A stretch of 64,000 nt of DNA from Candidatus Marinacidobacterales bacterium (lineage in GTDB: Bacteria > Acidobacteriota > Vicinamibacteria > Marinacidobacterales > SMYC01), in contig CBDCYI010000011.1 in assembly GCA_965224085.1 (NCBI GenBank), positions 1,248,001 through 1,312,000 of the forward strand. The letters are read 5' to 3'. Under the pieces are notes generated by a model, which made no database searches, was not told the origin of the DNA, and was given only the letters and a program-made list of their open reading frames with translations. Below, piece after piece: positions 1 to 64,000 of this stretch; position 1 is the first letter of the stretch, and every line of letters starts with the position of its first letter. The position numbers and the translations under genes are program-made.

Positions 1-333
1 GGCCGAGAGAATGCAGGCCAGCAGCAAGCGAGGGTCCACCTCGACAATTTTGATAAATATCAGCGCCTGAGTAAGCACTGGCAACGCGTGACCCACGTTG
101 AGTGTGGCCGGAATCTCTACGTCTTCAGTGAGTTTCCGGATTCTAAACCATGCAATCGTCGGCGCAAACGAGCCGATGCCGAGTGTATCGAAGAAATTAG
201 TTATAGCCCCAAGTGCTACGCCTTCAGCCGTCGTTGATATTGACCCCAATGTGGATCTTGCCCGTCGCAAGAAAAACGTCAAAAAAGCGATGCTCACCAG
301 GCCGAGCAGTAGTAGCAGAATGATTCGAATCAT
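1..333 (-). CDS. Sulfite exporter TauE/SafE (TSUP)-family membrane protein, runs off window edge
   Basis: Manual minus-strand translation from ATG at 333: MIRIILLLLLGLVSIAFL...GAITNFFDTLGIGSFAPT...PATLNVGHALP; hydrophobic; not in the ORF track because it has no stop inside the window. Confidence 0.7.
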   Translation of the reverse strand, partial: MIRIILLLLLGLVSIAFLTFFLRRARSTLGSISTTAEGVALGAITNFFDTLGIGSFAPTIAWFRIRKLTEDVEIPATLNVGHALPVLTQALIFIKIVEVDPRLLLACILSA

Positions 334-678
334 TGCCTCGCCGCAGTCAGATTCGTTGCGTCATGGTGGGAGCTCTGGATAAATCTCCTCATATCGCTCC
401 CGACGCGGGTCGCTTTCTCCCATGCAGCTCGAGATATAAAAAGGGAGTTGGTAAATTGTATCGCGCTCTGCGGACCAGCTAGCATCGATGTCGACCACCA
501 CCAAGCCTAGCTCGTCGTTCGACCTACAATTCCAAGATTGCTTCGAGACCGGTACCTCATCTTCGAAGAACTGTTCTCACCCTAGCCGCCAAAGCCGCAA
601 CCACCGATCGAAAATCGGCGTCCTGCGCGAACAGCACGCGTCCGAGTTCCGTCGCTTGCTGAAGAAGGGAAGTATCAG

Positions 679-762
679 CTAGCTCTGACGTTCGTCTTCA
701 TAGCAAGTGAGCACATCGACGCCGCGAGCGCGAAGGCCTTCGGTGATCGCCAGCGGCGACGC
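679..762 (-). pseudogene. Remnant of a DUF5615 PIN-like toxin
   Basis: Minus strand reads AITEGLRARGVDVLTCYED, resembling the DUF5615 N-terminus; no start codon and an early stop. Confidence 0.5.
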
Positions 763-964
763 AAGGATTTTCAGGGCTTGCGCATGTGGTCTCTATTGGT
801 CGTTTTTGCTCGGTTTTGGTTTGTTTGCTTTCATTCGTGCCCCTACGGGTAGGCCGAATCGACCAGCACCGACCAGAAGTCACGAGAAAGACGGGTAAAG
901 TCGGGGCAAAGTCACACCGCGAAGTTGCCCTACCTGGAAGTCGCGTCGTAACATCCACATCGTC

Positions 965-1351
965 GTGTCCCTCAAAGCCGGTCAGAAGCTCGCTCACTAC
1001 GAGATGATCGAGCCTATCGGTAAGGGCGGGATGGGTGAGGTCTTTCGCGCTCGCGACACGAAGCTCGACCGCGACGTAGCCATTAAGGTGCTCCCTGAGG
1101 GGCTCACGCTGGACCAGGAGCGGGTCACTCGCTTCGAGCGGGAGGCCAAGCTTGTCGCGGCGCTGAACCATCCGAACGTAGCAACGCTCCATGCGCTCGA
1201 GGAGTTCGAAGATGAGCGATTCCTCGCGATGGAGGTGGTTCTCGGAGAGACGCTGTCGGAGATGATGCAGCTCCGAGCGCAAGCGGTGGGGAGCGGGCCG
1301 TCCCGGGCGGTGTCGTGCGTCCTCCTCCCGAGGGAAGCCAGTCATTCATGA
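965..1351 (+). pseudogene. Truncated Hanks-type Ser/Thr kinase (N-lobe only)
   Basis: GKGGMGEV, VAIK and RFEREA...LNHPN motifs; breaks off after GETLSE, before HRD/DFG. Confidence 0.85.
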
Positions 1352-2658
1352 GCACTGCCGCCGAACAGCCTCAGCCGCTGACGGACATTGAGTACAAGCT
1401 GCTGCTCATCGCCTACATCCACACGCAGCCGGACGACGCGCTCAACAAGGGCCGCGTCATCAGCACCCTCTTCGCCTCCGCCGGCCCGGTGGGCAACAAC
1501 CCCGCCTCGATGCCCCAGCTCCTCTCCGAGCTGAAGGTTGAGAACATCAGCCAGATCGAGTCCGCGGTGAACGACTTCGCGCTCAACGCGAAGAAGGACC
1601 TCATCATCGCGCTGAATAAGACGCGGACCTCGATCCTCAACGCGCTCCCTCCCGACTTCCCGGCGGGCTCGCGCGAGGAGTCCGACGTCGCGGTCAAGCC
1701 GGTCCTCAGCTCCGTCGCGAAGAAGGTCCAGGCGATGCAGGCCGCCGCGAAAGAGGCACCGCCGCCGCCCGTCGAGGCCGGCGAGGAGCCGCTCGGACCC
1801 GCGCCCGCGCCGCTGGTCCGCGCGATGATCTGGCAGCCGCCGATCGTCTTCACGCACGCGCAGAAGCTGGGCAAGGACACGACGCTGAAGCTGACCATGC
1901 TCTTCGACGGCGACGTGGTGCTCGGCGCCGGCATGCTGATGTACCGCATCCGTGTCGAGGGTCAGCAGGTTCGCGTGATGCACTACGAGATGTACGGCGA
2001 GCCTCGCGTGAACGAGGACGTCATGTTCCCGATAGGGCAGCGCATCGTCATCGGTCGCGGCTCGAAGGCGAATCACCAGCGCCCCGACCAGGACGCCGAC
2101 ATGAGCTCGCGCGGCCTCTCGCGCCTGCACGCGGCCGTGACGGTCAGCATGTCCGCACAGCTGAACATGCTGATGTTCGAGCTTCTGGACCTGGGCTCGA
2201 CGAACGGCACGCCGGTCTGGTGGAACGACCCGCAGGGCGCGCCTCCCGTCGCCATGCAGAGCCGTCAGGTGCTCGACAACGTGCACGGCCGCTCGCTGGC
2301 CACGCCCGTCGCCGGCGGCGACGTCTGGCTGTCCGCGGGCTCCATGCTCTACCACCTCGCCATCGGCGGCGGCGTCATCCAGATCAGCCACCACGGCGCG
2401 AACTTGCAGGGGCTCGCTCCGATCGCGCCGCGGCAGCACCCGGTCGGGACGCCCCTCACCATCGGACGCGACCCTGCTCTCGCACACCCGATCGACGATG
2501 AGCACCCGGGCGCGACCGGCTTGTCGCGTAAGCACGTCACCGTGCACGTGCAGGACTTCGGCGGCGGCCAGCTCCACCTGCGCGTCGACGATCACTCGTC
2601 GAACGGCACCACCGTCTGGTGGAACCCGCCGGCCTCGGCCTACGCCGGCTCGAACTGA
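1348..2658 (+). CDS. Tandem FHA-domain protein with unrecognised N-terminal region
   Basis: Two FHA signatures (IGR...SRLHA...DLGSTNGT and IGR...SRKHV...DHSSNGT); ATG at 1348 overlaps the kinase-fragment TGA. Confidence 0.8.
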   Translation: MSTAAEQPQPLTDIEYKLLLIAYIHTQPDDALNKGRVISTLFASAGPVGNNPASMPQLLSELKVENISQIESAVNDFALNAKKDLIIALNKTRTSILNALPPDFPAGSREESDVAVKPVLSSVAKKVQAMQAAAKEAPPPPVEAGEEPLGPAPAPLVRAMIWQPPIVFTHAQKLGKDTTLKLTMLFDGDVVLGAGMLMYRIRVEGQQVRVMHYEMYGEPRVNEDVMFPIGQRIVIGRGSKANHQRPDQDADMSSRGLSRLHAAVTVSMSAQLNMLMFELLDLGSTNGTPVWWNDPQGAPPVAMQSRQVLDNVHGRSLATPVAGGDVWLSAGSMLYHLAIGGGVIQISHHGANLQGLAPIAPRQHPVGTPLTIGRDPALAHPIDDEHPGATGLSRKHVTVHVQDFGGGQLHLRVDDHSSNGTTVWWNPPASAYAGSN

Positions 2659-2688
2659 CATCGAACCTGGAGCGGAAGGCGGGACGCA

Positions 2689-3163
2689 TCATCCCGTGGG
2701 TAGTAGAGCGCAATGCAGTGGCGGCGGGATAGACTCATTAACGATTTCTGTAACGGGACTCCGAGTTGTTGACGACCTGGTTCTCGAGAGCCTCGAAGGA
2801 CGTCGGGTTTCGGTTGTCTTCCGGAACGCATCGATCGCCTCGTCGAATCGCCGCGTGCTGATGTAGGCGTCGCCGAGCCCGCCCCCGGTGAGTGGCGCTC
2901 GTGGCTTGAGCGCGAGTGCTCTTCGAAATGAAGCGATGGCTTCCTCGAAGTCCCGACGAGTCATCGTCGAGGAGACGCACGAGCGAGGCCTCGTGGCCGA
3001 GACCGCCTCCACCACGCTCGAAGGCCTTTTGATTTCCATCGAAGCGGGAATCGAGTTGATCCAGCACTCCGAGGTCGTCGGTCATCGAGAGATCACGGAC
3101 GAGCTTGTCGAGCTCATTCGGCGAGCGCGAGATCATCTGTTCTCTACTCCCGAACAAATACAT
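2689..3163 (-). pseudogene. TPR-protein fragment, frameshifted
   Basis: RDFEEAIASFRRALALKP...LGDAYISTRRFDEAIDAFRK is TPR-like; upstream part lies in a different frame. Confidence 0.5.
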
Positions 3164-3216
3164 CTGAAAGATCTGGAAAGAGGATCTCGAGGAACGAGAG
3201 GAAGCAAAACCGAGAC

Positions 3217-4131
3217 CTAATGCAGGAGCGCATAGATGACGCCCAGCACGCCAATGCTTACAAGAAATGCTGTCGCCACGTTGAAGAATCTGCTCTCCGT
3301 TCCGACCCTGGTCAACACCTCTTGAGGGGTGCCCCTGTACACGATCAAGTTATGTCCCCATCGACGCTTTTCGGCCGTCAGTCCGTCGCGCTTGGCGTCA
3401 TAGGTGCCGATGATAGACATGACTTGGTTAACGGGGAGCACCTCTTCCTGGTAGTGCAGGTTGGCGCCCGTTCCAAGATCGGTTTCCATGCAGTAGTCCC
3501 TGTGCACCTCGTCCAGCTCCGTGTGTCGGGCTTCGAGGAGGCTGCCCTGGCGTTCGCGCTGGCCGGCGGAGGTCGCTGTCGTGGCGATCTGTGTAATCAG
3601 GGCACGCCCTTCTGCCAGCCACTCGTCACCGTGCGCCTCTTGCCTGAGATCATCCTCAAAACCCGGCAAGTTACAGAGACGGAGGCTTCTATCCGCGTTG
3701 TCTACCTTGCACCGGGCCATATGAAACCCTTCGGCAAGGACCACGATCGAGTGCTGTCGGTGCGAACCGGCCCCCCTTGAAGCAGCAATTCTATAGGTGT
3801 ACGCGGCGCATGGTTGGGCGGTAAAGGGGGACTGGAGAGGCTCTCCTTGCACGCGTACCATGCCGTCAAAGACTACGACATCTCCGTCACGAAGTTCCGA
3901 CTTGCCGCTCCTCGTGCGTAGTACTCGAAGATTCAACATGTCCGCGGTGTGCCAGTAGAGCAGGACGAGACCGAGAACAAAGCAAGTACCGGAGATTAAT
4001 CCGATGGCAATCCCGGCGCGGGATATAACAAAGGAAACAAGGGCGAACCAGACGACGAGAAGCACCGCCGGCGCAATCAGCGAGCGATAAAAGCGCACAT
4101 TGCGAGACGGTCTCTCAGTGGCTCCTACCAT
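3217..4131 (-). CDS. Membrane protein, possible GIDE-like domain; lies directly after an attC-like site
   Basis: 304-aa ORF with 2 N-terminal and 1 C-terminal TM segments; PLQSPFTAQPCAAY and EEVLPV...IIG resemble GIDE motifs. Confidence 0.55.
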   Translation of the reverse strand: MVGATERPSRNVRFYRSLIAPAVLLVVWFALVSFVISRAGIAIGLISGTCFVLGLVLLYWHTADMLNLRVLRTRSGKSELRDGDVVVFDGMVRVQGEPLQSPFTAQPCAAYTYRIAASRGAGSHRQHSIVVLAEGFHMARCKVDNADRSLRLCNLPGFEDDLRQEAHGDEWLAEGRALITQIATTATSAGQRERQGSLLEARHTELDEVHRDYCMETDLGTGANLHYQEEVLPVNQVMSIIGTYDAKRDGLTAEKRRWGHNLIVYRGTPQEVLTRVGTESRFFNVATAFLVSIGVLGVIYALLH

Positions 4132-4149
4132 GACGCAATTTTCATCTTC

Positions 4150-4238
4150 ATTGAACGCAAAGGCAAATGGCTGCGGACCGAAGGTTGCGACTCCAACGCG
4201 TAGCGACCTACCCGCTAGCCTCCAGCCTTTGGTTGGGT
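4150..4238 (-). mobile_element. attC-like integron recombination site
   Basis: Minus strand ACCCAAC-CAAAG-GCTGGAG-GCTAGCGG...CCGCAGCC-ATTTGC-CTTTGC-GTTCAAT; RYYYAAC 1 nt after an upstream stop; imperfect hairpin with 5- and 6-nt spacers. Confidence 0.6.
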
Positions 4239-4239
4239 G

Positions 4240-4430
4240 CTAGATGCAGACACACCGATGCCAAAAGGCAATATGGAGACGATCTTGGCGATGTTTCTGG
4301 TCGTTTGCGCGTCCAAAACTCCCGTTCAGCCGATGCATGATGATTGTCTGCTGACAGATTATGACATCGTTGAACGAACCCAGTCCTCCGTATATCCGCC
4401 TCCGGTGAGCTCGCGGAGGACGTAATCGGC
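4240..4430 (-). pseudogene. DUF6966-like cassette gene remnant
   Basis: IYGGLGSFNDVII motif; TAG abuts the attC-like R'' box. Confidence 0.45.
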
Positions 4431-4978
4431 TCGGGAGGTATCGGAAGAAGCTGAGCGTGTTGTCCGTCGGCCGAGGGTGAGAGGCGCTAGCCAGTTGTCG
4501 ACCTTCGTTGGTCAGGATCGCTCTTTCGTCGCGTCGCATCCACTTGAAGCTCAGTAGGTGTCAAGCGGTGATACCGAGACGTCAACTACGATTGACTCCA
4601 ACTCGGACGAGCGAAACCACCTCGGCGTGCTCGACTTGCCGAATCTTACCTTGCAAGGCTCCAGGCAATGTCAACGGGCGTTGACGATCGCTTTGGATGC
4701 CCTCTCCACCATCCGTACGACCTCATGTGCCTCAACCCCGTGACGGGTTACGCTTGCAACGGTATCGACGGCCTCGATGAACTGGCCCTATGGGCTTCTG
4801 GTATCTTCCACGTCGACGTCAGGGGGACCTTAGCTCATGCACGCTGAAAGAATTGAGACGGGCACGGCCCGGAGCCATGATTTTTCCTATCCCTGGCCGG
4901 GAAAGACGACCTATGGCGCGGTCTCGTTATCTTGAGTGACGACCCGACCGTCGATAAGAGACTTAGAAGGAAACAATA

Positions 4979-6205
4979 GTGAGAAAGCATTGCTTCGCCG
5001 CTCTACTTCTTCCTCTCGTTTTTGTTCTCGGGAATATTTCAAACGGCTGGGCCCAGCCCGGCACCATCGTCGTTCGCGCAGCACACCTCATCGATCCGGC
5101 AGCTGGCCGGAACATTGATGACGTCGTTGTTGTCATCGCTGGCGAGCGCGTTGCCGATGTCGGTTCGGGTTTAGCGGTTCCGCGCGGAGCGCGTGTCGTT
5201 GACCTCGGAGATGCCACGCTCCTGCCCGGACTCATCGATGCCCATGCGCACATCACCTTCCACGCCAGCGACTATTACGAGTATCTCTTTCGAACGAGTC
5301 CGATCGATCTCGCGGTGACGGCTCATGTCTATGCCCGTCGAACGCTCGAAGCTGGCTTCACCACCATCCGCGACGTCGGGGCTTCGGAGTTCATCGATGT
5401 TGCGCTCCGCAAAGCCATTGATGCGGGAGTCGTCGTGGGCCCGCGGATGCAGGTCTCGGGTCTCGGGATCAGCGCAACCGGAGGCCACGGCGATCTGAGC
5501 GGGTTCTCGCCGTACTTGAGCTTCGCGCAGTTCTCGAATATCGCAGACGGCGTCGACGAGATCCGCCGCATGGTGCGCTTCAACATCAAGCACGGGGCGG
5601 ACCTCATCAAGGTGATCGCCGGCGCCGGCGTGCGCTCGGAAGAGGAGTCCGTCGGCGCGCCGCAATTCACGCAAGAGCAGCTCGACGCCCTGGTGACCGA
5701 GGCCACGATGTGGGGGAAGAAGGTTGCCGCACACGCCCATGGGGCTGAAGCGATCAAGCGCGCGATCCGCGCGGGCGTCGCCTCGGTGGAGCATGCCGGG
5801 CTCATCGAAGACGTCTACATCATCGAGCACGCCGATGAGATGGGTCTCCCGGAACAAATGATCGAGAAGGAGCGAGAGTTCCGGCGGCACCAGTCGGCGA
5901 ATTGGGGGCGCGCCATGCGCGAGGGTGTTAAGTTTGCTTCTGGCACCGACGCCGGTGTGTACCCACATGGAGAGAACGGCCGGCAGTTCGCTTACCTGGT
6001 CGAGCAGGGCTTTTCGCCGATGGAGGCCATCCGGATGGCGACGGTGTACGCTGCCGATCTCCTGGGCTGGTCCGATCGAGTAGGGCAGGTCGCTCCGGAC
6101 TCTTATGCCGATCTCATCGCGGTCGATGGAGATCCCTTGAACGATATCAGTGTGCTCGAGCGTGTTCGCTTCGTGATGAAGGGCGGGGTGGTCGTCAAGG
6201 AATGA
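4979..6205 (+). CDS. Secreted metal-dependent amidohydrolase (Xaa-Pro dipeptidase-like)
   Basis: Signal peptide; PGLIDAHAH, GFTTIRDVG, AHAHG, GTDAG and ADLIAVDGDP motifs; looks short after EHAG (possible internal deletion). Confidence 0.85.
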   Translation: MRKHCFAALLLPLVFVLGNISNGWAQPGTIVVRAAHLIDPAAGRNIDDVVVVIAGERVADVGSGLAVPRGARVVDLGDATLLPGLIDAHAHITFHASDYYEYLFRTSPIDLAVTAHVYARRTLEAGFTTIRDVGASEFIDVALRKAIDAGVVVGPRMQVSGLGISATGGHGDLSGFSPYLSFAQFSNIADGVDEIRRMVRFNIKHGADLIKVIAGAGVRSEEESVGAPQFTQEQLDALVTEATMWGKKVAAHAHGAEAIKRAIRAGVASVEHAGLIEDVYIIEHADEMGLPEQMIEKEREFRRHQSANWGRAMREGVKFASGTDAGVYPHGENGRQFAYLVEQGFSPMEAIRMATVYAADLLGWSDRVGQVAPDSYADLIAVDGDPLNDISVLERVRFVMKGGVVVKE

Positions 6206-6531
6206 GTCGCTCTGCCCTTCCGACAGGCAGAGGCTCTATATTCTCTAAGGCAAGGGGATCTCCAAGGACGGGGATCTCCTCGACCTCGCCGTGGCTCAGC
6301 AGGCGTGAGGTTGCCACCCGCCTATTCTCGATCGTCAGTGCATTGTAGTGACCCTTCTCGTTGGGGCACCTACTTGGGGGCAGTATCACGGCTCGAGCCG
6401 AGCGTCGCCGCCCGCTCATAAAAGGAAGGCACCTTTCGCCCGCCCGCCTCCTTTGCCCAGAGAGCGTCAGCAAATGAACAGTATTGCGTTATGAGGAATT
6501 CCTTGAGGCGCGGTCAGCTTCGCCAGGACCG

Positions 6532-7053
6532 CTAGCCCCGTCGGCGGCGGCGGTAGGCAATTAGAAGGATCGAGCCGAAGCCGGCCAGCGCAAGAGTCGA
6601 GGGTTCGGGTACAGCCGCGGAGCTAGGCTCCACGAAGGTCTGAAACGCGAAGTCATTCGCAAACCCGGGGACAGTCCACGTCGTCGTAAAAACTCGTCTG
6701 TACGCCGAGCCGTCCGCGTAGTTATTCGCCGCGCCACCGGTGGAGCTGCCGGTCCAACTATATGCGGGATTGTCGCCCGCGCTTCGCAGCACCACCGCCA
6801 TAACGTCTCCGGACGTCACACCGAGGGCGAGCGCGGTGAGATCGATGCTCGTGAAGGTCGTCGGGATTGAACCGAGCGGGAACATGGTCGCTGCAATCGA
6901 CAAGCTGGCAAGAATGTTGCCTCCGGCGTTCGGTTCGGTGGGAGCACCCCCGGTTGTCGTCCGGATATCCAGAAGGAGAGGCGCGGTGGTGCTGGTAGCC
7001 GGGTTGCGCCCTACCATCACGTCGATACTCGTGAGGACGCCAGTGATCCCCAC
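6532..7053 (-). pseudogene. PEP-CTERM protein, N-terminally truncated
   Basis: C-terminal VPEPSTLALAGFGSILLIAYRRRRRG; no signal peptide visible. Confidence 0.75.
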
Positions 7054-7239
7054 GGCAAATTATCGAGCTGTAAAGAACTTCGACATTTCTAGACGAGAGA
7101 GGTGCTCCTTATGGTTTCAAAAGGGATTCGACTGTACTACTGGCCCGAAATGCCTTCGTCTATTTCCGGTCAGGGCGTGCGCTCAGCGAGACGGGGTGGG
7201 GGAGAGAGCGTGAACGACGATCACGCCCAGCGCAGAGCG

Positions 7240-7460
7240 TCGAGGGGGTGGACGCTCGCCGCGCCGGAAGGTAGCTCGCGAGCAACGAGACCGCGGCGAG
7301 ACAGAGCGCAACGACGCCGTACGTCGTGACGTCTCTCGCGTCCACACCGAAGAGAAGCGAGGACATGAGCCGGGTGAGAAAGAAAGCCGCCACGACGCCG
7401 AGCGCGACGCCGAAAGCGGTCAGTTTCGCGCCATCTCGAAGGACGAGACGGCTCACGTTA
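7240..7460 (-). pseudogene. C-terminal remnant of an ADOP/MacB-type ABC permease
   Basis: LVLRDGAKLTAFGVALG...SLLFGV...TYGVVALCLAAVSLLASYLPARRAS. Confidence 0.75.
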
Positions 7461-7695
7461 GCTGGAGTTGGTGGCCGGAGACGATCCCGCCGAACTCCCG
7501 CTCGCTTTCTTGCCACTCGTTAGAGAACTCCTCACAGAGCTCGCCCGGGCGCTGTGAGAAAGTCGATGACGAGTCCAAAGGCCTTCGTAATCGCCGAGCC
7601 AAGACCAGGCGGCCGCTCGATCTTCATGAGGCACGAATCGGTCACCACCAGCTGACCGTTCGAGGTTGGTTTCGGCGAAGCGAGTAGCGGGCACG

Positions 7696-9687
7696 CTAGT
7701 CGCGCCCCTGCATCTTGAATAGTCGCGCCGCGGACTCGAGAGCGTCCCGATCTCCCACGGCAACGACGGCGTCGCCGACACGGAATCCGAACGCCGGATC
7801 GGGTCGATAGAGGGCCTTTCCCGAACGGATAACGGCGATGACGATCGCTCCCGTGACTCGCCTCAAGTTCAAGGATGTCGGATTCTGGCCGAGCGCCGCG
7901 GCTCCATCCTCGACTTCGATGATATCGAGCGCTCCGTGGATGCCGAGGTGTTTGAGGGCGTCGAGCTTCAAGTCGGAGAGCGCGTCCTCCCGCAGGATGC
8001 GATAGTGCTCGTTTCTCACTGCGTCGAGCTCCCGATGCACGACGTTCGTCGGAATTTCATAGAACTCGAGAACGCGAGCAAAGAGCTCGAGCGTCGCTTC
8101 GAATTCTTCGACGACGACTTCGGATGCGCCGAGCCGCATGAGCTCGTCGATCGCGAGCACGTACCGGGTGCGTACGAGTATCCGCGCCGCGGGGTTCAGA
8201 CGGTGCGCGTTGGCAACACCCAGTCGCTCCTCCGTCGGTGCAGCGATGGCGAACACGACGACGCGAGCACGTGCGATGCCGACTTTCTGAAGCGCTGCCT
8301 CCTGAGTTCCGTCACCAAAGAGGACTAGATCGCCCTCCTCGCGGCCGCGGCGAACAGCTTCGCCGTTCTGCTCGAGGACGACGTAAGTCAGACCCGCGGC
8401 CCGCAGAACACGCGCCAGATGTCGGCCGCTGAGACCGTAGCCGACGACTATCGCGTGATCGCGAAGCTCGGCGATCTCATCCTGCTCGGCCGATTCGACG
8501 GAAACCTCGGGGATGCCGAGAAATCGCGAGAGTCTCTCGGTAACCGGCTTCGCGCCGGCAACGAGAAACGGCGTCAGCATCATCGTCAGCACGGACGACG
8601 CGATGAACAATTGGTAGTCGTTTCCCGCGAACAGCCCCAACGGGGCCGCGACGCTGGCGAGAATAAAAGAGAACTCTCCCACCTGCGCCAATGAAATCCC
8701 CGAGACGAGGCTCGTCCGGAAACCACGGTTCAAAGTCAACACCGCGACCGTCGTGAGCACAATCTTCAAGAGCAGGATCAATCCCGTTCCGAGGGCGACG
8801 AGAAGCGGTGCTTCGGTCACGTATCCGACATCAAGAAGCATGCCGACCGAGATGAAGAAGATACCGCTGAAGGTATCCCGGAACGGGCGGACGTCCGAAA
8901 CCGCCTGGAGACCGTACTCGGATTCCGAGATCACGAGCCCGGCCAGAAACGTGCCGAGCGCCAAGGACAGGCCGAAGCTCGCCGTCACGAACGCGGCGCC
9001 CGCACCCACGAACGCGACGCACAACGTGAATAGCTCCCGGTTCTTCAACAAGACGATGCGATCCAGGAAACGGGGAACGACGATGCGTCCGGCCAGCATG
9101 ATCGCGAGGACGACGATGAGACTCACTCCGACTTCTGTCCAGAGACTCATGCCAAGGCCGGCGCCCGCCTGCGCGAGGACGGGCACGACCAAGATCAGGG
9201 GAACGACACAGAGATCCTGGAACAGCAGAATCGATACGGCGACGCGCCCGGCAGGGGAGTCCAGCTCGACGCGGTCGGCGTAGAGCTTCAGCACGACCGC
9301 CGTGGAAGAGAGAGCGACGAGAGATCCGTAGAACAACGCGCGGTTCCAGGGAGCGTCGAGCGCCCATCGCGCGGCGAGCGCAGCCGAGAGGAGAGTGAGC
9401 GCCACCTGCAAACTGCCGCCCTGAAGCACGAGCCGACCGAGTCTCGCGATACGCGCCAGCGAGAACTCGAGCCCGATCGTGAAGAGAAGGAGCATGACCC
9501 CGAGCTCCGCCAGTGTCGAGACGATGTCAGCCCCCGAAATCAACGCGAAACCGTGTGGCCCGATCGCGATGCCGGCGAGCAGGAAACCCGCGACCGTGGG
9601 CAGACGGGCGCGGTGGGCGAGGGCCGCGACGGGGATCGCGACCGCGAGCAGAATCACGAGATCTCGGAGGACACTCAGCTCATGCAC
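7696..9687 (-). CDS. CPA2-family cation:proton antiporter (KefB/KefC-like) with TrkA-N and TrkA-C domains
   Basis: LLFTIGLE, LSSTAVV, LLFQD, FFISVG and LAQVGEF motifs; IVVGYG Rossmann fold; C-terminal RCK-C. Confidence 0.9.
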   Translation of the reverse strand: MHELSVLRDLVILLAVAIPVAALAHRARLPTVAGFLLAGIAIGPHGFALISGADIVSTLAELGVMLLLFTIGLEFSLARIARLGRLVLQGGSLQVALTLLSAALAARWALDAPWNRALFYGSLVALSSTAVVLKLYADRVELDSPAGRVAVSILLFQDLCVVPLILVVPVLAQAGAGLGMSLWTEVGVSLIVVLAIMLAGRIVVPRFLDRIVLLKNRELFTLCVAFVGAGAAFVTASFGLSLALGTFLAGLVISESEYGLQAVSDVRPFRDTFSGIFFISVGMLLDVGYVTEAPLLVALGTGLILLLKIVLTTVAVLTLNRGFRTSLVSGISLAQVGEFSFILASVAAPLGLFAGNDYQLFIASSVLTMMLTPFLVAGAKPVTERLSRFLGIPEVSVESAEQDEIAELRDHAIVVGYGLSGRHLARVLRAAGLTYVVLEQNGEAVRRGREEGDLVLFGDGTQEAALQKVGIARARVVVFAIAAPTEERLGVANAHRLNPAARILVRTRYVLAIDELMRLGASEVVVEEFEATLELFARVLEFYEIPTNVVHRELDAVRNEHYRILREDALSDLKLDALKHLGIHGALDIIEVEDGAAALGQNPTSLNLRRVTGAIVIAVIRSGKALYRPDPAFGFRVGDAVVAVGDRDALESAARLFKMQGRD

Positions 9688-9819
9688 GTTCTATCGGAGC
9701 ATAGTCCGAATCGCACAGTGCGCGATACACGAGCATGAATCGCTTCGAGCCAACGTTTCGTCCGCGTATTTCGTTCGGGCTACCGTTGTTAGAGAGTTGA
9801 CGACCCGAAGGAGCGTGGG

Positions 9820-10056
9820 ATGGTGAACCCTGATCGACGTGAGTTCCTCGCGAGTTTTGCCACGCTCGATCGGCTTTCACTCGAAAAGACCGAAGCCGAC
9901 CTCGTCCTTAAAAACGGCAACATTATTACATTACTGTCGACAACGACCAGCCAAATGCAGAGGCGGCCACGATCGCTCGAGACCGGTTCCTCGCCTTGGG
10001 GTCGAACGACGACGTCCTCAACCTTGTTACGGGACGTACGCGCCGCGTCGATCTAG
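9820..10056 (+). pseudogene. N-terminal remnant of a Tat-exported YtcJ-like amidohydrolase
   Basis: DRREFL twin-arginine leader and ADLVLKNGNIIT, then the frame is lost. Confidence 0.55.
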
Positions 10057-10074
10057 AAGGCCTTCGCTTCTGAT

Positions 10075-10204
10075 GAACCGCGCCCGCGAGGCTCACGCCT
10101 CATCGCTGGCCCAGTCGCTCACCGTCAACGCGACGTTCAACCCTTTGCGTTCCGACCCACGCTTTCAGGACCAGCGCCGCCGGATCAACCTGCCGCCGGA
10201 GTGA
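10075..10204 (+). pseudogene. C-terminal remnant of a kinase/TolB-TPR protein
   Basis: FNPLRSDPRFQDQRRRINLP, a typical C-terminus of these proteins. Confidence 0.55.
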
Positions 10205-10368
10205 GGCATCGCGCCCCGCTAGTTGGCACCCCCCTCGTAGTTGCGGAACGTGTTACCTGCTTGCAGCGACATAGGAACGTGCCCGCGATCGTAGCTCCAG
10301 TTCCGAGTGAACTCAACTGGCTCCGTTTTGGAAGGAGGTTTTCAACGGTGCATTTCGTCTGTGTAAGT

Positions 10369-10643
10369 GATGACGTCAAAGCTGAACTGGCCTCAGTGCT
10401 GGGGACTGGGAGTTGGTCTTCACCGACTACACGGAGGCACGCATGGAAGAGCGTCTTTGTACCGAACTCGACGTGCGTCGTATGATGGAATATGCGAGCG
10501 ATTTCGATCGTGGGAAACGGGAAGGACGATGGGAGATCCAGACTCGCTTTCGCGGGAACCCGTGGAAGGTGATCGTCGAGCCCGACCCGGAAAGGAAACG
10601 TCTCGTCGTCGTGACCGTCTATTCGGTGGAACCAAAGAAATGA
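10369..10643 (+). pseudogene. DUF4258-family toxin with a +1 frameshift in a G run near 10400
   Basis: NWPQCW in one frame, DWELVFTDYTEARMEER...WKVIVEPD...LVVVTVY in the next. Confidence 0.7.
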
Positions 10644-10909
10644 GAGATGTTTATCTCGAAGTGACATACCGGCACGGAAGTCCGTGGGTTGCCTACCTGT
10701 ATCTTCCCCGCATCCCGGGAGACAAGAGCGCTCGCTGTGTCGAGGTTGAGCCGGACATGGTTCTGGACATCAACAACGAAGGAAAACTCATCGGGATCGA
10801 GTTCACCACGCCAGAGCTCGTCACGCTCCAGGTCGTCAACAGGGTTCTAGAAGATTACGGATTTGAGCCCCTCGACGCTTCTGACTTGAAGCCGTTGCTC
10901 GCCGCGTAG
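10640..10909 (+). CDS. DUF2283-family antitoxin
   Basis: AYLYL...VLDINNEGKLIGIEF motif; ATGA overlap with the DUF4258 stop. Confidence 0.8.
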   Translation: MRDVYLEVTYRHGSPWVAYLYLPRIPGDKSARCVEVEPDMVLDINNEGKLIGIEFTTPELVTLQVVNRVLEDYGFEPLDASDLKPLLAA

Positions 10910-11011
10910 AAGGTGTCGCGAGCTCCGTCCGGAGCGAGCTTGCCTCCCGGGGCTCGTGGCCAGTCTTCCATCACGTCGGCTCGACGCGTCGTCGAGGGCC
11001 ATGTGCACGAC

Positions 11012-11045
11012 AAAGGGGCCCGCACTCGCCAGTGCCGGCCCCTTT
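11012..11045. terminator. Likely bidirectional intrinsic terminator
   Basis: AAAGGGGCC-cGCACT-cgcc-AGTGCc-GGCCCCTTT between convergent genes. Confidence 0.65.
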
Positions 11046-11064
11046 CTTCGTAAGCGGACTCGCC

Positions 11065-11469
11065 CTAGCCCTTGAAGCTCTCGCGCAGCGCGCCCAGACC
11101 GGCGGCGTAGACATCCTTGATCATCGAGACCGTGTCCTCGGCCGGCCCGGCGGACACGTCGAAGCTCGAGGTCCACTCCACAGCGCAGCCGCCATCGGCT
11201 TCGACAACCTTGATCGTGGAGCGGTAGTCCTCGACCGGAAGGGGGCTTTCGACGATCCGGTAGCTGTAGGAGCGATTGGCGTCGTCGATATTGTCGATCG
11301 CCTCGTCGATCTGGGCCCCGTTGGCCAGGGTGCACTGGCGGGCCTTGCCGTCGAGCGAGCTCTTGGCGATGGCGGGGTGCCAGGAACTGATCGCGGCGGG
11401 GTCGCCGATCTTGGACCAGACGTCGTCGGCGGATGCGGAAAGGTGGGTGAGAACTGTGACGGTATGCAT
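11065..11469 (-). CDS. SRPBCC (polyketide cyclase/dehydrase) family protein
   Basis: ADDVWSKIGD...WHPAI...YSYRIVESPLPVEDY...VEWTSSF...YAAGL. Confidence 0.85.
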   Translation of the reverse strand: MHTVTVLTHLSASADDVWSKIGDPAAISSWHPAIAKSSLDGKARQCTLANGAQIDEAIDNIDDANRSYSYRIVESPLPVEDYRSTIKVVEADGGCAVEWTSSFDVSAGPAEDTVSMIKDVYAAGLGALRESFKG

Positions 11470-11537
11470 TGTGGCCTCCTCATGGCTTGGGTTTGTTTTC
11501 ATGGTGGACCCAGGCTACAGAAGATCCCGAATGCCTA

Positions 11538-11585
11538 CATCGGGAAGTTCCCCTATAACGGCGAAAATAGGGGAGTTCCCCGATG
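11538..11585. promoter_or_regulatory. Double palindromic operator, putative LuxR-type binding site
   Basis: CATCGGGAAGTTCCCCTAT-N10-ATAGGGGAGTTCCCCGATG between the regulator 3' end and the SRPBCC start. Confidence 0.6.
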
Positions 11586-11588
11586 CCC

Positions 11589-13130
11589 TTACTTGATGCA
11601 GAGACCGTACTCGACCGCAAAGATCGCCGCGCCGGGCCGATTGCGAGTGCCGATCTTGTCGTAGATGTGACCGACGTGGTGCTCCACCGTCTTGGCGGAG
11701 ATGAACAGTTTGTCCGCGACCTCTTTGTTGGACAGGCCCTGGGCCATCAAGCAGATAACCTCGGCCTCCCGCTTGGTGAGTTCGGCCGGCAAGCTCTTGT
11801 TGCTCGCTCTTCGACCGCTCACCGCGTCCAGTACCGCTCTCACCGCCATCCTGTTGAGCCGGCCCGACTCCGCCATGGCGAGAAGCTCCTCGGAAGCCTT
11901 CTCCGGAACGAGGGCGTTCCGGTGCGGTCGGTCCTCGAGCATCGCGTGGTAGCAGTCGGCGGCCGCTACGATCGCACATTGCAGATCGGGGTTTTCCACC
12001 TGACGGTGATAGCCGGAACCATCGGCCCGCTCGTGGTTCGACGAGGCCAGCTTGGCATAGCGGGCCAGGGCCGGTGACATCTTGAGGATGCTGTCGGTCA
12101 AAAACGTGTGCTGCTCGACTTTGGCCCACTCGGAGAGGGTGAGCTCGCCGGGTTTGTCCCAGATCCCGGCCGGGACACCGACCCGCCCGAGATCGTGGAG
12201 ATAGCCGGCGATCAAAAGCTCCTCGCATTGGTTCTTGTCGAGGTCGGCGGCCGCGCCGGCCCTTGCCGCCAGCTCCGCCACTCCGGCAGAGTGGCCGAGC
12301 GTGTAGACCGAGCGGTGATCGACATTGTGAGCGCAGGCCTTGGCCGCGTCGACCAGCTTATCGGCATCCGTGCGCCAGTCTCCGGGCGCCTCGTCCAGGA
12401 ACGCATCGAGGAGCGTCGCCGACCCGAATCCCTCGAGGAGCTCGTTACGACCGGTGTTGATCGCGTCGCAGAGCTCCGGATCGAAGTGACCGCCCTTGCG
12501 GTCGATGATGAGCCCGAAGGCGGCATCCGCTCCCATGCTCCGTCGCAGGAGCTCGAACGTCGTCGTGATGTGACCCGGGCCGGCAGGCAGATGTTCTCTC
12601 CGACCACACCAACCGGAGCACCACCGCCATCCCAACGTTCGTTGACTTGCGCCATGGCCTCGACGACCACGGGTGGCATACCCACGTCCGTGGCCAACTT
12701 GGCACCCAGCTCACAGTGGGGCCGGGTCAACGACTTGACCATCTCGGGATCGCCGGAAGCCTCACCGATCGCCTGGAAAGGGGCTTGTCGGTCCTCACTA
12801 GGCGCGTCGGTGGCCATGGTCTCGTCGAGACGAGCGAAGACATCCTCGACGTTGACGAGGTCACTCATCCAGGCCCCGCTAAAAGCCCTCGGGGTCTCCG
12901 AGGGAAGGGCCCCGTACCTCGGTTAAGCCAACCGAACAACCGATGAAGCGCAGCAGGCTCGCGTAGAACAGCTCGGCACACTGGTCCTCGCGCAGCTTCA
13001 GGCGCTTGCCGAGCCGACCCGCAAACAACGCCGCTCCGATGCCGGTCTCCGCAGGCGCTCCAATTCCGAGGTTGGCGGCAACGGAGATCGCCCCAAGGAC
13101 CTCGGAGAACTTGATCGTGGCGTCAGACAT
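11589..13130 (-). pseudogene. HD-GYP plus LuxR-HTH regulator with two frameshifts
   Basis: Three frames join: MSDATIKFSEVLGAIS..., ERWDGGG..., then LHDLGRVGV, HERADGSGY and LTKREAEV...GLSNKEVA...TVEHHV; shifts near 12880 and 12570. Confidence 0.85.
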
Positions 13131-13493
13131 ACCCGAAGTCGTAAGCGACAGGAAACTCCATCGTCTATAGTGAAGCGCGTCGCGCCAATTTTTGTCGGCT
13201 AGCGTGCGGGCGAAGCCGGTTTGGCGAGGCTGGGCGAGGATATCAGAGTGATGGTGTCCCCGGAAAGCCGGCTCACACCGCCTCAAAGAGAGGGGGAGGG
13301 ATCGATGTCCACCCCAGTTGACTCCTCCTGGCTCCTTACCTAGGAGCCGGTCACGTTTCAACTCACCCGGAACACCATTACTTCACTTACGTTCGTCATC
13401 ACGTAGGAATCCACGTTGCAGAGCGATGCGCGCGCGCTCCCCGTGTCGTCCCTAATTCGAATAGCTGGCCCTACTGAATTGCGGGGAACGGAA

Positions 13494-14012
13494 TCAGCCG
13501 TCCGCGCGTTCGGCCTGCTCGATGATCTCCACGAGCAGGCTCGGTCGGATGTGGAGGGTCGACACCTTCGGCAAGGATCTCAGAATGGCGATCACCGTCG
13601 GACGCTCGCGCTGACCACGACGAATCGAACGCAGCAGTACGCCCAGTGTTCCGTGCGCACGATAGCCGAGGGACTTCGCCGCAATCCGCGCGGCGGCGTC
13701 GTCTGTAAGCAGGAGGGCATCGGGGCGTTGCTCCATGCAGCTCAAGGCAGCCTCTTCCCCGCGGTCTAAGCTCAGGGTCCGCACGACAGAACGGAAGAAC
13801 GGGCTCGTTGAGGTGGCAACCTTCAAACGCTGAACCTCGATCGCGGGGTTGGTGAGCGCCGTCGGCCTGTGGGCTTCCACCTCCTGGCACACGACGTCCG
13901 GAACCCAGAGCGCAACGAAGTCGGCGAGAAGATCCACGCAACCGAGCTCGTCGACGTGGATGAGCGGCCCGGCGTCACAGACAACCTCGAGAGCGTCGTC
14001 AGTCGGTGCCAT
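13494..14012 (-). CDS. PIN-domain toxin (DUF3368-like)
   Basis: VVCDAGPLIH, LDRGEEAAL, LLTDDAAAR and GTLGVLL motifs. Confidence 0.85.
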   Translation of the reverse strand: MAPTDDALEVVCDAGPLIHVDELGCVDLLADFVALWVPDVVCQEVEAHRPTALTNPAIEVQRLKVATSTSPFFRSVVRTLSLDRGEEAALSCMEQRPDALLLTDDAAARIAAKSLGYRAHGTLGVLLRSIRRGQRERPTVIAILRSLPKVSTLHIRPSLLVEIIEQAERADG

Positions 14013-14205
14013 GGAGACCCCATTCCACGTCCTCGCGGATGAGATCCTGCATCAGATCACCTCGATGCGAATCGAGGAAGCGACGCAACGCATCAAGGAC
14101 CAACTCGTCCGTGCTTCGAAACCACCCGGCGTCGACCATGGACTGCATCTCTCGCATCACGCTTTCCGGGAGGTCCGCCTGAAGAGTACGATTCTGGTCT
14201 GCCAT
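13999..14205 (-). CDS. Ribbon-helix-helix (CopG-like) antitoxin
   Basis: 68 aa, MVDAGWFRSTDELVLDALRRFL; overlaps the toxin start. Confidence 0.75.
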   Translation of the reverse strand: MADQNRTLQADLPESVMREMQSMVDAGWFRSTDELVLDALRRFLDSHRGDLMQDLIREDVEWGLHGTD

Positions 14206-14341
14206 GTCTGATCCCCGTTACCCATAGTAGTTTACCGTACTGGATCGGTGCGTTGCAGCTTAAGCAAGTCGAGGAACCTTCACAAATGTGGATTAGCTTC
14301 TACACGAGGAAAGCCGCGATGAATGGCGACGACGAGCCTAG

Positions 14342-16343
14342 CCCATGTTTACCCTTTATGGGCACCCTAACGCTCGTAAGTGACTGAATTCAAAGGAACG
14401 GGGGTTGAATTTGCCCAAAACGTAGAGACAGATATTGTGCTTTGAGCGCCATTAATACGTTGTAATCGTGGACAATGATATGTAGTATGCGTGAGGACAG
14501 GTTATGTTCTTCCGCATCGTTCGGGCCGCAGGCGGCAAAGGGGTTCAACATGAGTATGTCCGCCTGGTCGAGTCGTATCGGGAGCACGGCAAGCCGAAGC
14601 AACGCGTAGTGTGCAACTTGGGGCGCAAGGATCTCCTAGTTGCCAATCTCGACTCCCTCAATCGGTTGCTTGGGGCCGGTGAACCGGCCGACACCGAGCG
14701 AGCAGCCGAGCAGATCGCGGGGGCAGACGCGTGGGATTGGGGTCCGATGGTGGTGACGGCGACGCTGTGGCGCGAGCTCGGACTGGAGCAGATTCTCGAC
14801 CGGCTCGGAGGCCGCGGCAAGCGCGACGGAGTGGCGCTAAGCGAGCGAGCTTTGGTGCTGGTCGCCAACCGGCTATGTGCTCCGTCAAGCGAGCACGGTC
14901 TGGCGCGCTGGCTCGAGACCGACTTCGTCTGCGACCGGCAGGGGCGGCGGTGGGTGCCGCAGTGGCGCGATGATGGGGAGCGGCGAGCGAGTCGCTCCCC
15001 GCGGGTTCGCGTGGAGTTTTGCCAACTCAAGCAATGGTACCGAACGCTCGACCAGCTGCATGCCCGCAAAGAACAGATCGAGAAAGAGCTGTTTTTGCGC
15101 TTGCGGGATCTGTTTTCGCTTGAGGTTGACATGGTGTTTTACGACCTGACGTCGACGTACTTCGAAGGTCAAGGCCCTCCGGGGCTCGGCGCCCACGGCT
15201 ACAGTCGCGACCGCAGACCGCGTAACCGGCAAGTGCTTGTCGGTCTGGTGATGGTGGACGGTTGGCCGATCGCCCACCATGTTTTCGCCGGCAACTGGCG
15301 TGACGCGAAAACGGTGCCGCAGGTGCTCAACGATCTCAACGAACGATTCGGTTTGCACCGCGTGGTTTTTGTCGGCGACCGAGGGATGGTAACGAGCGAC
15401 AGCCTGGCGGTGGTGCGCTCGCGCAAGCAGGGCTATCTCGTCGGGCTGCAAAGACGACGGCGCGAGGAGGTCTATCGTTACATCGAGCGCGCCAGCGGAG
15501 AGTGGATCGACTGCCCTGGTGGCATCACGGTGAGCGAAAAAGCCGAGCCACCTAAGACTCGTGTGCAAGAAGTCCGCTCCGAGCAGTCTGGCGTGCGCAT
15601 CTTCGTCGTTCACAGCGACGAAAGGCTCGCCTACGAGCGCGGGCAGAGGCTGCGGGCCATGGGACGTGCCCGTGCGGCATTCGAGGCCCTTGAGCGCCGC
15701 GTGCGCGAGGGACGATTGAAAGCCCCCGAGAAAATCGGTGCCGCCGCCGCGCGCATACAGGCACGCCACCACGGTCACCGTTACTACGACTGGGAGTACA
15801 AAAACGCTCGCTTCCGCTTCTTCGAGCACCCGGACAACCTCAAGCGCGAGCAAGCCTACGAGGGTAAGTACGTTATTCAAACCGAGGAGCAAAACCTCTC
15901 TCCGGTCGACGCCGTGCGCCTTTACAAGGACCTAAACGAGGTCGAGCGAGCCTTCTCATGCCTTAAGGATGTCATTGAGATGCGTCCCGTTTACCACCAG
16001 ACCGATGAGCGTGTGGAGGCACATCTTTTCGTAGCTACGCTGGCCTTCCTTGTGCATCGGGCTCTTGAGAAAAAGCTCAAGGTCGCCGAACTCGACCTGT
16101 CCGCAACCGAGGCACTACAAGCGCTACGCTCGGTCCGGCTCGTCGACTTACAGCTGGGTTCTGGGCGGACCAAGCGCGTCGTCACGCGCGGCACCGCTCG
16201 CGCCAACTCGATCCTGACTGCACTCGGAATCGTTGAACGCGACCCGCCAGCCTTCTCCGAGGAGGTGCTGTCAGCGTAGAGACAAACCGCGGATCTCAGT
16301 CCTTTGTTTATGATGACTTAGAGACCTAAAAGGGAAACATGGG
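14342..16343 (+). mobile_element. IS1634-family insertion sequence
   Basis: Terminal inverted repeats CCCATGTTTACCCTTT and AAAAGGGAAACATGGG, each flanked by CTAG. Confidence 0.85.
14504..16279 (+). CDS. IS1634-family DDE transposase
   Basis: YVRLVESYR...KQRVVCNLGR, FYDLTSTYFEG, GYSRD, FVGDRGM, VERAF...MRPVYH. Confidence 0.92.
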   Translation: MFFRIVRAAGGKGVQHEYVRLVESYREHGKPKQRVVCNLGRKDLLVANLDSLNRLLGAGEPADTERAAEQIAGADAWDWGPMVVTATLWRELGLEQILDRLGGRGKRDGVALSERALVLVANRLCAPSSEHGLARWLETDFVCDRQGRRWVPQWRDDGERRASRSPRVRVEFCQLKQWYRTLDQLHARKEQIEKELFLRLRDLFSLEVDMVFYDLTSTYFEGQGPPGLGAHGYSRDRRPRNRQVLVGLVMVDGWPIAHHVFAGNWRDAKTVPQVLNDLNERFGLHRVVFVGDRGMVTSDSLAVVRSRKQGYLVGLQRRRREEVYRYIERASGEWIDCPGGITVSEKAEPPKTRVQEVRSEQSGVRIFVVHSDERLAYERGQRLRAMGRARAAFEALERRVREGRLKAPEKIGAAAARIQARHHGHRYYDWEYKNARFRFFEHPDNLKREQAYEGKYVIQTEEQNLSPVDAVRLYKDLNEVERAFSCLKDVIEMRPVYHQTDERVEAHLFVATLAFLVHRALEKKLKVAELDLSATEALQALRSVRLVDLQLGSGRTKRVVTRGTARANSILTALGIVERDPPAFSEEVLSA

Positions 16344-16551
16344 CTAGCTGCTAGCTACGGCGAGGTCGCCGACTCGTAACACGATGAACGGTCTACGCGA
16401 ATGTGAATGCCGTGGCGGGGCTCGGCATTCAGGGCCAGTTCATCTACATTAATCTAATGATCAAAGAGCGAAGTCGCCAGTCCAAGCCCTGGGCGCTCGA
16501 GGACCTCCTGCTGCCGGCCCCGTTTGCCGCCGTCGGCGATTGGATCCTCTG

Positions 16552-19104
16552 TCAGCTCAGTGTCTGGGCGATACGCTCAACCGTCTCAGCGAGCGACTCG
16601 AGACGCGTTCGGTCCCGTCCGCTGGCCGACGCGCTCTCGCTCGAAAGCTCGGTCGCGATGGCCTCGAGCTTCCGGGCGGTTTCTGCGTCCTTCGACGCGC
16701 TCGTAAGCAGCTCGTCCGCACGGTCGAGAGCGGCCGTCAGCGCGTGGGAACGCGCCGCCGCGATGGCCTGACCGCGCTCGAGCTGATCCAGGTAGGCGCG
16801 CGCCACGGCCGGGTGGGCGGGCCAGTCGATGCGGCGCTGCTGCTGAGCGTTGAACACTTCCGGCGACACGAGCGCCGCGGCGTCGATCTCGTTCTGGGTG
16901 ACGTGCTCGCTCGGCAGCAGCTCGAGAACGTCGAGGCCACGCGAAATCTCGGTGCCGTAGATGAAGCCGTCGTACCAATACGCGGACCAGTAGCCACCCA
17001 TCACGAGCGCGTTGGGGTCGATCGGTCCGCGGTCGAAGAAGGCGATCTCGACCGGTCTCTCGGAGTCCGTGAAATCGAACACGGAGATCCCGCCCTGATA
17101 CCAAGCCTGGACCATGATGTCGCGCCCGGGAACGGGGATGAGAGAACCGTTGTGCGCGACGCAGTTCTCCTCCTTCGATTGTGGGGCCGGCAACTTGTAG
17201 TAGTTGCGGAACTGGAGCTTCCCGTCGACGATGTCGAAGATCGCATTCGCGCCCCAATTGTCGGGATCGAAGGCTCGGCATCGCGGACGTCCTCCTCCGC
17301 CCCACTCGTCCGTGAAGACGACCTTCGTCCCGTCGTTGTTGAACGTGGCAGAGTGCCAGTAGGCGAAGGCCGGGTCGACGACCTGGTCCAGACGGACGGG
17401 ATTCGCGGGATCGGAGATGTCGAGGAGGATGCCGTTTCCGGAGCAAGCGCCCGCGGCCAGACCCAGCTCGGGATACACGGTGATGTCGTGGCACTGGTTG
17501 GTCTGGCGGGATCGCTGTGTCTCCGGACCGTGATCCCCGCCCTTCCAAAGGCCGGCAATCGCGCCACTCTCGGGGTCGGCGAAGATTCGGGGCCGGCTGA
17601 CGACGCGCGCCTCCTCCGGCCGGTCTATGGGAACGCGGATGACGTCGATGCTGAAGAGTGCCGTGTTCGGGTCCTGATCGGCGTCGGTGCAGCCCTCGAG
17701 CTCTTCCTTCGGGCGGACCGAGCTCGTGCCCGAGTTGTAGACGTAGATGTTTCCCTCGTCGTCGGGGTCGCTCACCAGGGTGTGGGTGTGCGAGCCGCGG
17801 CAAGTCTGCACCGCGGCGACCTGCCTCGGCAATCGCAGGTTGCTGATGTCGAAGATGCGTACGCCGCGAAAGCGCTGCTCGCTCACCGGCTCCGCCACGC
17901 CCTGCGTCCCGCAGTCGAGCCGCGCACGCGTCTCCTGCACCGACATGAAAAGGAGATTTCCGTAGATGGAGACGTCGCCCTGACCGCCGGGACAGACAAT
18001 TGAAGCCAGGAGCTGCGGGGAGAGCGGATCCTCCACGTTGTACGCGTTGAACCCGTGATAGTTGCCCTCGATCACGACGCCCCTGGCGAAGGCCAGATCG
18101 GTGTTCGCGAAGTTGAGAATCCCGGGTCGAATCGAATCCTCCTCGTCCTCTTCGATTTCCGCTGGCATTTCTTCGCTCGTCTGCTCTGCTGCGCCCTCGG
18201 CCTCGGCGGCTTGCTCTGCCTGCTCCTGATTCTGTTCCTGGTTACGTTCCCGTTCACGCTCCTCTCTCCGCGCCCGGGCGCGCCTCTCCTCCTCGCTCTC
18301 TCTGGGGCGGCCCGCGGGAGCCTCGGGATCGTAGAAGCCGTCGGGCTTGGGGAGGGTGGCGACCAGCTCCAGATTCAGCACTGCGTCGCGGGCGCTGCGA
18401 AACCCGGCGGCGAGAGTCGCACGCGGATCGGGCGAGAATCCGGCGAGCATGGCATCCATCCGGTCGATCTCCATGGTCTGATCGGCCGTGATGTCGGACG
18501 TGAAAGCAAAGAGCTGGGAATCTTGCGCCGCGCCTCGCTCCGAGAGCAGCTCCTCCACCATGTCGAGCGCACCCTGGTGGTGCTTGATCATGTACCGCAG
18601 GAAAAGATCATCGAACTCCTCCCCGCGCGCCATCTCGAGTTCATTCAACTCCTCGGGCGTCAACATGCCGGGCATCAAGGTCGCGCCGTGGGCATGATGG
18701 GCATCTACGCTCGTCACCTCCAAGCTCCGCTCGCGAAGCCACTCTTGCATCATCCGGATCTCGTCTTCTTGGGAAAGCTCGATCCGCTTGCCGAGCTGTT
18801 GCATGGCCTCGCTGTTGCTCCGCGACGCGAGAAGCTCGGTCATCTCGAGAGCCTGGGCGTGATGGGAGATCATTCCCTGCATGAAGCGCACGTCGGCTTC
18901 GCTGAATTGCAGGCCGGCGAGGTTCGAGGCCTCTTCGGCGGAGATATTGCGACTCGGATCGCCGGGAGCGCCCGGCTGGACGATCGGCGGCTGTTCCTGA
19001 GCCTGGCTCTCCACCGCTCCGATCGGCAAGAGCGCCAAGATCAAATTGATGACGATGGCGGCCGGCGCCGCGAGCCGCCGGACAAAGGGTTCCTCGAGAC
19101 TCAT
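16552..19104 (-). CDS. Secreted DUF305 plus LVIVD-repeat protein
   Basis: DVRFMQGMISHHAQA and FLRYMIKHHQGA (DUF305); CPGGQGDVS, QTCRGSHTHT, CHDITV and YWHSATF; signal peptide. Confidence 0.88.
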   Translation of the reverse strand: MSLEEPFVRRLAAPAAIVINLILALLPIGAVESQAQEQPPIVQPGAPGDPSRNISAEEASNLAGLQFSEADVRFMQGMISHHAQALEMTELLASRSNSEAMQQLGKRIELSQEDEIRMMQEWLRERSLEVTSVDAHHAHGATLMPGMLTPEELNELEMARGEEFDDLFLRYMIKHHQGALDMVEELLSERGAAQDSQLFAFTSDITADQTMEIDRMDAMLAGFSPDPRATLAAGFRSARDAVLNLELVATLPKPDGFYDPEAPAGRPRESEEERRARARREERERERNQEQNQEQAEQAAEAEGAAEQTSEEMPAEIEEDEEDSIRPGILNFANTDLAFARGVVIEGNYHGFNAYNVEDPLSPQLLASIVCPGGQGDVSIYGNLLFMSVQETRARLDCGTQGVAEPVSEQRFRGVRIFDISNLRLPRQVAAVQTCRGSHTHTLVSDPDDEGNIYVYNSGTSSVRPKEELEGCTDADQDPNTALFSIDVIRVPIDRPEEARVVSRPRIFADPESGAIAGLWKGGDHGPETQRSRQTNQCHDITVYPELGLAAGACSGNGILLDISDPANPVRLDQVVDPAFAYWHSATFNNDGTKVVFTDEWGGGGRPRCRAFDPDNWGANAIFDIVDGKLQFRNYYKLPAPQSKEENCVAHNGSLIPVPGRDIMVQAWYQGGISVFDFTDSERPVEIAFFDRGPIDPNALVMGGYWSAYWYDGFIYGTEISRGLDVLELLPSEHVTQNEIDAAALVSPEVFNAQQQRRIDWPAHPAVARAYLDQLERGQAIAAARSHALTAALDRADELLTSASKDAETARKLEAIATELSSESASASGRDRTRLESLAETVERIAQTLS

Positions 19105-19169
19105 TCTGTGACCTCCGATCGATTCCCGCCCCAACGTTTTCGCGCCGTATTCTAATCCACGCCGCGAAT
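19090..19169 (+). repeat. About 80-bp direct repeat, copy 1 (promoter and start of the DUF305 gene)
   Basis: Aligns by eye to 21516-21594 with about 8 substitutions and 1 gap. Confidence 0.85.
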
Positions 19170-19524
19170 CCACGCACCCCAACCGCCGCGATGGACGCCG
19201 TGTCTCTTCGACGAAGCCGTCGCCCCAATCAATCCGCCCGCAAGGCGCGACTGGCTTCCAGGCTCGATGCTCGTCCAGCCGGGACGAGTGAGGTGATGAA
19301 GGCGTTTAAGGGAATGTCAGCGCTGCCTTCATCACGGAGCTCCTCCGGCGCACGACGTAGTTTCATCTCGAGCGAGATGGCGACGGGCGCCTGTCGTCCG
19401 ACGATATCGCGAGCGCGATCGACGAGATGCTCGTGAGCCAAAGCCGTCAGTTTCACCCGTAGCGGACCGGCGAGATTGTTGCCTGGCCGCAGAGCGTAGA
19501 AGTATGCTGCGGCCCGTCATCGCC

Positions 19525-21218
19525 ATGCAATCCCTCGCTGCTCAGCTCGCCCACTTCCTGCAAAAGGACACCAGTCGCCAGAACCTCCGTACATTGGCAC
19601 GGCTGCTGGTCGTGCTGGCCATCCATCGTCGCGGTCTACAGCTTTGTCTTCCACCTGCTCATGCTGCGAGAGGGACGCGAGCACAGCTGGTTCACCGGGA
19701 TTTACTGGACCCTGACCACCATGTCGACACTGGGCTTCGGAGACATAACGTTCAGCTCGGATCTGGGACGCGTGTTCTCGATGTGTGTGCTGCTGACCGG
19801 AACGGTCTACATGCTGATCCTGCTGCCGTTCTCGTTCATCCGGTTTTTCTACGCCCCGTGGATGGAGGCCCATGCCGAGTCGCGTGCGCTGCGCCACGTG
19901 CCCGCCCGCACCAGCGGCCACGTGGTGTTGACCAACCACGATGCCGTGACCAGCACGCTGATCAACAAGCTGACCCAGTACGGTTACCCCTACGTTCTGC
20001 TCGTCCCGAACCTCAGCGAAGCCCTGCGCCTGCATGATTCGGGCTTCAAGGTCGTCATGGGTGATCTCGACAATCCCGACGTCTATCGGAAGCTGCAGGT
20101 GGAGAACGCAGCGATGGTGGCGACGACCGGCACCGACCCCGTCAACACCCACGTGGCCTTCACCGTGCGCGAGCTGACCACAAACGTGCCGATCATCGCC
20201 ACCGCGGACGACCCCGCATCGGTCGACATCCTCGAGCCGGCCGGCTGCACCCTCGTGCTCGAGATACCCAAGATGATGGGGCAGGCGTTGGCGCGGCGTT
20301 TGCACGGAGGGGATGCCAGGGCGCACGTGATCGGCCGCTACGGTGAACTGCTGATCGCCGAGACCACCGCGACCGGCACCCCGATGGTCGGCAAGACCCT
20401 GATGGAGATCGGGCTGCGCCGCGAGCTGGGGCTGACCGTCGTTGCCGTTTGGGAGCGCGGCGAGTTCAAGACAGCGCTGCCGAAGACGACCGTCAGCGCG
20501 AACACCGTCCTGGTGTTGGCCGGCACCCACGAACAGCTGGAACGGTTCAACGAGAAGTACCGCGTTTACAAGTTCTCAAAGGCGCCGACGGTGATCATCG
20601 GCGGAGGCCGCGTCGGCCGCGCAACGGCCCGTGCGCTGGCCGAGCGGGGCCTCGATTCCCGCATCGTCGAGCAGAATCCGGAGCTGGCCCGCGAGTCGGA
20701 CAAGTTCGTGGTGGGGAGCGCCGCCGAGCTTACGGTTCTTCAGGAGGCGGGCATCGAGCAAGCCCCTGCGGCGATCGTCACCACCCACGACGACGACATG
20801 AACGTCTACCTGACCATCTAGTGTCGTCGCCTGCGGCCCGATATCCAGATCATCAGCCGGGTCGCGCTCGAGCGCAACATCCCCAGCCTGCACCGAGCCG
20901 GCGCCGACTTCGTGATGTCCTACGCGTCGATGGGAGCCAACGCCGCCTTCAACTAAGCACGGCAACACGCTGATGATCGCGGAGGGCCTCGACGTGTTCA
21001 AGGTCAGGATGCCCGCCGCGCTGGCCGGTAAGACGATCGCCGAATCCGGCATTCGCCGCAAGACGCGATGCACGGTCATCGCCGCAGAGCGCAACGGAAA
21101 GACGCAGCTCAATCCGGACCCGACGCAGCCGCTACCCGCCGACGGCGAATTGATCCTCATCGGCAGCGCCAAAGGCGAACGCCGCTTCCTCGAGACGTTT
21201 GTGAGAGAGCGGGCGTGA
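19525..21218 (+). pseudogene. TrkA-domain potassium channel (Ion_trans_2 plus two RCK pairs), disrupted
   Basis: TMSTLGFGD filter and IIGGGRVG; frameshift near 19620, in-frame TAG at 20819, lesion near 20955. Confidence 0.85.
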
Positions 21219-21446
21219 CGCGTGTAACTTCTCGTCGGACCGCTCGTAGCAGATGTCGAGATTCGCGGTGACAAATAGCGTCGTATTGCATCACCGGGCT
21301 CAGAACGATCACGAGCGTTGCCGAAGCGATCGAGGCGGGACGGATCGAGTGCGGCATCGATTCACTGTCTCCGGGGATTGCGGCACCTCGTGGCCTAGGC
21401 TACTCCCAGCGTAGTAGAGCGTGTAGGGGATGGACGCTTGACGCTT

Positions 21447-21514
21447 CGCCGCGCCGGGAGGTAGCTAGCGAGCAACGAGACCGCGGCAAGAAACATCGCA
21501 ACAACGCCGTACGT
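21447..21514 (-). pseudogene. Second ADOP permease tail remnant
   Basis: TYGVVAMFLAAVSLLASYLPARR; DNA closely similar to 7257-7324. Confidence 0.7.
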
Positions 21515-21515
21515 A

Positions 21516-21594
21516 TTCCTCGAAACTCATTTCGTGACGTCCGATCGATTCCCGCCCAATATTTTCGAGCCGTATTCTAATCCGCGCCGCGAAT
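21516..21594 (+). repeat. About 80-bp direct repeat, copy 2
   Basis: Matches 19090-19169. Confidence 0.85.
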
Positions 21595-21629
21595 TGCATG
21601 CACGTAGCCTCCGTTTCCCCGCGCATTGG

Positions 21630-21750
21630 AGAAATACCCGAGGGGACGTAGCGCACGTAGGTCCCTCCCTCGATCACGACGCGCGGCTCGCCGGACTCGA
21701 AGGAAAGCGCGGCGATCTTGGCGTCGTCGAAGCTCGTGATTCGATCATCG
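21630..21750 (-). pseudogene. Remnant of the beta-propeller region of a TolB-tailed Ser/Thr kinase
   Basis: SFDDAKIAALSFESGEPRVVIEGGTYVRYVPSG. Confidence 0.55.
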
Positions 21751-22057
21751 GCTGCGATTGCGCGCCCCGGTGTCCGGTGGGTGAGAGTTTGCACGTCACC
21801 GCCGTCGGCCTCGCGGGGTCGACGGCAGAACGTTGGCATTTCGCTTAGGCAAATGCAGGTAAGCGCTCGTCGCTGGTGTCACAAGCGGCGATGCTGGATC
21901 TAAAGAGAGTGTTTTCGCAGCTCGATAGAGCCCGAGCCGTGAAGATTGGGCTGGTTCTCCGCAAAACGCGAAAAGTCCGATCCCCTCTAGTGAGGTGATC
22001 GGGCTTTTGAACATAATTCCCGAGTTGTTGCCTCTCCGCGTTCCCGAAGGGATCCCA

Positions 22058-22230
22058 TCACTCTGCTGCAAAGCAGTAGAAAAGCCCGTTACCCCCTGTC
22101 CCGACCAGATCCTCCTGGCTGCAACCCCGCGACGGATGCGCCATATTCCATGGGCTACCGGGCGTCGTACGTCGAAAGCGATCGTGGTGCCCGACCATGG
22201 CACTACCCTCGCCGGACATGGTCCTGACGG
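22058..22230 (-). pseudogene. C-terminal remnant of a lectin-like conserved protein
   Basis: SGEGSAMVGHHDR...WNMAHPSRGCSQEDLVGTGGNGLFYCFAA. Confidence 0.6.
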
Positions 22231-22513
22231 TCGTCGTGGCTACGGCGCGATGAACCCCGATAAGGGAATCCCTAACTTGGGCCACCCTGGCAATCGTAAC
22301 CGGTCGAGCCGCTGCCCCAGCGGATTCCTTCGGCCGCGTCCGACGTGGGCACGAGTTTCAGCGCGTCCATTCTCGTCCGGCGGGGTGGGGGAGTCGATCG
22401 TGTAGGCCTCCGTCACGTCGGGCTCGGTGTAGATCGCTTGGACCTCTTCGTAGCCTGCGACGCCGATGCGGATCGCAGCCGGCATGGCTTCGATGCCGCA
22501 GCGCAGAAGGATA

Positions 22514-22789
22514 TCAGCCGCGCCGAGCTTGGAGCCGAATGTACTCCCTCAAGGCTTCGTTGATGCGAGTCTGGTATTTGTCTCCACGAGCCTTGAACCA
22601 AGCAATGACGTCTTTGTCCAAACGTAGTGTGATTTGTTGCTTCACCGGCCGGTAGAACTTTCCGCGCTCACGGACCATGAACTCCTCGATCTCCGGGGCG
22701 TCGGGATCGCCAAGATCGATCGGTCGGTCTTTCAGCTTCTTCAGCTCCGCCCGCCCTTCTTCATCGAGATAGATAGAATCGTCTTTCAC
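22514..22789 (-). CDS. brnA: BrnA-family antitoxin
   Basis: FYRPVKQQITLRLDKDVIAWFKARGDKYQTRINEALREY. Confidence 0.88.
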   Translation of the reverse strand: MKDDSIYLDEEGRAELKKLKDRPIDLGDPDAPEIEEFMVRERGKFYRPVKQQITLRLDKDVIAWFKARGDKYQTRINEALREYIRLQARRG

Positions 22790-23044
22790 GCGGCGTCGCT
22801 TGCCTTGCGGATATGATACGGATGATTTCTTCGCCATCATCGTCCTCGCGGAACGAGTGAGCCACATAAAGGATCGCGACTCGACGCGCCCGATAGTCAC
22901 CCATCGCTCTTCACCGTAGTCGAACCGATCGTCCAGGTACGATAATACGCCGGGATCCCGGAACACGAGCGCAGCGTGCTCGAACCGGAGGCCGTGCTTC
23001 TCTCGATTCGATGCGTTCTTCTCCTCGTCCCATTCGAAGGCCAC
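22761..23044 (-). pseudogene. brnT: BrnT-family toxin with a 1-nt frameshift near 22877
   Basis: FEWDEEKNASNREKHGLRF...EERWVTIG, then in another frame ILYVAH...IIRIISARQATPRERRFY*. Confidence 0.85.
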
Positions 23045-23064
23045 AAGCCGACTACACTTAAGTA

Positions 23065-23093
23065 ATTCTACTATAGTAGTTACATAATTGCAA
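23065..23093 (-). promoter_or_regulatory. Sigma70 promoter of brnTA with overlapping palindromes
   Basis: TTGCAA-17-TAGAAT; palindromes CTACTATAGTAG and ATAATTGCAATTAT overlap it. Confidence 0.7.
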
Positions 23094-23491
23094 TTATACG
23101 TGCGTGAGCTGCTTTCGCCGCGAGCCAACCGGCAGCCAACGACGGAATTCAGCACAGGTGCCATGCGTCGCCGGCGAGCGCGGAAACTGGCTGGACACCA
23201 CCCCTGGCAGGGCGCGTGTCCTCCTGCAGGCGTCATTTGACACTATTGCGGACTCCCATCGGGGTGGCGGCGACCCGCGACCGTCGCTCACAATATCCGG
23301 CAATGAACAGGAGAAGATCCGACCAGCCGACCGTGTGCCCGTAACGATCACGCCGCGTCAACGAGACTTGATCACCGAGCATACGTTCGCGGAGCCAGAC
23401 TCGACGGAGCCGCTTCGGCGGGCGGTGGCGAAAGGCCGCAAGCTCGTCGTGAAGTTTCGTAGACGGGCGTTTAGGGCGCCTTGTGTGTGCA

Positions 23492-23519
23492 GAGTCCGAT
23501 AAGATATATTATGTTAAAT
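23492..23519 (+). other. dif: XerC/XerD dif recombination site
   Basis: GAGTCCGATAA-GATATA-TTATGTTAAAT; XerD arm identical to the E. coli dif arm, 6-bp spacer, XerC arm ends ATAA. Confidence 0.85.
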
Positions 23520-23639
23520 ATTATACAAAAAAGAGAGGAGAGCCACGGGGTACGGGTTATTCGAAGCGAAAGGACGGGCCTGCGAAGTGCCCGTGTAAGG
23601 AGTACCTATAGACGCGGCCGTGGCTCCGACGGCTACCTC

Positions 23640-23794
23640 GGCCTTCGGCCGAGGCTTGCGTGTTGAGCCGAGACACCAAGACCCGTTCGCGGCTATCGAA
23701 GGCTCATCTGGAGGTCGGCATCGGACTCCGCGAGCTCCACAACGCGCCTTGAGAGCGCTAAACGAGCAAGTTCTGTATCGATATGCACCGACAT
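23640..23794 (-). pseudogene. VapC/PIN toxin remnant
   Basis: ATG directly after the antitoxin TAG, MSVHIDT PIN-like start, then degenerate. Confidence 0.5.
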
Positions 23795-24053
23795 CTAGAA
23801 ACCGTCGTCTTCAACTTTGAGACGTCGAATCTCCGCTTCGGGATCGTTACCGTGGAATAAATTCAAACAAGCGCTCGAGGACCTTGCGGCGGTCTTTGCG
23901 GCTCGTCGCCGGCACACCGAACGCGCTATTCCGTTGGCTCACGACCGCCCGCCGGATGGCCTCAGACACGGAACACCCGTATCGCATGGCGAGTTGCCGC
24001 GCCGCATGCCGTGTCTCGTCATCTAGTATCAGGGTTGTTCGCGATGATGGCAT
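23795..24053 (-). pseudogene. VapB/RHH antitoxin, frameshifted near 23860
   Basis: RTTLILDDETRHAARQLA...SVSEAIRRAV; continuation LFHGNDPEAEIRRLKVEDDGF* in another frame. Confidence 0.65.
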
Positions 24054-24201
24054 GTTTTGGATGCTCGCTTATAGCCCCTCAAACGATGGAGGAAGTGCAG
24101 GACCCGCTTTCAAACCTTCCGCACAATTTTACCGCGCGCATTGTTGGGACGGCTCCGGCTTCTTTTTGGCGACCGTCGGAAACCATCCAGAATGACAAAT
24201 A

Positions 24202-24230
24202 TTGACAATAAACGGGCGCTACAGTATTCT
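24202..24230 (+). promoter_or_regulatory. Sigma70 promoter of parDE
   Basis: TTGACA-17-TATTCT; GGAGG ribosome-binding site before ATG 24260. Confidence 0.75.
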
Positions 24231-24259
24231 TCTTTGAAACCACAAATGGAGGCGCGTGA

Positions 24260-24508
24260 ATGTCTACTACGCTAAATCTTTCACTGACCGATGAGCTGCG
24301 CGCGTTCATCGACGCCAACTGCGGTGACGGCACGCTGTATGCCACACCCAGCGAATTCGTGCGCGATCTTCTGCGACAACGAAAGATTCAGCTAGATGCC
24401 GAGTCTGCTCGGGACGGTATCCTTGCGGGCTATCGCGACGCAGTTGACGGTCGCGTCGTTGAGTTCCGAGGTGACCTGCAGAGCCTTCTAGATAAAGCCG
24501 TACGGTGA
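24260..24508 (+). CDS. ParD-like RHH antitoxin
   Basis: LNLSLTDELRAFID...YATPSEFVRDLLR. Confidence 0.8.
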   Translation: MSTTLNLSLTDELRAFIDANCGDGTLYATPSEFVRDLLRQRKIQLDAESARDGILAGYRDAVDGRVVEFRGDLQSLLDKAVR

Positions 24509-24888
24509 GCCGGAAGCAAAAACGGCGCGGCCGGCTACATCTTGCAAAGAGAGCCATCTCTGACCTGCTTGAAATCGAGGCTTATTCCATCGAGCAATGG
24601 GGCAAACGAGCGGCCACCAAATATCTCAAGGAGATTGAGGTAGGCCTGCAACTCATCCGAGAAGATCCCGGCATACTGCGTCCGCTGGAAGGCTTGCCGG
24701 CACAGCTTCGTTTTTACCGCGTGAACAAGCATTTTCTCGTGTGTGATGCTGCACGTGAATCGACCGTCGTGCTGACCGTCATTCACGGAAGCATGGATCT
24801 TCCCAACCGTCTTGGGGAGCTCGTGCCGCAACTAGCAACTGAGGTCGCGATGCTGCGCGATCAGCTGGACTCCAGCCGCAGAAAGTGA
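24505..24888 (+). CDS. ParE-family toxin
   Basis: AISDLLEIEAYSIEQWGKRAATKY...VLTVIHGSMDL; GTGA overlap with the antitoxin. Confidence 0.85.
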   Translation: MSRKQKRRGRLHLAKRAISDLLEIEAYSIEQWGKRAATKYLKEIEVGLQLIREDPGILRPLEGLPAQLRFYRVNKHFLVCDAARESTVVLTVIHGSMDLPNRLGELVPQLATEVAMLRDQLDSSRRK

Positions 24889-24938
24889 CGTCCCCGCGCC
24901 CAGCCTGGTGCTCGCGTTGCATGGTTAGTGTCTCGTCC

Positions 24939-24982
24939 GGGGATGGTGGAAACCCCTCGCCTTCAGGCGAAGAAAAGATTGT
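24939..24982 (+). repeat. IS200/IS605-end-like 44-bp repeat, copy 1
   Basis: GGGGATGGTGGAAACCCCTCGCCTTCAGGCGAAGAAAAGATTGT; 40/44 identical to 29822-29865. Confidence 0.8.
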
Positions 24983-24986
24983 CGAT

Positions 24987-25104
24987 GTCCCCGAAGGGGA
25001 CGAGACTCCCCCGACTGAAGTCGGGGGGTTGAGAATGAAGCGGGCGCATGAAGTCGACTTCCAGTCGACGCGCCCGCGCAATCCACCGGCTTAAGCCGGT
25101 GGTT
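24987..25104. repeat. Cluster of REP-like palindromes
   Basis: GTCCCCGAAGGGGAC; CCCCCGACTGAAGTCGGGGG; GCGGGCGC...GTCGAC...GTCGAC-GCGCCCGC; CCACCGGCTTAAGCCGGTGG. Confidence 0.75.
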
Positions 25105-25133
25105 GATTTAATTATTTGTGGGAAAGAGCCGCT

Positions 25134-25451
25134 TCAACTCTTCGGCCCAATTCTGGACGAGAACCAATTCGGTCGGCGGCCGTTGAAATACTCCATCCCA
25201 AGGGCTTCCACTTTGGGTTTTTCGTCGAGGCTTCCCTCTTGCTCCGTACGCAGGTTCAGCACAGCCTTGAATCCAGCCTTCTGAACGGCTTCGAGTGCCT
25301 CGTCGGTCGGTTGTCCCGCGGTAGCGATGTCGGGACGCAGCCGATAGTAGTTCGGGAGGCTCGACTGCTCCTCGAGCGGATCGGATTCTTGCGCGACGAG
25401 GAGGCTGGCCGCAAGGAGCGTCACGAGGGCGAGGACGGATCTTCCCATCAT
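25134..25451 (-). pseudogene. Secreted DUF442/PTP-like (Blh) protein truncated before its catalytic Cys and joined to a kinase-tail remnant
   Basis: IATAGQPT...GFKAVLNLRT...LGMEY; after about 25180 another frame reads ELVLVQNWAEELKRLFPTNN*, a kinase C-terminus. Confidence 0.7.
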
Positions 25452-26377
25452 AATTTGTCTAGAAAAGATTGCACGTTCTTGTGGAACAGAAACAACGCGT
25501 CGGCGTCGCCGCTTTGCTCGGTGAAGTTGTAGTTCTTGCCTTTGCGGACTTTCAAATTCATATTCTTGTTGATGTAGTCCACTTCGAAGCGCTCGAGCGA
25601 CCCGTATGGAATGGCAAAGGAGTCTTTGTGATCCGTTGCGTAACGAATGCCGTTCGCGTCCGCGATCAATACTCCCTTGCAATTGCCGAAGCTGTGCTTG
25701 TGGACCATGGGGATGGATTCGTTGAAATCGGCGACCGCTTGCTGGAAGTCGACCCGCACATTGCGATGGCCGGCGGTGATCGTAACCTTCTCCGCGTACA
25801 TCTCGTAGCCCTCGGCGGAAACAGTCAACTGATACTCCCCCGCGGTCACGCCTTTGATCGTGATGGGCGTCGTTCCTTTGTATCGCCGGTCGAGAAACAC
25901 CGTAGCGCCAGGGATATCGCTTTGAACGCTCAAGCTCGGCGGCAGCAAGTCGAGCGACGCTCGCATCTCGGCTTTGCGTCCGGGACGCACGCGCACGTCC
26001 TCGACGAAATCCTCGTAACCTTCTTTAGTCACACGGACGCTGTACATGCCGATATGGATCTCAGCGTTCTCGAAGGGCGCGGAGCCGACGAGCTCGCCGT
26101 CGACATACACTGAGGCGGCATCGACGTTCGCGGTCACGACCAGCGCTCCGAAGGCTGGGAGGTCTGCCTTCCTTTCCTTCGGAGGCGGCGGCGGAGGGTC
26201 TTCATCCTCGACCACGGGCGGCGGCGCCTCGACGACTTCGGGCTCGGGGGAAGGCTCAGAGCTGCGGTTCAGGAACCAATAGACTCCCCCCATGGCCATG
26301 AGGATCACGATCGAAAGGGCGAGCAACTTCCCTGCGCCTGATGTCGATTCGCTATCGTCTGAATGCAGAAAACTCAC
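25448..26377 (-). CDS. Membrane-anchored PEGA-domain protein
   Basis: TM segment, Pro-rich linker, two PEGA repeats (ASVYVDGELVGSAP; GATVFLDRRYKGTTP). Confidence 0.85.
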   Translation of the reverse strand: MSFLHSDDSESTSGAGKLLALSIVILMAMGGVYWFLNRSSEPSPEPEVVEAPPPVVEDEDPPPPPPKERKADLPAFGALVVTANVDAASVYVDGELVGSAPFENAEIHIGMYSVRVTKEGYEDFVEDVRVRPGRKAEMRASLDLLPPSLSVQSDIPGATVFLDRRYKGTTPITIKGVTAGEYQLTVSAEGYEMYAEKVTITAGHRNVRVDFQQAVADFNESIPMVHKHSFGNCKGVLIADANGIRYATDHKDSFAIPYGSLERFEVDYINKNMNLKVRKGKNYNFTEQSGDADALFLFHKNVQSFLDKL

Positions 26378-26415
26378 GGAACGATTCTAACACGCGTGAC
26401 CCGGCGGTTTGACGC

Positions 26416-26924
26416 TCAGCCCGGACGTCCACTGACGACGAAACGGCAGCAGTCGTCCCCTTTTGCCATACACTGTACTTCCATACCGTCCGTCTCTTTG
26501 TCGAATAGTGTCATGGCAGCGCCCTGAAGAAATCCAAGCACGGTGTAGCAGATGGGCTGCGTGGACGGGCCGTAGACTTCCGCGAAAGGCGAGCCAACAA
26601 CCTTGAACACGACCTCTTGGTTCTCGAGGTTGACCATCTCCGTCGACATTCCCCCCACCCCGACTGGGTCAGCATGTAGCTGACCGCATGCGCGACTTGT
26701 TCCGTCGAGTAGTTGAAGGCGTCGCGGTAACGACTCGCTAGCGAAGCACCGTCACCGAACGCCGTTTGGGTCATGATCTCGACGACTTCCTGGGGGAGAT
26801 GGGCTTCGATCTTTTTTTGGAGCTCGACGACGAGCGTTGGCGACATCATCACGTAGCGGGCACTCTGAAGCGACAGCGCTCCGTGCTCGGGATGGAAAGT
26901 AAGATTGCCAAGAAGCTGGTTCAC
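26416..26924 (-). pseudogene. V4R (4-vinyl reductase) domain protein, frameshifted in a homopolymer near 26655
   Basis: SGWG...SPFA...PICY...G...EVQCMAKGDDCCRF split over two frames. Confidence 0.8.
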
Positions 26925-26930
26925 TCGGAC

Positions 26931-27401
26931 TCACCTGCTGTGAACGGTCTCGCCAAGCCCCCAATACTCGCGAGTACAAAAGACCAAAGGCCTACCTTCA
27001 TCTCCCATTTCCGCACGTTCGACCCCTCCGAAAAAGACGGTGTGATCTCCCTGCTCCGTTTGCTCTACGACTCTGCAGTGCAAGTAGCCAAGGCAGCCGT
27101 CGAGCTTGGGCGACGTGTACGCCGCGAACTGATCCTCAGAGCTGAGCTTGGGACTCGCGAAATGGTCGGAGACGGCGCCTTGCTTCTCCGATAATACGTT
27201 CACGACGAACGGCCCTTTGGCGATGGCGCTCAGGGCGCGGGATTCCTTCATGATACAGATCAGGATGCGCGGCGGCGTCAAACTGACCGACGTAAACGAG
27301 CTCACCGTGATTCCCCGCGGGCCTTCGTCTCCTTGGGCGGTGACGACTACGACCCCTTGCGGGAAGGCGCGCATCACGTCGCGAAGCGAAATCTCACTCA
27401 T
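26931..27401 (-). CDS. Flavin reductase-like protein (HpaC/RutF fold)
   Basis: LRDVMRAFPQGVVVVT, GITVSSFTSVSLTPP, GDHTVFFG. Confidence 0.9.
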   Translation of the reverse strand: MSEISLRDVMRAFPQGVVVVTAQGDEGPRGITVSSFTSVSLTPPRILICIMKESRALSAIAKGPFVVNVLSEKQGAVSDHFASPKLSSEDQFAAYTSPKLDGCLGYLHCRVVEQTEQGDHTVFFGGVERAEMGDEGRPLVFCTREYWGLGETVHSR

Positions 27402-27419
27402 GGTGGTTTTCCTCAGTCC

Positions 27420-27884
27420 TCATTCTTCTTCGAAATCTGCTGACCACTCGATGCCAATGCATCCTTTGACGCTCATCGCTGCGGGACAGCCCCGTTCGTG
27501 CACGTCGAGAGCTCGCTCTGCCTCCGCCTTTTTCCCGCGCGGAAGCCGGATTCGATAATGTACACGCATACGGGTAATCTTGATGACGCCATCGAAGTCC
27601 TCGATGTCGCCCTCGACGTCTGCGGACAGCTTATCCGGGTGGCTTGGAATACCGCGCACTTCCAGCGCGCGCCCTAAGGTCCCCGTCAGTCACCCGCCGA
27701 CAGCGCCCACGATGTAATCGAGGGTCGCCGGAAACTCTTCCTCAGGTTCGATCCCGTAGAACTCTTTGATCCCGGAATGAACCCCGAAATGCACCGGGGC
27801 CTCGAACCCTTCGATATAGGCCCTGCGATGCGGTCCCTTGTCTTTCTCGATGCGTACTCGCGATGTATGAACGATTTTGGGCAT
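27420..27884 (-). CDS. OsmC-like selenoprotein (UGA read as Sec at 27690-27692)
   Basis: ORFs 27690..27884 and 27420..27659 are in frame: LDYIVGAVGG-U-LTGTL...GCPAAMSV; hairpin GCGCGCT-GGA-AGTGCGC follows the UGA. Confidence 0.85.
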
Positions 27885-27887
27885 GGC

Positions 27888-28334
27888 TCAGCTACTCACG
27901 TAAATGTAATCCCGCATAATGTTCGTCTCGTCGAAATAGATGAAATAGATCATGTCCCCCGCGGCGTAAAGCCGCAATTGGGGCCATTGCCGCGCCTTGC
28001 CGATAATCTCTTCCGCGCGCTCGGACGCCCAGGTCGAGACGGCACGTTCGAGATCTTGCTTCGACTCCACGATGGCGGCCAACGGAGCCTTTTCCTTTAG
28101 CCCTTCCGTGACTTGGTAGACGGTCGGGGTTTGCACGAGCATCCGCCGTAGCCGCGTGTCGTGTAGGTTCCTGCGACGGATATCGTAGCCGAGCTTCCCG
28201 AGATATAGCGCCGTGCCAAGCCCTCCGATGGTGACGGCAGCCGCGACGGCGAGAGCAATGGCAACACGTTTGGGTGGGCTCGACTCCCGCTTTTCGAACG
28301 CGGGTAACCGAAATTCCGGATTGGCCATTTCCAT
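27888..28334 (-). CDS. Hypothetical single-TM protein
   Basis: 148-aa ORF ending 3 nt before the OsmC-like start. Confidence 0.6.
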   Translation of the reverse strand: MEMANPEFRLPAFEKRESSPPKRVAIALAVAAAVTIGGLGTALYLGKLGYDIRRRNLHDTRLRRMLVQTPTVYQVTEGLKEKAPLAAIVESKQDLERAVSTWASERAEEIIGKARQWPQLRLYAAGDMIYFIYFDETNIMRDYIYVSS

Positions 28335-28416
28335 ATTTTTAACGGTTTAGGCCTAGATAGATAAAGTAGTACTTCACGTAGGTTGAGCAATCACTTGAAG
28401 AGCGGGGCGTAATCGC

Positions 28417-28950
28417 CTATTGAGGCTCGAAAATTTCAGGATAGAGCTTTTCAACCTCGGCGCCTGGTGCCGCTGACTTCAAATCAAGCTCGATCTCTTC
28501 CGACGCGGGGGCGCTGCAGGCGAAGTCTGTGCAGATTTGATAGCTCACGTCCGCCCGTATCGATTGCTCCCCGGTCACCGCATCCGCTGAAAGCGTAACG
28601 GGAATGCGTATCGCCACGCTACCTTCATACAAGTCGTAGGTTCCGAGGCCCGACAAGTCGCGCGTGACCGCAAGTGGAAAGGACGGCTCCCCGACTACGA
28701 CGTTGTCGCCCGTCACAGCCACCTCGGTGCGGCTTGGTTCCGGTTCTTCAGGACCGTAGAGGTGGTAGCCCTCTTCGATATCCACGACGACGGCGACCTC
28801 GAACCCGTCACCGGGTCGGATCGGTTGTTGGGACGCGACGAGCTCGAATTTGACCGAGCCGTCCCAATCCGGAATCTCGAACTGGTGACCCACGGCAACG
28901 CCGGCGCCGAGCGCCAGCACTAGGGTCACGAACATCTGTCTTTTGTTCAT
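28417..28950 (-). CDS. Secreted stand-alone DsbD N-terminal (nDsbD-like) domain protein
   Basis: Signal peptide, IEEGYHLYG, YQICTDFACSAP dithiol; ATGA overlap with the upstream gene. Confidence 0.8.
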   Translation of the reverse strand: MNKRQMFVTLVLALGAGVAVGHQFEIPDWDGSVKFELVASQQPIRPGDGFEVAVVVDIEEGYHLYGPEEPEPSRTEVAVTGDNVVVGEPSFPLAVTRDLSGLGTYDLYEGSVAIRIPVTLSADAVTGEQSIRADVSYQICTDFACSAPASEEIELDLKSAAPGAEVEKLYPEIFEPQ

Positions 28951-29486
28951 TCGAGTTTCTTCAGCTCCTCGATAATGGTCGTGGGTGGCGTACGCTCTCG
29001 AAAGTTGACCCAAACGTTGACGAAGCGTACGATGCCCGCGTTGTCAACGATGATAGTGGCAGGATGTGGGATTCCCTTCATCGACTCGCGGCTGACGTCC
29101 GGGTTCAAAAGCCCGTAGGCCTCTATGGCTGACGCTCCGTCACACAGGATGGGATACGACCAATCGTGTTCCTCGAGCCAGCTTGCCGTCTCTGCCGCGT
29201 CGTATTTGGAAATGGCGAGAACGATCGCGCCTGCGTTTTCTATCGCCGTTTCGGACTCTTGCAACTCACCGAGCTGCTTCTTGCAAAACGGTCACCAATC
29301 ACCGCTGCGGAAAAACTCGAGGACGATAGCTTTGTCATCGCGATAGCTCGAAAGCGTGTACGTCTTGCCGGCAGAGTCTTTGAGTGTGAAATCCGGAGCA
29401 GATTTCCCGACCGCGACACTCGTTTGCGCGCCAGCGAACGACAGGACGAACACTAACACTAAGATTGATTTACAAAGAATTTTCAT
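28947..29486 (-). CDS. Secreted AhpC/TSA (Prx/TlpA-like) selenoprotein with UxxC (UGA at 29292-29294)
   Basis: Signal peptide, APDFTLKD...LEFFRSGDW-U-PFCKKQLGELQ...PHPATIIVD; hairpin GCAGCTC-GGT-GAGTTGC after the UGA. Confidence 0.9.
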
Positions 29487-29536
29487 GGTGCTGCTGTGCA
29501 CTATAGCACAGCGAACACTAGCTTTGGTGTGAAGCT

Positions 29537-29820
29537 TTACACTTCCTGAGCGCCACGCAAGTAGCCAGCGATGCGACTCAGAAGACCAACCTCGGAGGCC
29601 TCGTCGGCCGACGGATCCGAAACGAGTCCGTTAGATGGACCGCACGATTGCTCGTACGAGGCTTGCAGGTCGGTGATCACTTCTTGAGGATTCAGACCCA
29701 GCGAACGCGCATATTCTTTCGTGAAACTCTGGAAGTAGAACTCGCCGGGGAAACGGTCGAAGCGTTCTTCCTCGAGATCCTCGAGGTACATCATGCCGAT
29801 GCGGGTTTCGTTCGCGATGC
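29537..29820 (-). pseudogene. RodZ-like HTH protein whose 5' end is interrupted by the 44-bp repeat
   Basis: IANETRIGMMYLEDLEEERFDRFPGEFYFQSFTKEYARSLGL; upstream frame hits TAA inside the repeat. Confidence 0.7.
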
Positions 29821-29821
29821 G

Positions 29822-29865
29822 GGGGATGGTCGAAACCCCTCGCCTTTAGGCGAAGAGAAGATCGT
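29822..29865 (+). repeat. IS200/IS605-end-like 44-bp repeat, copy 2
   Basis: GGGGATGGTCGAAACCCCTCGCCTTTAGGCGAAGAGAAGATCGT. Confidence 0.8.
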
Positions 29866-30058
29866 GGTATTGTCCCCCAGTTACGAGATTAACGATTTCG
29901 ATTTATTAGCGACGAGGCCGTGGGATGACGACTTGATAATCTCGACCTCATTCGGCGCTACCGGTAAAATATCAGAGAGGGCGAACGGATGTCAACAGGA
30001 AATCCACAGCCTAAGTCATAGAGCACGTTTTTTTTGTGGAATTCTCGTCCTGGCGGCT

Positions 30059-30883
30059 CTACGCGTCTTCCTGCTCGAGCTCAACGATCAACCCGCGTAG
30101 CGCATCGATGATCTCCCTGCGTTCCACCTGGCTTTTGCGGAACGTCATTTGAAGCCGAAACGGGTTGCCCCGAGGTCCGTACTTGAAAACAAAGTTCTTG
30201 GGGCGGCCGCGCCTCGGCTTGCGCGCCGCCTCCCTTGCCGTGTCGCGATTGAACTCACCCGCAGATATTTTCTCTATGAACGCCGCCATTTTCACGGCAC
30301 TGCCTTGCCTAACTATGTTTAATAACAATGACTTAGAGTTAATGTCGGCGAGCCGACAAAGATTCTTGATGTCTTCGGGCATGACGTTGAGACTGAGCGT
30401 TTCAGTGATACTGGTTCTCGATTTTCCGATACGCTTCGAAAGCGCTTCATGCGTGTAGTTGTGCTCATCCACCAACTGGCCAAACGCCTCGGCTTCTTCA
30501 AACGGAGTTAAATCCTTCCGCTGGATATTCTCGATGAGCGCGAGCTCGATAGTTTCGGCGTCGTCGACGTTGCGCTCAACACAAGGGAGCTCTCGGAGCC
30601 CAGCTTGCAGCGCGGCCTGGTAACGTCTCTCCCCCGAAATGATCTGGAAGCCGCCAACTCGACGCCGAACGATCAGTGGCTCGAGAACGCCCTTCTCCCG
30701 AATCGACGCGGTGAGCTCTCCCAGGTCCCCCATCTGGTGACGCGGCTGATTCGGGTTGGGTGTAATCTGCTCGATCGAGATCATACGGCCGATGGGCGTA
30801 CCCCGGGGGGGACCGAGTTCCTCGACAAAGTGAGCTTCGTTACGAAACTTGACCGTCGTCGGCAATCCAGCTTTTCTAGACAC
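30059..30883 (-). CDS. parB: ParB/Spo0J family partition protein
   Basis: PNPNQPR, GVLEPLIVR, GERRYQA, ENIQRKDL and HTH. Confidence 0.9.
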   Translation of the reverse strand: MSRKAGLPTTVKFRNEAHFVEELGPPRGTPIGRMISIEQITPNPNQPRHQMGDLGELTASIREKGVLEPLIVRRRVGGFQIISGERRYQAALQAGLRELPCVERNVDDAETIELALIENIQRKDLTPFEEAEAFGQLVDEHNYTHEALSKRIGKSRTSITETLSLNVMPEDIKNLCRLADINSKSLLLNIVRQGSAVKMAAFIEKISAGEFNRDTAREAARKPRRGRPKNFVFKYGPRGNPFRLQMTFRKSQVERREIIDALRGLIVELEQEDA

Positions 30884-31637
30884 GGGCCATCACCTCTTCT
30901 GAAAGACTGTAGTACTCGAACGCGCCGCTCGAGTGCGGCGCAAAGCTGAAGATCGACTCTTTGTAGGCGGGACTTTCTTCGAGACGAATGCTCCGGCTGA
31001 TCACCGTTTTGAAGACTTTGTCCCCGAACGCTTCTTGAATCTTGTTCGCGACATCGCGTGAAAGTGTTGTTCGCTTATCGTGCAATGTAATGACCACTCC
31101 GATCACTTGGAGATCGGGATTCGGACGGGACTTGACTTTGTCCAAGGTTTCCAATAGGTCGTCCGTACCTTCGAGCGCGTAGTACGAAGACTGGATCGGA
31201 ATGAGCAGATGCGACGCCGCTACCAGCGCATTGACGGTGATGAGGCCGAGCGTAGGCGGCGTATCGATGATAATGAAATCATATTCGCCGCGCACCGACT
31301 CCAGACGATCCCGCAAGCGGAAATGCGCGTCGAAGTCGCCGATGAGTTTACTTTCGAGCTTGGCGAGCGAGATGCGCGACGGCACTACCCAAAGGTACTC
31401 GAGGTCTGCGTTGTGCGTGACCTCCTTGAGCTCTGTGGTCGCATCCGTCAACGCGTCGTAGATGGATTTGTGGATCGATTCGTCCTGAAGGAAGGAAATG
31501 GTCGAGTTGCCTTGAGGGTCCATGTCCACGAGCAACGTCCTTTTCTTTTTGGCCGCGAGCGCCGCCGCGAGGTTGATCGCGGTAGTCGTTTTCCCAACAC
31601 CGCCTTTTTGGTTTGCAATCGTTATAACAATGGCCAC
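30876..31637 (-). CDS. parA: ParA/Soj ATPase
   Basis: NQKGGVGKTTT, DMDPQGN, IDTPP. Confidence 0.92.
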   Translation of the reverse strand: MAIVITIANQKGGVGKTTTAINLAAALAAKKKRTLLVDMDPQGNSTISFLQDESIHKSIYDALTDATTELKEVTHNADLEYLWVVPSRISLAKLESKLIGDFDAHFRLRDRLESVRGEYDFIIIDTPPTLGLITVNALVAASHLLIPIQSSYYALEGTDDLLETLDKVKSRPNPDLQVIGVVITLHDKRTTLSRDVANKIQEAFGDKVFKTVISRSIRLEESPAYKESIFSFAPHSSGAFEYYSLSEEVMARV

Positions 31638-31743
31638 GACAATTACCCCGCTCAGGCACAGATCGACGCCGAGTGAAAAAATTTAGAAAAAAGAGTCAGA
31701 GGCTCCCGCAGAGAGACGGGCACCAAGTAGGCGCGACACGCCG

Positions 31744-32229
31744 CTACATTTTGTATTTGCCGAGATCGTCCGGGTTGAGACCTTCCAGCCACTTCTGAAG
31801 TCTTTCGGAATCAGTAGTATCTTTTGATAAATCCAAACCTTTGGCGCTCTCGACAACGTCGTCTTCCACGAAGATGGGAGATTTCGTCCGAAGCGCCAAG
31901 GCAATCGCATCACTCGGTCGGGCATCGATGGCCATCGTCTCACCTTCGCGGTCGAGATAGATCATCGCGTAAAAAGTGTTCTCTCGGAGCTCGCACACAA
32001 CGATGCGTTGAACGTCCGCCTCGATCTCGCTCAGGATATTCCGGATCAGGTCATGAGTCATCGGACGAGGAGTTGAAATGTTCTCGATTTGCAGCGCTAT
32101 GGCATTCGCTTCGAACACGCCGACCCAAATCGGCAAAACGCGCTCGCCTTCTTTGTCCTTCAAAATCACAATGGGCATGTTGGTAACGGGGTCGATCATC
32201 AAGCCCTTGATGGTCATTTCGATTTCCAT
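31744..32229 (-). CDS. Bifunctional nuclease (DUF151) family protein
   Basis: LPIWVG, RPMTHDL, DARPSDAIALA. Confidence 0.9.
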   Translation of the reverse strand: MEIEMTIKGLMIDPVTNMPIVILKDKEGERVLPIWVGVFEANAIALQIENISTPRPMTHDLIRNILSEIEADVQRIVVCELRENTFYAMIYLDREGETMAIDARPSDAIALALRTKSPIFVEDDVVESAKGLDLSKDTTDSERLQKWLEGLNPDDLGKYKM

Positions 32230-32268
32230 ACGTAAGCCCTTCCGCTGACCCCATTCTGAAGGTGTGCA

Positions 32269-32303
32269 CCACCAAATATAGGGGCTCACCCCGACCTTGT
32301 CAA
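32269..32303 (-). promoter_or_regulatory. Sigma70 promoter with an overlapping NrdR-like box
   Basis: TTGACA-17-TATATT; CCCCTATATTTGGTGG overlaps the -10. Confidence 0.55.
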
Positions 32304-33637
32304 CAGGATTTAGTGGTGTACTCCCCGAACAGGCTATTGGGGCCAGCCCGCGTGATGTGAACCGGAATGATGGCGCCCGGTCGACTCTTTCCAACGAAGT
32401 TCACGACTCGGTTGTGCGGTGTCCGACCGGAAAGCTCACTCTCGACCTTCTTGCTTCGCCCCTCGACGAGAACCTCGACGGTGTCTCCGATCAGTCTGTG
32501 GTTCTTTCGGAGTTGAATCTGCCTCTGGAATTCTTGCAAACGCGCGAGACGCGTACGCTTCACACTCTCAGGGACGTCATCGACCTGTTCGCGCGACGCA
32601 TAGGTATAAGGTCGTTCGGAATATTTGAAAGAGTAGATGCTGTCAAACGCAATCTCCTGAACAAGTTCGAGCGTGTCGTCGAAATCTTCGTGCGTCTCAC
32701 CGGGGAAACCGACGATCAGATCCGTGGATAGCGCAATCCCAGGCACGAGCTCGCGTGCGCGAGCCACCTTGCTCAATAACTCCTCGCGCGTGTAACCCCG
32801 ATTCATCGCGGCAAGAACGCGAGTCGAGCCGGATTGCGCCGGCAAATGCATATGGGGACAGAGCTTCTCGAGATCGCGAAATCGTTCCATCAAGGGTGCG
32901 CCGAAGTCCTTCGGGTGCGGGCTCGTGAAACGCAACCGCCGCAGACCATCCACCGCGTTGACCGCGTCGAGCAAGGCTTCGAATGAGCGGCCATCGTTCG
33001 GATCGCGATAGGAGTTGACGTTTTGTCCCAAGAGCTGCACCTCGAGATAGCCCGCACGCGCGAGCACTTCGGCTTCACGAACGATGTCCTCCACCGGGCG
33101 GCAACGCTCGCGGCCGCGTGTAAACGGCACGATGCAGAACGTGCAGAAGTTGTCGCACCCCTCCATGATCGTGATGTATGCCTTGATGCCCGAAATTCTC
33201 GCGATTTGCTCGGGTGGGATATCAAGGTTGTCTTGGTGTCGTCCAATCTCGACGACCTTCTCGTTTCGCCCGACGACGGTCGCCAACACTTCCGGCAGCT
33301 GTACGAGGCTCTGCGTGCCGAGCACGAAGTCGACATCCGGCGAACGCTCGAAAATGGCTTCGCCTTCTTGCTGCGCGACGCATCCCGTGACACCAACCAC
33401 GATCGGTCGCAACTTCTTCATCACCGTGAAGTTGCGGAGCCGCGCAAAGACTTTTTCTTGAGCCTTCTCGCGCACACTGCACGTATTGAGGATGATGACA
33501 TCAGCATCGGCCTCGCCATCCGCTGGCTCGAGGCCGAGCCGCCTCAAGCTGCCGGACAACTTTTCGCTGTCATGGGCGTTCATCTGACAGCCCCACGTTT
33601 CGATGAAGAAGCGCTCGTGTTTTAACATGGACGACAT
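32300..33637 (-). CDS. miaB: tRNA methylthiotransferase MiaB
   Basis: TWGCQMN, NTCSVREKA, CDNFCTFC radical-SAM motif, TRAM domain. Confidence 0.95.
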   Translation of the reverse strand: MSSMLKHERFFIETWGCQMNAHDSEKLSGSLRRLGLEPADGEADADVIILNTCSVREKAQEKVFARLRNFTVMKKLRPIVVGVTGCVAQQEGEAIFERSPDVDFVLGTQSLVQLPEVLATVVGRNEKVVEIGRHQDNLDIPPEQIARISGIKAYITIMEGCDNFCTFCIVPFTRGRERCRPVEDIVREAEVLARAGYLEVQLLGQNVNSYRDPNDGRSFEALLDAVNAVDGLRRLRFTSPHPKDFGAPLMERFRDLEKLCPHMHLPAQSGSTRVLAAMNRGYTREELLSKVARARELVPGIALSTDLIVGFPGETHEDFDDTLELVQEIAFDSIYSFKYSERPYTYASREQVDDVPESVKRTRLARLQEFQRQIQLRKNHRLIGDTVEVLVEGRSKKVESELSGRTPHNRVVNFVGKSRPGAIIPVHITRAGPNSLFGEYTTKSC

Positions 33638-33641
33638 TGGC

Positions 33642-35306
33642 TCAGTGACTCTTGTCCGTAACGAGCTGACGAGCATGTGCGCGAGCACTATCTGTGACGA
33701 CCGCGCCGGCGAGCATGCGCGCGATTTCATCGACACGCGCCTCGCTATCGAGGCGCTCGATACGCGTCTCGATTCTGCCTTTGTGCTCTATCTTATCAAT
33801 TCGGTAGTGCGATGGGGCGAAGCTCGCAATCTGCGGAAGGTGCGTGACGCAAATGACTTGATGAAGCGTCGCGAGCTCCTTGAGCTTCGCACCTACGGCA
33901 TCGGCCACCCGCCCGCCAATTCCGGCATCGACCTCGTCGAACACGAGGACTTTGGACGTATCGCCCTTGGCAGATACCGTCTTGAGTGCGAGCATGAACC
34001 GAGACAGCTCGCCACCCGAAACGACTTTACCCAACGTTCGCAGATCCTCGCCAGGGTTCGCCGAAAAGAGAAGCTCCACGACGTCCATGCCACTGACACG
34101 CCAATCGCCCTCGCTTATATCGGCCGCGAACCGGGCCTTTTGAAGCGCGAGGCTCGGGAGCTCTTTCGCTACCGCCTTTTCGAGTCGCTTTGCCGAATTC
34201 TTTCGCATCTTGGACAGCTCGGCCGCCAAAGCGACATACTTCCCCCGCGCCGCATCCAACTGCTCGCGAAGCTCCTCGAGCTTCTCGCTCGAGCGCGACA
34301 GCTCCAGAAGCGCTTCGCGTGCGCGCTCCTGACGCTCGAGAACGGTGTCCAAAGTTCCTCCGTGTTTCTTCTTGAGCCTCTCGAGAAGCGCGAGCCGCGT
34401 CTCGATCGTGTCGAGCTTGCCCGGCACGACTTGAATTTCTTCCCGGTAATCACGGAGGCTCAACGCCAGGTCCTCGAGCTGTCCCGTCAGAGCGTCGCGC
34501 TCGTCGATGTAACGTTGCCATCGACCGTCGATGCTCGCGAGCTCTTCGACGTGCTGAAACACTTGGGCCAGACGCGACACGACCGAGCCCTCGTTCTCGT
34601 AGAGTGACGCGTACGAACGCTCCGAAAGCTCCTTCAGCTTCTCGGCATGGGTCAGAAGCTCGCGCTCGCTCGCGAGCTCTTCGTCCTCGCCGGCAACCAA
34701 CTCGGCTTTGTCGAGCTCGTTGAGCTCGAACTCGAGATGCTCCCGGCGCGAGCTGCGCTCCTGGGCGGCCAGCTCCAGGCGCTCGAGCGCTCCCTGCGTT
34801 CTCTCAATACCGGCGAACGCGTCCGCGACCTTCTCTCGAAGCACAAACAAGCCGCCAAAACCATCGAGCAGCTCGATGCCCGCGTCTAATCGCAGCAGCG
34901 CGAGGTTATCCCCTTGGCCGTGTATATCAACAAGAAACGTAGACAGATCACGTAACAGTGCCCGTGAGCTAGAGACGCCGTTCACGACGATCTTTCCGCG
35001 TCCCGCCTTCGTAATCTCCCGCCTGATCACAAGCTCGGGCTCCGGCTCGATACCAGCTTCCCGAAGACGTGCATCGAGAAGCTCTGGAACCGGATCCATC
35101 TCGAACCCGGCCTCCACATAGGCCGATTCGGCCCCCGTACGCACGAGCTCGGAAGGCGCACGATTGCCGAGAACCAACCCCAACGCATCGATGAGAATGG
35201 ACTTTCCCGCGCCTGTCTCCCCGGTCAAAAGGTTCAACCCAGCCTCAAAATCAACCTCGAGATGGTCGATCACCGCGACATTCTCGACCCGCATCCAACA
35301 CAGCAC
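33642..35306 (-). CDS. recN: DNA repair protein RecN
   Basis: TGETGAGKS, SGGELSRFMLA, FDEVDAG, VTHLPQ. Confidence 0.95.
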   Translation of the reverse strand: MLCWMRVENVAVIDHLEVDFEAGLNLLTGETGAGKSILIDALGLVLGNRAPSELVRTGAESAYVEAGFEMDPVPELLDARLREAGIEPEPELVIRREITKAGRGKIVVNGVSSSRALLRDLSTFLVDIHGQGDNLALLRLDAGIELLDGFGGLFVLREKVADAFAGIERTQGALERLELAAQERSSRREHLEFELNELDKAELVAGEDEELASERELLTHAEKLKELSERSYASLYENEGSVVSRLAQVFQHVEELASIDGRWQRYIDERDALTGQLEDLALSLRDYREEIQVVPGKLDTIETRLALLERLKKKHGGTLDTVLERQERAREALLELSRSSEKLEELREQLDAARGKYVALAAELSKMRKNSAKRLEKAVAKELPSLALQKARFAADISEGDWRVSGMDVVELLFSANPGEDLRTLGKVVSGGELSRFMLALKTVSAKGDTSKVLVFDEVDAGIGGRVADAVGAKLKELATLHQVICVTHLPQIASFAPSHYRIDKIEHKGRIETRIERLDSEARVDEIARMLAGAVVTDSARAHARQLVTDKSH

Positions 35307-35401
35307 AACCTAGAAGTTAGCACGACTGGCAACCGAAGGAGGGCGATGAGGTAGGCTTATTCAAACGTTCTGAATCCTGTATCGTCACGGTACCCCAAAC
35401 A

Positions 35402-35456
35402 TTGACTTACCCCAAGTCCTTGTGGTACCGTCCCATACGGTCACAGTATCTAGTGT
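35402..35456 (+). promoter_or_regulatory. Putative tol-pal promoter and NrdR-like box
   Basis: TTGACT-18-(TG)TACCGT; TCACAGTATCTAGTGT at 35441-35456. Confidence 0.45.
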
Positions 35457-35506
35457 ATCGTTCGTATTTCGTTCCAATCTTGAGCGCCGACGTGGAACCC
35501 TAGCTC

Positions 35507-36214
35507 TTGCAAGAGATCAATTCGACGGCTATTGAAACGTCATCCCCGTTGAATCCTTTGGACCTCGTTCTGGATTCGGGGCCGGTCACCATCGCCGTTC
35601 TTCTTATTTTGTTCGCTTTTTCGCTTGTGTCGTGGGCGATCATCTTCAGCAAGTGGACGACGCTCCGCAAAGCCGACTCTCACACCGCGGCGTTCCTCGA
35701 GATCTTTCGTCGTAGCAAGAAATTCGCCGACGTACACGCGGTTTGCCATCAGTTACGGACGAGTCCTCTCGTCGGACTCTTCTTGTCGGGCTATCACGAG
35801 CTCAACTACCAGCTCAAAACCAAAGGCGAATCCGAGAACGACGCGCGCGTTCACAATCTGGAGAGCGTCGCCCGCTCTCTCGCCCGCGCTTCGAACGCTG
35901 AGGGCTTGAAGCTTGAGAGCCGACTGACCTTTCTGGCAACGACGGGTAGCGCGACCCCGTTTATCGGGCTGTTCGGCACCGTTTGGGGCATCATGAATGC
36001 GTTTCAAAACATCGGCGCGGTCCAGTCGGCGAATATCAGCGTCGTCGCGCCGGGCGTTAGCGAAGCCTTGGTCGCCACCGCGGCGGGCCTCGCCGCCGCC
36101 ATCCCCGCTGTCATCTTTTACAATTATTTCCTGAATTGGGTGAAGCGGCTTTCGACGCAAATGGATGATTTCGCGCTAGAGTACATCAATATCATCGAGC
36201 GCAATTTCACCTAA
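35507..36214 (+). CDS. tolQ: TolQ (MotA/ExbB family)
   Basis: LATTGSATPFIGLFGTVWGIM, APGVSEALVATAAGL. Confidence 0.9.
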   Translation: MQEINSTAIETSSPLNPLDLVLDSGPVTIAVLLILFAFSLVSWAIIFSKWTTLRKADSHTAAFLEIFRRSKKFADVHAVCHQLRTSPLVGLFLSGYHELNYQLKTKGESENDARVHNLESVARSLARASNAEGLKLESRLTFLATTGSATPFIGLFGTVWGIMNAFQNIGAVQSANISVVAPGVSEALVATAAGLAAAIPAVIFYNYFLNWVKRLSTQMDDFALEYINIIERNFT

Positions 36215-36227
36215 CACGGGGACGGGC

Positions 36228-36716
36228 GTGCAAGTCGGAAGCGGCGACAGTGGATCGGGCCGGGGCTCATCGCTCGGAGGCTCGGCGACAGCGATGCTCA
36301 TGGCGCGGCGGGGCTCCGGCGCGGGCGCGACGCTCTCCGAGATCAACGTCACGCCCTTCGTCGACGTCGTTCTCGTGCTGCTCATCATCTTCATGATTAC
36401 GGCACCGATGCTCATGCGCGCCATGGACGTCAGTCTGCCGTCGGCCTCTCTCCGCCGCGACGATCCGACCGAGCGCATAGTCGTGACGCTCGACGCCCAA
36501 GGCCGCACCTTCGTGAACGACAATGCGGTCAACATCGAGCTTCTCGAAGAGCAGTTGCGACAGCGTGTCGAGGTGAATAATTTGCGCTTGGCCTATCTTC
36601 GGGCCGACGAGACGCTACAATACAAGGAAATCATCAAGCTGATGGACTTGATGAAGCGGGCTGGCGTGGACACCGTTGGTCTCGTCTACGTCTACCCCGA
36701 AGAGCGAGTGAACTAA
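36228..36716 (+). CDS. tolR: TolR/ExbD
   Basis: EINVTPFVDVVLVLLIIFM. Confidence 0.88.
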   Translation: MQVGSGDSGSGRGSSLGGSATAMLMARRGSGAGATLSEINVTPFVDVVLVLLIIFMITAPMLMRAMDVSLPSASLRRDDPTERIVVTLDAQGRTFVNDNAVNIELLEEQLRQRVEVNNLRLAYLRADETLQYKEIIKLMDLMKRAGVDTVGLVYVYPEERVN

Positions 36717-37459
36717 TGGGTGGCGCGAACCGAGATTCTTTCACACTGATGCTCGTGTGGTCGGGTATCGTGCACGTGCTGTGCTTCACCTCTCTCGCGC
36801 TCGGCAGTTATCTGACCCCTCGCGGGGGCCTTCTGGCGGCTCCTGACGCCCAGGTCTATATCAGTATCGGCGCGTCTGGTCCGCTTGAAGGCTCGGGCGG
36901 CGGCGGTGCCCCCACGCCTCCCGAACCGGAACCGGAACCGGAGCCCGAGCCGCCCAAGAACGAAGTTGTGCGTCCGAGCAAAGTTGTTCGCGAAGAGATA
37001 CCGCGGCCGGACGCGCCCGCAACAAAAAAGCCGCGGTGGGAGCGCATCAAGGAAGATACTGGTCTAAGAGGCGACACGGCGGCGACGGGCGAGTCCGCCA
37101 AGCTGAGACAAACTCCCGCGATCGCTCCGGGGCTCGGACTTGGTGGCGCCGGGGGCAGCTCGCCCTTCGACCAAGACTTCGAGTACGCCTATTACGTCCA
37201 ACAGATGTTGGGACGAATCCATCAGCATTGGCAACGCACGCCGGTGCGCGGGACGGCCACTGTGACGGTCCGTTTCACCATCTTGAAGGATGGGAGCGTT
37301 CAAAATGTGGAAGTAGAGCAATCGTCCAGAGTGTCGCTTCTCGACCGCGGCGCGCTACGCGCCGTTATGCTCGCGGATCCGATGCCGCCGCTTCCCAATT
37401 CCTATCCCCGGGATCGCGTCGGGGTCCACTTACGATTCACCTATTCGGACAACCAATGA
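36716..37459 (+). CDS. TolA/TonB-family energy transducer
   Basis: N-terminal TM with SxxxH, EP repeat, TonB_C-like end; position in the tol operon. Confidence 0.8.
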   Translation: MGGANRDSFTLMLVWSGIVHVLCFTSLALGSYLTPRGGLLAAPDAQVYISIGASGPLEGSGGGGAPTPPEPEPEPEPEPPKNEVVRPSKVVREEIPRPDAPATKKPRWERIKEDTGLRGDTAATGESAKLRQTPAIAPGLGLGGAGGSSPFDQDFEYAYYVQQMLGRIHQHWQRTPVRGTATVTVRFTILKDGSVQNVEVEQSSRVSLLDRGALRAVMLADPMPPLPNSYPRDRVGVHLRFTYSDNQ

Positions 37460-37489
37460 AGGCAATGAAGGCAATGAAGGCAATGAAGG
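37454..37489 (+). repeat. Tandem repeat (CAATGAAGG)x4 at the tolA/tolB junction
   Basis: caatgaagg caatgaagg caatgaagg caatgaagg, encoding MKAMKAMKAMK. Confidence 0.9.
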
Positions 37490-38877
37490 ACGCCATGAAA
37501 CATCTGCTGCGATCTATGATCGTCATGGGTATCATCTTTGGCGCGTTGTCCTCTTTCCACGCCACGACGTATTCTTCCGGAACCGCAGGTGCCGTCCAGG
37601 AGCAAGCGCTCACACAGCCGACTGCGGGCGACTGGTACATCCGGATCACCGATCCCAGACGGCCGGTCTACATGGCGATCCCGGATTTCGAGACGGGGAC
37701 CGAGGACGCGACAACCTTCTCCTCGACGATCTCTAGCGTCGTCTGGAACGACATGGAATTCGCCTCCATCTACCGATTGGTGCCCAAGCGGAACTACCGG
37801 ATCGCCCAGACGTCGAGCGACCCCAGGAAAATCGACTTTTATCAGTGGGAATCCATCGGAGCGGACATTCTGATTCGCGGCGTCACCGAGCTCCAGCGCG
37901 ATACCCTCATCGTCGAGGTCCGCATCTACGCGATCCGCGCTCAGGAGATGGTCTTTGGCAAGCGTTATGAAGGGCCCGTCTCGGCAGCCCGACGCATGGC
38001 CCATCGCATCGCCGACGACATCCTCATCCAAGCCGGAAACTATCGCGGTATCAACCAGACCAAAGTCGCGTTCGCCAGCGACCGCCGCGGCGAGAGAAGC
38101 AAAGAAATCTACGTCATGGACTATGACGGCTATAGCCAAAAACCGCTCACAGCCAACCGCTCGTTGAACTTGACGCCAACATGGTCGCCAGACGGGCGCG
38201 CGCTCGGCTATATCTCGTATCGGACGGGCAACCCTTCGCTTCATATCGCCCATATCTACGAAGGCCGCGGCGAGCGTTTCGATACCGGCGACGGGATGGC
38301 GATCAACCCGTCCTGGGCTCCAGACGGCACGAAGCTCGCGTTCACGTCGACGCGGGACGGCAACTCCGAGATATATTTGATCAACACGGATGGCACGGGC
38401 ATGAGGCGGCTTACGCATCACCCCGGGATCGATACCTCCCCGTGTTGGTCGCCGACGAGTCGCGAGATCGCTTTCACGTCGGATCGCACAGGGTCGCCTC
38501 AGATCTACGCCATGGACACCGAAGGGCTAAATTTGCGACGCATCTCTTATCAAGGAAGCTATAACGATTCGCCTAGCTGGTCTCCTTCGCGACAATATAG
38601 CGAGCTTGCCTTCACGTCGCGGATCGAGCGCGGTCCTTTCGACATCGTCGTCTACGATTTCCAAACCCGGCAGACGCGGCAGCTCACGACGGGTCGCGGC
38701 AGCAATGAAAGTCCCGACTGGTCTCCGAACGGGCTTCATCTCGTATTCACGTCCAGCCGCACCGGCTCGAACCAAATTTTTACGATGAACCGCGATGGGA
38801 GCAATCAGAGACGCCTCACGAGAGAGGGCAAGAACACCACGCCTCAATGGGGCCCCATCACGGGACAGGAATCTTAA
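37456..38877 (+). CDS. tolB: TolB beta-propeller protein
   Basis: TolB_N (AHRIADDI) and PD40 repeats (PTWSPDG, PSWAPDG); true start may be 37495. Confidence 0.92.
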   Translation: MKAMKAMKAMKDAMKHLLRSMIVMGIIFGALSSFHATTYSSGTAGAVQEQALTQPTAGDWYIRITDPRRPVYMAIPDFETGTEDATTFSSTISSVVWNDMEFASIYRLVPKRNYRIAQTSSDPRKIDFYQWESIGADILIRGVTELQRDTLIVEVRIYAIRAQEMVFGKRYEGPVSAARRMAHRIADDILIQAGNYRGINQTKVAFASDRRGERSKEIYVMDYDGYSQKPLTANRSLNLTPTWSPDGRALGYISYRTGNPSLHIAHIYEGRGERFDTGDGMAINPSWAPDGTKLAFTSTRDGNSEIYLINTDGTGMRRLTHHPGIDTSPCWSPTSREIAFTSDRTGSPQIYAMDTEGLNLRRISYQGSYNDSPSWSPSRQYSELAFTSRIERGPFDIVVYDFQTRQTRQLTTGRGSNESPDWSPNGLHLVFTSSRTGSNQIFTMNRDGSNQRRLTREGKNTTPQWGPITGQES

Positions 38878-38897
38878 AGCGTGTCACAAGGAGAATA

Positions 38898-39509
38898 TTG
38901 TTGAGAATCTCAAACGTTTCGCGGAACCTTTGGACGGTCCTCCTTTTCTCCCTGTTACTAGCCGCGTGCGGCGGCAAAACGGATCGCCCGCCCGCCACGA
39001 CGTCCGGGCCACCGACCCAGACCACAGACGACCCTGCAACGCGGCCCGCACCGCCTCTCGAGGTGGTCGACACGCTGCCTCCGGTGGTGGACCCGGGGGA
39101 CGACCTGTTGTTGATCGATGAGGCGGATCCTCTCGGGATCCGCGATATGCCGCTCAACGCGATCAACGAGCTTTCGCCCCTTATAGACGTTCCCTTCGAT
39201 TTCGATAGCGCCGCGCTCCTCGACGAGGCCCGTGTGACGCTCAACGCGCATGCCGATATCCTCGCACAATACAGCTCGCTGACGGTACTCATCGAAGGGC
39301 ATTGTGACGAGCGTGGTACGGTAGAGTACAATTTGGCGCTCGGGGAGCGCCGCGCGAACGCCGTCTACAACTACCTGATGAATCTTGGTATCTCGGCGAG
39401 CCGACTCAAAACAATCAGCTACGGCAAGGAATTTCCAAAAGATCCGGGCCATAACGAGCAGGCATGGGCCGCCAATCGTCGTGGACACTTCGAGATCACC
39501 GGGAAATAG
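38898..39509 (+). CDS. pal: Peptidoglycan-associated lipoprotein
   Basis: Lipobox LAAC, EGHCDERGTVEYNLALGERRA, SYGKE, NRR. Confidence 0.93.
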   Translation: MLRISNVSRNLWTVLLFSLLLAACGGKTDRPPATTSGPPTQTTDDPATRPAPPLEVVDTLPPVVDPGDDLLLIDEADPLGIRDMPLNAINELSPLIDVPFDFDSAALLDEARVTLNAHADILAQYSSLTVLIEGHCDERGTVEYNLALGERRANAVYNYLMNLGISASRLKTISYGKEFPKDPGHNEQAWAANRRGHFEITGK

Positions 39510-39533
39510 CATCGACGAAGAAAGGAGGCCGCA

Positions 39534-40391
39534 GTGACTCGAATGGTTCGGATCGTCACCGCAACGGCCGTAGTCGCCGCTTGGAGCCTTTCGAGCACGA
39601 GCGCTCTGGAAGCTCAAAGAGACCGCGACGCCATCGTCGCGGAGCTGCGACAGATTCAAGCGCAGCTCTCCGAAATCCAGACCTCGCACGCCGCGTTGAA
39701 AACGGCCATCGAGTCCCTAACCGCGCAGACCACGAATCAACGAGACTCGCTCCGCAAGACGCTCGCGGACTCGAATGTCACCTTGCAGCGACTAGAGCAG
39801 AACCTGTCTATCCTGTCGGCGCGCGTGGACGAGACGAACGGGCGGGTCGGCGACTTGCAGCAAGAGGTCGGCTCGATACGCCAAACGCAGCCTCTCATCA
39901 TCCCGCCAACGGAAACCGCCGCAAACGGCGAGGATGGCGACGCCGCCGATAGTGCGCCGAACGCGACGCCGCCTCCCCCAGCCATGGCCGCGGGCCCGAG
40001 CATCACGGACATTTATAACCAAGCGAGAATCGACTATACCCAGGGGCGCTACGCGCTCGCGATTTCCGGCTTCGAAGATGTCGTCGCGAGCAATGCCAGA
40101 GGAGATTTGGCCGACAACGCGCATTACTGGATTGGCGAGTGCCACTTCTCGCAACGCGGCTACGAGCGCGCCATCGAATCGTTCGATAGGGTCGTGCGCG
40201 AATATCCGGATAGCAACAAGCGCTCCGACGCCTACCTGAAAAAAGCGATGTCGCTCGAAAACCTGACGCGGCGTTCGGAGGCAATGTTGATGTACGAGTT
40301 CGTGATCGAGCAGTTCCCACGCTCCCAGCACGAGCGCATCGCCCGCACCCGCCTCGAAGAGCTCATGCGCACCACGCCTCCCCGACGGTGA
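39534..40391 (+). CDS. cpoB: Tol-Pal protein CpoB/YbgF
   Basis: Signal peptide, coiled coil, TPRs (ADNAHYWIGE); follows pal. Confidence 0.88.
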   Translation: MTRMVRIVTATAVVAAWSLSSTSALEAQRDRDAIVAELRQIQAQLSEIQTSHAALKTAIESLTAQTTNQRDSLRKTLADSNVTLQRLEQNLSILSARVDETNGRVGDLQQEVGSIRQTQPLIIPPTETAANGEDGDAADSAPNATPPPPAMAAGPSITDIYNQARIDYTQGRYALAISGFEDVVASNARGDLADNAHYWIGECHFSQRGYERAIESFDRVVREYPDSNKRSDAYLKKAMSLENLTRRSEAMLMYEFVIEQFPRSQHERIARTRLEELMRTTPPRR

Positions 40392-40465
40392 GGAGGGAGG
40401 ATCAGAAGGACAAAACTCGTCTATAGACGAAAGGGCTGAATGCCCAACGCTGAATGGAGGCAATC

Positions 40466-40894
40466 ATGAGAGGGGTCAACAAAGTCATACTCATCGGGAA
40501 CCTGGGGCGAGATCCGGAGATCCGATACACAAAGAGCGGCACGGCAGTCGCGAATCTCAATCTCGCCACTTCGGAGTCCTGGAACGACGCACAAGGAGAG
40601 CGCCAAGAGCGCACCGAGTGGCATCGTGTGGTCGCGTGGGACAAGCTCGCCGAGATCGCGAAGGAATATCTATCGAAAGGACGTCAAGTCTATATCGAAG
40701 GCCGGCTTCAGACGCGTTCGTGGGAGGACAAGGACGGCAACAAGCGCTACACCACCGAGATCCGAACCGACCAAATGGTCATGCTCGGCGGACGTGGGAT
40801 GGACGGACCGTCACGGGACTCAGCCCCACCGCCAGCACCGGACGACTACCGCCGGGAGCCATTTAAAGCGACCGACGAAGACGTCCCGTTCTAG
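40466..40894 (+). CDS. ssb: Single-stranded DNA-binding protein
   Basis: [22 protein letters not shown], acidic DEDVPF tail. Confidence 0.95.
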
Positions 40895-40940
40895 GGGTTT
40901 TCCGTGCTGGTACCACCAGCTTCGCGCTTTTCGTGACGGG

Positions 40941-40985
40941 GACCGTGACCTGAACGCTGCGATCCATCTTTACCGTACGGTGAGC
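40941..40985 (+). pseudogene. TnpB C-terminal relic
   Basis: DRDLNAAIHLYRTVS resembles the TnpB terminal RuvC motif DRDxNAAxN. Confidence 0.5.
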
Positions 40986-41162
40986 GGCTGGGCGGATGGC
41001 AAGGATGCTGCTGCGGTCGTAGAAAAACCACAACGAGTGTGCGGGACAAGGATTCTAGCCGGATCGCAGGCGGAATAGATTACGGAGATCCGGAGGAAAC
41101 TAGTGGTGACTTGCTCGACTCCATTTCGTAGAATGGAGGTGGCTCCACCCCACAATCCATGA

Positions 41163-41856
41163 ATGAAACAGCTCCTAAAAAGAGGCGGGCCTGGCTTTGG
41201 TAGCGCTCCTGACGCCGCTCGCCGCCCTCGGCACGGTCGCTCTACTTCTCGCGCTCGGCGTTCTCTTCAACGCCTCCGGCGAGACGCTCGAGCCCACCCG
41301 AGAAGAACGCGCGCTTCTGCTCGACATCTGGCACTTATCCGCATGGATGGTCGGGTATACGCCCGACCTCGCAGGCGAACGCATGACCAAGACGCGCTAT
41401 TTCGACGACTCCTATGAAATCGAATACGTCTACGATCTTCCAGACGACGAAGAGGCTCCCTATCTCACCTATTCGCTGACCTTCGAAGGCACCGAAGCCG
41501 ACGCCCGCGGCACCTACACGTCGATCTGGGGAGGCACAAACGTCGCGTTCATGATGCTCGGCGATACCGAGGTCTCAGTCGACGAAAGGAGCGAGCTGTT
41601 TCGCTGGGGCGATTTCTCCCGTTTCGGAGTTCTCACAACAGACGGCGTCCCTTTCGGCAACGTCTTTCTCGCGCGGCGGGGAAGCATGGTCGTCTACCTC
41701 CTCCTCGCCGGTGTCTATTTCGACGAAGGCGAATCCGTATCGGAGCTTCTGACGTCCTACCTCGAAAAGTTAGACAGGCTCAGCGGCGCTGAGCCTTCAC
41801 ATGCTGGGCGGTCCAGCCCGGGTAAGAATAACTACCCATTCTTGGACGGACACTAA
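41163..41856 (+). CDS. Hypothetical membrane-anchored protein, possible frameshift near the 5' end
   Basis: 219-aa ORF from 41197; ATG 41163 (MKQLLKR) lies in an adjacent frame. Confidence 0.55.
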
Positions 41857-41915
41857 GAAGAGGACGGAGCGCTAAAGACGCCGTTTTCCATGAAAGCGGG
41901 CGGCGCTCCGGACGG

Positions 41916-43523
41916 CTACTCGTCCTTGTTCCGCTGCAATACGCCTCGGAGCCGCTCCACCGCACACATGCGTGAGGCGTTCGCCAGCTTCTCGAGCGCA
42001 CGCGCGTTGCCCGGATCCATCTGGAGCGCCTCCTCGTACATTTTGCTAGCGCGCGTATCCATGCCGTCTTTCTCGTAGAGCTCGCCGAGTGTCAACATGG
42101 TGTTCGTGTCGAAATGCTCCGATTCGAGAACTTTCAGAAGATGCTCTTCTGCCCGATGGCGCCACCTCGGGCTCTTAGCGAGCGCGTATCCGAGCAGGCG
42201 ATGATATTTCGGATTCGATCCGTCGAGACGCACGGCATCCTGGAGCTCAGCAATCGCTTCATGGTAGCGCTCCTGGTCGTAATACGTTTGTCCGTTTTCG
42301 TGATGCAGGCGCGCCATCTGTTTCGCGTCGAAGCTGCGCGCGGACTTCTCGCGCTCCTTCGACGACGGTTCGTCGTTCGCGGTGGCCTGCTCTGGTCTGA
42401 CGGCGGTTCGCGGCTTTCGCATCTGTATCTTCTCGAGGCTGAAGTCGTAGCGACGCCGTTCGGCATCGCTCGAGAGCACCTCGTAGGCCGCCTTGGTGGC
42501 CAGATAAAGGTCATCGAGCACGCCGTCCTCGTCCCGAATCTTGAGACTCGCACGATGCTCGGGGTGTAGCTTTTGGGCGAATTTGAAATAGCCGGCTTTG
42601 ACCTCGTCGCTCGAGGCGTTCGGAGCGATTTCGAGCAACTCGTAATACGTGACTTCGTGCGCGGTGGCATGTTTCGCGTGCATCTCGTCACAAAAACGCT
42701 TGGCTTCCGGCGAAAGCTCGGGCTCGACATCCTTTTTGACTGTCTCGAGCCGTGGAGGTTCGGGCGGCGGCTTGGGTGGGCGGATCACGTCCGGCCGCGT
42801 CTCGACGAGCAGCCGGGGGGTGCTTTCGACCACCAAAACGCCGGCTACGACCAGCGCGCAAATCAAGCGCAGTGTGTCGTTCTCACCCATTGGAGAGAGC
42901 TGTAAGATCTCCAAAGCCGTGGCTGCGCCATCCACCCGCGACAGCAAGAACCCTTCTTCAGGGGTCAACCGCAGATTGGCATCCATCCACGACGATTCTT
43001 TCGCGAAGCGAAGCGTGCCGTTGAGATCTCCGATGCCGGCGCGGATGGAATCTTCGTCTTCGAGCGCGCGCAGGGCATCGAGGACGACGTTCTCGACCGA
43101 TATGTCCGCCCGCTGGAGGTCTTCGTCCACCGGACTCTCGTTCAGCTCGGTACGGAAGGAGCCCGACTCCCAAGAGATCACCGATCGGATGATGGTCTCG
43201 ACCTGCTTTTTGATGTGGCCGTCGAGCTCGTCGTCTGAAATATATCCCAAATCGACGAGGGTTCTTCCGAGGCGAAGCTCTGATGCTTCGCGCACTTTGC
43301 ACGCGAGGTCGAGCTCCTTCCGTTTGAGCTTCCCCGACCGCACGATGAGCTCCCCAAGCCGGTCCTCGCCCAGGTCCGAGTCTGCATAGACGACACGACC
43401 GTCTTTGAAGTACACGCGCTTCGTCGCGCCATCGCGGGCGAGATGCACGATTCCGGAGCGGCGAGATGCGCGAAAGCCATCGAGGACTTCCGTCAGCTGG
43501 AGCGGCTGTAATGTGCCCTCCAT
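41916..43523 (-). CDS. DUF4388 plus J-domain plus TPR protein
   Basis: MEGTL...RRSGIVHL...KRVYFKDG (DUF4388), YYELLEI...KLHPE, C-terminal TPRs. Confidence 0.85.
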   Translation of the reverse strand: MEGTLQPLQLTEVLDGFRASRRSGIVHLARDGATKRVYFKDGRVVYADSDLGEDRLGELIVRSGKLKRKELDLACKVREASELRLGRTLVDLGYISDDELDGHIKKQVETIIRSVISWESGSFRTELNESPVDEDLQRADISVENVVLDALRALEDEDSIRAGIGDLNGTLRFAKESSWMDANLRLTPEEGFLLSRVDGAATALEILQLSPMGENDTLRLICALVVAGVLVVESTPRLLVETRPDVIRPPKPPPEPPRLETVKKDVEPELSPEAKRFCDEMHAKHATAHEVTYYELLEIAPNASSDEVKAGYFKFAQKLHPEHRASLKIRDEDGVLDDLYLATKAAYEVLSSDAERRRYDFSLEKIQMRKPRTAVRPEQATANDEPSSKEREKSARSFDAKQMARLHHENGQTYYDQERYHEAIAELQDAVRLDGSNPKYHRLLGYALAKSPRWRHRAEEHLLKVLESEHFDTNTMLTLGELYEKDGMDTRASKMYEEALQMDPGNARALEKLANASRMCAVERLRGVLQRNKDE

Positions 43524-43796
43524 CGCGAGACTCCTTTCAACCGGCGTCTGCCCAACATTCGCCACCGGACCGAGAGGCGGCTCCAGAGGTGCAAGGCGAC
43601 GATTGTCCCGCAATTACGGGGTCCGCGTCAAGCCGCCGACGATCCCAAACCGGTCACAAAAATGCTCCACGAGAAAGGGGCTCTGGGGATGTCACGTTCA
43701 AAGCGACTTGCGACCTTGTCCTCTCCGTCTGACGAGATGCACGAAGCCTTCGACGCCGCGGTCAAACGCGTCCGCGCCGTTTGCAGGAGTGAATGG

Positions 43797-43833
43797 TGGA
43801 CGCCGCCTCGAGAAATGGGCGGGGCGGCGTCCA
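43797..43833. terminator. GC-rich hairpin, possible terminator
   Basis: TGGACGCCGCC...GGCGGCGTCCA just past the stop at 43840. Confidence 0.45.
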
Positions 43834-43839
43834 TCCTTT

Positions 43840-44035
43840 CTACGCATTCTCTTTTAGGAACGCGGCGAGAGCATTCAAACGCTCGTCCCAGTAAGCTTTC
43901 AATTTCGTCGCCTCCGCCTTCGTCGCGAGCTTCTGGTGCTGCACCGCGACATGACTCTTCGACAGAGCCTTGGCCGTGAAATAGACGTTGACCGCCGTTG
44001 CATCCCCCCAGGTCATGCGGATGGAGTTCGCGTAC
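43840..44035 (-). pseudogene. C-terminal remnant of a conserved hypothetical protein
   Basis: SIRMTWGD...VYFTAK...VAVQHQKLA...KAYWDERL. Confidence 0.45.
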
Positions 44036-44101
44036 CCGAAACGTAGCACTCGAATCCTTTGGTAGCCTCGTGAGAGTGCAGTATCCTTCCTCGAGGAAGT
44101 C

Positions 44102-44956
44102 GTGACCATGAAAGCGTCGCCAAAACTCACTCTTGGGCTTCTCGTTCTTGTGACGTCGCTATGGCCCTCCTATGCTTCCGGAGCCAAGCTGCGCGGAGAC
44201 ACGCGCGAGGCCTGGGAGAGCTATCGCGGCCTCACCGAAAAGCGCATCGAGAAGGAGCTCGGCGCGAGCGACGGCTTTCTTATTCACGATTACATGAGCG
44301 CGGGTGATGCTGCGGCCGTACGACAAGCGCTCGCCTCCGGCCAGATCTTCATCAAGAAGTTGAAGACCTTGAACGAGGAAGGCGGCGAGGTCCGGATCCC
44401 TAAAGGAATCATCCATCATTGGTACGGCAGCGTGCTCGTTCCGGGCGCGAGCCTCGATGACGTGCTCGCCTGGGTACAAGATTACGACAACCATGCGGAC
44501 TACTTCGATGAAGTCGAAGAATCGAACTTGGTATCGCGAACCGGCGAGGTGTTCGACGTCTTTTTGAGATTGCGCCGGAAAAAAGTCATCACGGTGCACT
44601 ACAACACCGAGCATCAAGTGACCTACGAGCGCCGCTCCCCCGACGAGGCCGTAAGCCGGAGCGCGTCGACGCGTATCGCCGAGATCAACCATCCAGGAAC
44701 CGACCGCGAGCGCGAGAAGCCGGTAGAGAACGATCGCGGATTTCTGTGGCGGTTGAACTCCTATTGGCGATTCCGACACACACCCGAAGGCGTCATCGTC
44801 GAGTGCGAGTCCATCGGGTTGAGCCGGACGATCCCCGTCGCGTTCCGCTGGGTCGTGCAGCCGTTCATCACGTCGGTGCCGCGCGACTCCCTTTTGGCCA
44901 CGCTCGAGCCGCTGCGAGACGCTTTCCGCGGAAGTCGGCGCCAATCCGCTTTTTGA
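44102..44956 (+). CDS. Secreted conserved hypothetical protein (START/SRPBCC-like)
   Basis: Signal peptide; IHHWYG, QDYD, GFLWRLNSYWRF. Confidence 0.75.
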   Translation: MTMKASPKLTLGLLVLVTSLWPSYASGAKLRGDTREAWESYRGLTEKRIEKELGASDGFLIHDYMSAGDAAAVRQALASGQIFIKKLKTLNEEGGEVRIPKGIIHHWYGSVLVPGASLDDVLAWVQDYDNHADYFDEVEESNLVSRTGEVFDVFLRLRRKKVITVHYNTEHQVTYERRSPDEAVSRSASTRIAEINHPGTDREREKPVENDRGFLWRLNSYWRFRHTPEGVIVECESIGLSRTIPVAFRWVVQPFITSVPRDSLLATLEPLRDAFRGSRRQSAF

Positions 44957-45001
44957 TCTCGTAGCCCATCACTTCAGTCGTGAGAGTATCCTGGATGCTG
45001 A

Positions 45002-46030
45002 ATGATGATCGCAACCGAAGTCGTCTCGAGGATCCCGGCCATCGATCGCACCCGGGTCGGCGACACCGTCGGCAAGACCCACGGCGATCTGCTCGAGCTC
45101 GTGCCTGAAATCCATCAACTCGAACTGGACAACGCATTCGCCGAAGCTTCAGAAGACGCGAAGAAAGAACCTTTCGTGCTGTGTTGGAACGGTGAGCGGG
45201 GGCGTTTCGTGCTAGAGGAGACACCGCTCCCCTTCGCAGACATCTACCTCCTGAACGAGATGGACGCGGGCATGGCGCGCACGAACAACGCGCATACCGT
45301 ACGTCGCTTGGCCGAGCGCCTGGATTTCAACTATCTATATGCCGTCGAGTTTCTGGAGCTGACCAAAGGAGAGCCCGCCGAGCGCCAATCCCCGGGAGAG
45401 AACACGCTCGGCTTTCATGGCAACGCCATCCTCACGCGCTACGTCATCCACGAGCCTCGGATGTTGCGCCTCGAAGGCGGCTCGCAGTGGCTCGACGACG
45501 ATCAAAAACGCATCGGCACACGCATGGCGCTCGCTTGCCTCGTCGATACCGAGAGAGGACCGATACGGATCGTCTGCACGCATCTCGAATCCGAATCTCC
45601 CCCAGCGCTGCGAGCACAACAGATGCAGCAAATCTTGGAGTTTTTGGCAATCGACGGAAGCGATGTCCCGACGATCGTCGGCGGAGACTGGAACACGTGG
45701 AGTTTCGATAAGCGCGATGAGCAGGAAAAAGGGCGCCTCGCACGGGATCCGGAGAGCCCGGGGAGACTTCTTCGCCCGATGCCTTGGGAGCCTCTTTTCC
45801 AAGCCCTCACGTCTCACGGCTATACCTACGAATCCGCCAATGACTTGACGCGCGGGACCTATCCCGTGGCGGGCTTTCCTATCGAAGCGCGCCTCGATTG
45901 GCTCGCGGCAAAGGGAATGGGCGCCAAGGACCCTGTCGTGATCCCGGCCGCTAAGTCGCCTCGGCAGAATCGCCCTTTGTCCGACCATCACGCCATCGGT
46001 GCGCGCTTCGTGGTGGATGGCTCGGACTAG
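45002..46030 (+). CDS. Endonuclease/exonuclease/phosphatase family protein
   Basis: WNGERG, LNEMD, HGNAILTR, THLE, GGDWN, LSDH. Confidence 0.88.
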   Translation: MMIATEVVSRIPAIDRTRVGDTVGKTHGDLLELVPEIHQLELDNAFAEASEDAKKEPFVLCWNGERGRFVLEETPLPFADIYLLNEMDAGMARTNNAHTVRRLAERLDFNYLYAVEFLELTKGEPAERQSPGENTLGFHGNAILTRYVIHEPRMLRLEGGSQWLDDDQKRIGTRMALACLVDTERGPIRIVCTHLESESPPALRAQQMQQILEFLAIDGSDVPTIVGGDWNTWSFDKRDEQEKGRLARDPESPGRLLRPMPWEPLFQALTSHGYTYESANDLTRGTYPVAGFPIEARLDWLAAKGMGAKDPVVIPAAKSPRQNRPLSDHHAIGARFVVDGSD

Positions 46031-46096
46031 CTCGTGCTGCCACGGTAGCTACGCGGTTGTGGATGCCCGCTCGCGCCAGGAAAAAATGGAATCTTC

Positions 46097-46125
46097 TTGC
46101 ATACCAGACAAATGTCTGGTATGGT
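46097..46125 (+). promoter_or_regulatory. lexA-cassette promoter with a palindromic operator (11-bp arms)
   Basis: TTGCAT-17-TATGGT overlapped by CATACCAGACA-AA-TGTCTGGTATG; ATG at 46133 (probably leaderless). Confidence 0.75.
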
Positions 46126-46132
46126 TCCTAGC

Positions 46133-46445
46133 ATGCCGGAAACGCCCCCTGGTGAGACGCGCGAGCGGGTCTACTGCTACGTTCGGGAGCGTCTTTTCGA
46201 AGGGCGAGCGCCTACGATCCGCGAGGTCCAGCATGCGTTCTCGTTTCGGGCGGTCGAGACGGCGCGCGGGCATCTCGAAGCGCTCGTCCAGGAAGGTCGC
46301 CTCGCCAAAAAAAGCGGCCAGGCACGTGGGTTCGCGCTGCCGGAGCTCGAGGGGTTAGCTATCCCCAGGCTCGTGCCCATTCTCGGGCGCGTGCAAGCGG
46401 GTGCATCGAGCACCGCGGTCCAGGATCTCGACGGTTACCTTCACT
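46133..46445 (+). pseudogene. lexA: LexA N-terminal part; peptidase domain deleted
   Basis: PTIREV winged helix and VPILGRVQAG cleavage site, then truncated. Confidence 0.85.
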
Positions 46446-46454
46446 TTGAAGCAA

Positions 46455-46907
46455 AGCACCTTCTTCCCTCCCGACGCGGCGGCGTCCGGCATTTCGCTCG
46501 CACATCTCGCGGTCGTGCGGGTGAACAATGCGCGCTCAGCGACACGGGCGACGGTCGAGCTCACGCGTTCGAACGGTTTCGACCTCGTCGTGCTCGATCT
46601 CGGATCTTACGCCATTCGAGAAAAACTCGTGCGCCGCGACAAACGTCGAAGTGGCCGAAATTACCTTTCGACGCCGCTTCTCACCAAACTCGTCGGCTTG
46701 GCTCGCAAGAACGCGACCGCCGCCGTCGTGCTCACTGAGAAAACCGATCGGATGAGCTCGGTCAGCTCTCTCATTTCACTGCGTGCTGAAGCCCGGCGCG
46801 GCAAAGACGCACCACACGCTGTCGAGGTGGAGGTCTTGAAGGACAAGCGCCGGGGGCCGGGCCGTCTCCACCGCGAGGTCTGTCATGTCCCGGCTGGCTT
46901 GCGTTGA
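46455..46907 (+). pseudogene. imuA: ImuA/RecA-like protein, C-terminal remnant
   Basis: FFPPDAAASG...LAVVRV...FDLVVLD...VEVLKDKRRGPG; no Walker A region. Confidence 0.65.
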
Positions 46908-48135
46908 CATCCCTGCCTTCCCTCTTCAGCTCCTCTTGAAGGAGCATCCCGATTGGCGCAACTTTGCCGGCTGTCGTCGTCGCCGAAGAAAAACCGCAAG
47001 CGTTCATCTTGTGGGTGAACGACAAGGCGAGACGGCTCGGCATCCGTCCCGGACATCGTTACGCGGCGGGGCTCGCGCTGTCGCGAGAGCTGCGGGCGGG
47101 TGCCATCGGAGAAACTCTCATAGACAAAGAAGTCGAAGCCATCACACAGCAACCTTCGTCACTTCACACCCGACGTCGAGCCTGCGGATGCGACATGGCA
47201 CTCCCCTGGCCTTTTTTTGGCTGAACGCTTCGGGGCTCGGACATTTGTTTCCTTCGCTCGAAAGCTGGGGCGAGAATATCCGCGCCGCACTCGACAAGAT
47301 AGGCTTTTATACTTCCGTCGCCATCGGCTTCTCGCGTTTCGGAACCTACGCCGTTGCGCGGGCCTTACGCGGGCTCTGTGTTTTCGAAAGCACGCGAGAC
47401 GAAGACCGCGCAGCGCAGCGCGTGCCGTTGTCGCGGCTCGACATTCCACCTGACGCGCAAGAGTCTTTTATCAAGCTCCACATCCGGACGGTCGCGGATT
47501 TTCTGTGTTTGCCTCCCAAAGGGCTCTTGAAACGATTTGGCCCCGAAGTCGAAGCATTCCAACGTCTCGCCGCGGGCGATCTTTTCGCACCGCTCACGCC
47601 CGAGCCTCCGAAAGAGCCACTGACAAAAACGATGGAGCTGCCCGGCCCAGTGGCCGATAGTGAGCGGCTTCTGTTCTTCGTCAAACAGCTCCTCGACACG
47701 CTTCTTCAGGATCTCGAGGCCAAGAGCCTCGCACTCACGAAGCTTTTTCTCCGGCTCGAGCTCGACGATCACCGCTCGCTCGAAGAAGTGCTGCGCCCCG
47801 ATGCGCCCACGCTCGCGAGCCCACTTCTGCTCGGGCTCGTGCGCTTGCGGCTCGAGACATTGCGCCTCGACGCCGGCGCGGTCGAGCTTTTCCTTCGCGC
47901 CGAAGCGGTACGCAAAACGGTGGAGCAGCTTTTGCTCGCTCGAGAGAAGCCGAAGCGCGAACCGAGAAAACAGAGCCGCGCTTTCGCGAGACTCCGGGCC
48001 GAGTTCGGAGACGAAGCGGTCGTGCAAGCGGAGCTATTGAAAGGCCACCTCCCGAGCGCGCGTTTTCAATGGACGCCTCTCGAGAGCCTCCCAACACTTA
48101 GTCCGCTAATAAACCCGCCGCCTCTGGCGGCGTGA
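46885..48135 (+). pseudogene. imuB: ImuB (Y-family polymerase-like), frameshifted and truncated
   Basis: RLACVDIPAFPLQ; ARRLGIRPG lies in another frame; LRAEFG near the end. Confidence 0.75.
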
Positions 48136-48178
48136 CCCGAAGAGCTTCGAGCGATCCGGCGTGTGCTAGGTTCCCCCT

Positions 48179-50298
<2,120 letters not shown>

Positions 50299-50310
50299 AT
50301 CTGCTACCAG

Positions 50311-50763
50311 CTACCTGCTTGTCACTTTTCGAGGGAGCTGATATCGAGCGAAGCGTCTTCGATCGCGATGCGGGTCACTTCCGTACCCGGTCGGCACTCT
50401 GAACGAGAAGTTGCAAGTACAAGTCTCTTGCGAGCCCGCGTCGCGAAACGACTGCGCCGTCTTGTACTCGTTTCCGGCGTCATCGAAAAGCAACGGTTTG
50501 GGAACGTCCCGGCCCTCGAACGCGGGAAGAACTTTCACGCCGATCTGGATCGTCGCGAACTCATTGTCCTCTACCGGTCGAATAACGCCTCTGACGATAT
50601 TTTCCCCTGGGGGACAATCTTGAAGGCTCACCCTCTTGGACCGCGAAACACTTTTCGCAGTCAGCTCCAGTCCGCTATATGTGGCCGTGTCATCGGCACC
50701 CGCCTGCAACACGACACCGCCGAGCGCGACGACGAACCCGAGACGAGAGATACGAATCCTCAT
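50311..50763 (-). CDS. Hypothetical secreted protein, 3' end possibly frameshifted
   Basis: Signal-peptide-like N-terminus, 150 aa. Confidence 0.5.
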   Translation of the reverse strand: MRIRISRLGFVVALGGVVLQAGADDTATYSGLELTAKSVSRSKRVSLQDCPPGENIVRGVIRPVEDNEFATIQIGVKVLPAFEGRDVPKPLLFDDAGNEYKTAQSFRDAGSQETCTCNFSFRVPTGYGSDPHRDRRRFARYQLPRKVTSR

Positions 50764-50819
50764 GAGGCGACACTCCTAACGCTCGGGTAGCGACGCACGC
50801 CGCTACCCGACAAAGATGT

Positions 50820-51632
50820 TTATAGTCGCCGATCCGGCCAAATCAACGTGCGCCACATGTGGGTCGTTGGCGAGTTGTCCCAACCGAGCCCTTCCTCGGG
50901 CTGCTTGAAGTGGCGAGCGATGACCTCGCGGAACGGGTCGATCGACACCTTGGCGTTCCGGTCGAACGAATAGAGATCGTTCACCGTCACGAGCCTCGGA
51001 TACTCGTACCATTTGTGATTCTTGACCCACTTGTGCGTCTCCTGCAGATACGGCTCCGGCACGTAGTCTTCGCCAAACGACCGGAAATAACTTTCCGGAT
51101 ACTCGTAGCCGTATTCCGCGTCCGGAAAAAACCGCAAGCACTGGTGGTAGCGGATCGCGAACGCCGTTTTTTCCGGGACGTAGGGCTCGACGAGTTGCGC
51201 ACCCCACCACCCGTGATCCGGACGGATCAAATTGAGGACTACGTCGTGCAGCAAGCAGGCCAGGATGATCTCTTCGGACATCCCGGTGGTGAGCGCGCGG
51301 TTCGCGCTCTGCAATACGTGGTTCGCCGGCGCGAACCGATACTCGAAGAAGTCCTCGAGCGTCGGTTTTTCCGGCATGGGCTCGAGTTTCCTCAGCCTGC
51401 CGTCACGCCCCTGCCTAAAGAGGAACCCGGCCCCGTTGCGAGCCGGACGAGTGAGGTCCTCGTTCCTCGCCGCGAGATCGGCCACCGTCGGATATTCGGG
51501 CTCGTCCGCGGCCGCATTCAGCTGCTCCTCCATATAGTGCTCGAGAGCATCGGCCTTCTGATCCGGGGTCATCAGTGCAACGGCTGCCGCCCCACCAAGA
51601 CTGTGAAATAGAGCGCGACGATCGATTTCCAT
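50820..51632 (-). CDS. HD-domain metalloprotein with a Tat-like leader
   Basis: IDRRALF leader; NHVLQSA, LLHD, DHG, IRYH and NDLY motifs (PhnZ/MIOX-like His pattern). Confidence 0.75.
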   Translation of the reverse strand: MEIDRRALFHSLGGAAAVALMTPDQKADALEHYMEEQLNAAADEPEYPTVADLAARNEDLTRPARNGAGFLFRQGRDGRLRKLEPMPEKPTLEDFFEYRFAPANHVLQSANRALTTGMSEEIILACLLHDVVLNLIRPDHGWWGAQLVEPYVPEKTAFAIRYHQCLRFFPDAEYGYEYPESYFRSFGEDYVPEPYLQETHKWVKNHKWYEYPRLVTVNDLYSFDRNAKVSIDPFREVIARHFKQPEEGLGWDNSPTTHMWRTLIWPDRRL

Positions 51633-51769
51633 GAGCTATCCTCTCATCCGCAGCCGGTACCCTCGATGGTCGCACCAGCTACCAAGCTATGAGACCACCG
51701 ATGATCATCCCCGAGCGCGACCTGGCCGGCGCCACGCCGGAGAGATTGGCCCGCGCGTTGCTGAGTCCC

Positions 51770-52803
51770 TTACGACCTCGCCATCGAACTGAGCCCGTTC
51801 TTGGCGACGAGGTCACGGTAGAGAAGTCGGTGTCCGACAAGCCGAGCGACGGTGTCGAGCATTTGGTCGAGAGTTCCTAGGTCGCGGATGTTGTGCTTCT
51901 CAGCGAACTCATTAACGTAGCGTTGTAAGTGCTTGGGGCTCATCTTGTGGAACGTCCCCTTGTGCGCCCGCTTGAGCATCGACCAGAAGCTCTCAATCCC
52001 GTTGGTGTGCGCCATTCCGTTGACGTACTCTTTGACGCTGTGCTTCACCGTCTCGTGATTGGGTAGACCGACATAGCCTCTGTGGTCGTCGGTGTAGAGC
52101 TTCGCGCTAGGATCGACATTCTTCGCGACGAAGCCTTGGAGCGTCGGTTGGTCGGTGTTGCCGATGACCTCGGCGCTGACACGGTTCGTCCGGCGGTCCT
52201 TCGCGCGATGACGGCCGTCTTCCCTGCGGATCCTCGGCCCTTAATAGCCTGCTCGCGCTTGTGGGCGTGCTGCATGTTGCGAGCCTTCCCGCCGAAGAAG
52301 GTTTCGTCTACCTCGACAGGCCCGGCGAACGATTTGCCGTTAGGACCGCTCCACGCTTCTCGAATCCGATGGAGCATGAACCAAGCCGCGGCCTGTGAGA
52401 CGCCGATGTCTCGGTGGAGCTTCATGCTCGAGACGCCTTTGAGACTAGTCAAGCAGAGGTAGATGGCGATAACCCATTTGCGGAGCGCGATCTTAGAATG
52501 GGCAATAGGGGTGCCCGTGCGAACGCTGAAGTAGCTCCGGCAGGTGGAGCACCAGTAGGGCATCGGCTTTTCGTTCGGGACTTCGCTGGTGCTGAGGCTA
52601 CCGCAATGTCCGCAGCACCGAGTGCCATGCCAGATTGCAGCCTCGAACCATTTGGTTGCCGCTTCATCGGTCGGGAACATGTCCATGAGCTGAACAACGG
52701 TTATGCCTTCCCGGTGCCCTCGCCCTGGGGAGTTGTATCGCGTCATCATGATCGTAGAATACACGATCACGGGCGCCTTGTCAAGCGTTTCTTATAGTTC
52801 CCC
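51770..52803 (-). mobile_element. IS1595-family (ISXO2-like) element with frameshifted transposase; one end visible
   Basis: CCGHC...CSTC zinc ribbon, KGVSSMKLHRD, VEVDETF, HTNGIESFWS, LQRYVNEF; end GGGGAACTATA at 52803; TTGACA-17-TATTCT promoter. Confidence 0.85.
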
Positions 52804-52805
52804 TT

Positions 52806-53576
52806 CGTTGGGCCGAGGACAAGCTTGGTGTCCCCGTCATCGACCACTGGTGGCAAACCGAGTCGGGCTGGCCGATGGTGGCAAACTGTCTCGGCATGGG
52901 CCCCCATTCCGTCAAGGCGGGCTCACCAACGAAACCGGTGCCCGGGTACGACGTGCGCGTTCTCGATGACGGCGGACGCGCGCTCAGCGATGGCGAGATG
53001 GGGAATCTCGTCGTCAAGCTACCCCTCCCACCCGGATGCCTACCAACCCTGTGGAACCATGACGCGGCGTTTCAAGAGAAGTACACGGATCCCTTTCCCG
53101 GCTACTACCTCACCGCCGATGCCGGCTACCGGGACGAAGACGGCTATTGGTGGATCATGAGTCGCACCGACGACGTTATCAACGTCGCGGGGCACCGCTT
53201 GTCAACGGGACAAATCGAGGAAGTGCTCGCCTCCCACGAGGACGTCGCGGAATGCGCGGTGCTCGGGGTCGCGGACGATCTGAAGGGCCAGCTCCCTTTG
53301 GGCATCGTCGTGCTCAAAGCAGGCGTCTCCCGGAGTGAAGAGGCCATCGTACCCGAGCTCGTCGCCCTCGTCCGCAACGCCATCGGCCCGGTCGCCGCGT
53401 TCAAACAGGCCGCGGTCGTCGCGAGACTTCCCAAAACGCGATCGGGAAAAGTGCTCCGGGGCACCGTGCAAAAAATGGCGGATGGCGACGACTACAAGAT
53501 GCCCGCGACGATCGACGACCCAAAAATCCTAGACGAGATCCGGCAGGATCTCGACAGGCTCGGCTACCCGAAATAG
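52806..53576 (+). pseudogene. prpE: Propionyl-CoA synthetase C-terminal remnant, cut at the IS1595 end
   Basis: LGVPVIDHWWQTESGW, KLPLPPG, RTDDVINVAGHRLSTG, LPKTRSGK, PATIDDP. Confidence 0.85.
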
Positions 53577-53589
53577 CTTGGTTTTTGCA

Positions 53590-54348
53590 TCACACGCCGA
53601 GAAATTTGGGCTTTCGCCCCTCCCGGAACGCCGCAATACCTTCTTTCGCATCCCGGCTCGCGAAGATCATCTCGGGACCTCGGCGCCACAAAGCCGCCGT
53701 CTCGACCGGCCCTTTCGGCATCACTTCATGCGCGTAGCGCTTCATCATCGCAAGAACGAGCGGGGCGTTGTCGACGATACGCTCAGCGTAAGCGGTCGCG
53801 GCGCTCATGAGCTCGGCCCGCGGCACGACGCGATTGACGAGACCGATTTCGTACGCACGCTGCGCTGAGATCGGATCTCCGGTCAACATCAGCTCCATCG
53901 CCACTTTGTGAGGTATTCGAGCCGCGAGCGAGCTTGCCGCACCGATGGCCAGGCCGACTTTCGCTTCGGAGAAAGCGAACTGTGTATCGTTGGCTGCGAC
54001 ACAGAGGTCGGAGAACTGGACGAGACCGAGACCCCCGCCCAGGCAATGACCGAAGACCGCGGCGATGATGGGCTTTTCCACGTCGACGATGTGACCCGGG
54101 ATCGCGCGCCAGACATCGAGCGAGGGACCGTTCAAGTCCGCGCCGACGCAAAAGGCCCGCTCCCCTGCCGCCGTGATGATAGCGACGCGGTCGTCGCTGT
54201 TGTTGAAACGTCGCCAAGTCGCCTCGAGCGCCCCCCACATATCGTCGTTCATCGCGTTGAGCTTTTCGGGGCGATTGAGAGTGATGGTGGCGATGCTGTC
54301 TTTGGATTCGTAAAGCACCACGTTCGTTGACAAGGCTACCTCCGCCAA
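53590..54348 (-). CDS. Enoyl-CoA hydratase/isomerase
   Basis: LNRPEKLNAM, AFCVGADL, KPIIAAVFGHCLGGG. Confidence 0.9.
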   Translation of the reverse strand: MAEVALSTNVVLYESKDSIATITLNRPEKLNAMNDDMWGALEATWRRFNNSDDRVAIITAAGERAFCVGADLNGPSLDVWRAIPGHIVDVEKPIIAAVFGHCLGGGLGLVQFSDLCVAANDTQFAFSEAKVGLAIGAASSLAARIPHKVAMELMLTGDPISAQRAYEIGLVNRVVPRAELMSAATAYAERIVDNAPLVLAMMKRYAHEVMPKGPVETAALWRRGPEMIFASRDAKEGIAAFREGRKPKFLGV

Positions 54349-54466
54349 TCGGATTCCACGCCCATGATACTCTTCGGAGCACGAATCGCGGAAGCGTCAC
54401 GACCGGGAGACTCTTAGGACCAAGCTCCGGTACGGTCGAACGACGTTAGGCAAACAGAGGCAGATC

Positions 54467-56488
54467 ATGAAGAGACTTTTCCTCCTTTTGGTGCTGGCCG
54501 CCCTGTCGCAGCACGCCTGGGCCAAGGTGGTCCGTTTCGACATCGAGCACCGCGAAGACATCCTCGCCGGCCACACCTTCGGTTTGGCCGGTGCCTATGA
54601 AAAGATCGCGGGTACCGTGTATCTCGCGGTGGATCCCACACTCGAGCCGAACTTAATTGTCACGGACATCACAAAAGCCCCGACCAATGATGACGGCCTC
54701 GTGGAGTTCTCCGCCGAGTTCTATATCGTCAAGCCCAAGCTCGCCGGCCGCGGCAACGGGTCTCTTCTGCTCGAAGTCGGGAATCGGGGTGGCAAAGGGC
54801 TGTTGTCCTTTTTCAACTTCGGAGAACGAAGCTTGGACCCAGAGACAAAAGCGCACTTCGGCGACGGCTTCTTGCTGCGTGAGGGCTTCACCCTTCTGTG
54901 GGTCGGCTGGCAGTGGGACACGCCCGAGATCGAGGGACGGATGCGGATGTTCCCATCGGTCGCGACCGAGGACGGCAAGCCCATCCGCGGGATCGTGCGC
55001 AGCGATTTCGTGCCGCGCGAGCCCAAATCCGATCACTCGCTTGCCGACCGCAATCACATCGCGTATCCGGTTGCAGACCCCGATACGCCCGAGAACGTGC
55101 TCACGGTGCGCGACGACGTCGAAGCGAAGCGATACATCGTGCCACGCTCGAAGTGGGGATTTGGAAGGATTGCGAACGGAGAGGTTGTCAACGATCCGCG
55201 CCGCGTTTATCTCGAAGGTGGCTTCGAGCCTTTTAAGATCTACGAGGTTGTCTATGTCTCCGAGAACCCGCCACTCGTTGGGCTCGGCCCGGCAGCTATC
55301 CGCGACGTCACGTCGCACCTCAAATATCAAGGCGATCCCGATCTCGGGATCTCGACCGAATCCGTCGAACGTGCTCTCGCATTTGGCATCTCGCAAAGCG
55401 GACGCTTCCTGAGAACGTTTCTCTATTACGGCTTCAACGAGGACGAGCGCCAACGCCGTGTTTTCGACGGGGTCTTCGCGCACGTGGCCGGCGGCGGCCG
55501 CGGGAGCTTCAACCACCGCTTCGCTCAGGCGTCGCGCGATGCACATCCCTACATCAACTTCTTTCATCCGACCGACATCTTCCCCTTCACCGACATGGAG
55601 CAAGTCGACTTCAAGACAGGTATGAATGACGGCCTGCTCGTCTACCAAAAAACTCAGTTCTTGCCGAAGGTCTTCTATACAAACTCGTCTTACGAATATT
55701 GGGGCCGGGCCGCTTCGCTCATTCACACCAGCATCGATGCCCAGGAAGACGCGAACCTTCTCGACCAGGTCCGCATCTACCATTTTTCCGGAAGCCAACA
55801 CGGCCCGTCGCGCTTTCCACCGAGAAGGACGATCGGCCATCAAACAAGCAATCCGATGGACTTTCGCTTCTCGATGCGGGCCCTCTTGGTGGCCATGGAA
55901 CGGTGGACGCGCGAAGGCGATGCTTCGAAGGAGCCACCCGCGAGCCGCTACGGCCACGTCGAAGGCGGAACGCTCGTCTCTCCCGAGAAGCTCGATTTTC
56001 CGGACCTACCTGGCATCGATAGCCGCACGCGCATCCACAAAGCTTATCGCGCGGATTACGGCGACAAGTTTCGGAGCGAAGGTATCATCACTCAGGAACC
56101 GCCGGTGATCGACGGGGCTTACCCTATGATGGTCCCCGCCGTGGACGCGGATGGGAACGAGATCGCCGGCATTGAGATGCCCGAGCACGTGGTGCCGCTC
56201 GCAACCTATACGGGCTGGAACCTCTTCAACGAGGAATCGGGCCCCACTCACGTTCTCTCGAGCATGCAAGGCTCGTTCATACCTTTCGCTAAGACCGAGG
56301 CGGAGCGCAAGAAGACGGGCGACCCGCGGCCATCGATCGAAGAGCGCTATTCGAGCCGCGAGCACTATCTCGGGCTCGTCGCGCAAGCCGCTCTCGAGCT
56401 TATCGACGCCGGCTATCTGCTCGGCCACGATCTACCAGCCATGTTGAAACAGGCCGGAGAACATTGGGACTACATCACCCGTCCTTGA
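54467..56488 (+). CDS. Secreted alpha/beta-hydrolase-domain protein
   Basis: Signal peptide, VGNRGGK, GISQSGRFLR, EYWGRAASL, DADGN, ATYTGWN. Confidence 0.85.
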   Translation: MKRLFLLLVLAALSQHAWAKVVRFDIEHREDILAGHTFGLAGAYEKIAGTVYLAVDPTLEPNLIVTDITKAPTNDDGLVEFSAEFYIVKPKLAGRGNGSLLLEVGNRGGKGLLSFFNFGERSLDPETKAHFGDGFLLREGFTLLWVGWQWDTPEIEGRMRMFPSVATEDGKPIRGIVRSDFVPREPKSDHSLADRNHIAYPVADPDTPENVLTVRDDVEAKRYIVPRSKWGFGRIANGEVVNDPRRVYLEGGFEPFKIYEVVYVSENPPLVGLGPAAIRDVTSHLKYQGDPDLGISTESVERALAFGISQSGRFLRTFLYYGFNEDERQRRVFDGVFAHVAGGGRGSFNHRFAQASRDAHPYINFFHPTDIFPFTDMEQVDFKTGMNDGLLVYQKTQFLPKVFYTNSSYEYWGRAASLIHTSIDAQEDANLLDQVRIYHFSGSQHGPSRFPPRRTIGHQTSNPMDFRFSMRALLVAMERWTREGDASKEPPASRYGHVEGGTLVSPEKLDFPDLPGIDSRTRIHKAYRADYGDKFRSEGIITQEPPVIDGAYPMMVPAVDADGNEIAGIEMPEHVVPLATYTGWNLFNEESGPTHVLSSMQGSFIPFAKTEAERKKTGDPRPSIEERYSSREHYLGLVAQAALELIDAGYLLGHDLPAMLKQAGEHWDYITRP

Positions 56489-57818
56489 AGAACTCGCGGA
56501 TGAGCTTGCGCAAGAGCGCCGCCGAGCCGAGGATCGCCACGAGGTTCGGGACCGCCATCAGCGCGTTCAAAGTGTCCGAGATCTGCCAGACGAGTTGGAG
56601 GCTGCCGGTCGCGCCGAACCAAACGGCGCCCACCCACGCGATCCGGTACGGCAGCACCGCGCGATCGCCGAAAAGATAGACCGCGCCCGTCTCACCGTAG
56701 AACGACCAGCCCACCAACGTGGAGAATGCAAACGTGAGGACACCGACGGTGACGACCACATCGCCCCAAACACCCGGCAAGCCGAGCTCGAAACCTTTGG
56801 CAGACATCGCGGCGCCGGTGAGCTCGAGCTCCCAGGCGCCCGTGGTCAAGAGCACGAGTCCCGTCATCACGCAGACGACGAACGTGTCGATGAAGACTTC
56901 GAAGATTCCATAGAGTGCTTGGCGCACGGGGTGATCTGTCACGGCAGCCGCGTGCACGATGGGCGCGCTCCCGAGACCCGCTTCGTTGGTGAACAAGCCC
57001 CGTGCAATCCCAAGCCGCACAGCCTGCATCACAGTGGCACCGGCAAAACCGCCCACCGCCGCCGAACCGTTGAAAGCACCGTCGATCACGAGGCTCACCG
57101 CGCGCGGGATCTCGCCGAAGTTCGAAAGCAGGATCACCCCGGCGCCGATGATATACGCGATACACATGAACGGTACGAGATACTGCGTCACCTCTACGAT
57201 GCGCCGAAGGCCTCCGAGCACGACGAGCGCCACGAGCGCCATCAAGATGACACCGGTGACGTGCACATCGAGGCCGAAGCTCGCATCTACGGCATCCGCA
57301 ACCGAGTTCGCTTGAACCATGTTGCCGATGCCAAACGCGGCGAGGCTCGTCAGAAGCGCAAAGATGGAGCCGAGCCATGGAAGGCCGAGACCGTTCTTCA
57401 AGATGTACATCGCGCCGCCACGCATCGTGCCTTGGGCGTCTTTCTCACGATAGTGAAGTGCGACGGCGATTTCGCAAAACTTTGTGCACATGCCGAAAAG
57501 GCCCGACACGAGCAACCAGAACAAAGCTCCCGGGCCACCGAGATGGATCGCGGTCGCGACCCCCGCGATGTTGCCGACCCCGACCGTGCTCGCGAGCGCT
57601 GTGGCGACCGCCTGGAAGGGACTGACCGTTCCCGTGCCTGCCCCTTTCGTCCAAAGCGTTCCCAAGACTTCGCGGAACGCGAATCCGAATCGACGAAACT
57701 GAATGCCTCCGGTCCAAATCGTCAGAAAGAGCCCCGTGCTCATCAAGGCGATGATGAGAGGAGTGCCCCAGACCAAAGCGTTGATTTGATTGTGAATCTC
57801 GATGAGGCCGTCTATCAT
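56475..57818 (-). CDS. Na+/alanine-glycine symporter (AGCS family)
   Basis: TVGVGNIAGVA, GGPGALFW, RGLFTNEAGLGSA, VFIDT. Confidence 0.92.
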   Translation of the reverse strand: MIDGLIEIHNQINALVWGTPLIIALMSTGLFLTIWTGGIQFRRFGFAFREVLGTLWTKGAGTGTVSPFQAVATALASTVGVGNIAGVATAIHLGGPGALFWLLVSGLFGMCTKFCEIAVALHYREKDAQGTMRGGAMYILKNGLGLPWLGSIFALLTSLAAFGIGNMVQANSVADAVDASFGLDVHVTGVILMALVALVVLGGLRRIVEVTQYLVPFMCIAYIIGAGVILLSNFGEIPRAVSLVIDGAFNGSAAVGGFAGATVMQAVRLGIARGLFTNEAGLGSAPIVHAAAVTDHPVRQALYGIFEVFIDTFVVCVMTGLVLLTTGAWELELTGAAMSAKGFELGLPGVWGDVVVTVGVLTFAFSTLVGWSFYGETGAVYLFGDRAVLPYRIAWVGAVWFGATGSLQLVWQISDTLNALMAVPNLVAILGSAALLRKLIREFFKDG

Positions 57819-57868
57819 GGCGAGCCGATGCTACACGAAAGATGCGTGATTACCAACGCCAAGCGGGG

Positions 57869-58216
57869 CTACGGGATCGGTTCGATGGGCGGAGGTGCTT
57901 GCCGTCCCTCGTCCAGAAGAAACGGCATCGGGATCGGAGCGTCATCGATCGCCGCCTGGACAAGGATCCCCGAGACGCGTCCGTAGCGAGCCTCCTCCAG
58001 AACTTCGGCCGATCGGACGGCGTCTCGAGACCAAAGCACAACGACGCAATCTGCCGCATTCAGGGCCTCGCGCAGGGCGTGCGTCGTGATGACGTTCGGC
58101 TCAGCGAAGCGCTCCCACGAAACCGGCCAGCCCTTTTGCTCGATTGCCTGGACGACCTGCCGCGCAGTGTCGCTATCTTCGAGCGAGTAGCTCAAGAATA
58201 TTTGTTGTCCCGTCAT
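57869..58216 (-). CDS. Stand-alone TIR (TIR_2) domain protein
   Basis: IFLSYS..D, CVVVLWS..AVRS..VLEEA, PIPMPF. Confidence 0.75.
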   Translation of the reverse strand: MTGQQIFLSYSLEDSDTARQVVQAIEQKGWPVSWERFAEPNVITTHALREALNAADCVVVLWSRDAVRSAEVLEEARYGRVSGILVQAAIDDAPIPMPFLLDEGRQAPPPIEPIP

Positions 58217-58364
58217 GGTCGAAGATGATAGCTCAGCTCATCGCCATTCGGCTATCGACGCGCATCTGCGCATTCTCCGCAGATCTAGCGCGGGACTCAG
58301 GAATTAGTAGTTCAGAGGCGAAACGCTCGAGCTCGATTCGAGCTGAATACGAAGCCTTGACGAA

Positions 58365-58733
58365 CTACTTCTCTTGTAGCTTCGCGTTCGCTTTGGCGAG
58401 GTTTTCTTGGCTCTCGAAATAGTAGACGCGGTTATAGGCGTCGGCGGCGATGATGGCTGTGGCTTTGTCCACTTTCGTGCCGCTGACGGGGTCGATGCCG
58501 ACGCGCAGTTGCTCGTTGTTCTCGAGACGGGCTTTGCACATCTCGCAGCAGCCGTAATAGGTCTTGCCTTCGACGTCCACGCGTACTTGCTCCTTGTCGT
58601 AGGCCGCATCGTTGACCATGCAGACATACTCGGCTTCCACGACTTCGAGAGCGTTGTCGGCCGAGACAATAGGAGCTAGCAACGCGAGCACAAAAACAAG
58701 GCAAAGACTCTTTTTCAGCATCGTCAACAACAC
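58365..58733 (-). CDS. Secreted YHS/TRASH metal-binding protein
   Basis: VCMVND, TYYGCCEMC, DPVSG, VYYFES. Confidence 0.8.
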   Translation of the reverse strand: MLLTMLKKSLCLVFVLALLAPIVSADNALEVVEAEYVCMVNDAAYDKEQVRVDVEGKTYYGCCEMCKARLENNEQLRVGIDPVSGTKVDKATAIIAADAYNRVYYFESQENLAKANAKLQEK

Positions 58734-58763
58734 CTCACCGCTATTATAACAAAATTGGGGCTT

Positions 58764-58935
58764 TCAGGAATCCCGAAGCGCTACGAGCGGGTCGATGCGG
58801 GTTGCCCGCAATCCCGGGAGCAAACAAGCCCCAAACGCCACGCCGCCGAGCGCGACGCTAATCCCAACGAGGGTCCACGGGTCGGACGGTGCCACTCCGT
58901 AGAGCATTCCCTCCAGAAACAGAGTCAACCTGCTC
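58764..58935 (-). pseudogene. Third ADOP permease tail remnant
   Basis: MLYGVAPSDPWTL...ACLLPGLRATRIDPLVALRDS*. Confidence 0.75.
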
Positions 58936-59038
58936 TCTAGATTTTTCAGGATCTCCTATGGCGGCTTTGCGTACTGTCCTCTTTTGAGCTCCCTTTCGAG
59001 CACACAGAAGATATGCCGTTCGACGAGCTCTCGGAACG

Positions 59039-60091
59039 TCAGCCGCCCTCGACGCCTTGGACCGCCTGGATGAGCTCTCGCGCGTCGCCGGCTCTTCTTC
59101 CGTCGATGCGCTCGACTTCACGAAGTGCCTCGAGCGCGCGGTCAGGATCTCTTTTCATTAGCTCGGCCTTGCCCAGGAGCCAGAACGCATCCTCGCGGAG
59201 CCTCGTGCTTTGGCCGGATTCCGTCACGATTCGAAGGTGCTCGATAGCACGGTTGAGCCGTGGTTCGCTGTAGGCGAGGACACGGCCAAAGATCTCCGTC
59301 TTCGCTTCGAAGAGCCAAGCGGAACCCGAGAGGTAGTGAGCATAAGTGACGAGACCGGCGTCCGACTCGCCGGCGCTGAATCGCTCGAGAAGCGTTAGCG
59401 CTTCCGAGTAACGACCTTCGTTCATGAGTGATATCCCTTCAGTCAGCGTGCTACCGGAATCTCGTGTCAGAAAACTCGTTTCCGTTGCCTCCACGAAAGC
59501 TAGTTGGTGGTACGGGTTCCGAAGCTACGGTCCCATCCACAAAAAGACGACGAGAAGACAACCGAGGGCCACGCCAGCAGTGGGATAGGGAGGGGTTGAG
59601 ATCAGGGCGTTCTTCGCTCGTATCCAAACTCGTTCGAGCGCTCGTTCGAGCTCGTGGCGAACGGAGACCCTCGAGGGAGGTAGTTTGATGAGCGGTACTG
59701 GCGGGACGCCGGCTTCGGTCAAAAAAATGTCAACTTCGCGATACTGCTCGATGATGCTATCGACCGCCAACCGGCAACGTGGGCACGCACCGACGTGGCC
59801 CTCGATCTGTTGAACTTCGAGGCCGGACAGCCGAGTCTGGTCATAGTCCGCCTCCGTCGGCGCGGCGCGATGAATCGCGAATCGGGTGAGCCGCTCTCCG
59901 TCGACGTGTAGCGGAGCCTCGAAGTTCCGCAGGGCCACCATCAGGGCCCGATATTCCGCGAGCTTCGCTCGACAGCTCTGACACGTCTCTGCATGGCGCT
60001 CGAGATCGATACGCGTTTCGTCACGGAGGTCAGGAAAATCGGTGAGCCGGGCATCGATGGCGTCGCAGGGACTCATCTTGTTGTGTGCCAT
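59039..60091 (-). pseudogene. Anti-sigma factor (two zf-HC2-like motifs, TM, TPR tail) with an in-frame TAG at 59525
   Basis: HAETCQSC and HVGACPRC; TM segment; MGP*LRNPYHQLAFVEAT continues in frame into the TPR ORF 59039..59494. Confidence 0.8.
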
Positions 60092-60092
60092 T

Positions 60093-60677
60093 TCAGCCCA
60101 GCCCGCTCCGGGTCGACTCGAGCAACCATTTCAGTAGTAATGTCGTTGAGAAAGTGAGAATGGTCACATCGAGAGCCGAACGAAGTTTGGCGAGGTTCCG
60201 CTTGACCTGCATCTTCACTCCGCTCACACTCAGGTCGGTCTTTGCCGAGATTTCCTCGTACTTGTAGCCATCGGCTCGCATGAGCAGGATGCGACGACTC
60301 TGCTCCGGCAGTTGTTCGAGCGCCTTGTGCAGGTCCAATCGGCGCAGGATCGCCTCGGCCGGATCCTCGCCGGATGTCACCTCGTCTACCTCCAGCGATT
60401 CTTCCGGGTGTCGATACTTCTTTCTCAAGTAATCCTGGGTCACGTGGACGGCAATCTTGATGATGAAGCCCCGTAGGCTCATGCGCTCACGGAGGAACCG
60501 TATGAAGGTCTCCTGACAGAGCTCTTCGACGACGTCGGGGTTTTGGAACCGGCGCCAGAAGTACTTCCGGATGGGCGGGTCCAGCTCGCGGCAGAGCGCG
60601 TTCAGAGCGGCGTCGTCACCCGCGGAGGCTTTTTTAAGAAGCTCCGCAAGGAGACGCGCGGTTCGATCTTCGGCCAT
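60093..60677 (-). CDS. ECF sigma-70 factor
   Basis: EELCQETF region 2; ALEQLP...GYKYEEIS...SVSGVK region 4. Confidence 0.9.
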   Translation of the reverse strand: MAEDRTARLLAELLKKASAGDDAALNALCRELDPPIRKYFWRRFQNPDVVEELCQETFIRFLRERMSLRGFIIKIAVHVTQDYLRKKYRHPEESLEVDEVTSGEDPAEAILRRLDLHKALEQLPEQSRRILLMRADGYKYEEISAKTDLSVSGVKMQVKRNLAKLRSALDVTILTFSTTLLLKWLLESTRSGLG

Positions 60678-60737
60678 TGCGATGGGACCCCGATGCTAAT
60701 GAGCCCGCACCCATTGTGTTCGGTTAGCAAGAACATA

Positions 60738-63725
60738 TCACGTTGCAAGCGACCGTGAACCGCGGCGTTTCCACATAAAGCCTATGGCTGCGCTCAATAG
60801 GAGAAAGCCGCTGACGGGCACGAGCCAGTCGCGCTCGGGACGACGCTTTTTGGGCAGAGCCAAAGGCCGCCAGTCTCCGTTCAGAATGAAGGGCGCCCAA
60901 TAAAACGGGTCTTTCTTATCGCCTCGCGACGCGTGCAAGTAATCGAGCTTGGCTTGGCGTAACGCCTGCTTCTTGCTTGAACCCGCTTGCAGGTGCCGAT
61001 AGAAGAACTCCATGATGCGCGCCGTCGCGTCGTCATCGACACTCCACAGACTGACTACCAAACTCGGCACACCGGCATACAAGAAGGCACGGCTGATGCC
61101 GATGAGCCCCTCGCCCTTGCGGAGGTTGCCCAAGCCCGTGTTGCAGGCGCTCAAGACCGCGAGCTCGGCGTTCAACTTCGCGTCGAAGATCTCGTAGGTT
61201 TGGAGGACGCCGTCCGCGAGCGCGATCCGTGAGTAGAGCGGCTGCCGATCATCGTTCCAAAAATGGGTGGCGAAATGAAGCACCCCATATTGCTCGGCTT
61301 CTTGCTCGAAGGCGGTTTCTGTCGCCGCGTCACCCGTAAACACACTGTTCTCAAAGCCCTCAAACGCGGCTTGAATGGCCTCCACTTCAGCCTCAGAGTT
61401 GGGAAGACGCGGCGTTCTGTCCATCGTGTCCGGGAAAGACGGGTTGCCAAAGGCGATAACACCTTTTCTAGATTCTCTTGGTCGCTTCAACGTCGGATCG
61501 AGCACACTCGCCGAGGCTGAGTACGATACCGCGTAGCGCTCGACCAAGAAGGTGGCGGCAGAGAAATCGTAGCGGTGCTCGGCGTCTCGACTCTCGATGA
61601 CCAGCACTTCGAACGGCAGATAGAAAAGGAAATCGTCGGGGACGATAATGAGCTCAGCGCTTTCGGGCAGCCACGCTTCCACGGGTTCGAGCAACGTTTG
61701 GTAGAGAGCTCTTGCCGGAGGCAAGGAAAAGTCCGCAAGCTCAGGGTTGAAGACCCTGAAGACTTGGCCGCTGGACTTCGCGTCGAGGGCGCCGTCGACT
61801 TCGAATAGAGGGCTCAGCTTCGCGAGCCGTCGTCTCAGCTCCTGCCTGCCCACGGGCACCTCGCGGTAGTGGAGCTCGTCCCGACTCACGACGAATACGG
61901 AGAGACTCTCCTCGCCTATCAAGTATTCCACCAGGACCTGGTCGGGCTCGAGTACCCTGGATTGAACGCTGGCCACATCGAGCGGCTCCGAAAGAGCCAT
62001 TTCATAGAACTCGCCGTTCTCCTCTCGGACGCGATCCAGAAGCAACGACTTCCGAAGCTCGAGCGCCGTTATCCGCTCTTCGAGCGTGACGGCGGTCGCG
62101 ACGTTGCCTAGAATACGCGAGCGCATCCGTGAGAGCTCGGCGTGGTTTTCTGAAAGCTCAGCGCGTACCGCTTCAAGCTCCAGACGAAGGTCCTCAGGCA
62201 GGTGGGTCTCGAAGAGCGTTTGTCCTCTCGCCAAGATGTCGAGAAAACCTTTTGCTTTGAATTTCTCCGTGAAGGCGAAGGCTTCCTTGAAAGCACCTTC
62301 GGCGGCCAAAAGCTGCACGATCGCGGGATAGGCCTCGTACTTATCCTCGAGAAACGAGCTTCCCAGCGATTCGATGGCGAGCCCCTCCCGCACCTCGTCG
62401 TAAAGCGCGATGGCTTCTGCGTAATGCGCTATCGCCTTCGCCGCTTCACCTTGCATCTTGTAGGTCGAGCCGAGCCCTGCCTGAGCTTCCCAAACGGCTT
62501 GAACCTCACCCGTCCGCTCTCCGATCGATAGCGCTCGATTGTAGTACGCAATCGCTTCAGCGTTGTAATAGCGCAAGGCCTCCGCGAGATCGCCGCGACC
62601 CTGGAACGCCTCAGCCATGTTGGCGAGGGTCACACACTGCTCAGTCCTGAATCCATACTCACGCGCAAGCATCAAAGCTTCGCGATAATGCGCGAGGGCG
62701 CTCTCATAGCGCCGAGCTTCCTTGTGTACTGAGCCGACATTGCCGAGGGCGATGAGCTCGGCTCGGATGTCTCCACTGTCTCGCGCAAGCCTGAGGTTAG
62801 TCCGGAAATATTCCAGCGCTTTTTCGTGGTCGCCCGCCATCGCGTAGACCGCGGCCGCGTTGTTCACACTGCTTGCTTCCCTACTTCGGTCTCCGATCTC
62901 TTTGGCGAGGTTTAGAGATTCGTGAAGATAGTCCAGCGCTTTCAGGTAGTCCCCCCGAAACCATGCAATCGTGCCCTGCATCATCGCCGCATAGGCGAGC
63001 ATTTCGAAATCACCACGACGATCGGCCGCTTGCCGCAAGGCCAGGCACGATTCCCAACTCTTTTGGTACCTCCCAGTCCGAAAGTAGCTCTGCACGAGCC
63101 CGTGGTTGGCTTGCGTGAGATCGGGATTGAGCTCGAGCGCCCTCGTGAAAGACCGAATGGCTTCGTCGACTTGGAAACTTTGAGCGTAGCTCCAGCCCAA
63201 TCCCAACAATGCGTTGGCGTTTCTCGGGTACGCGATCGTGAGGGCTCCGAAGTAATCGATCGCAGCATCGAGCGCGTCCTTGGCGCGATACACTTCGACC
63301 AGCCCGCCATGCACACCATAGGGCTCGGCAAATTCTGGCTCGAGGCTTACCGCACGCTTCAGTTTCTCGAGCGCTCCGTCGACGTCGCCCTCGTGAAAAT
63401 CGAGCCGCCCCAGTCCGTAATGCGCGTACGCATCTCGTGGATCGGTTTCGACCCGCTCTTCGAAATAGCTGCGCGCTCCGCTCACATCGTGCAGCAACAG
63501 GAAGAGATCGACAAGGGCTCGATGGACAGTGTCGAGATCGGGGTGCTCGGAGGCGAGTTGCTTTGCGTCCCGAAGGGCGAGGCGATAGGCGGACTCGCCC
63601 CTCAGCCTGAGGACTTCGAGAAGACGTTCGCTCATGCCCGACTGCGCCGACGCAAGCGACCCTGCCACGACTGCACAGGCCGTAAGCGCGGTGACGAGGC
63701 CGGGGGCGAGCGAGTCGCTCCGCAT
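60738..63725 (-). CDS. TPR-CHAT (caspase-like) protease with signal peptide and C-terminal TM anchor
   Basis: TPRs; IIVPDDFLFYLPFE, LHFATH, VLSACNTG, VSLWSVDD, PFYWAPF; TM plus KRR at the end. Confidence 0.9.
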   Translation of the reverse strand: MRSDSLAPGLVTALTACAVVAGSLASAQSGMSERLLEVLRLRGESAYRLALRDAKQLASEHPDLDTVHRALVDLFLLLHDVSGARSYFEERVETDPRDAYAHYGLGRLDFHEGDVDGALEKLKRAVSLEPEFAEPYGVHGGLVEVYRAKDALDAAIDYFGALTIAYPRNANALLGLGWSYAQSFQVDEAIRSFTRALELNPDLTQANHGLVQSYFRTGRYQKSWESCLALRQAADRRGDFEMLAYAAMMQGTIAWFRGDYLKALDYLHESLNLAKEIGDRSREASSVNNAAAVYAMAGDHEKALEYFRTNLRLARDSGDIRAELIALGNVGSVHKEARRYESALAHYREALMLAREYGFRTEQCVTLANMAEAFQGRGDLAEALRYYNAEAIAYYNRALSIGERTGEVQAVWEAQAGLGSTYKMQGEAAKAIAHYAEAIALYDEVREGLAIESLGSSFLEDKYEAYPAIVQLLAAEGAFKEAFAFTEKFKAKGFLDILARGQTLFETHLPEDLRLELEAVRAELSENHAELSRMRSRILGNVATAVTLEERITALELRKSLLLDRVREENGEFYEMALSEPLDVASVQSRVLEPDQVLVEYLIGEESLSVFVVSRDELHYREVPVGRQELRRRLAKLSPLFEVDGALDAKSSGQVFRVFNPELADFSLPPARALYQTLLEPVEAWLPESAELIIVPDDFLFYLPFEVLVIESRDAEHRYDFSAATFLVERYAVSYSASASVLDPTLKRPRESRKGVIAFGNPSFPDTMDRTPRLPNSEAEVEAIQAAFEGFENSVFTGDAATETAFEQEAEQYGVLHFATHFWNDDRQPLYSRIALADGVLQTYEIFDAKLNAELAVLSACNTGLGNLRKGEGLIGISRAFLYAGVPSLVVSLWSVDDDATARIMEFFYRHLQAGSSKKQALRQAKLDYLHASRGDKKDPFYWAPFILNGDWRPLALPKKRRPERDWLVPVSGFLLLSAAIGFMWKRRGSRSLAT

Positions 63726-64000
63726 TCGAGATTACTCCAAATGACGCGCAATCAGACCATACTACAAATGGCTAGTGTCCTGTCCCAGTAATTCGTTAGC
63801 ATAAAGCTCGAGGTTATTTTGTGTGGTGGCGAGGCGTGCCGACGTCTCGGGATATTTCGAGCCGCCTCGAGCAGTTGAGCCTGTCGAGCAGAGGGCTAGG
63901 CGGAGGCCGAACTGGAACGATACCGAAACGAACCAGCGCGCAAAAGGGACCGAGGTTTGTGTGACGAACTTCTGATACAGGGCACGAACTTGGAGGAGTT

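Follow-up and report, generated by a model that had tools for sequence, protein, structure and literature searches.

Two probable selenoprotein genes in two apparently separate redox gene pairs of a Candidatus Marinacidobacterales bacterium

Introduction

A 64,000-nucleotide stretch of a Candidatus Marinacidobacterales genome (hereafter the window) contains two nearby genes for redox proteins that are each interrupted by an in-frame TGA codon. An initial annotation of this DNA proposed that both genes are continuous if UGA is read as selenocysteine (Sec), and that they and their neighbours may constitute one selenium-based module. The locus raises the questions of whether these TGAs are Sec codons, and whether the genes around them form one machine or two.

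Neither kind of protein is without precedent, as the initial annotation recognised. Prx-like thiol:disulfide oxidoreductase selenoproteins (PF00578, UxxC) and OsmC-like selenoproteins (COG1765/PF02566, with the published motif UxxT) were described individually by Zhang, Fomenko and Gladyshev (2005; PMC1088965), and the Prx-like UxxC proteins also appear in a 2026 review (PMC13188914). PMC3322552 outlines how, in the cell envelope, DsbD-type proteins feed a reductive pathway that serves Trx-like and Prx-like proteins, leading from E. coli nDsbD to DsbC, DsbG and CcmG, and in Caulobacter from ScsB through TlpA to PprX and from ScsB to PrxL. Here we find that both TGAs very probably encode Sec, and we put at roughly 80% the probability that the region comprises two genuine selenoprotein genes in two separate two-gene units, acting by the mechanism proposed below, rather than a single machine.

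Results

Two reading frames continue across an in-frame TGA

The features of the cluster are collected in Table 1.

Table 1. Features of the gene cluster, all on the minus strand, numbered from the first nucleotide of the window.
Feature	Position	Strand	Remarks
Prx-like selenoprotein gene (predicted)	28947..29486	minus	ATG 29486; W-U-P-F-C centre; stop TGA 28947-28949
Prx-like in-frame UGA (putative Sec)	29292..29294	minus	U65 from ATG 29486; U70 from GTG 29501
Prx-like SECIS-like hairpin	29261..29277	minus	GCAGCUC-GGU-GAGUUGC; 17 nt downstream of the U of UGA
nDsbD-like protein	28417..28950	minus	177 aa; exported (predicted by eye); stand-alone; PF11412
148-aa protein	27888..28334	minus	one predicted membrane helix; stops 3 nt short of the OsmC start
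OsmC-fold selenoprotein gene (predicted)	27420..27884	minus	154 aa; U65, C133; stop TGA 27420-27422
OsmC in-frame UGA (putative Sec, U65)	27690..27692	minus	TGA in 80/80 fetched loci
OsmC SECIS-like hairpin, core	27654..27670	minus	GCGCGC-UGGAA-GUGCGC; nt 23-39 after the U of UGA
Flavin reductase-like protein	26931..27401	minus	156 aa; 18-nt gap after OsmC
XylR_N/V4R small-ligand-binding protein gene	26416..26924	minus	V4R 1.1e-16

When the TGA is read through, the first gene yields a single AhpC/TSA protein of 179 residues, or of 184 from an upstream GTG at 29501 that is likewise open as a start, with the central sequence FFRSGDW-U-PFCKKQ. The AhpC-TSA profile (PF00578) matches it at 3.9e-29 (101.6 bits against a cut-off of 26), placing it among the UxxC proteins. 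Its best solved relative by alignment is M. tuberculosis AhpE, in which the Thr of TxxC aligns with U and the peroxidatic Cys with C. The second gene similarly yields one protein, which contains GAVGG-U-LTGTLG and a second Cys in HERGCPAA, and which the OsmC profile (PF02566) assigns to the OsmC/Ohr superfamily at 6.7e-12 (46.1 bits, cut-off 27.5). On alignment, its U65 and C133 fall at the conserved Cys pair of T. thermophilus OsmC (1ukk), and its structural model (pLDDT 97.4) has its best fold matches in OsmC/Ohr proteins (2onf, TM 0.79/0.86), with a sequence identity to solved members of only 12-18%. Both the continuity of the frames and the placing of each UGA at the redox position of its family, as claimed by the initial annotation, are borne out at the positions it gave. 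Among NCBIfam selenoprotein models none reaches its cut-off on the Prx-like protein (SelL-related: 43.8 bits, cut-off 120), and NF041052, 'OsmC-related (seleno)protein', gives the OsmC-fold protein 16.9 bits where its cut-off is 95, the best E-value for this model among 40 family members being 9.6e-07.

GTDB species genomes gave 422 relatives of the OsmC-fold protein, of which we fetched the best 80. These loci span Acidobacteriota, Methylomirabilota, Bacillota, Armatimonadota, Nitrospinota, Gemmatimonadota and others, with the cultured Salirhabdus, Melghirimyces, Marinithermofilum, Peribacillus and Mesobacillus among the Bacillota. All but one of the 80 retain the second Cys. The protein has a conserved N-terminal extension of ~50 residues, and the clade motif is G-U-[LM]-[TVLC]-[GA]-[TN], whose +3 residue is Gly in 79 loci and Ala in L078. 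Every one of the 19 Prx-like homologues whose fetched loci cover the active site has W-U-P-[FY]-C with TGA. Other homologues carry Cys in the same columns: the Prx-like protein has a Cys form in P0012 (SADWCPFC), and Cys occupies the OsmC U column in 48 of 62 full-length representatives, with Cys at both positions in 43. The alternation of Cys and UGA is thus seen in both families.

Each UGA lies in a single conserved frame with coding constraint on either side. Between the window OsmC gene and that of L001 there are 19 synonymous and 2 non-synonymous differences 5′ of the TGA and 18 and 2 respectively 3′ of it; for the Prx-like gene and L002 the counts are 16 and 9, and 43 and 33. In databases the proteins appear largely as their C-terminal portions, bounded by TGA: this holds for the closest 11 of 41 matches to the Prx-like protein (101-107 aa) and for 72 of 79 relatives of the OsmC-fold protein. 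Pieces of 89-107 aa carry the NCBI/JGI names 'OsmC family protein', 'redoxin domain-containing protein' or 'peroxiredoxin', and the NCBI members of the OsmC clade are 'OsmC family protein' pieces of ~89-90 aa.

A conserved hairpin follows each UGA

Programs of the bSECISearch type look for a stem-loop shortly 3′ of the UGA with a G in its apical loop. Judged against this criterion itself rather than by the program, both genes have such a bacterial SECIS candidate, with apical loops GGU/GGC (Prx-like) and (U)GGA(R) (OsmC) beginning 24-29 nt after the U of UGA. Neither hairpin has a match in Rfam.

In the Prx-like gene the stem pairs nt 18-24 with nt 28-34 after the U of UGA around a GGU loop. 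A 60-nt segment folds at -18.0 kcal/mol (z -2.78), which was equalled by 1 of 200 shuffles, and across 14 distinct sequences 100% of the stem cells pair. The pair 21/31 is G-C in eight sequences, A-U in five and G-U in one, and the covariation score was reached by none of 500 shuffles. The OsmC stem pairs nt 22-29 with nt 33-40 around GGA. Its fold (-23.3 kcal/mol, z -1.27) is at chance level on the single sequence, 20 of 200 shuffles equalling it, and it is the comparison of homologues that makes this hairpin convincing: pairing is kept in 94.2% of the 450 cells from 75 distinct sequences, eight cells are changed on both sides, the covariation score was again reached by 0/500 shuffles, and third-codon-position entropy is 0.57-0.90 bits inside the stem versus 1.22-1.86 outside. 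Because this stem varies little, compensatory double changes are found at just two of its six pairs; the Prx-like hairpin has them at one of seven. In an L011-type marine group of about ten sequences the drawn OsmC stem is broken at two pairs (11 unpaired cells each), and a shifted hairpin folds in its place. The claim that a hairpin with a G-starting loop follows each UGA is therefore upheld by conservation and covariation, for OsmC by way of its homologues.

Each gene adjoins a putative redox partner

The start of the nDsbD-like gene overlaps the stop of the Prx-like gene in an ATGA (28947-28950), the coupling that the initial annotation had pointed out. The DsbD_N profile (PF11412) matches the product at 2.4e-13 (50.6 bits, cut-off 25), making it a member of this family, and its model (pLDDT 88.5) has as its best 13 PDB fold matches only nDsbD structures of E. 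coli and Neisseria (TM by target 0.54-0.75); a plain sequence search returned no PDB match. It contains the invariant motifs YQxCTDxACSAP and GYHLYGPEE, and both Cys of CTDxAC are invariant in 19/19 and 27/27 sequences. This pair is the putative equivalent of Cys103/Cys109 of E. coli DsbD. Identity with a full DsbD/ScsB transporter is ruled out, the protein being a stand-alone one of 177 aa without a membrane or C-terminal Trx domain. A search restricted to near lengths gave at least 120 stand-alone relatives of ~177 aa (range 164-212 aa). As proposed, there is no membrane DsbD nearby: no DsbD/CcdA membrane domain was found among the window ORFs of at least 90 aa that were scanned. Judged by eye, the N-termini of the Prx-like protein (MKILCKSILVLVFVLSFAGA/Q) and the nDsbD-like protein (MNKRQMFVTLVLALGAGVAVG/H) look like signal peptides, and the homologues also have hydrophobic N-termini. 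The OsmC-fold protein has no signal peptide.

Downstream of OsmC, a flavin reductase gene and a V4R gene follow in the order initially described. The former is a member of PF01613 (Flavin_Reduct; 3e-39, 135 bits, cut-off 27); its HpaC/StyB-type NCBIfam matches are all under cut-off and no equivalog is reached. It adjoins Sec-OsmC in 17 of the 80 loci, in a single lineage only, and in L002 and L014 its longest ORF, taken from the first start after the preceding stop, overlaps the OsmC frame. The V4R gene is split in the window by one missing base at a G6 run, between 26650 and 26651, and is intact (169 aa) in L001, L002 and L009. The DUF442 remnant is real: its N-terminal half (25182-25439) is the only part that aligns with an intact homologue of 175 aa. 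The 148-aa protein matched no known family in profile searches, and its gene was found in just four of the 80 loci (L001, L002, L003 and L023).

Gene order favours two pairs over one module

The Prx-like and nDsbD genes are adjacent in 16 of the 80 loci, and the two pairs, Prx-like with nDsbD and OsmC with flavin reductase, occur together in 16, all from one Vicinamibacteria-type acidobacterial lineage. Taken at its fullest, the suggestion of the initial annotation would make the Prx-like, nDsbD, 148-aa, OsmC, flavin reductase and V4R genes one co-evolved selenium-based module, detoxifying peroxide or sulfur compounds in both periplasm and cytoplasm. In keeping with this, the genes share a strand with short gaps, no terminator-like site beyond chance lies between them, and the Prx-nDsbD-OsmC block recurs in those 16 loci. 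In four loci of Methylomirabilota/Rokubacteria (L021, L064, L065, L067) a distant UxxC Prx-like selenoprotein again adjoins Sec-OsmC, and an intact DUF442/PTP-like gene stands after the block in L009 and before OsmC in L005.

However, the housekeeping genes miaB, BFN nuclease, parA and parB are collinear in the same lineage too, and since the whole stretch miaB-BFN-parA-parB-HTH-...-PEGA, a conserved parAB backbone, is shared, the common neighbourhood of the two pairs is accounted for by common descent. The pairs are separated by a tRNA-Asn gene in four loci (L004, L008, L009, L013), in two of which (L009, L013) a stretch of 3.3-6.3 kb with unrelated genes (KH, BON) lies between them as well. 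OsmC stands alone in L005 and L010, which are of the same order or family, nDsbD is kept without the Prx-like gene in L003 and L023, and no gene is consistently found beside Sec-OsmC in a sample of 25 loci from other lineages, which are mostly of other phyla and include two Vicinamibacterales/Vicinamibacteraceae MAGs that lack the block. The rokubacterial Prx-like protein lacks a signal peptide and shares only 30-33% identity, and in three of the four loci its gene is transcribed divergently. Moreover, the 148-aa gene is rare, V4R is frameshifted in the window, DUF442 is a remnant, and the two selenoproteins are predicted to reside in different compartments. What stands of the initial proposal is the co-occurrence of two tight pairs and a block kept in Vicinamibacteria-type Acidobacteriota; that they form a single integrated module is unlikely.

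The TGA codons are very probably decoded as selenocysteine

TGA is otherwise an ordinary stop codon in this organism, where it ends 16 of the 28 family-supported genes in the window and is the commonest stop. An alternative to Sec is that the two UGAs are decoded as Cys or Trp, by a suppressor, a selC-like tRNA-Cys or near-cognate read-through. The window offers no sign of Sec machinery: selA, selB and selD are absent among its scanned ORFs of at least 90 aa, it contains no tRNA, and no tRNA-Sec was found in 60 of the 80 fetched loci. Trp is given at the site in database entries P0016-18, P0044, P0045 and P0125, which are probably the output of gene callers using code 4. Bacterial tRNA-Sec-like Cys tRNAs and unusual suppressor-type tRNAs, the latter in Acidobacteria, are described in PMC5389517. 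However, the selC*-type Cys tRNAs reported there are from anaerobic Firmicutes, Thermodesulfobacteria, Nitrospirae and Proteobacteria, and not from Acidobacteria; the table in PMC1794560 includes Acidobacteria among Sec users. All 80 OsmC loci, across many phyla, retain TGA although one base change yields Cys, which speaks against Cys as the inserted residue. A hairpin conserved downstream of the codon is what marks decoding by SelB, and the use of TGA as the commonest stop in the window likewise counts against this alternative. Decoding as Cys or Trp is accordingly very improbable.

That the genes are simply broken, being pseudogenes, assembly errors or pairs of real short ORFs, might be suggested by the probable indel error or pseudogene in at least one gene of the window (V4R), by its truncated genes (fragments of DnaE2-like and acyl-CoA ligase genes, and an IS1595 transposase that is split) and by the separate annotation of the pieces in public records, but is refuted in practice: an identical TGA codon in 80/80 (OsmC) and 19/19 (Prx-like) independent genomes is not an error, change is mostly synonymous on both sides of it, the stop falls exactly at the catalytic residue, and the N-terminal pieces alone lack the fold. 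We infer that both are very probably intact selenoprotein genes whose in-frame TGAs are Sec codons.

Discussion

We propose that the two pairs act as separate units. In the first, an exported peroxiredoxin-fold oxidoreductase with a thioredoxin-like W-U-P-F-C centre would use Sec as the attacking N-terminal residue, and is predicted to be translationally coupled to an exported Ig-fold nDsbD-like protein with an invariant CxxxxC. The two would likely engage in selenol/thiol-disulfide exchange in the cell envelope, with electrons ultimately supplied by a membrane CcdA/DsbD-type transporter encoded elsewhere. Such exchange is performed by nDsbD with TlpA/CcmG/DsbC-type partners. In the second unit, a cytoplasmic OsmC-fold protein would have Sec at the first, peroxide-attacking Cys position together with a conserved resolving Cys and, by analogy with OsmC/Ohr, would most likely reduce hydroperoxides, organic or otherwise, by way of a selenenic acid followed by a selenenylsulfide. 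It is probably co-transcribed in this lineage with the flavin reductase, which may recycle it or, equally speculatively, share its substrate. In both genes the UGA would be decoded as Sec by means of a hairpin in the coding sequence 17-22 nt downstream. What we observe is the reading frames, families, folds, conserved TGAs and hairpins, Cys/Sec alternation and gene order; Sec insertion itself, export, substrates and electron donors are what we infer.

The Prx-like protein resembles the published UxxC proteins in its AhpC/TSA fold, in the replacement of the Thr of TxxC by Sec, in its Cys homologues and in the hairpin just downstream. By description it is set apart from them, in that its clade is predicted to be exported and, in one acidobacterial lineage, is always accompanied by a stand-alone nDsbD. 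The arrangement recalls envelope reductive pathways, where an nDsbD-fold dithiol protein likewise adjoins a Trx/Prx-fold partner, here predicted to be exported, with two redox residues; Caulobacter PrxL, a 'peroxiredoxin-like' protein without a known role, is exported too, and its gene adjoins that of its electron donor (PMC3322552). Unlike the DsbD/ScsB pathways, the window nDsbD stands alone, with no membrane or C-terminal domain attached or found within 64 kb, its partner would use Sec, and its Cys pair is CxxxxC.

The OsmC-fold protein shares with OsmC-like selenoproteins the fold, Sec at the first catalytic Cys, a resolving Cys in a CP motif and the frequent occurrence of Cys homologues, but its clade has U-[LM]-[TVLC]-[GA]-[TN] in place of the published UxxT, as well as the N-terminal extension. 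With the OsmC/Ohr hydroperoxide reductases it has in common the fold and two redox residues at matching positions, and it differs in having Sec for the peroxidatic Cys and a flavin reductase as its neighbour. Ohr/OsmC proteins are recognised to be reduced by lipoyl-protein systems.

Because both kinds of protein are already known as selenoproteins, the finding is mostly ordinary and leaves knowledge of the kinds of selenoprotein unchanged. There is a slim chance that it goes further, revealing an uncatalogued, near-obligate Sec-OsmC clade with a dedicated flavin reductase donor, an envelope selenol/thiol relay without a fused DsbD, or both. The clade (G-U-[LM]-[TV]-G-[TN]) could then extend over hundreds of species in at least eight phyla, including cultured aerobic Bacillota, in which it is annotated as fragments, and Vicinamibacteria-type Acidobacteriota may have gained, in the flavin reductase, a novel type of donor that supplies electrons to an OsmC-type peroxidase.

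Under our preferred reading of two separate selenoprotein pairs, the practical consequence lies in annotation. Public records regularly split the proteins of both families, and a profile for the OsmC clade would correct hundreds of these records and would add Sec use to lineages such as Vicinamibacteria and some aerobic Bacillota. The pairing of Sec-OsmC with a flavin reductase, and of a putatively exported UxxC protein with an orphan nDsbD, provides leads on how peroxide and disulfide reduction may be powered.

Probable selenocysteine codons in a run of redox genes

Both in-frame TGA codons in the redox gene run of the window (G+C of 60%; see table) very probably encode selenocysteine (Sec, U), a reading of the sequence on which five independent lines of evidence concur. 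Reading through the TGA of the AhpC/TSA-fold (Prx-like) gene gives ...FFRSGDW-U-PFCKKQL..., and reading through that of the OsmC-fold gene gives ...GAVGG-U-LTGTLG...HERGCP.... Since both U-containing frames are obtained by read-through, the two UGA-continuous genes of the initial annotation (GDW-U-PFC and AVGG-U-LTG...GCP) are correct in every checkable detail.

Table. Features of the gene run and its surroundings in the window. The last column gives the number of the 80 best OsmC loci that hold each neighbour, as found by tblastn of the window's proteins.
Feature	Coordinates	Strand	Details	Loci with match
HTH_25/RodZ-like	about 29818..29537	-		
AhpC/TSA-fold (Prx-like)	29486..28947	-	in-frame TGA 29292-29294	16/80 (46-82% identity)
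DsbD_N (nDsbD-like)	28950..28417	-	start overlaps preceding stop as ATGA	18/80
148-aa membrane-anchored protein	28334..27888	-	no known family	4/80
OsmC-fold	27884..27420	-	in-frame TGA 27690-27692	
Flavin reductase adjoining OsmC	27401..26931	-		17/80
XylR_N/V4R	26924..26416	-	frameshift-split	7/80
PEGA-domain protein	26377..25448	-		13/80
DUF442/PTP-like remnant	25182-25439	-	half with conserved Cys loop gone	
ParD/ParE-like toxin-antitoxin pair	24260-24888	+	just past the DUF442 break	
BrnT toxin and BrnA antitoxin domains	22514-23236	-	single 240-aa ORF	
876-aa protein	16552-19182	-	DUF305/CopM-like metallochaperone repeats, choice-of-anchor B domain; adjoins K+ transport genes	

Database relatives of the Prx-like protein include a 184-aa entry (P0012) with SADWCPFC, that is, Cys at the Sec site, and three entries with W there, as expected from a code-4 gene caller; the closest 11 of 41 matches are 101-107-aa pieces starting just past the TGA (54-99% identity). 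For OsmC, 72 of the 79 matches are 86-96-aa C-terminal pieces and two are N-terminal pieces ending ...VGG/VAG. W occupies the site in two full-length OsmC entries, and Cys in another (P0051).

One genome per GTDB species was scanned for OsmC relatives, and the best 80 of the 422 loci found were fetched with their flanks (L001-L080). These span many phyla, cultured Bacillota included. A single in-frame TGA is present at the OsmC U codon in 80/80 of these best loci, and the second Cys is kept in 79/80 (L023 has a frameshift towards its end). W-U-P-[FY]-C with TGA is present in every one of the 19 Prx-like homologues in these loci whose sequence includes the site. When 1.84 billion representatives were searched exhaustively, 665 OsmC matches reached E<=1e-3; 149 of the best 150 were analysed, 62 of them full length. 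Among these full-length representatives from the best 150 of 665, the U column holds Cys in 48, and both redox positions are Cys in 43. The Cys/UGA alternation that the initial annotation had proposed to look for was found in both families. On either side of each TGA, most differences that separate the window from its relatives are synonymous.

A genome-wide reassignment of UGA is ruled out, since TGA ends 16 of the 28 family-supported genes of the window. A scan of the window for TGA amid coding-like sequence gave 14 sites, with a redox motif only at 27690; it failed to pick up 29292 and is hence not exhaustive. No selA, selB or selD was found among the 54+32 window ORFs scanned (at least 90 aa), and the tRNA search returned none within the window and no tRNA-Sec in L001-L060.

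Within the run, the 148-aa protein matched no Pfam or NCBIfam family and gave no usable Atlas lead (best 0.82), and a promoter/terminator scan inside the cluster found nothing beyond chance. The genes for the 148-aa protein, OsmC and the flavin reductase share a reading frame with the first V4R ORF, interrupted only by single TGA stops (26931, 27420, 27888, -), which is probably a coincidence. Compared with L001 and L002, the V4R gene lacks one base directly after a G6 run (26650-26656), splitting the 169-aa XylR_N/V4R protein into two ORFs. Either the assembly has a homopolymer-type error here, or the gene became a pseudogene recently.

Conserved hairpins downstream of the TGA codons

By the bSECISearch criteria, a bacterial element is a stem-loop shortly 3' of the UGA with a G in its apical loop. 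The hairpin that had been proposed downstream of each UGA is borne out by pairing and covariation across homologues. That of OsmC (stem nt 23-28/34-39, loop UGGAR) is paired in 94.2% of 450 cells over 75 distinct sequences. Pair 27/35 alternates among G-C, A-U and G-U, pair 26/36 changes once from C-G to U-A, and none of 500 shuffles attains the observed score. Entropy at third codon positions is 0.57-0.90 bits inside the stem against 1.22-1.86 bits outside, and GCG-CUG-GAR-GCG-CGY is kept even in low-GC Bacillota OsmC genes. With the single window sequence, 20/200 shuffles do as well. In an L011-type marine sub-group two pairs of the drawn stem are broken and a shifted hairpin folds instead.

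The Prx hairpin has a 7-bp stem and a GGY loop and is paired in 98/98 cells over 14 distinct sequences, pair 21/31 being G-C in eight, A-U in five and G-U in one. The distant Prx-like genes of Methylomirabilota differ in sequence and have a hairpin at the same place. Rfam gave no SECIS or other relevant family, either in a gathering scan of the whole window or in a permissive scan of 27300-29600.

The same OsmC gene with its in-frame TGA occurs in cultured Bacillota of the genera Salirhabdus, Melghirimyces, Marinithermofilum, Peribacillus and Mesobacillus (L057, L058, L060, L066 and L076), which have the GCGCUGGARGCGCG hairpin too despite low G+C.

The Prx-like protein and its nDsbD-like partner

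The best solved relative of the Prx-like protein is M. tuberculosis AhpE (1.7e-13), on which the Sec takes the place of the Thr in the TxxC motif of peroxiredoxins and the following Cys coincides with that motif's peroxidatic Cys. The N-terminus is hydrophobic and ends AGA/Q, with comparable N-termini in homologues, and we infer that the protein is exported.

The nDsbD-like partner matches Pfam DsbD_N. A sequence search against the PDB gave no match, so its fold was searched: the model (pLDDT 88.5) has nDsbD structures as all of its best 13 PDB matches. It carries a GYHLYGPEE motif and two invariant Cys (CTDxAC), which may correspond to Cys103/Cys109 of E. coli DsbD. We count at least 120 relatives that likewise stand alone at about 177 aa; NCBI already calls one of them 'DsbD N-terminal domain-containing protein'. 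The initial annotation had seen no membrane DsbD nearby, and indeed no DsbD/CcdA membrane domain occurs among the 54+32 window ORFs scanned (at least 90 aa). In L003 (3196-4002) and L023 (8691-9478) the nDsbD-like gene directly follows the HTH gene. Because these loci keep it with no Prx-like gene, it can exist without that partner.

The arrangement of the OsmC neighbourhood

Neighbour genes were called with GC3-filtered ORFs and Pfam, naive ORF calls being confounded by antisense ORFs in GC-rich DNA. All loci with the window's neighbours belong to Vicinamibacteria-type or unclassified Acidobacteriota MAGs. In the annotated L002, L009 and L014 the neighbouring stretch is partly or wholly collinear with the window: all three share the BFN nuclease-parA-parB genes, L002 and L009 also the HTH gene, and L014 alone miaB. 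Since the neighbourhood is confined to one lineage and its flanks are collinear, common descent is enough to explain it.

A tRNA-Asn gene lies between the Prx-like/nDsbD-like and OsmC/flavin reductase pairs in four related genomes and marks the boundary between them; it directly follows the nDsbD-like gene in L004 (5414-5488), L008 (732-806), L009 (6679-6753) and L013 (3766-3840). The window has no tRNA at that position. The two pairs are 3.3-6.3 kb apart in L009 and L013, and in L005 and L010 OsmC stands alone.

Sampling of 25 loci outside this lineage showed mutually unrelated Sec-OsmC flanks (transporters, regulators, hydrolases); the only redox hints there are one nitroreductase and two DUF255 thioredoxin-like genes. 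In the Methylomirabilota L021, L064, L065 and L067, Sec-OsmC adjoins a UxxC Prx-like selenoprotein (30-33% identity, without signal peptide), which in L065 is divergently transcribed behind a TetR gene. Other redox genes near Sec-OsmC in relatives encode a CMD/AhpD-like protein (L014 12741-13235, +) and, directly downstream, DUF255 thioredoxin-like proteins (L005 10506-12071 and L010 10506-12017, +).

We conclude that the arrangement consists of two tight pairs, not one machine. The single selenium module that the initial annotation thought possible gives way to two separable pairs in a block limited to one acidobacterial lineage; the synteny it proposed to test holds within that lineage, where both pairs recur, and the 25 loci sampled elsewhere have no constant neighbour. 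Its DUF442 remnant is real, with only the N-terminal half left against an intact 175 aa in L009, where the DUF442/PTP-like gene follows the PEGA gene.

Elsewhere in the window, genes that look truncated or split and an IS1634 transposase occupy 48218-49996 (+), 52875-53576 (+), 51770-52770 (-) and 14504-16279 (+). An error-prone polymerase (DnaE2-type) ORF covers no more than positions 337-896 of a profile 1047 positions long, an acyl-CoA ligase is a 233-aa C-terminal piece, an IS1595 transposase is split over two ORFs and the IS1634 transposase is intact. BrnT and BrnA usually form two genes, and their single ORF is possibly a fusion or a miscalled start.

A possible mechanism

The comparisons establish families, folds, redox residues, gene pairing and coupling; the chemistry proposed here goes beyond them. 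Reduction of Ohr is lipoyl-dependent. The OsmC protein would reduce hydroperoxides via Sec65 and Cys133, and the flavin reductase may recycle it, as their adjacency within a single lineage suggests. The exported UxxC protein would exchange a selenenylsulfide/disulfide with the nDsbD-like protein, with electrons presumably originating from a membrane transporter encoded elsewhere. Such an exchange would resemble that of nDsbD with CcmG/TlpA/DsbC and that of Caulobacter ScsB with TlpA/PprX/PrxL (PMC3322552).

Relation to known selenoproteins and the OsmC clade

Prx-like (UxxC) and OsmC-like selenoproteins both appear in the 2005 Sargasso Sea catalogue (PMC1088965) and in a 2026 review table (PMC13188914), as the initial annotation had stated of each individually, and Acidobacteria are listed among Sec users (PMC1794560). 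The window genes add members to kinds already known. The catalogue defines the Prx-like family by exactly such a Sec-for-Thr placement (PMC1088965), and the window protein matches its Sec/Thr and Cys/peroxidatic Cys pattern. Selenoprotein genes are already recognised to co-locate; section 9 of the review gives SelW-like as a neighbour of Prx and AhpD-like as one of Prx-like, and Prx-like with OsmC is not among its pairs (PMC13188914). In openly accessible article text, nothing was found on the motif of this OsmC clade, on a Sec-OsmC beside a flavin reductase or on the pairing of a UxxC Prx-like protein with an orphan nDsbD.

The OsmC model (pLDDT 97.4) has the OsmC/Ohr fold (2onf, TM 0.79/0.86), and T. 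thermophilus OsmC has its two conserved Cys at the aligned positions of U65 and C133. Published OsmC-like selenoproteins have the motif UxxT, which this clade does not fit, position +3 being Gly in 79/80 loci. NCBI's model NF041052 scores the window protein, the only one for which bits are given, at 16.9 bits against a cut-off of 95 bits, and its best E-value against 40 family members is 9.6e-07; judged by these profile scores, the family is probably outside the model's coverage. The clade is widespread, almost always Sec-containing and overlooked by current annotation models, and is worth follow-up.
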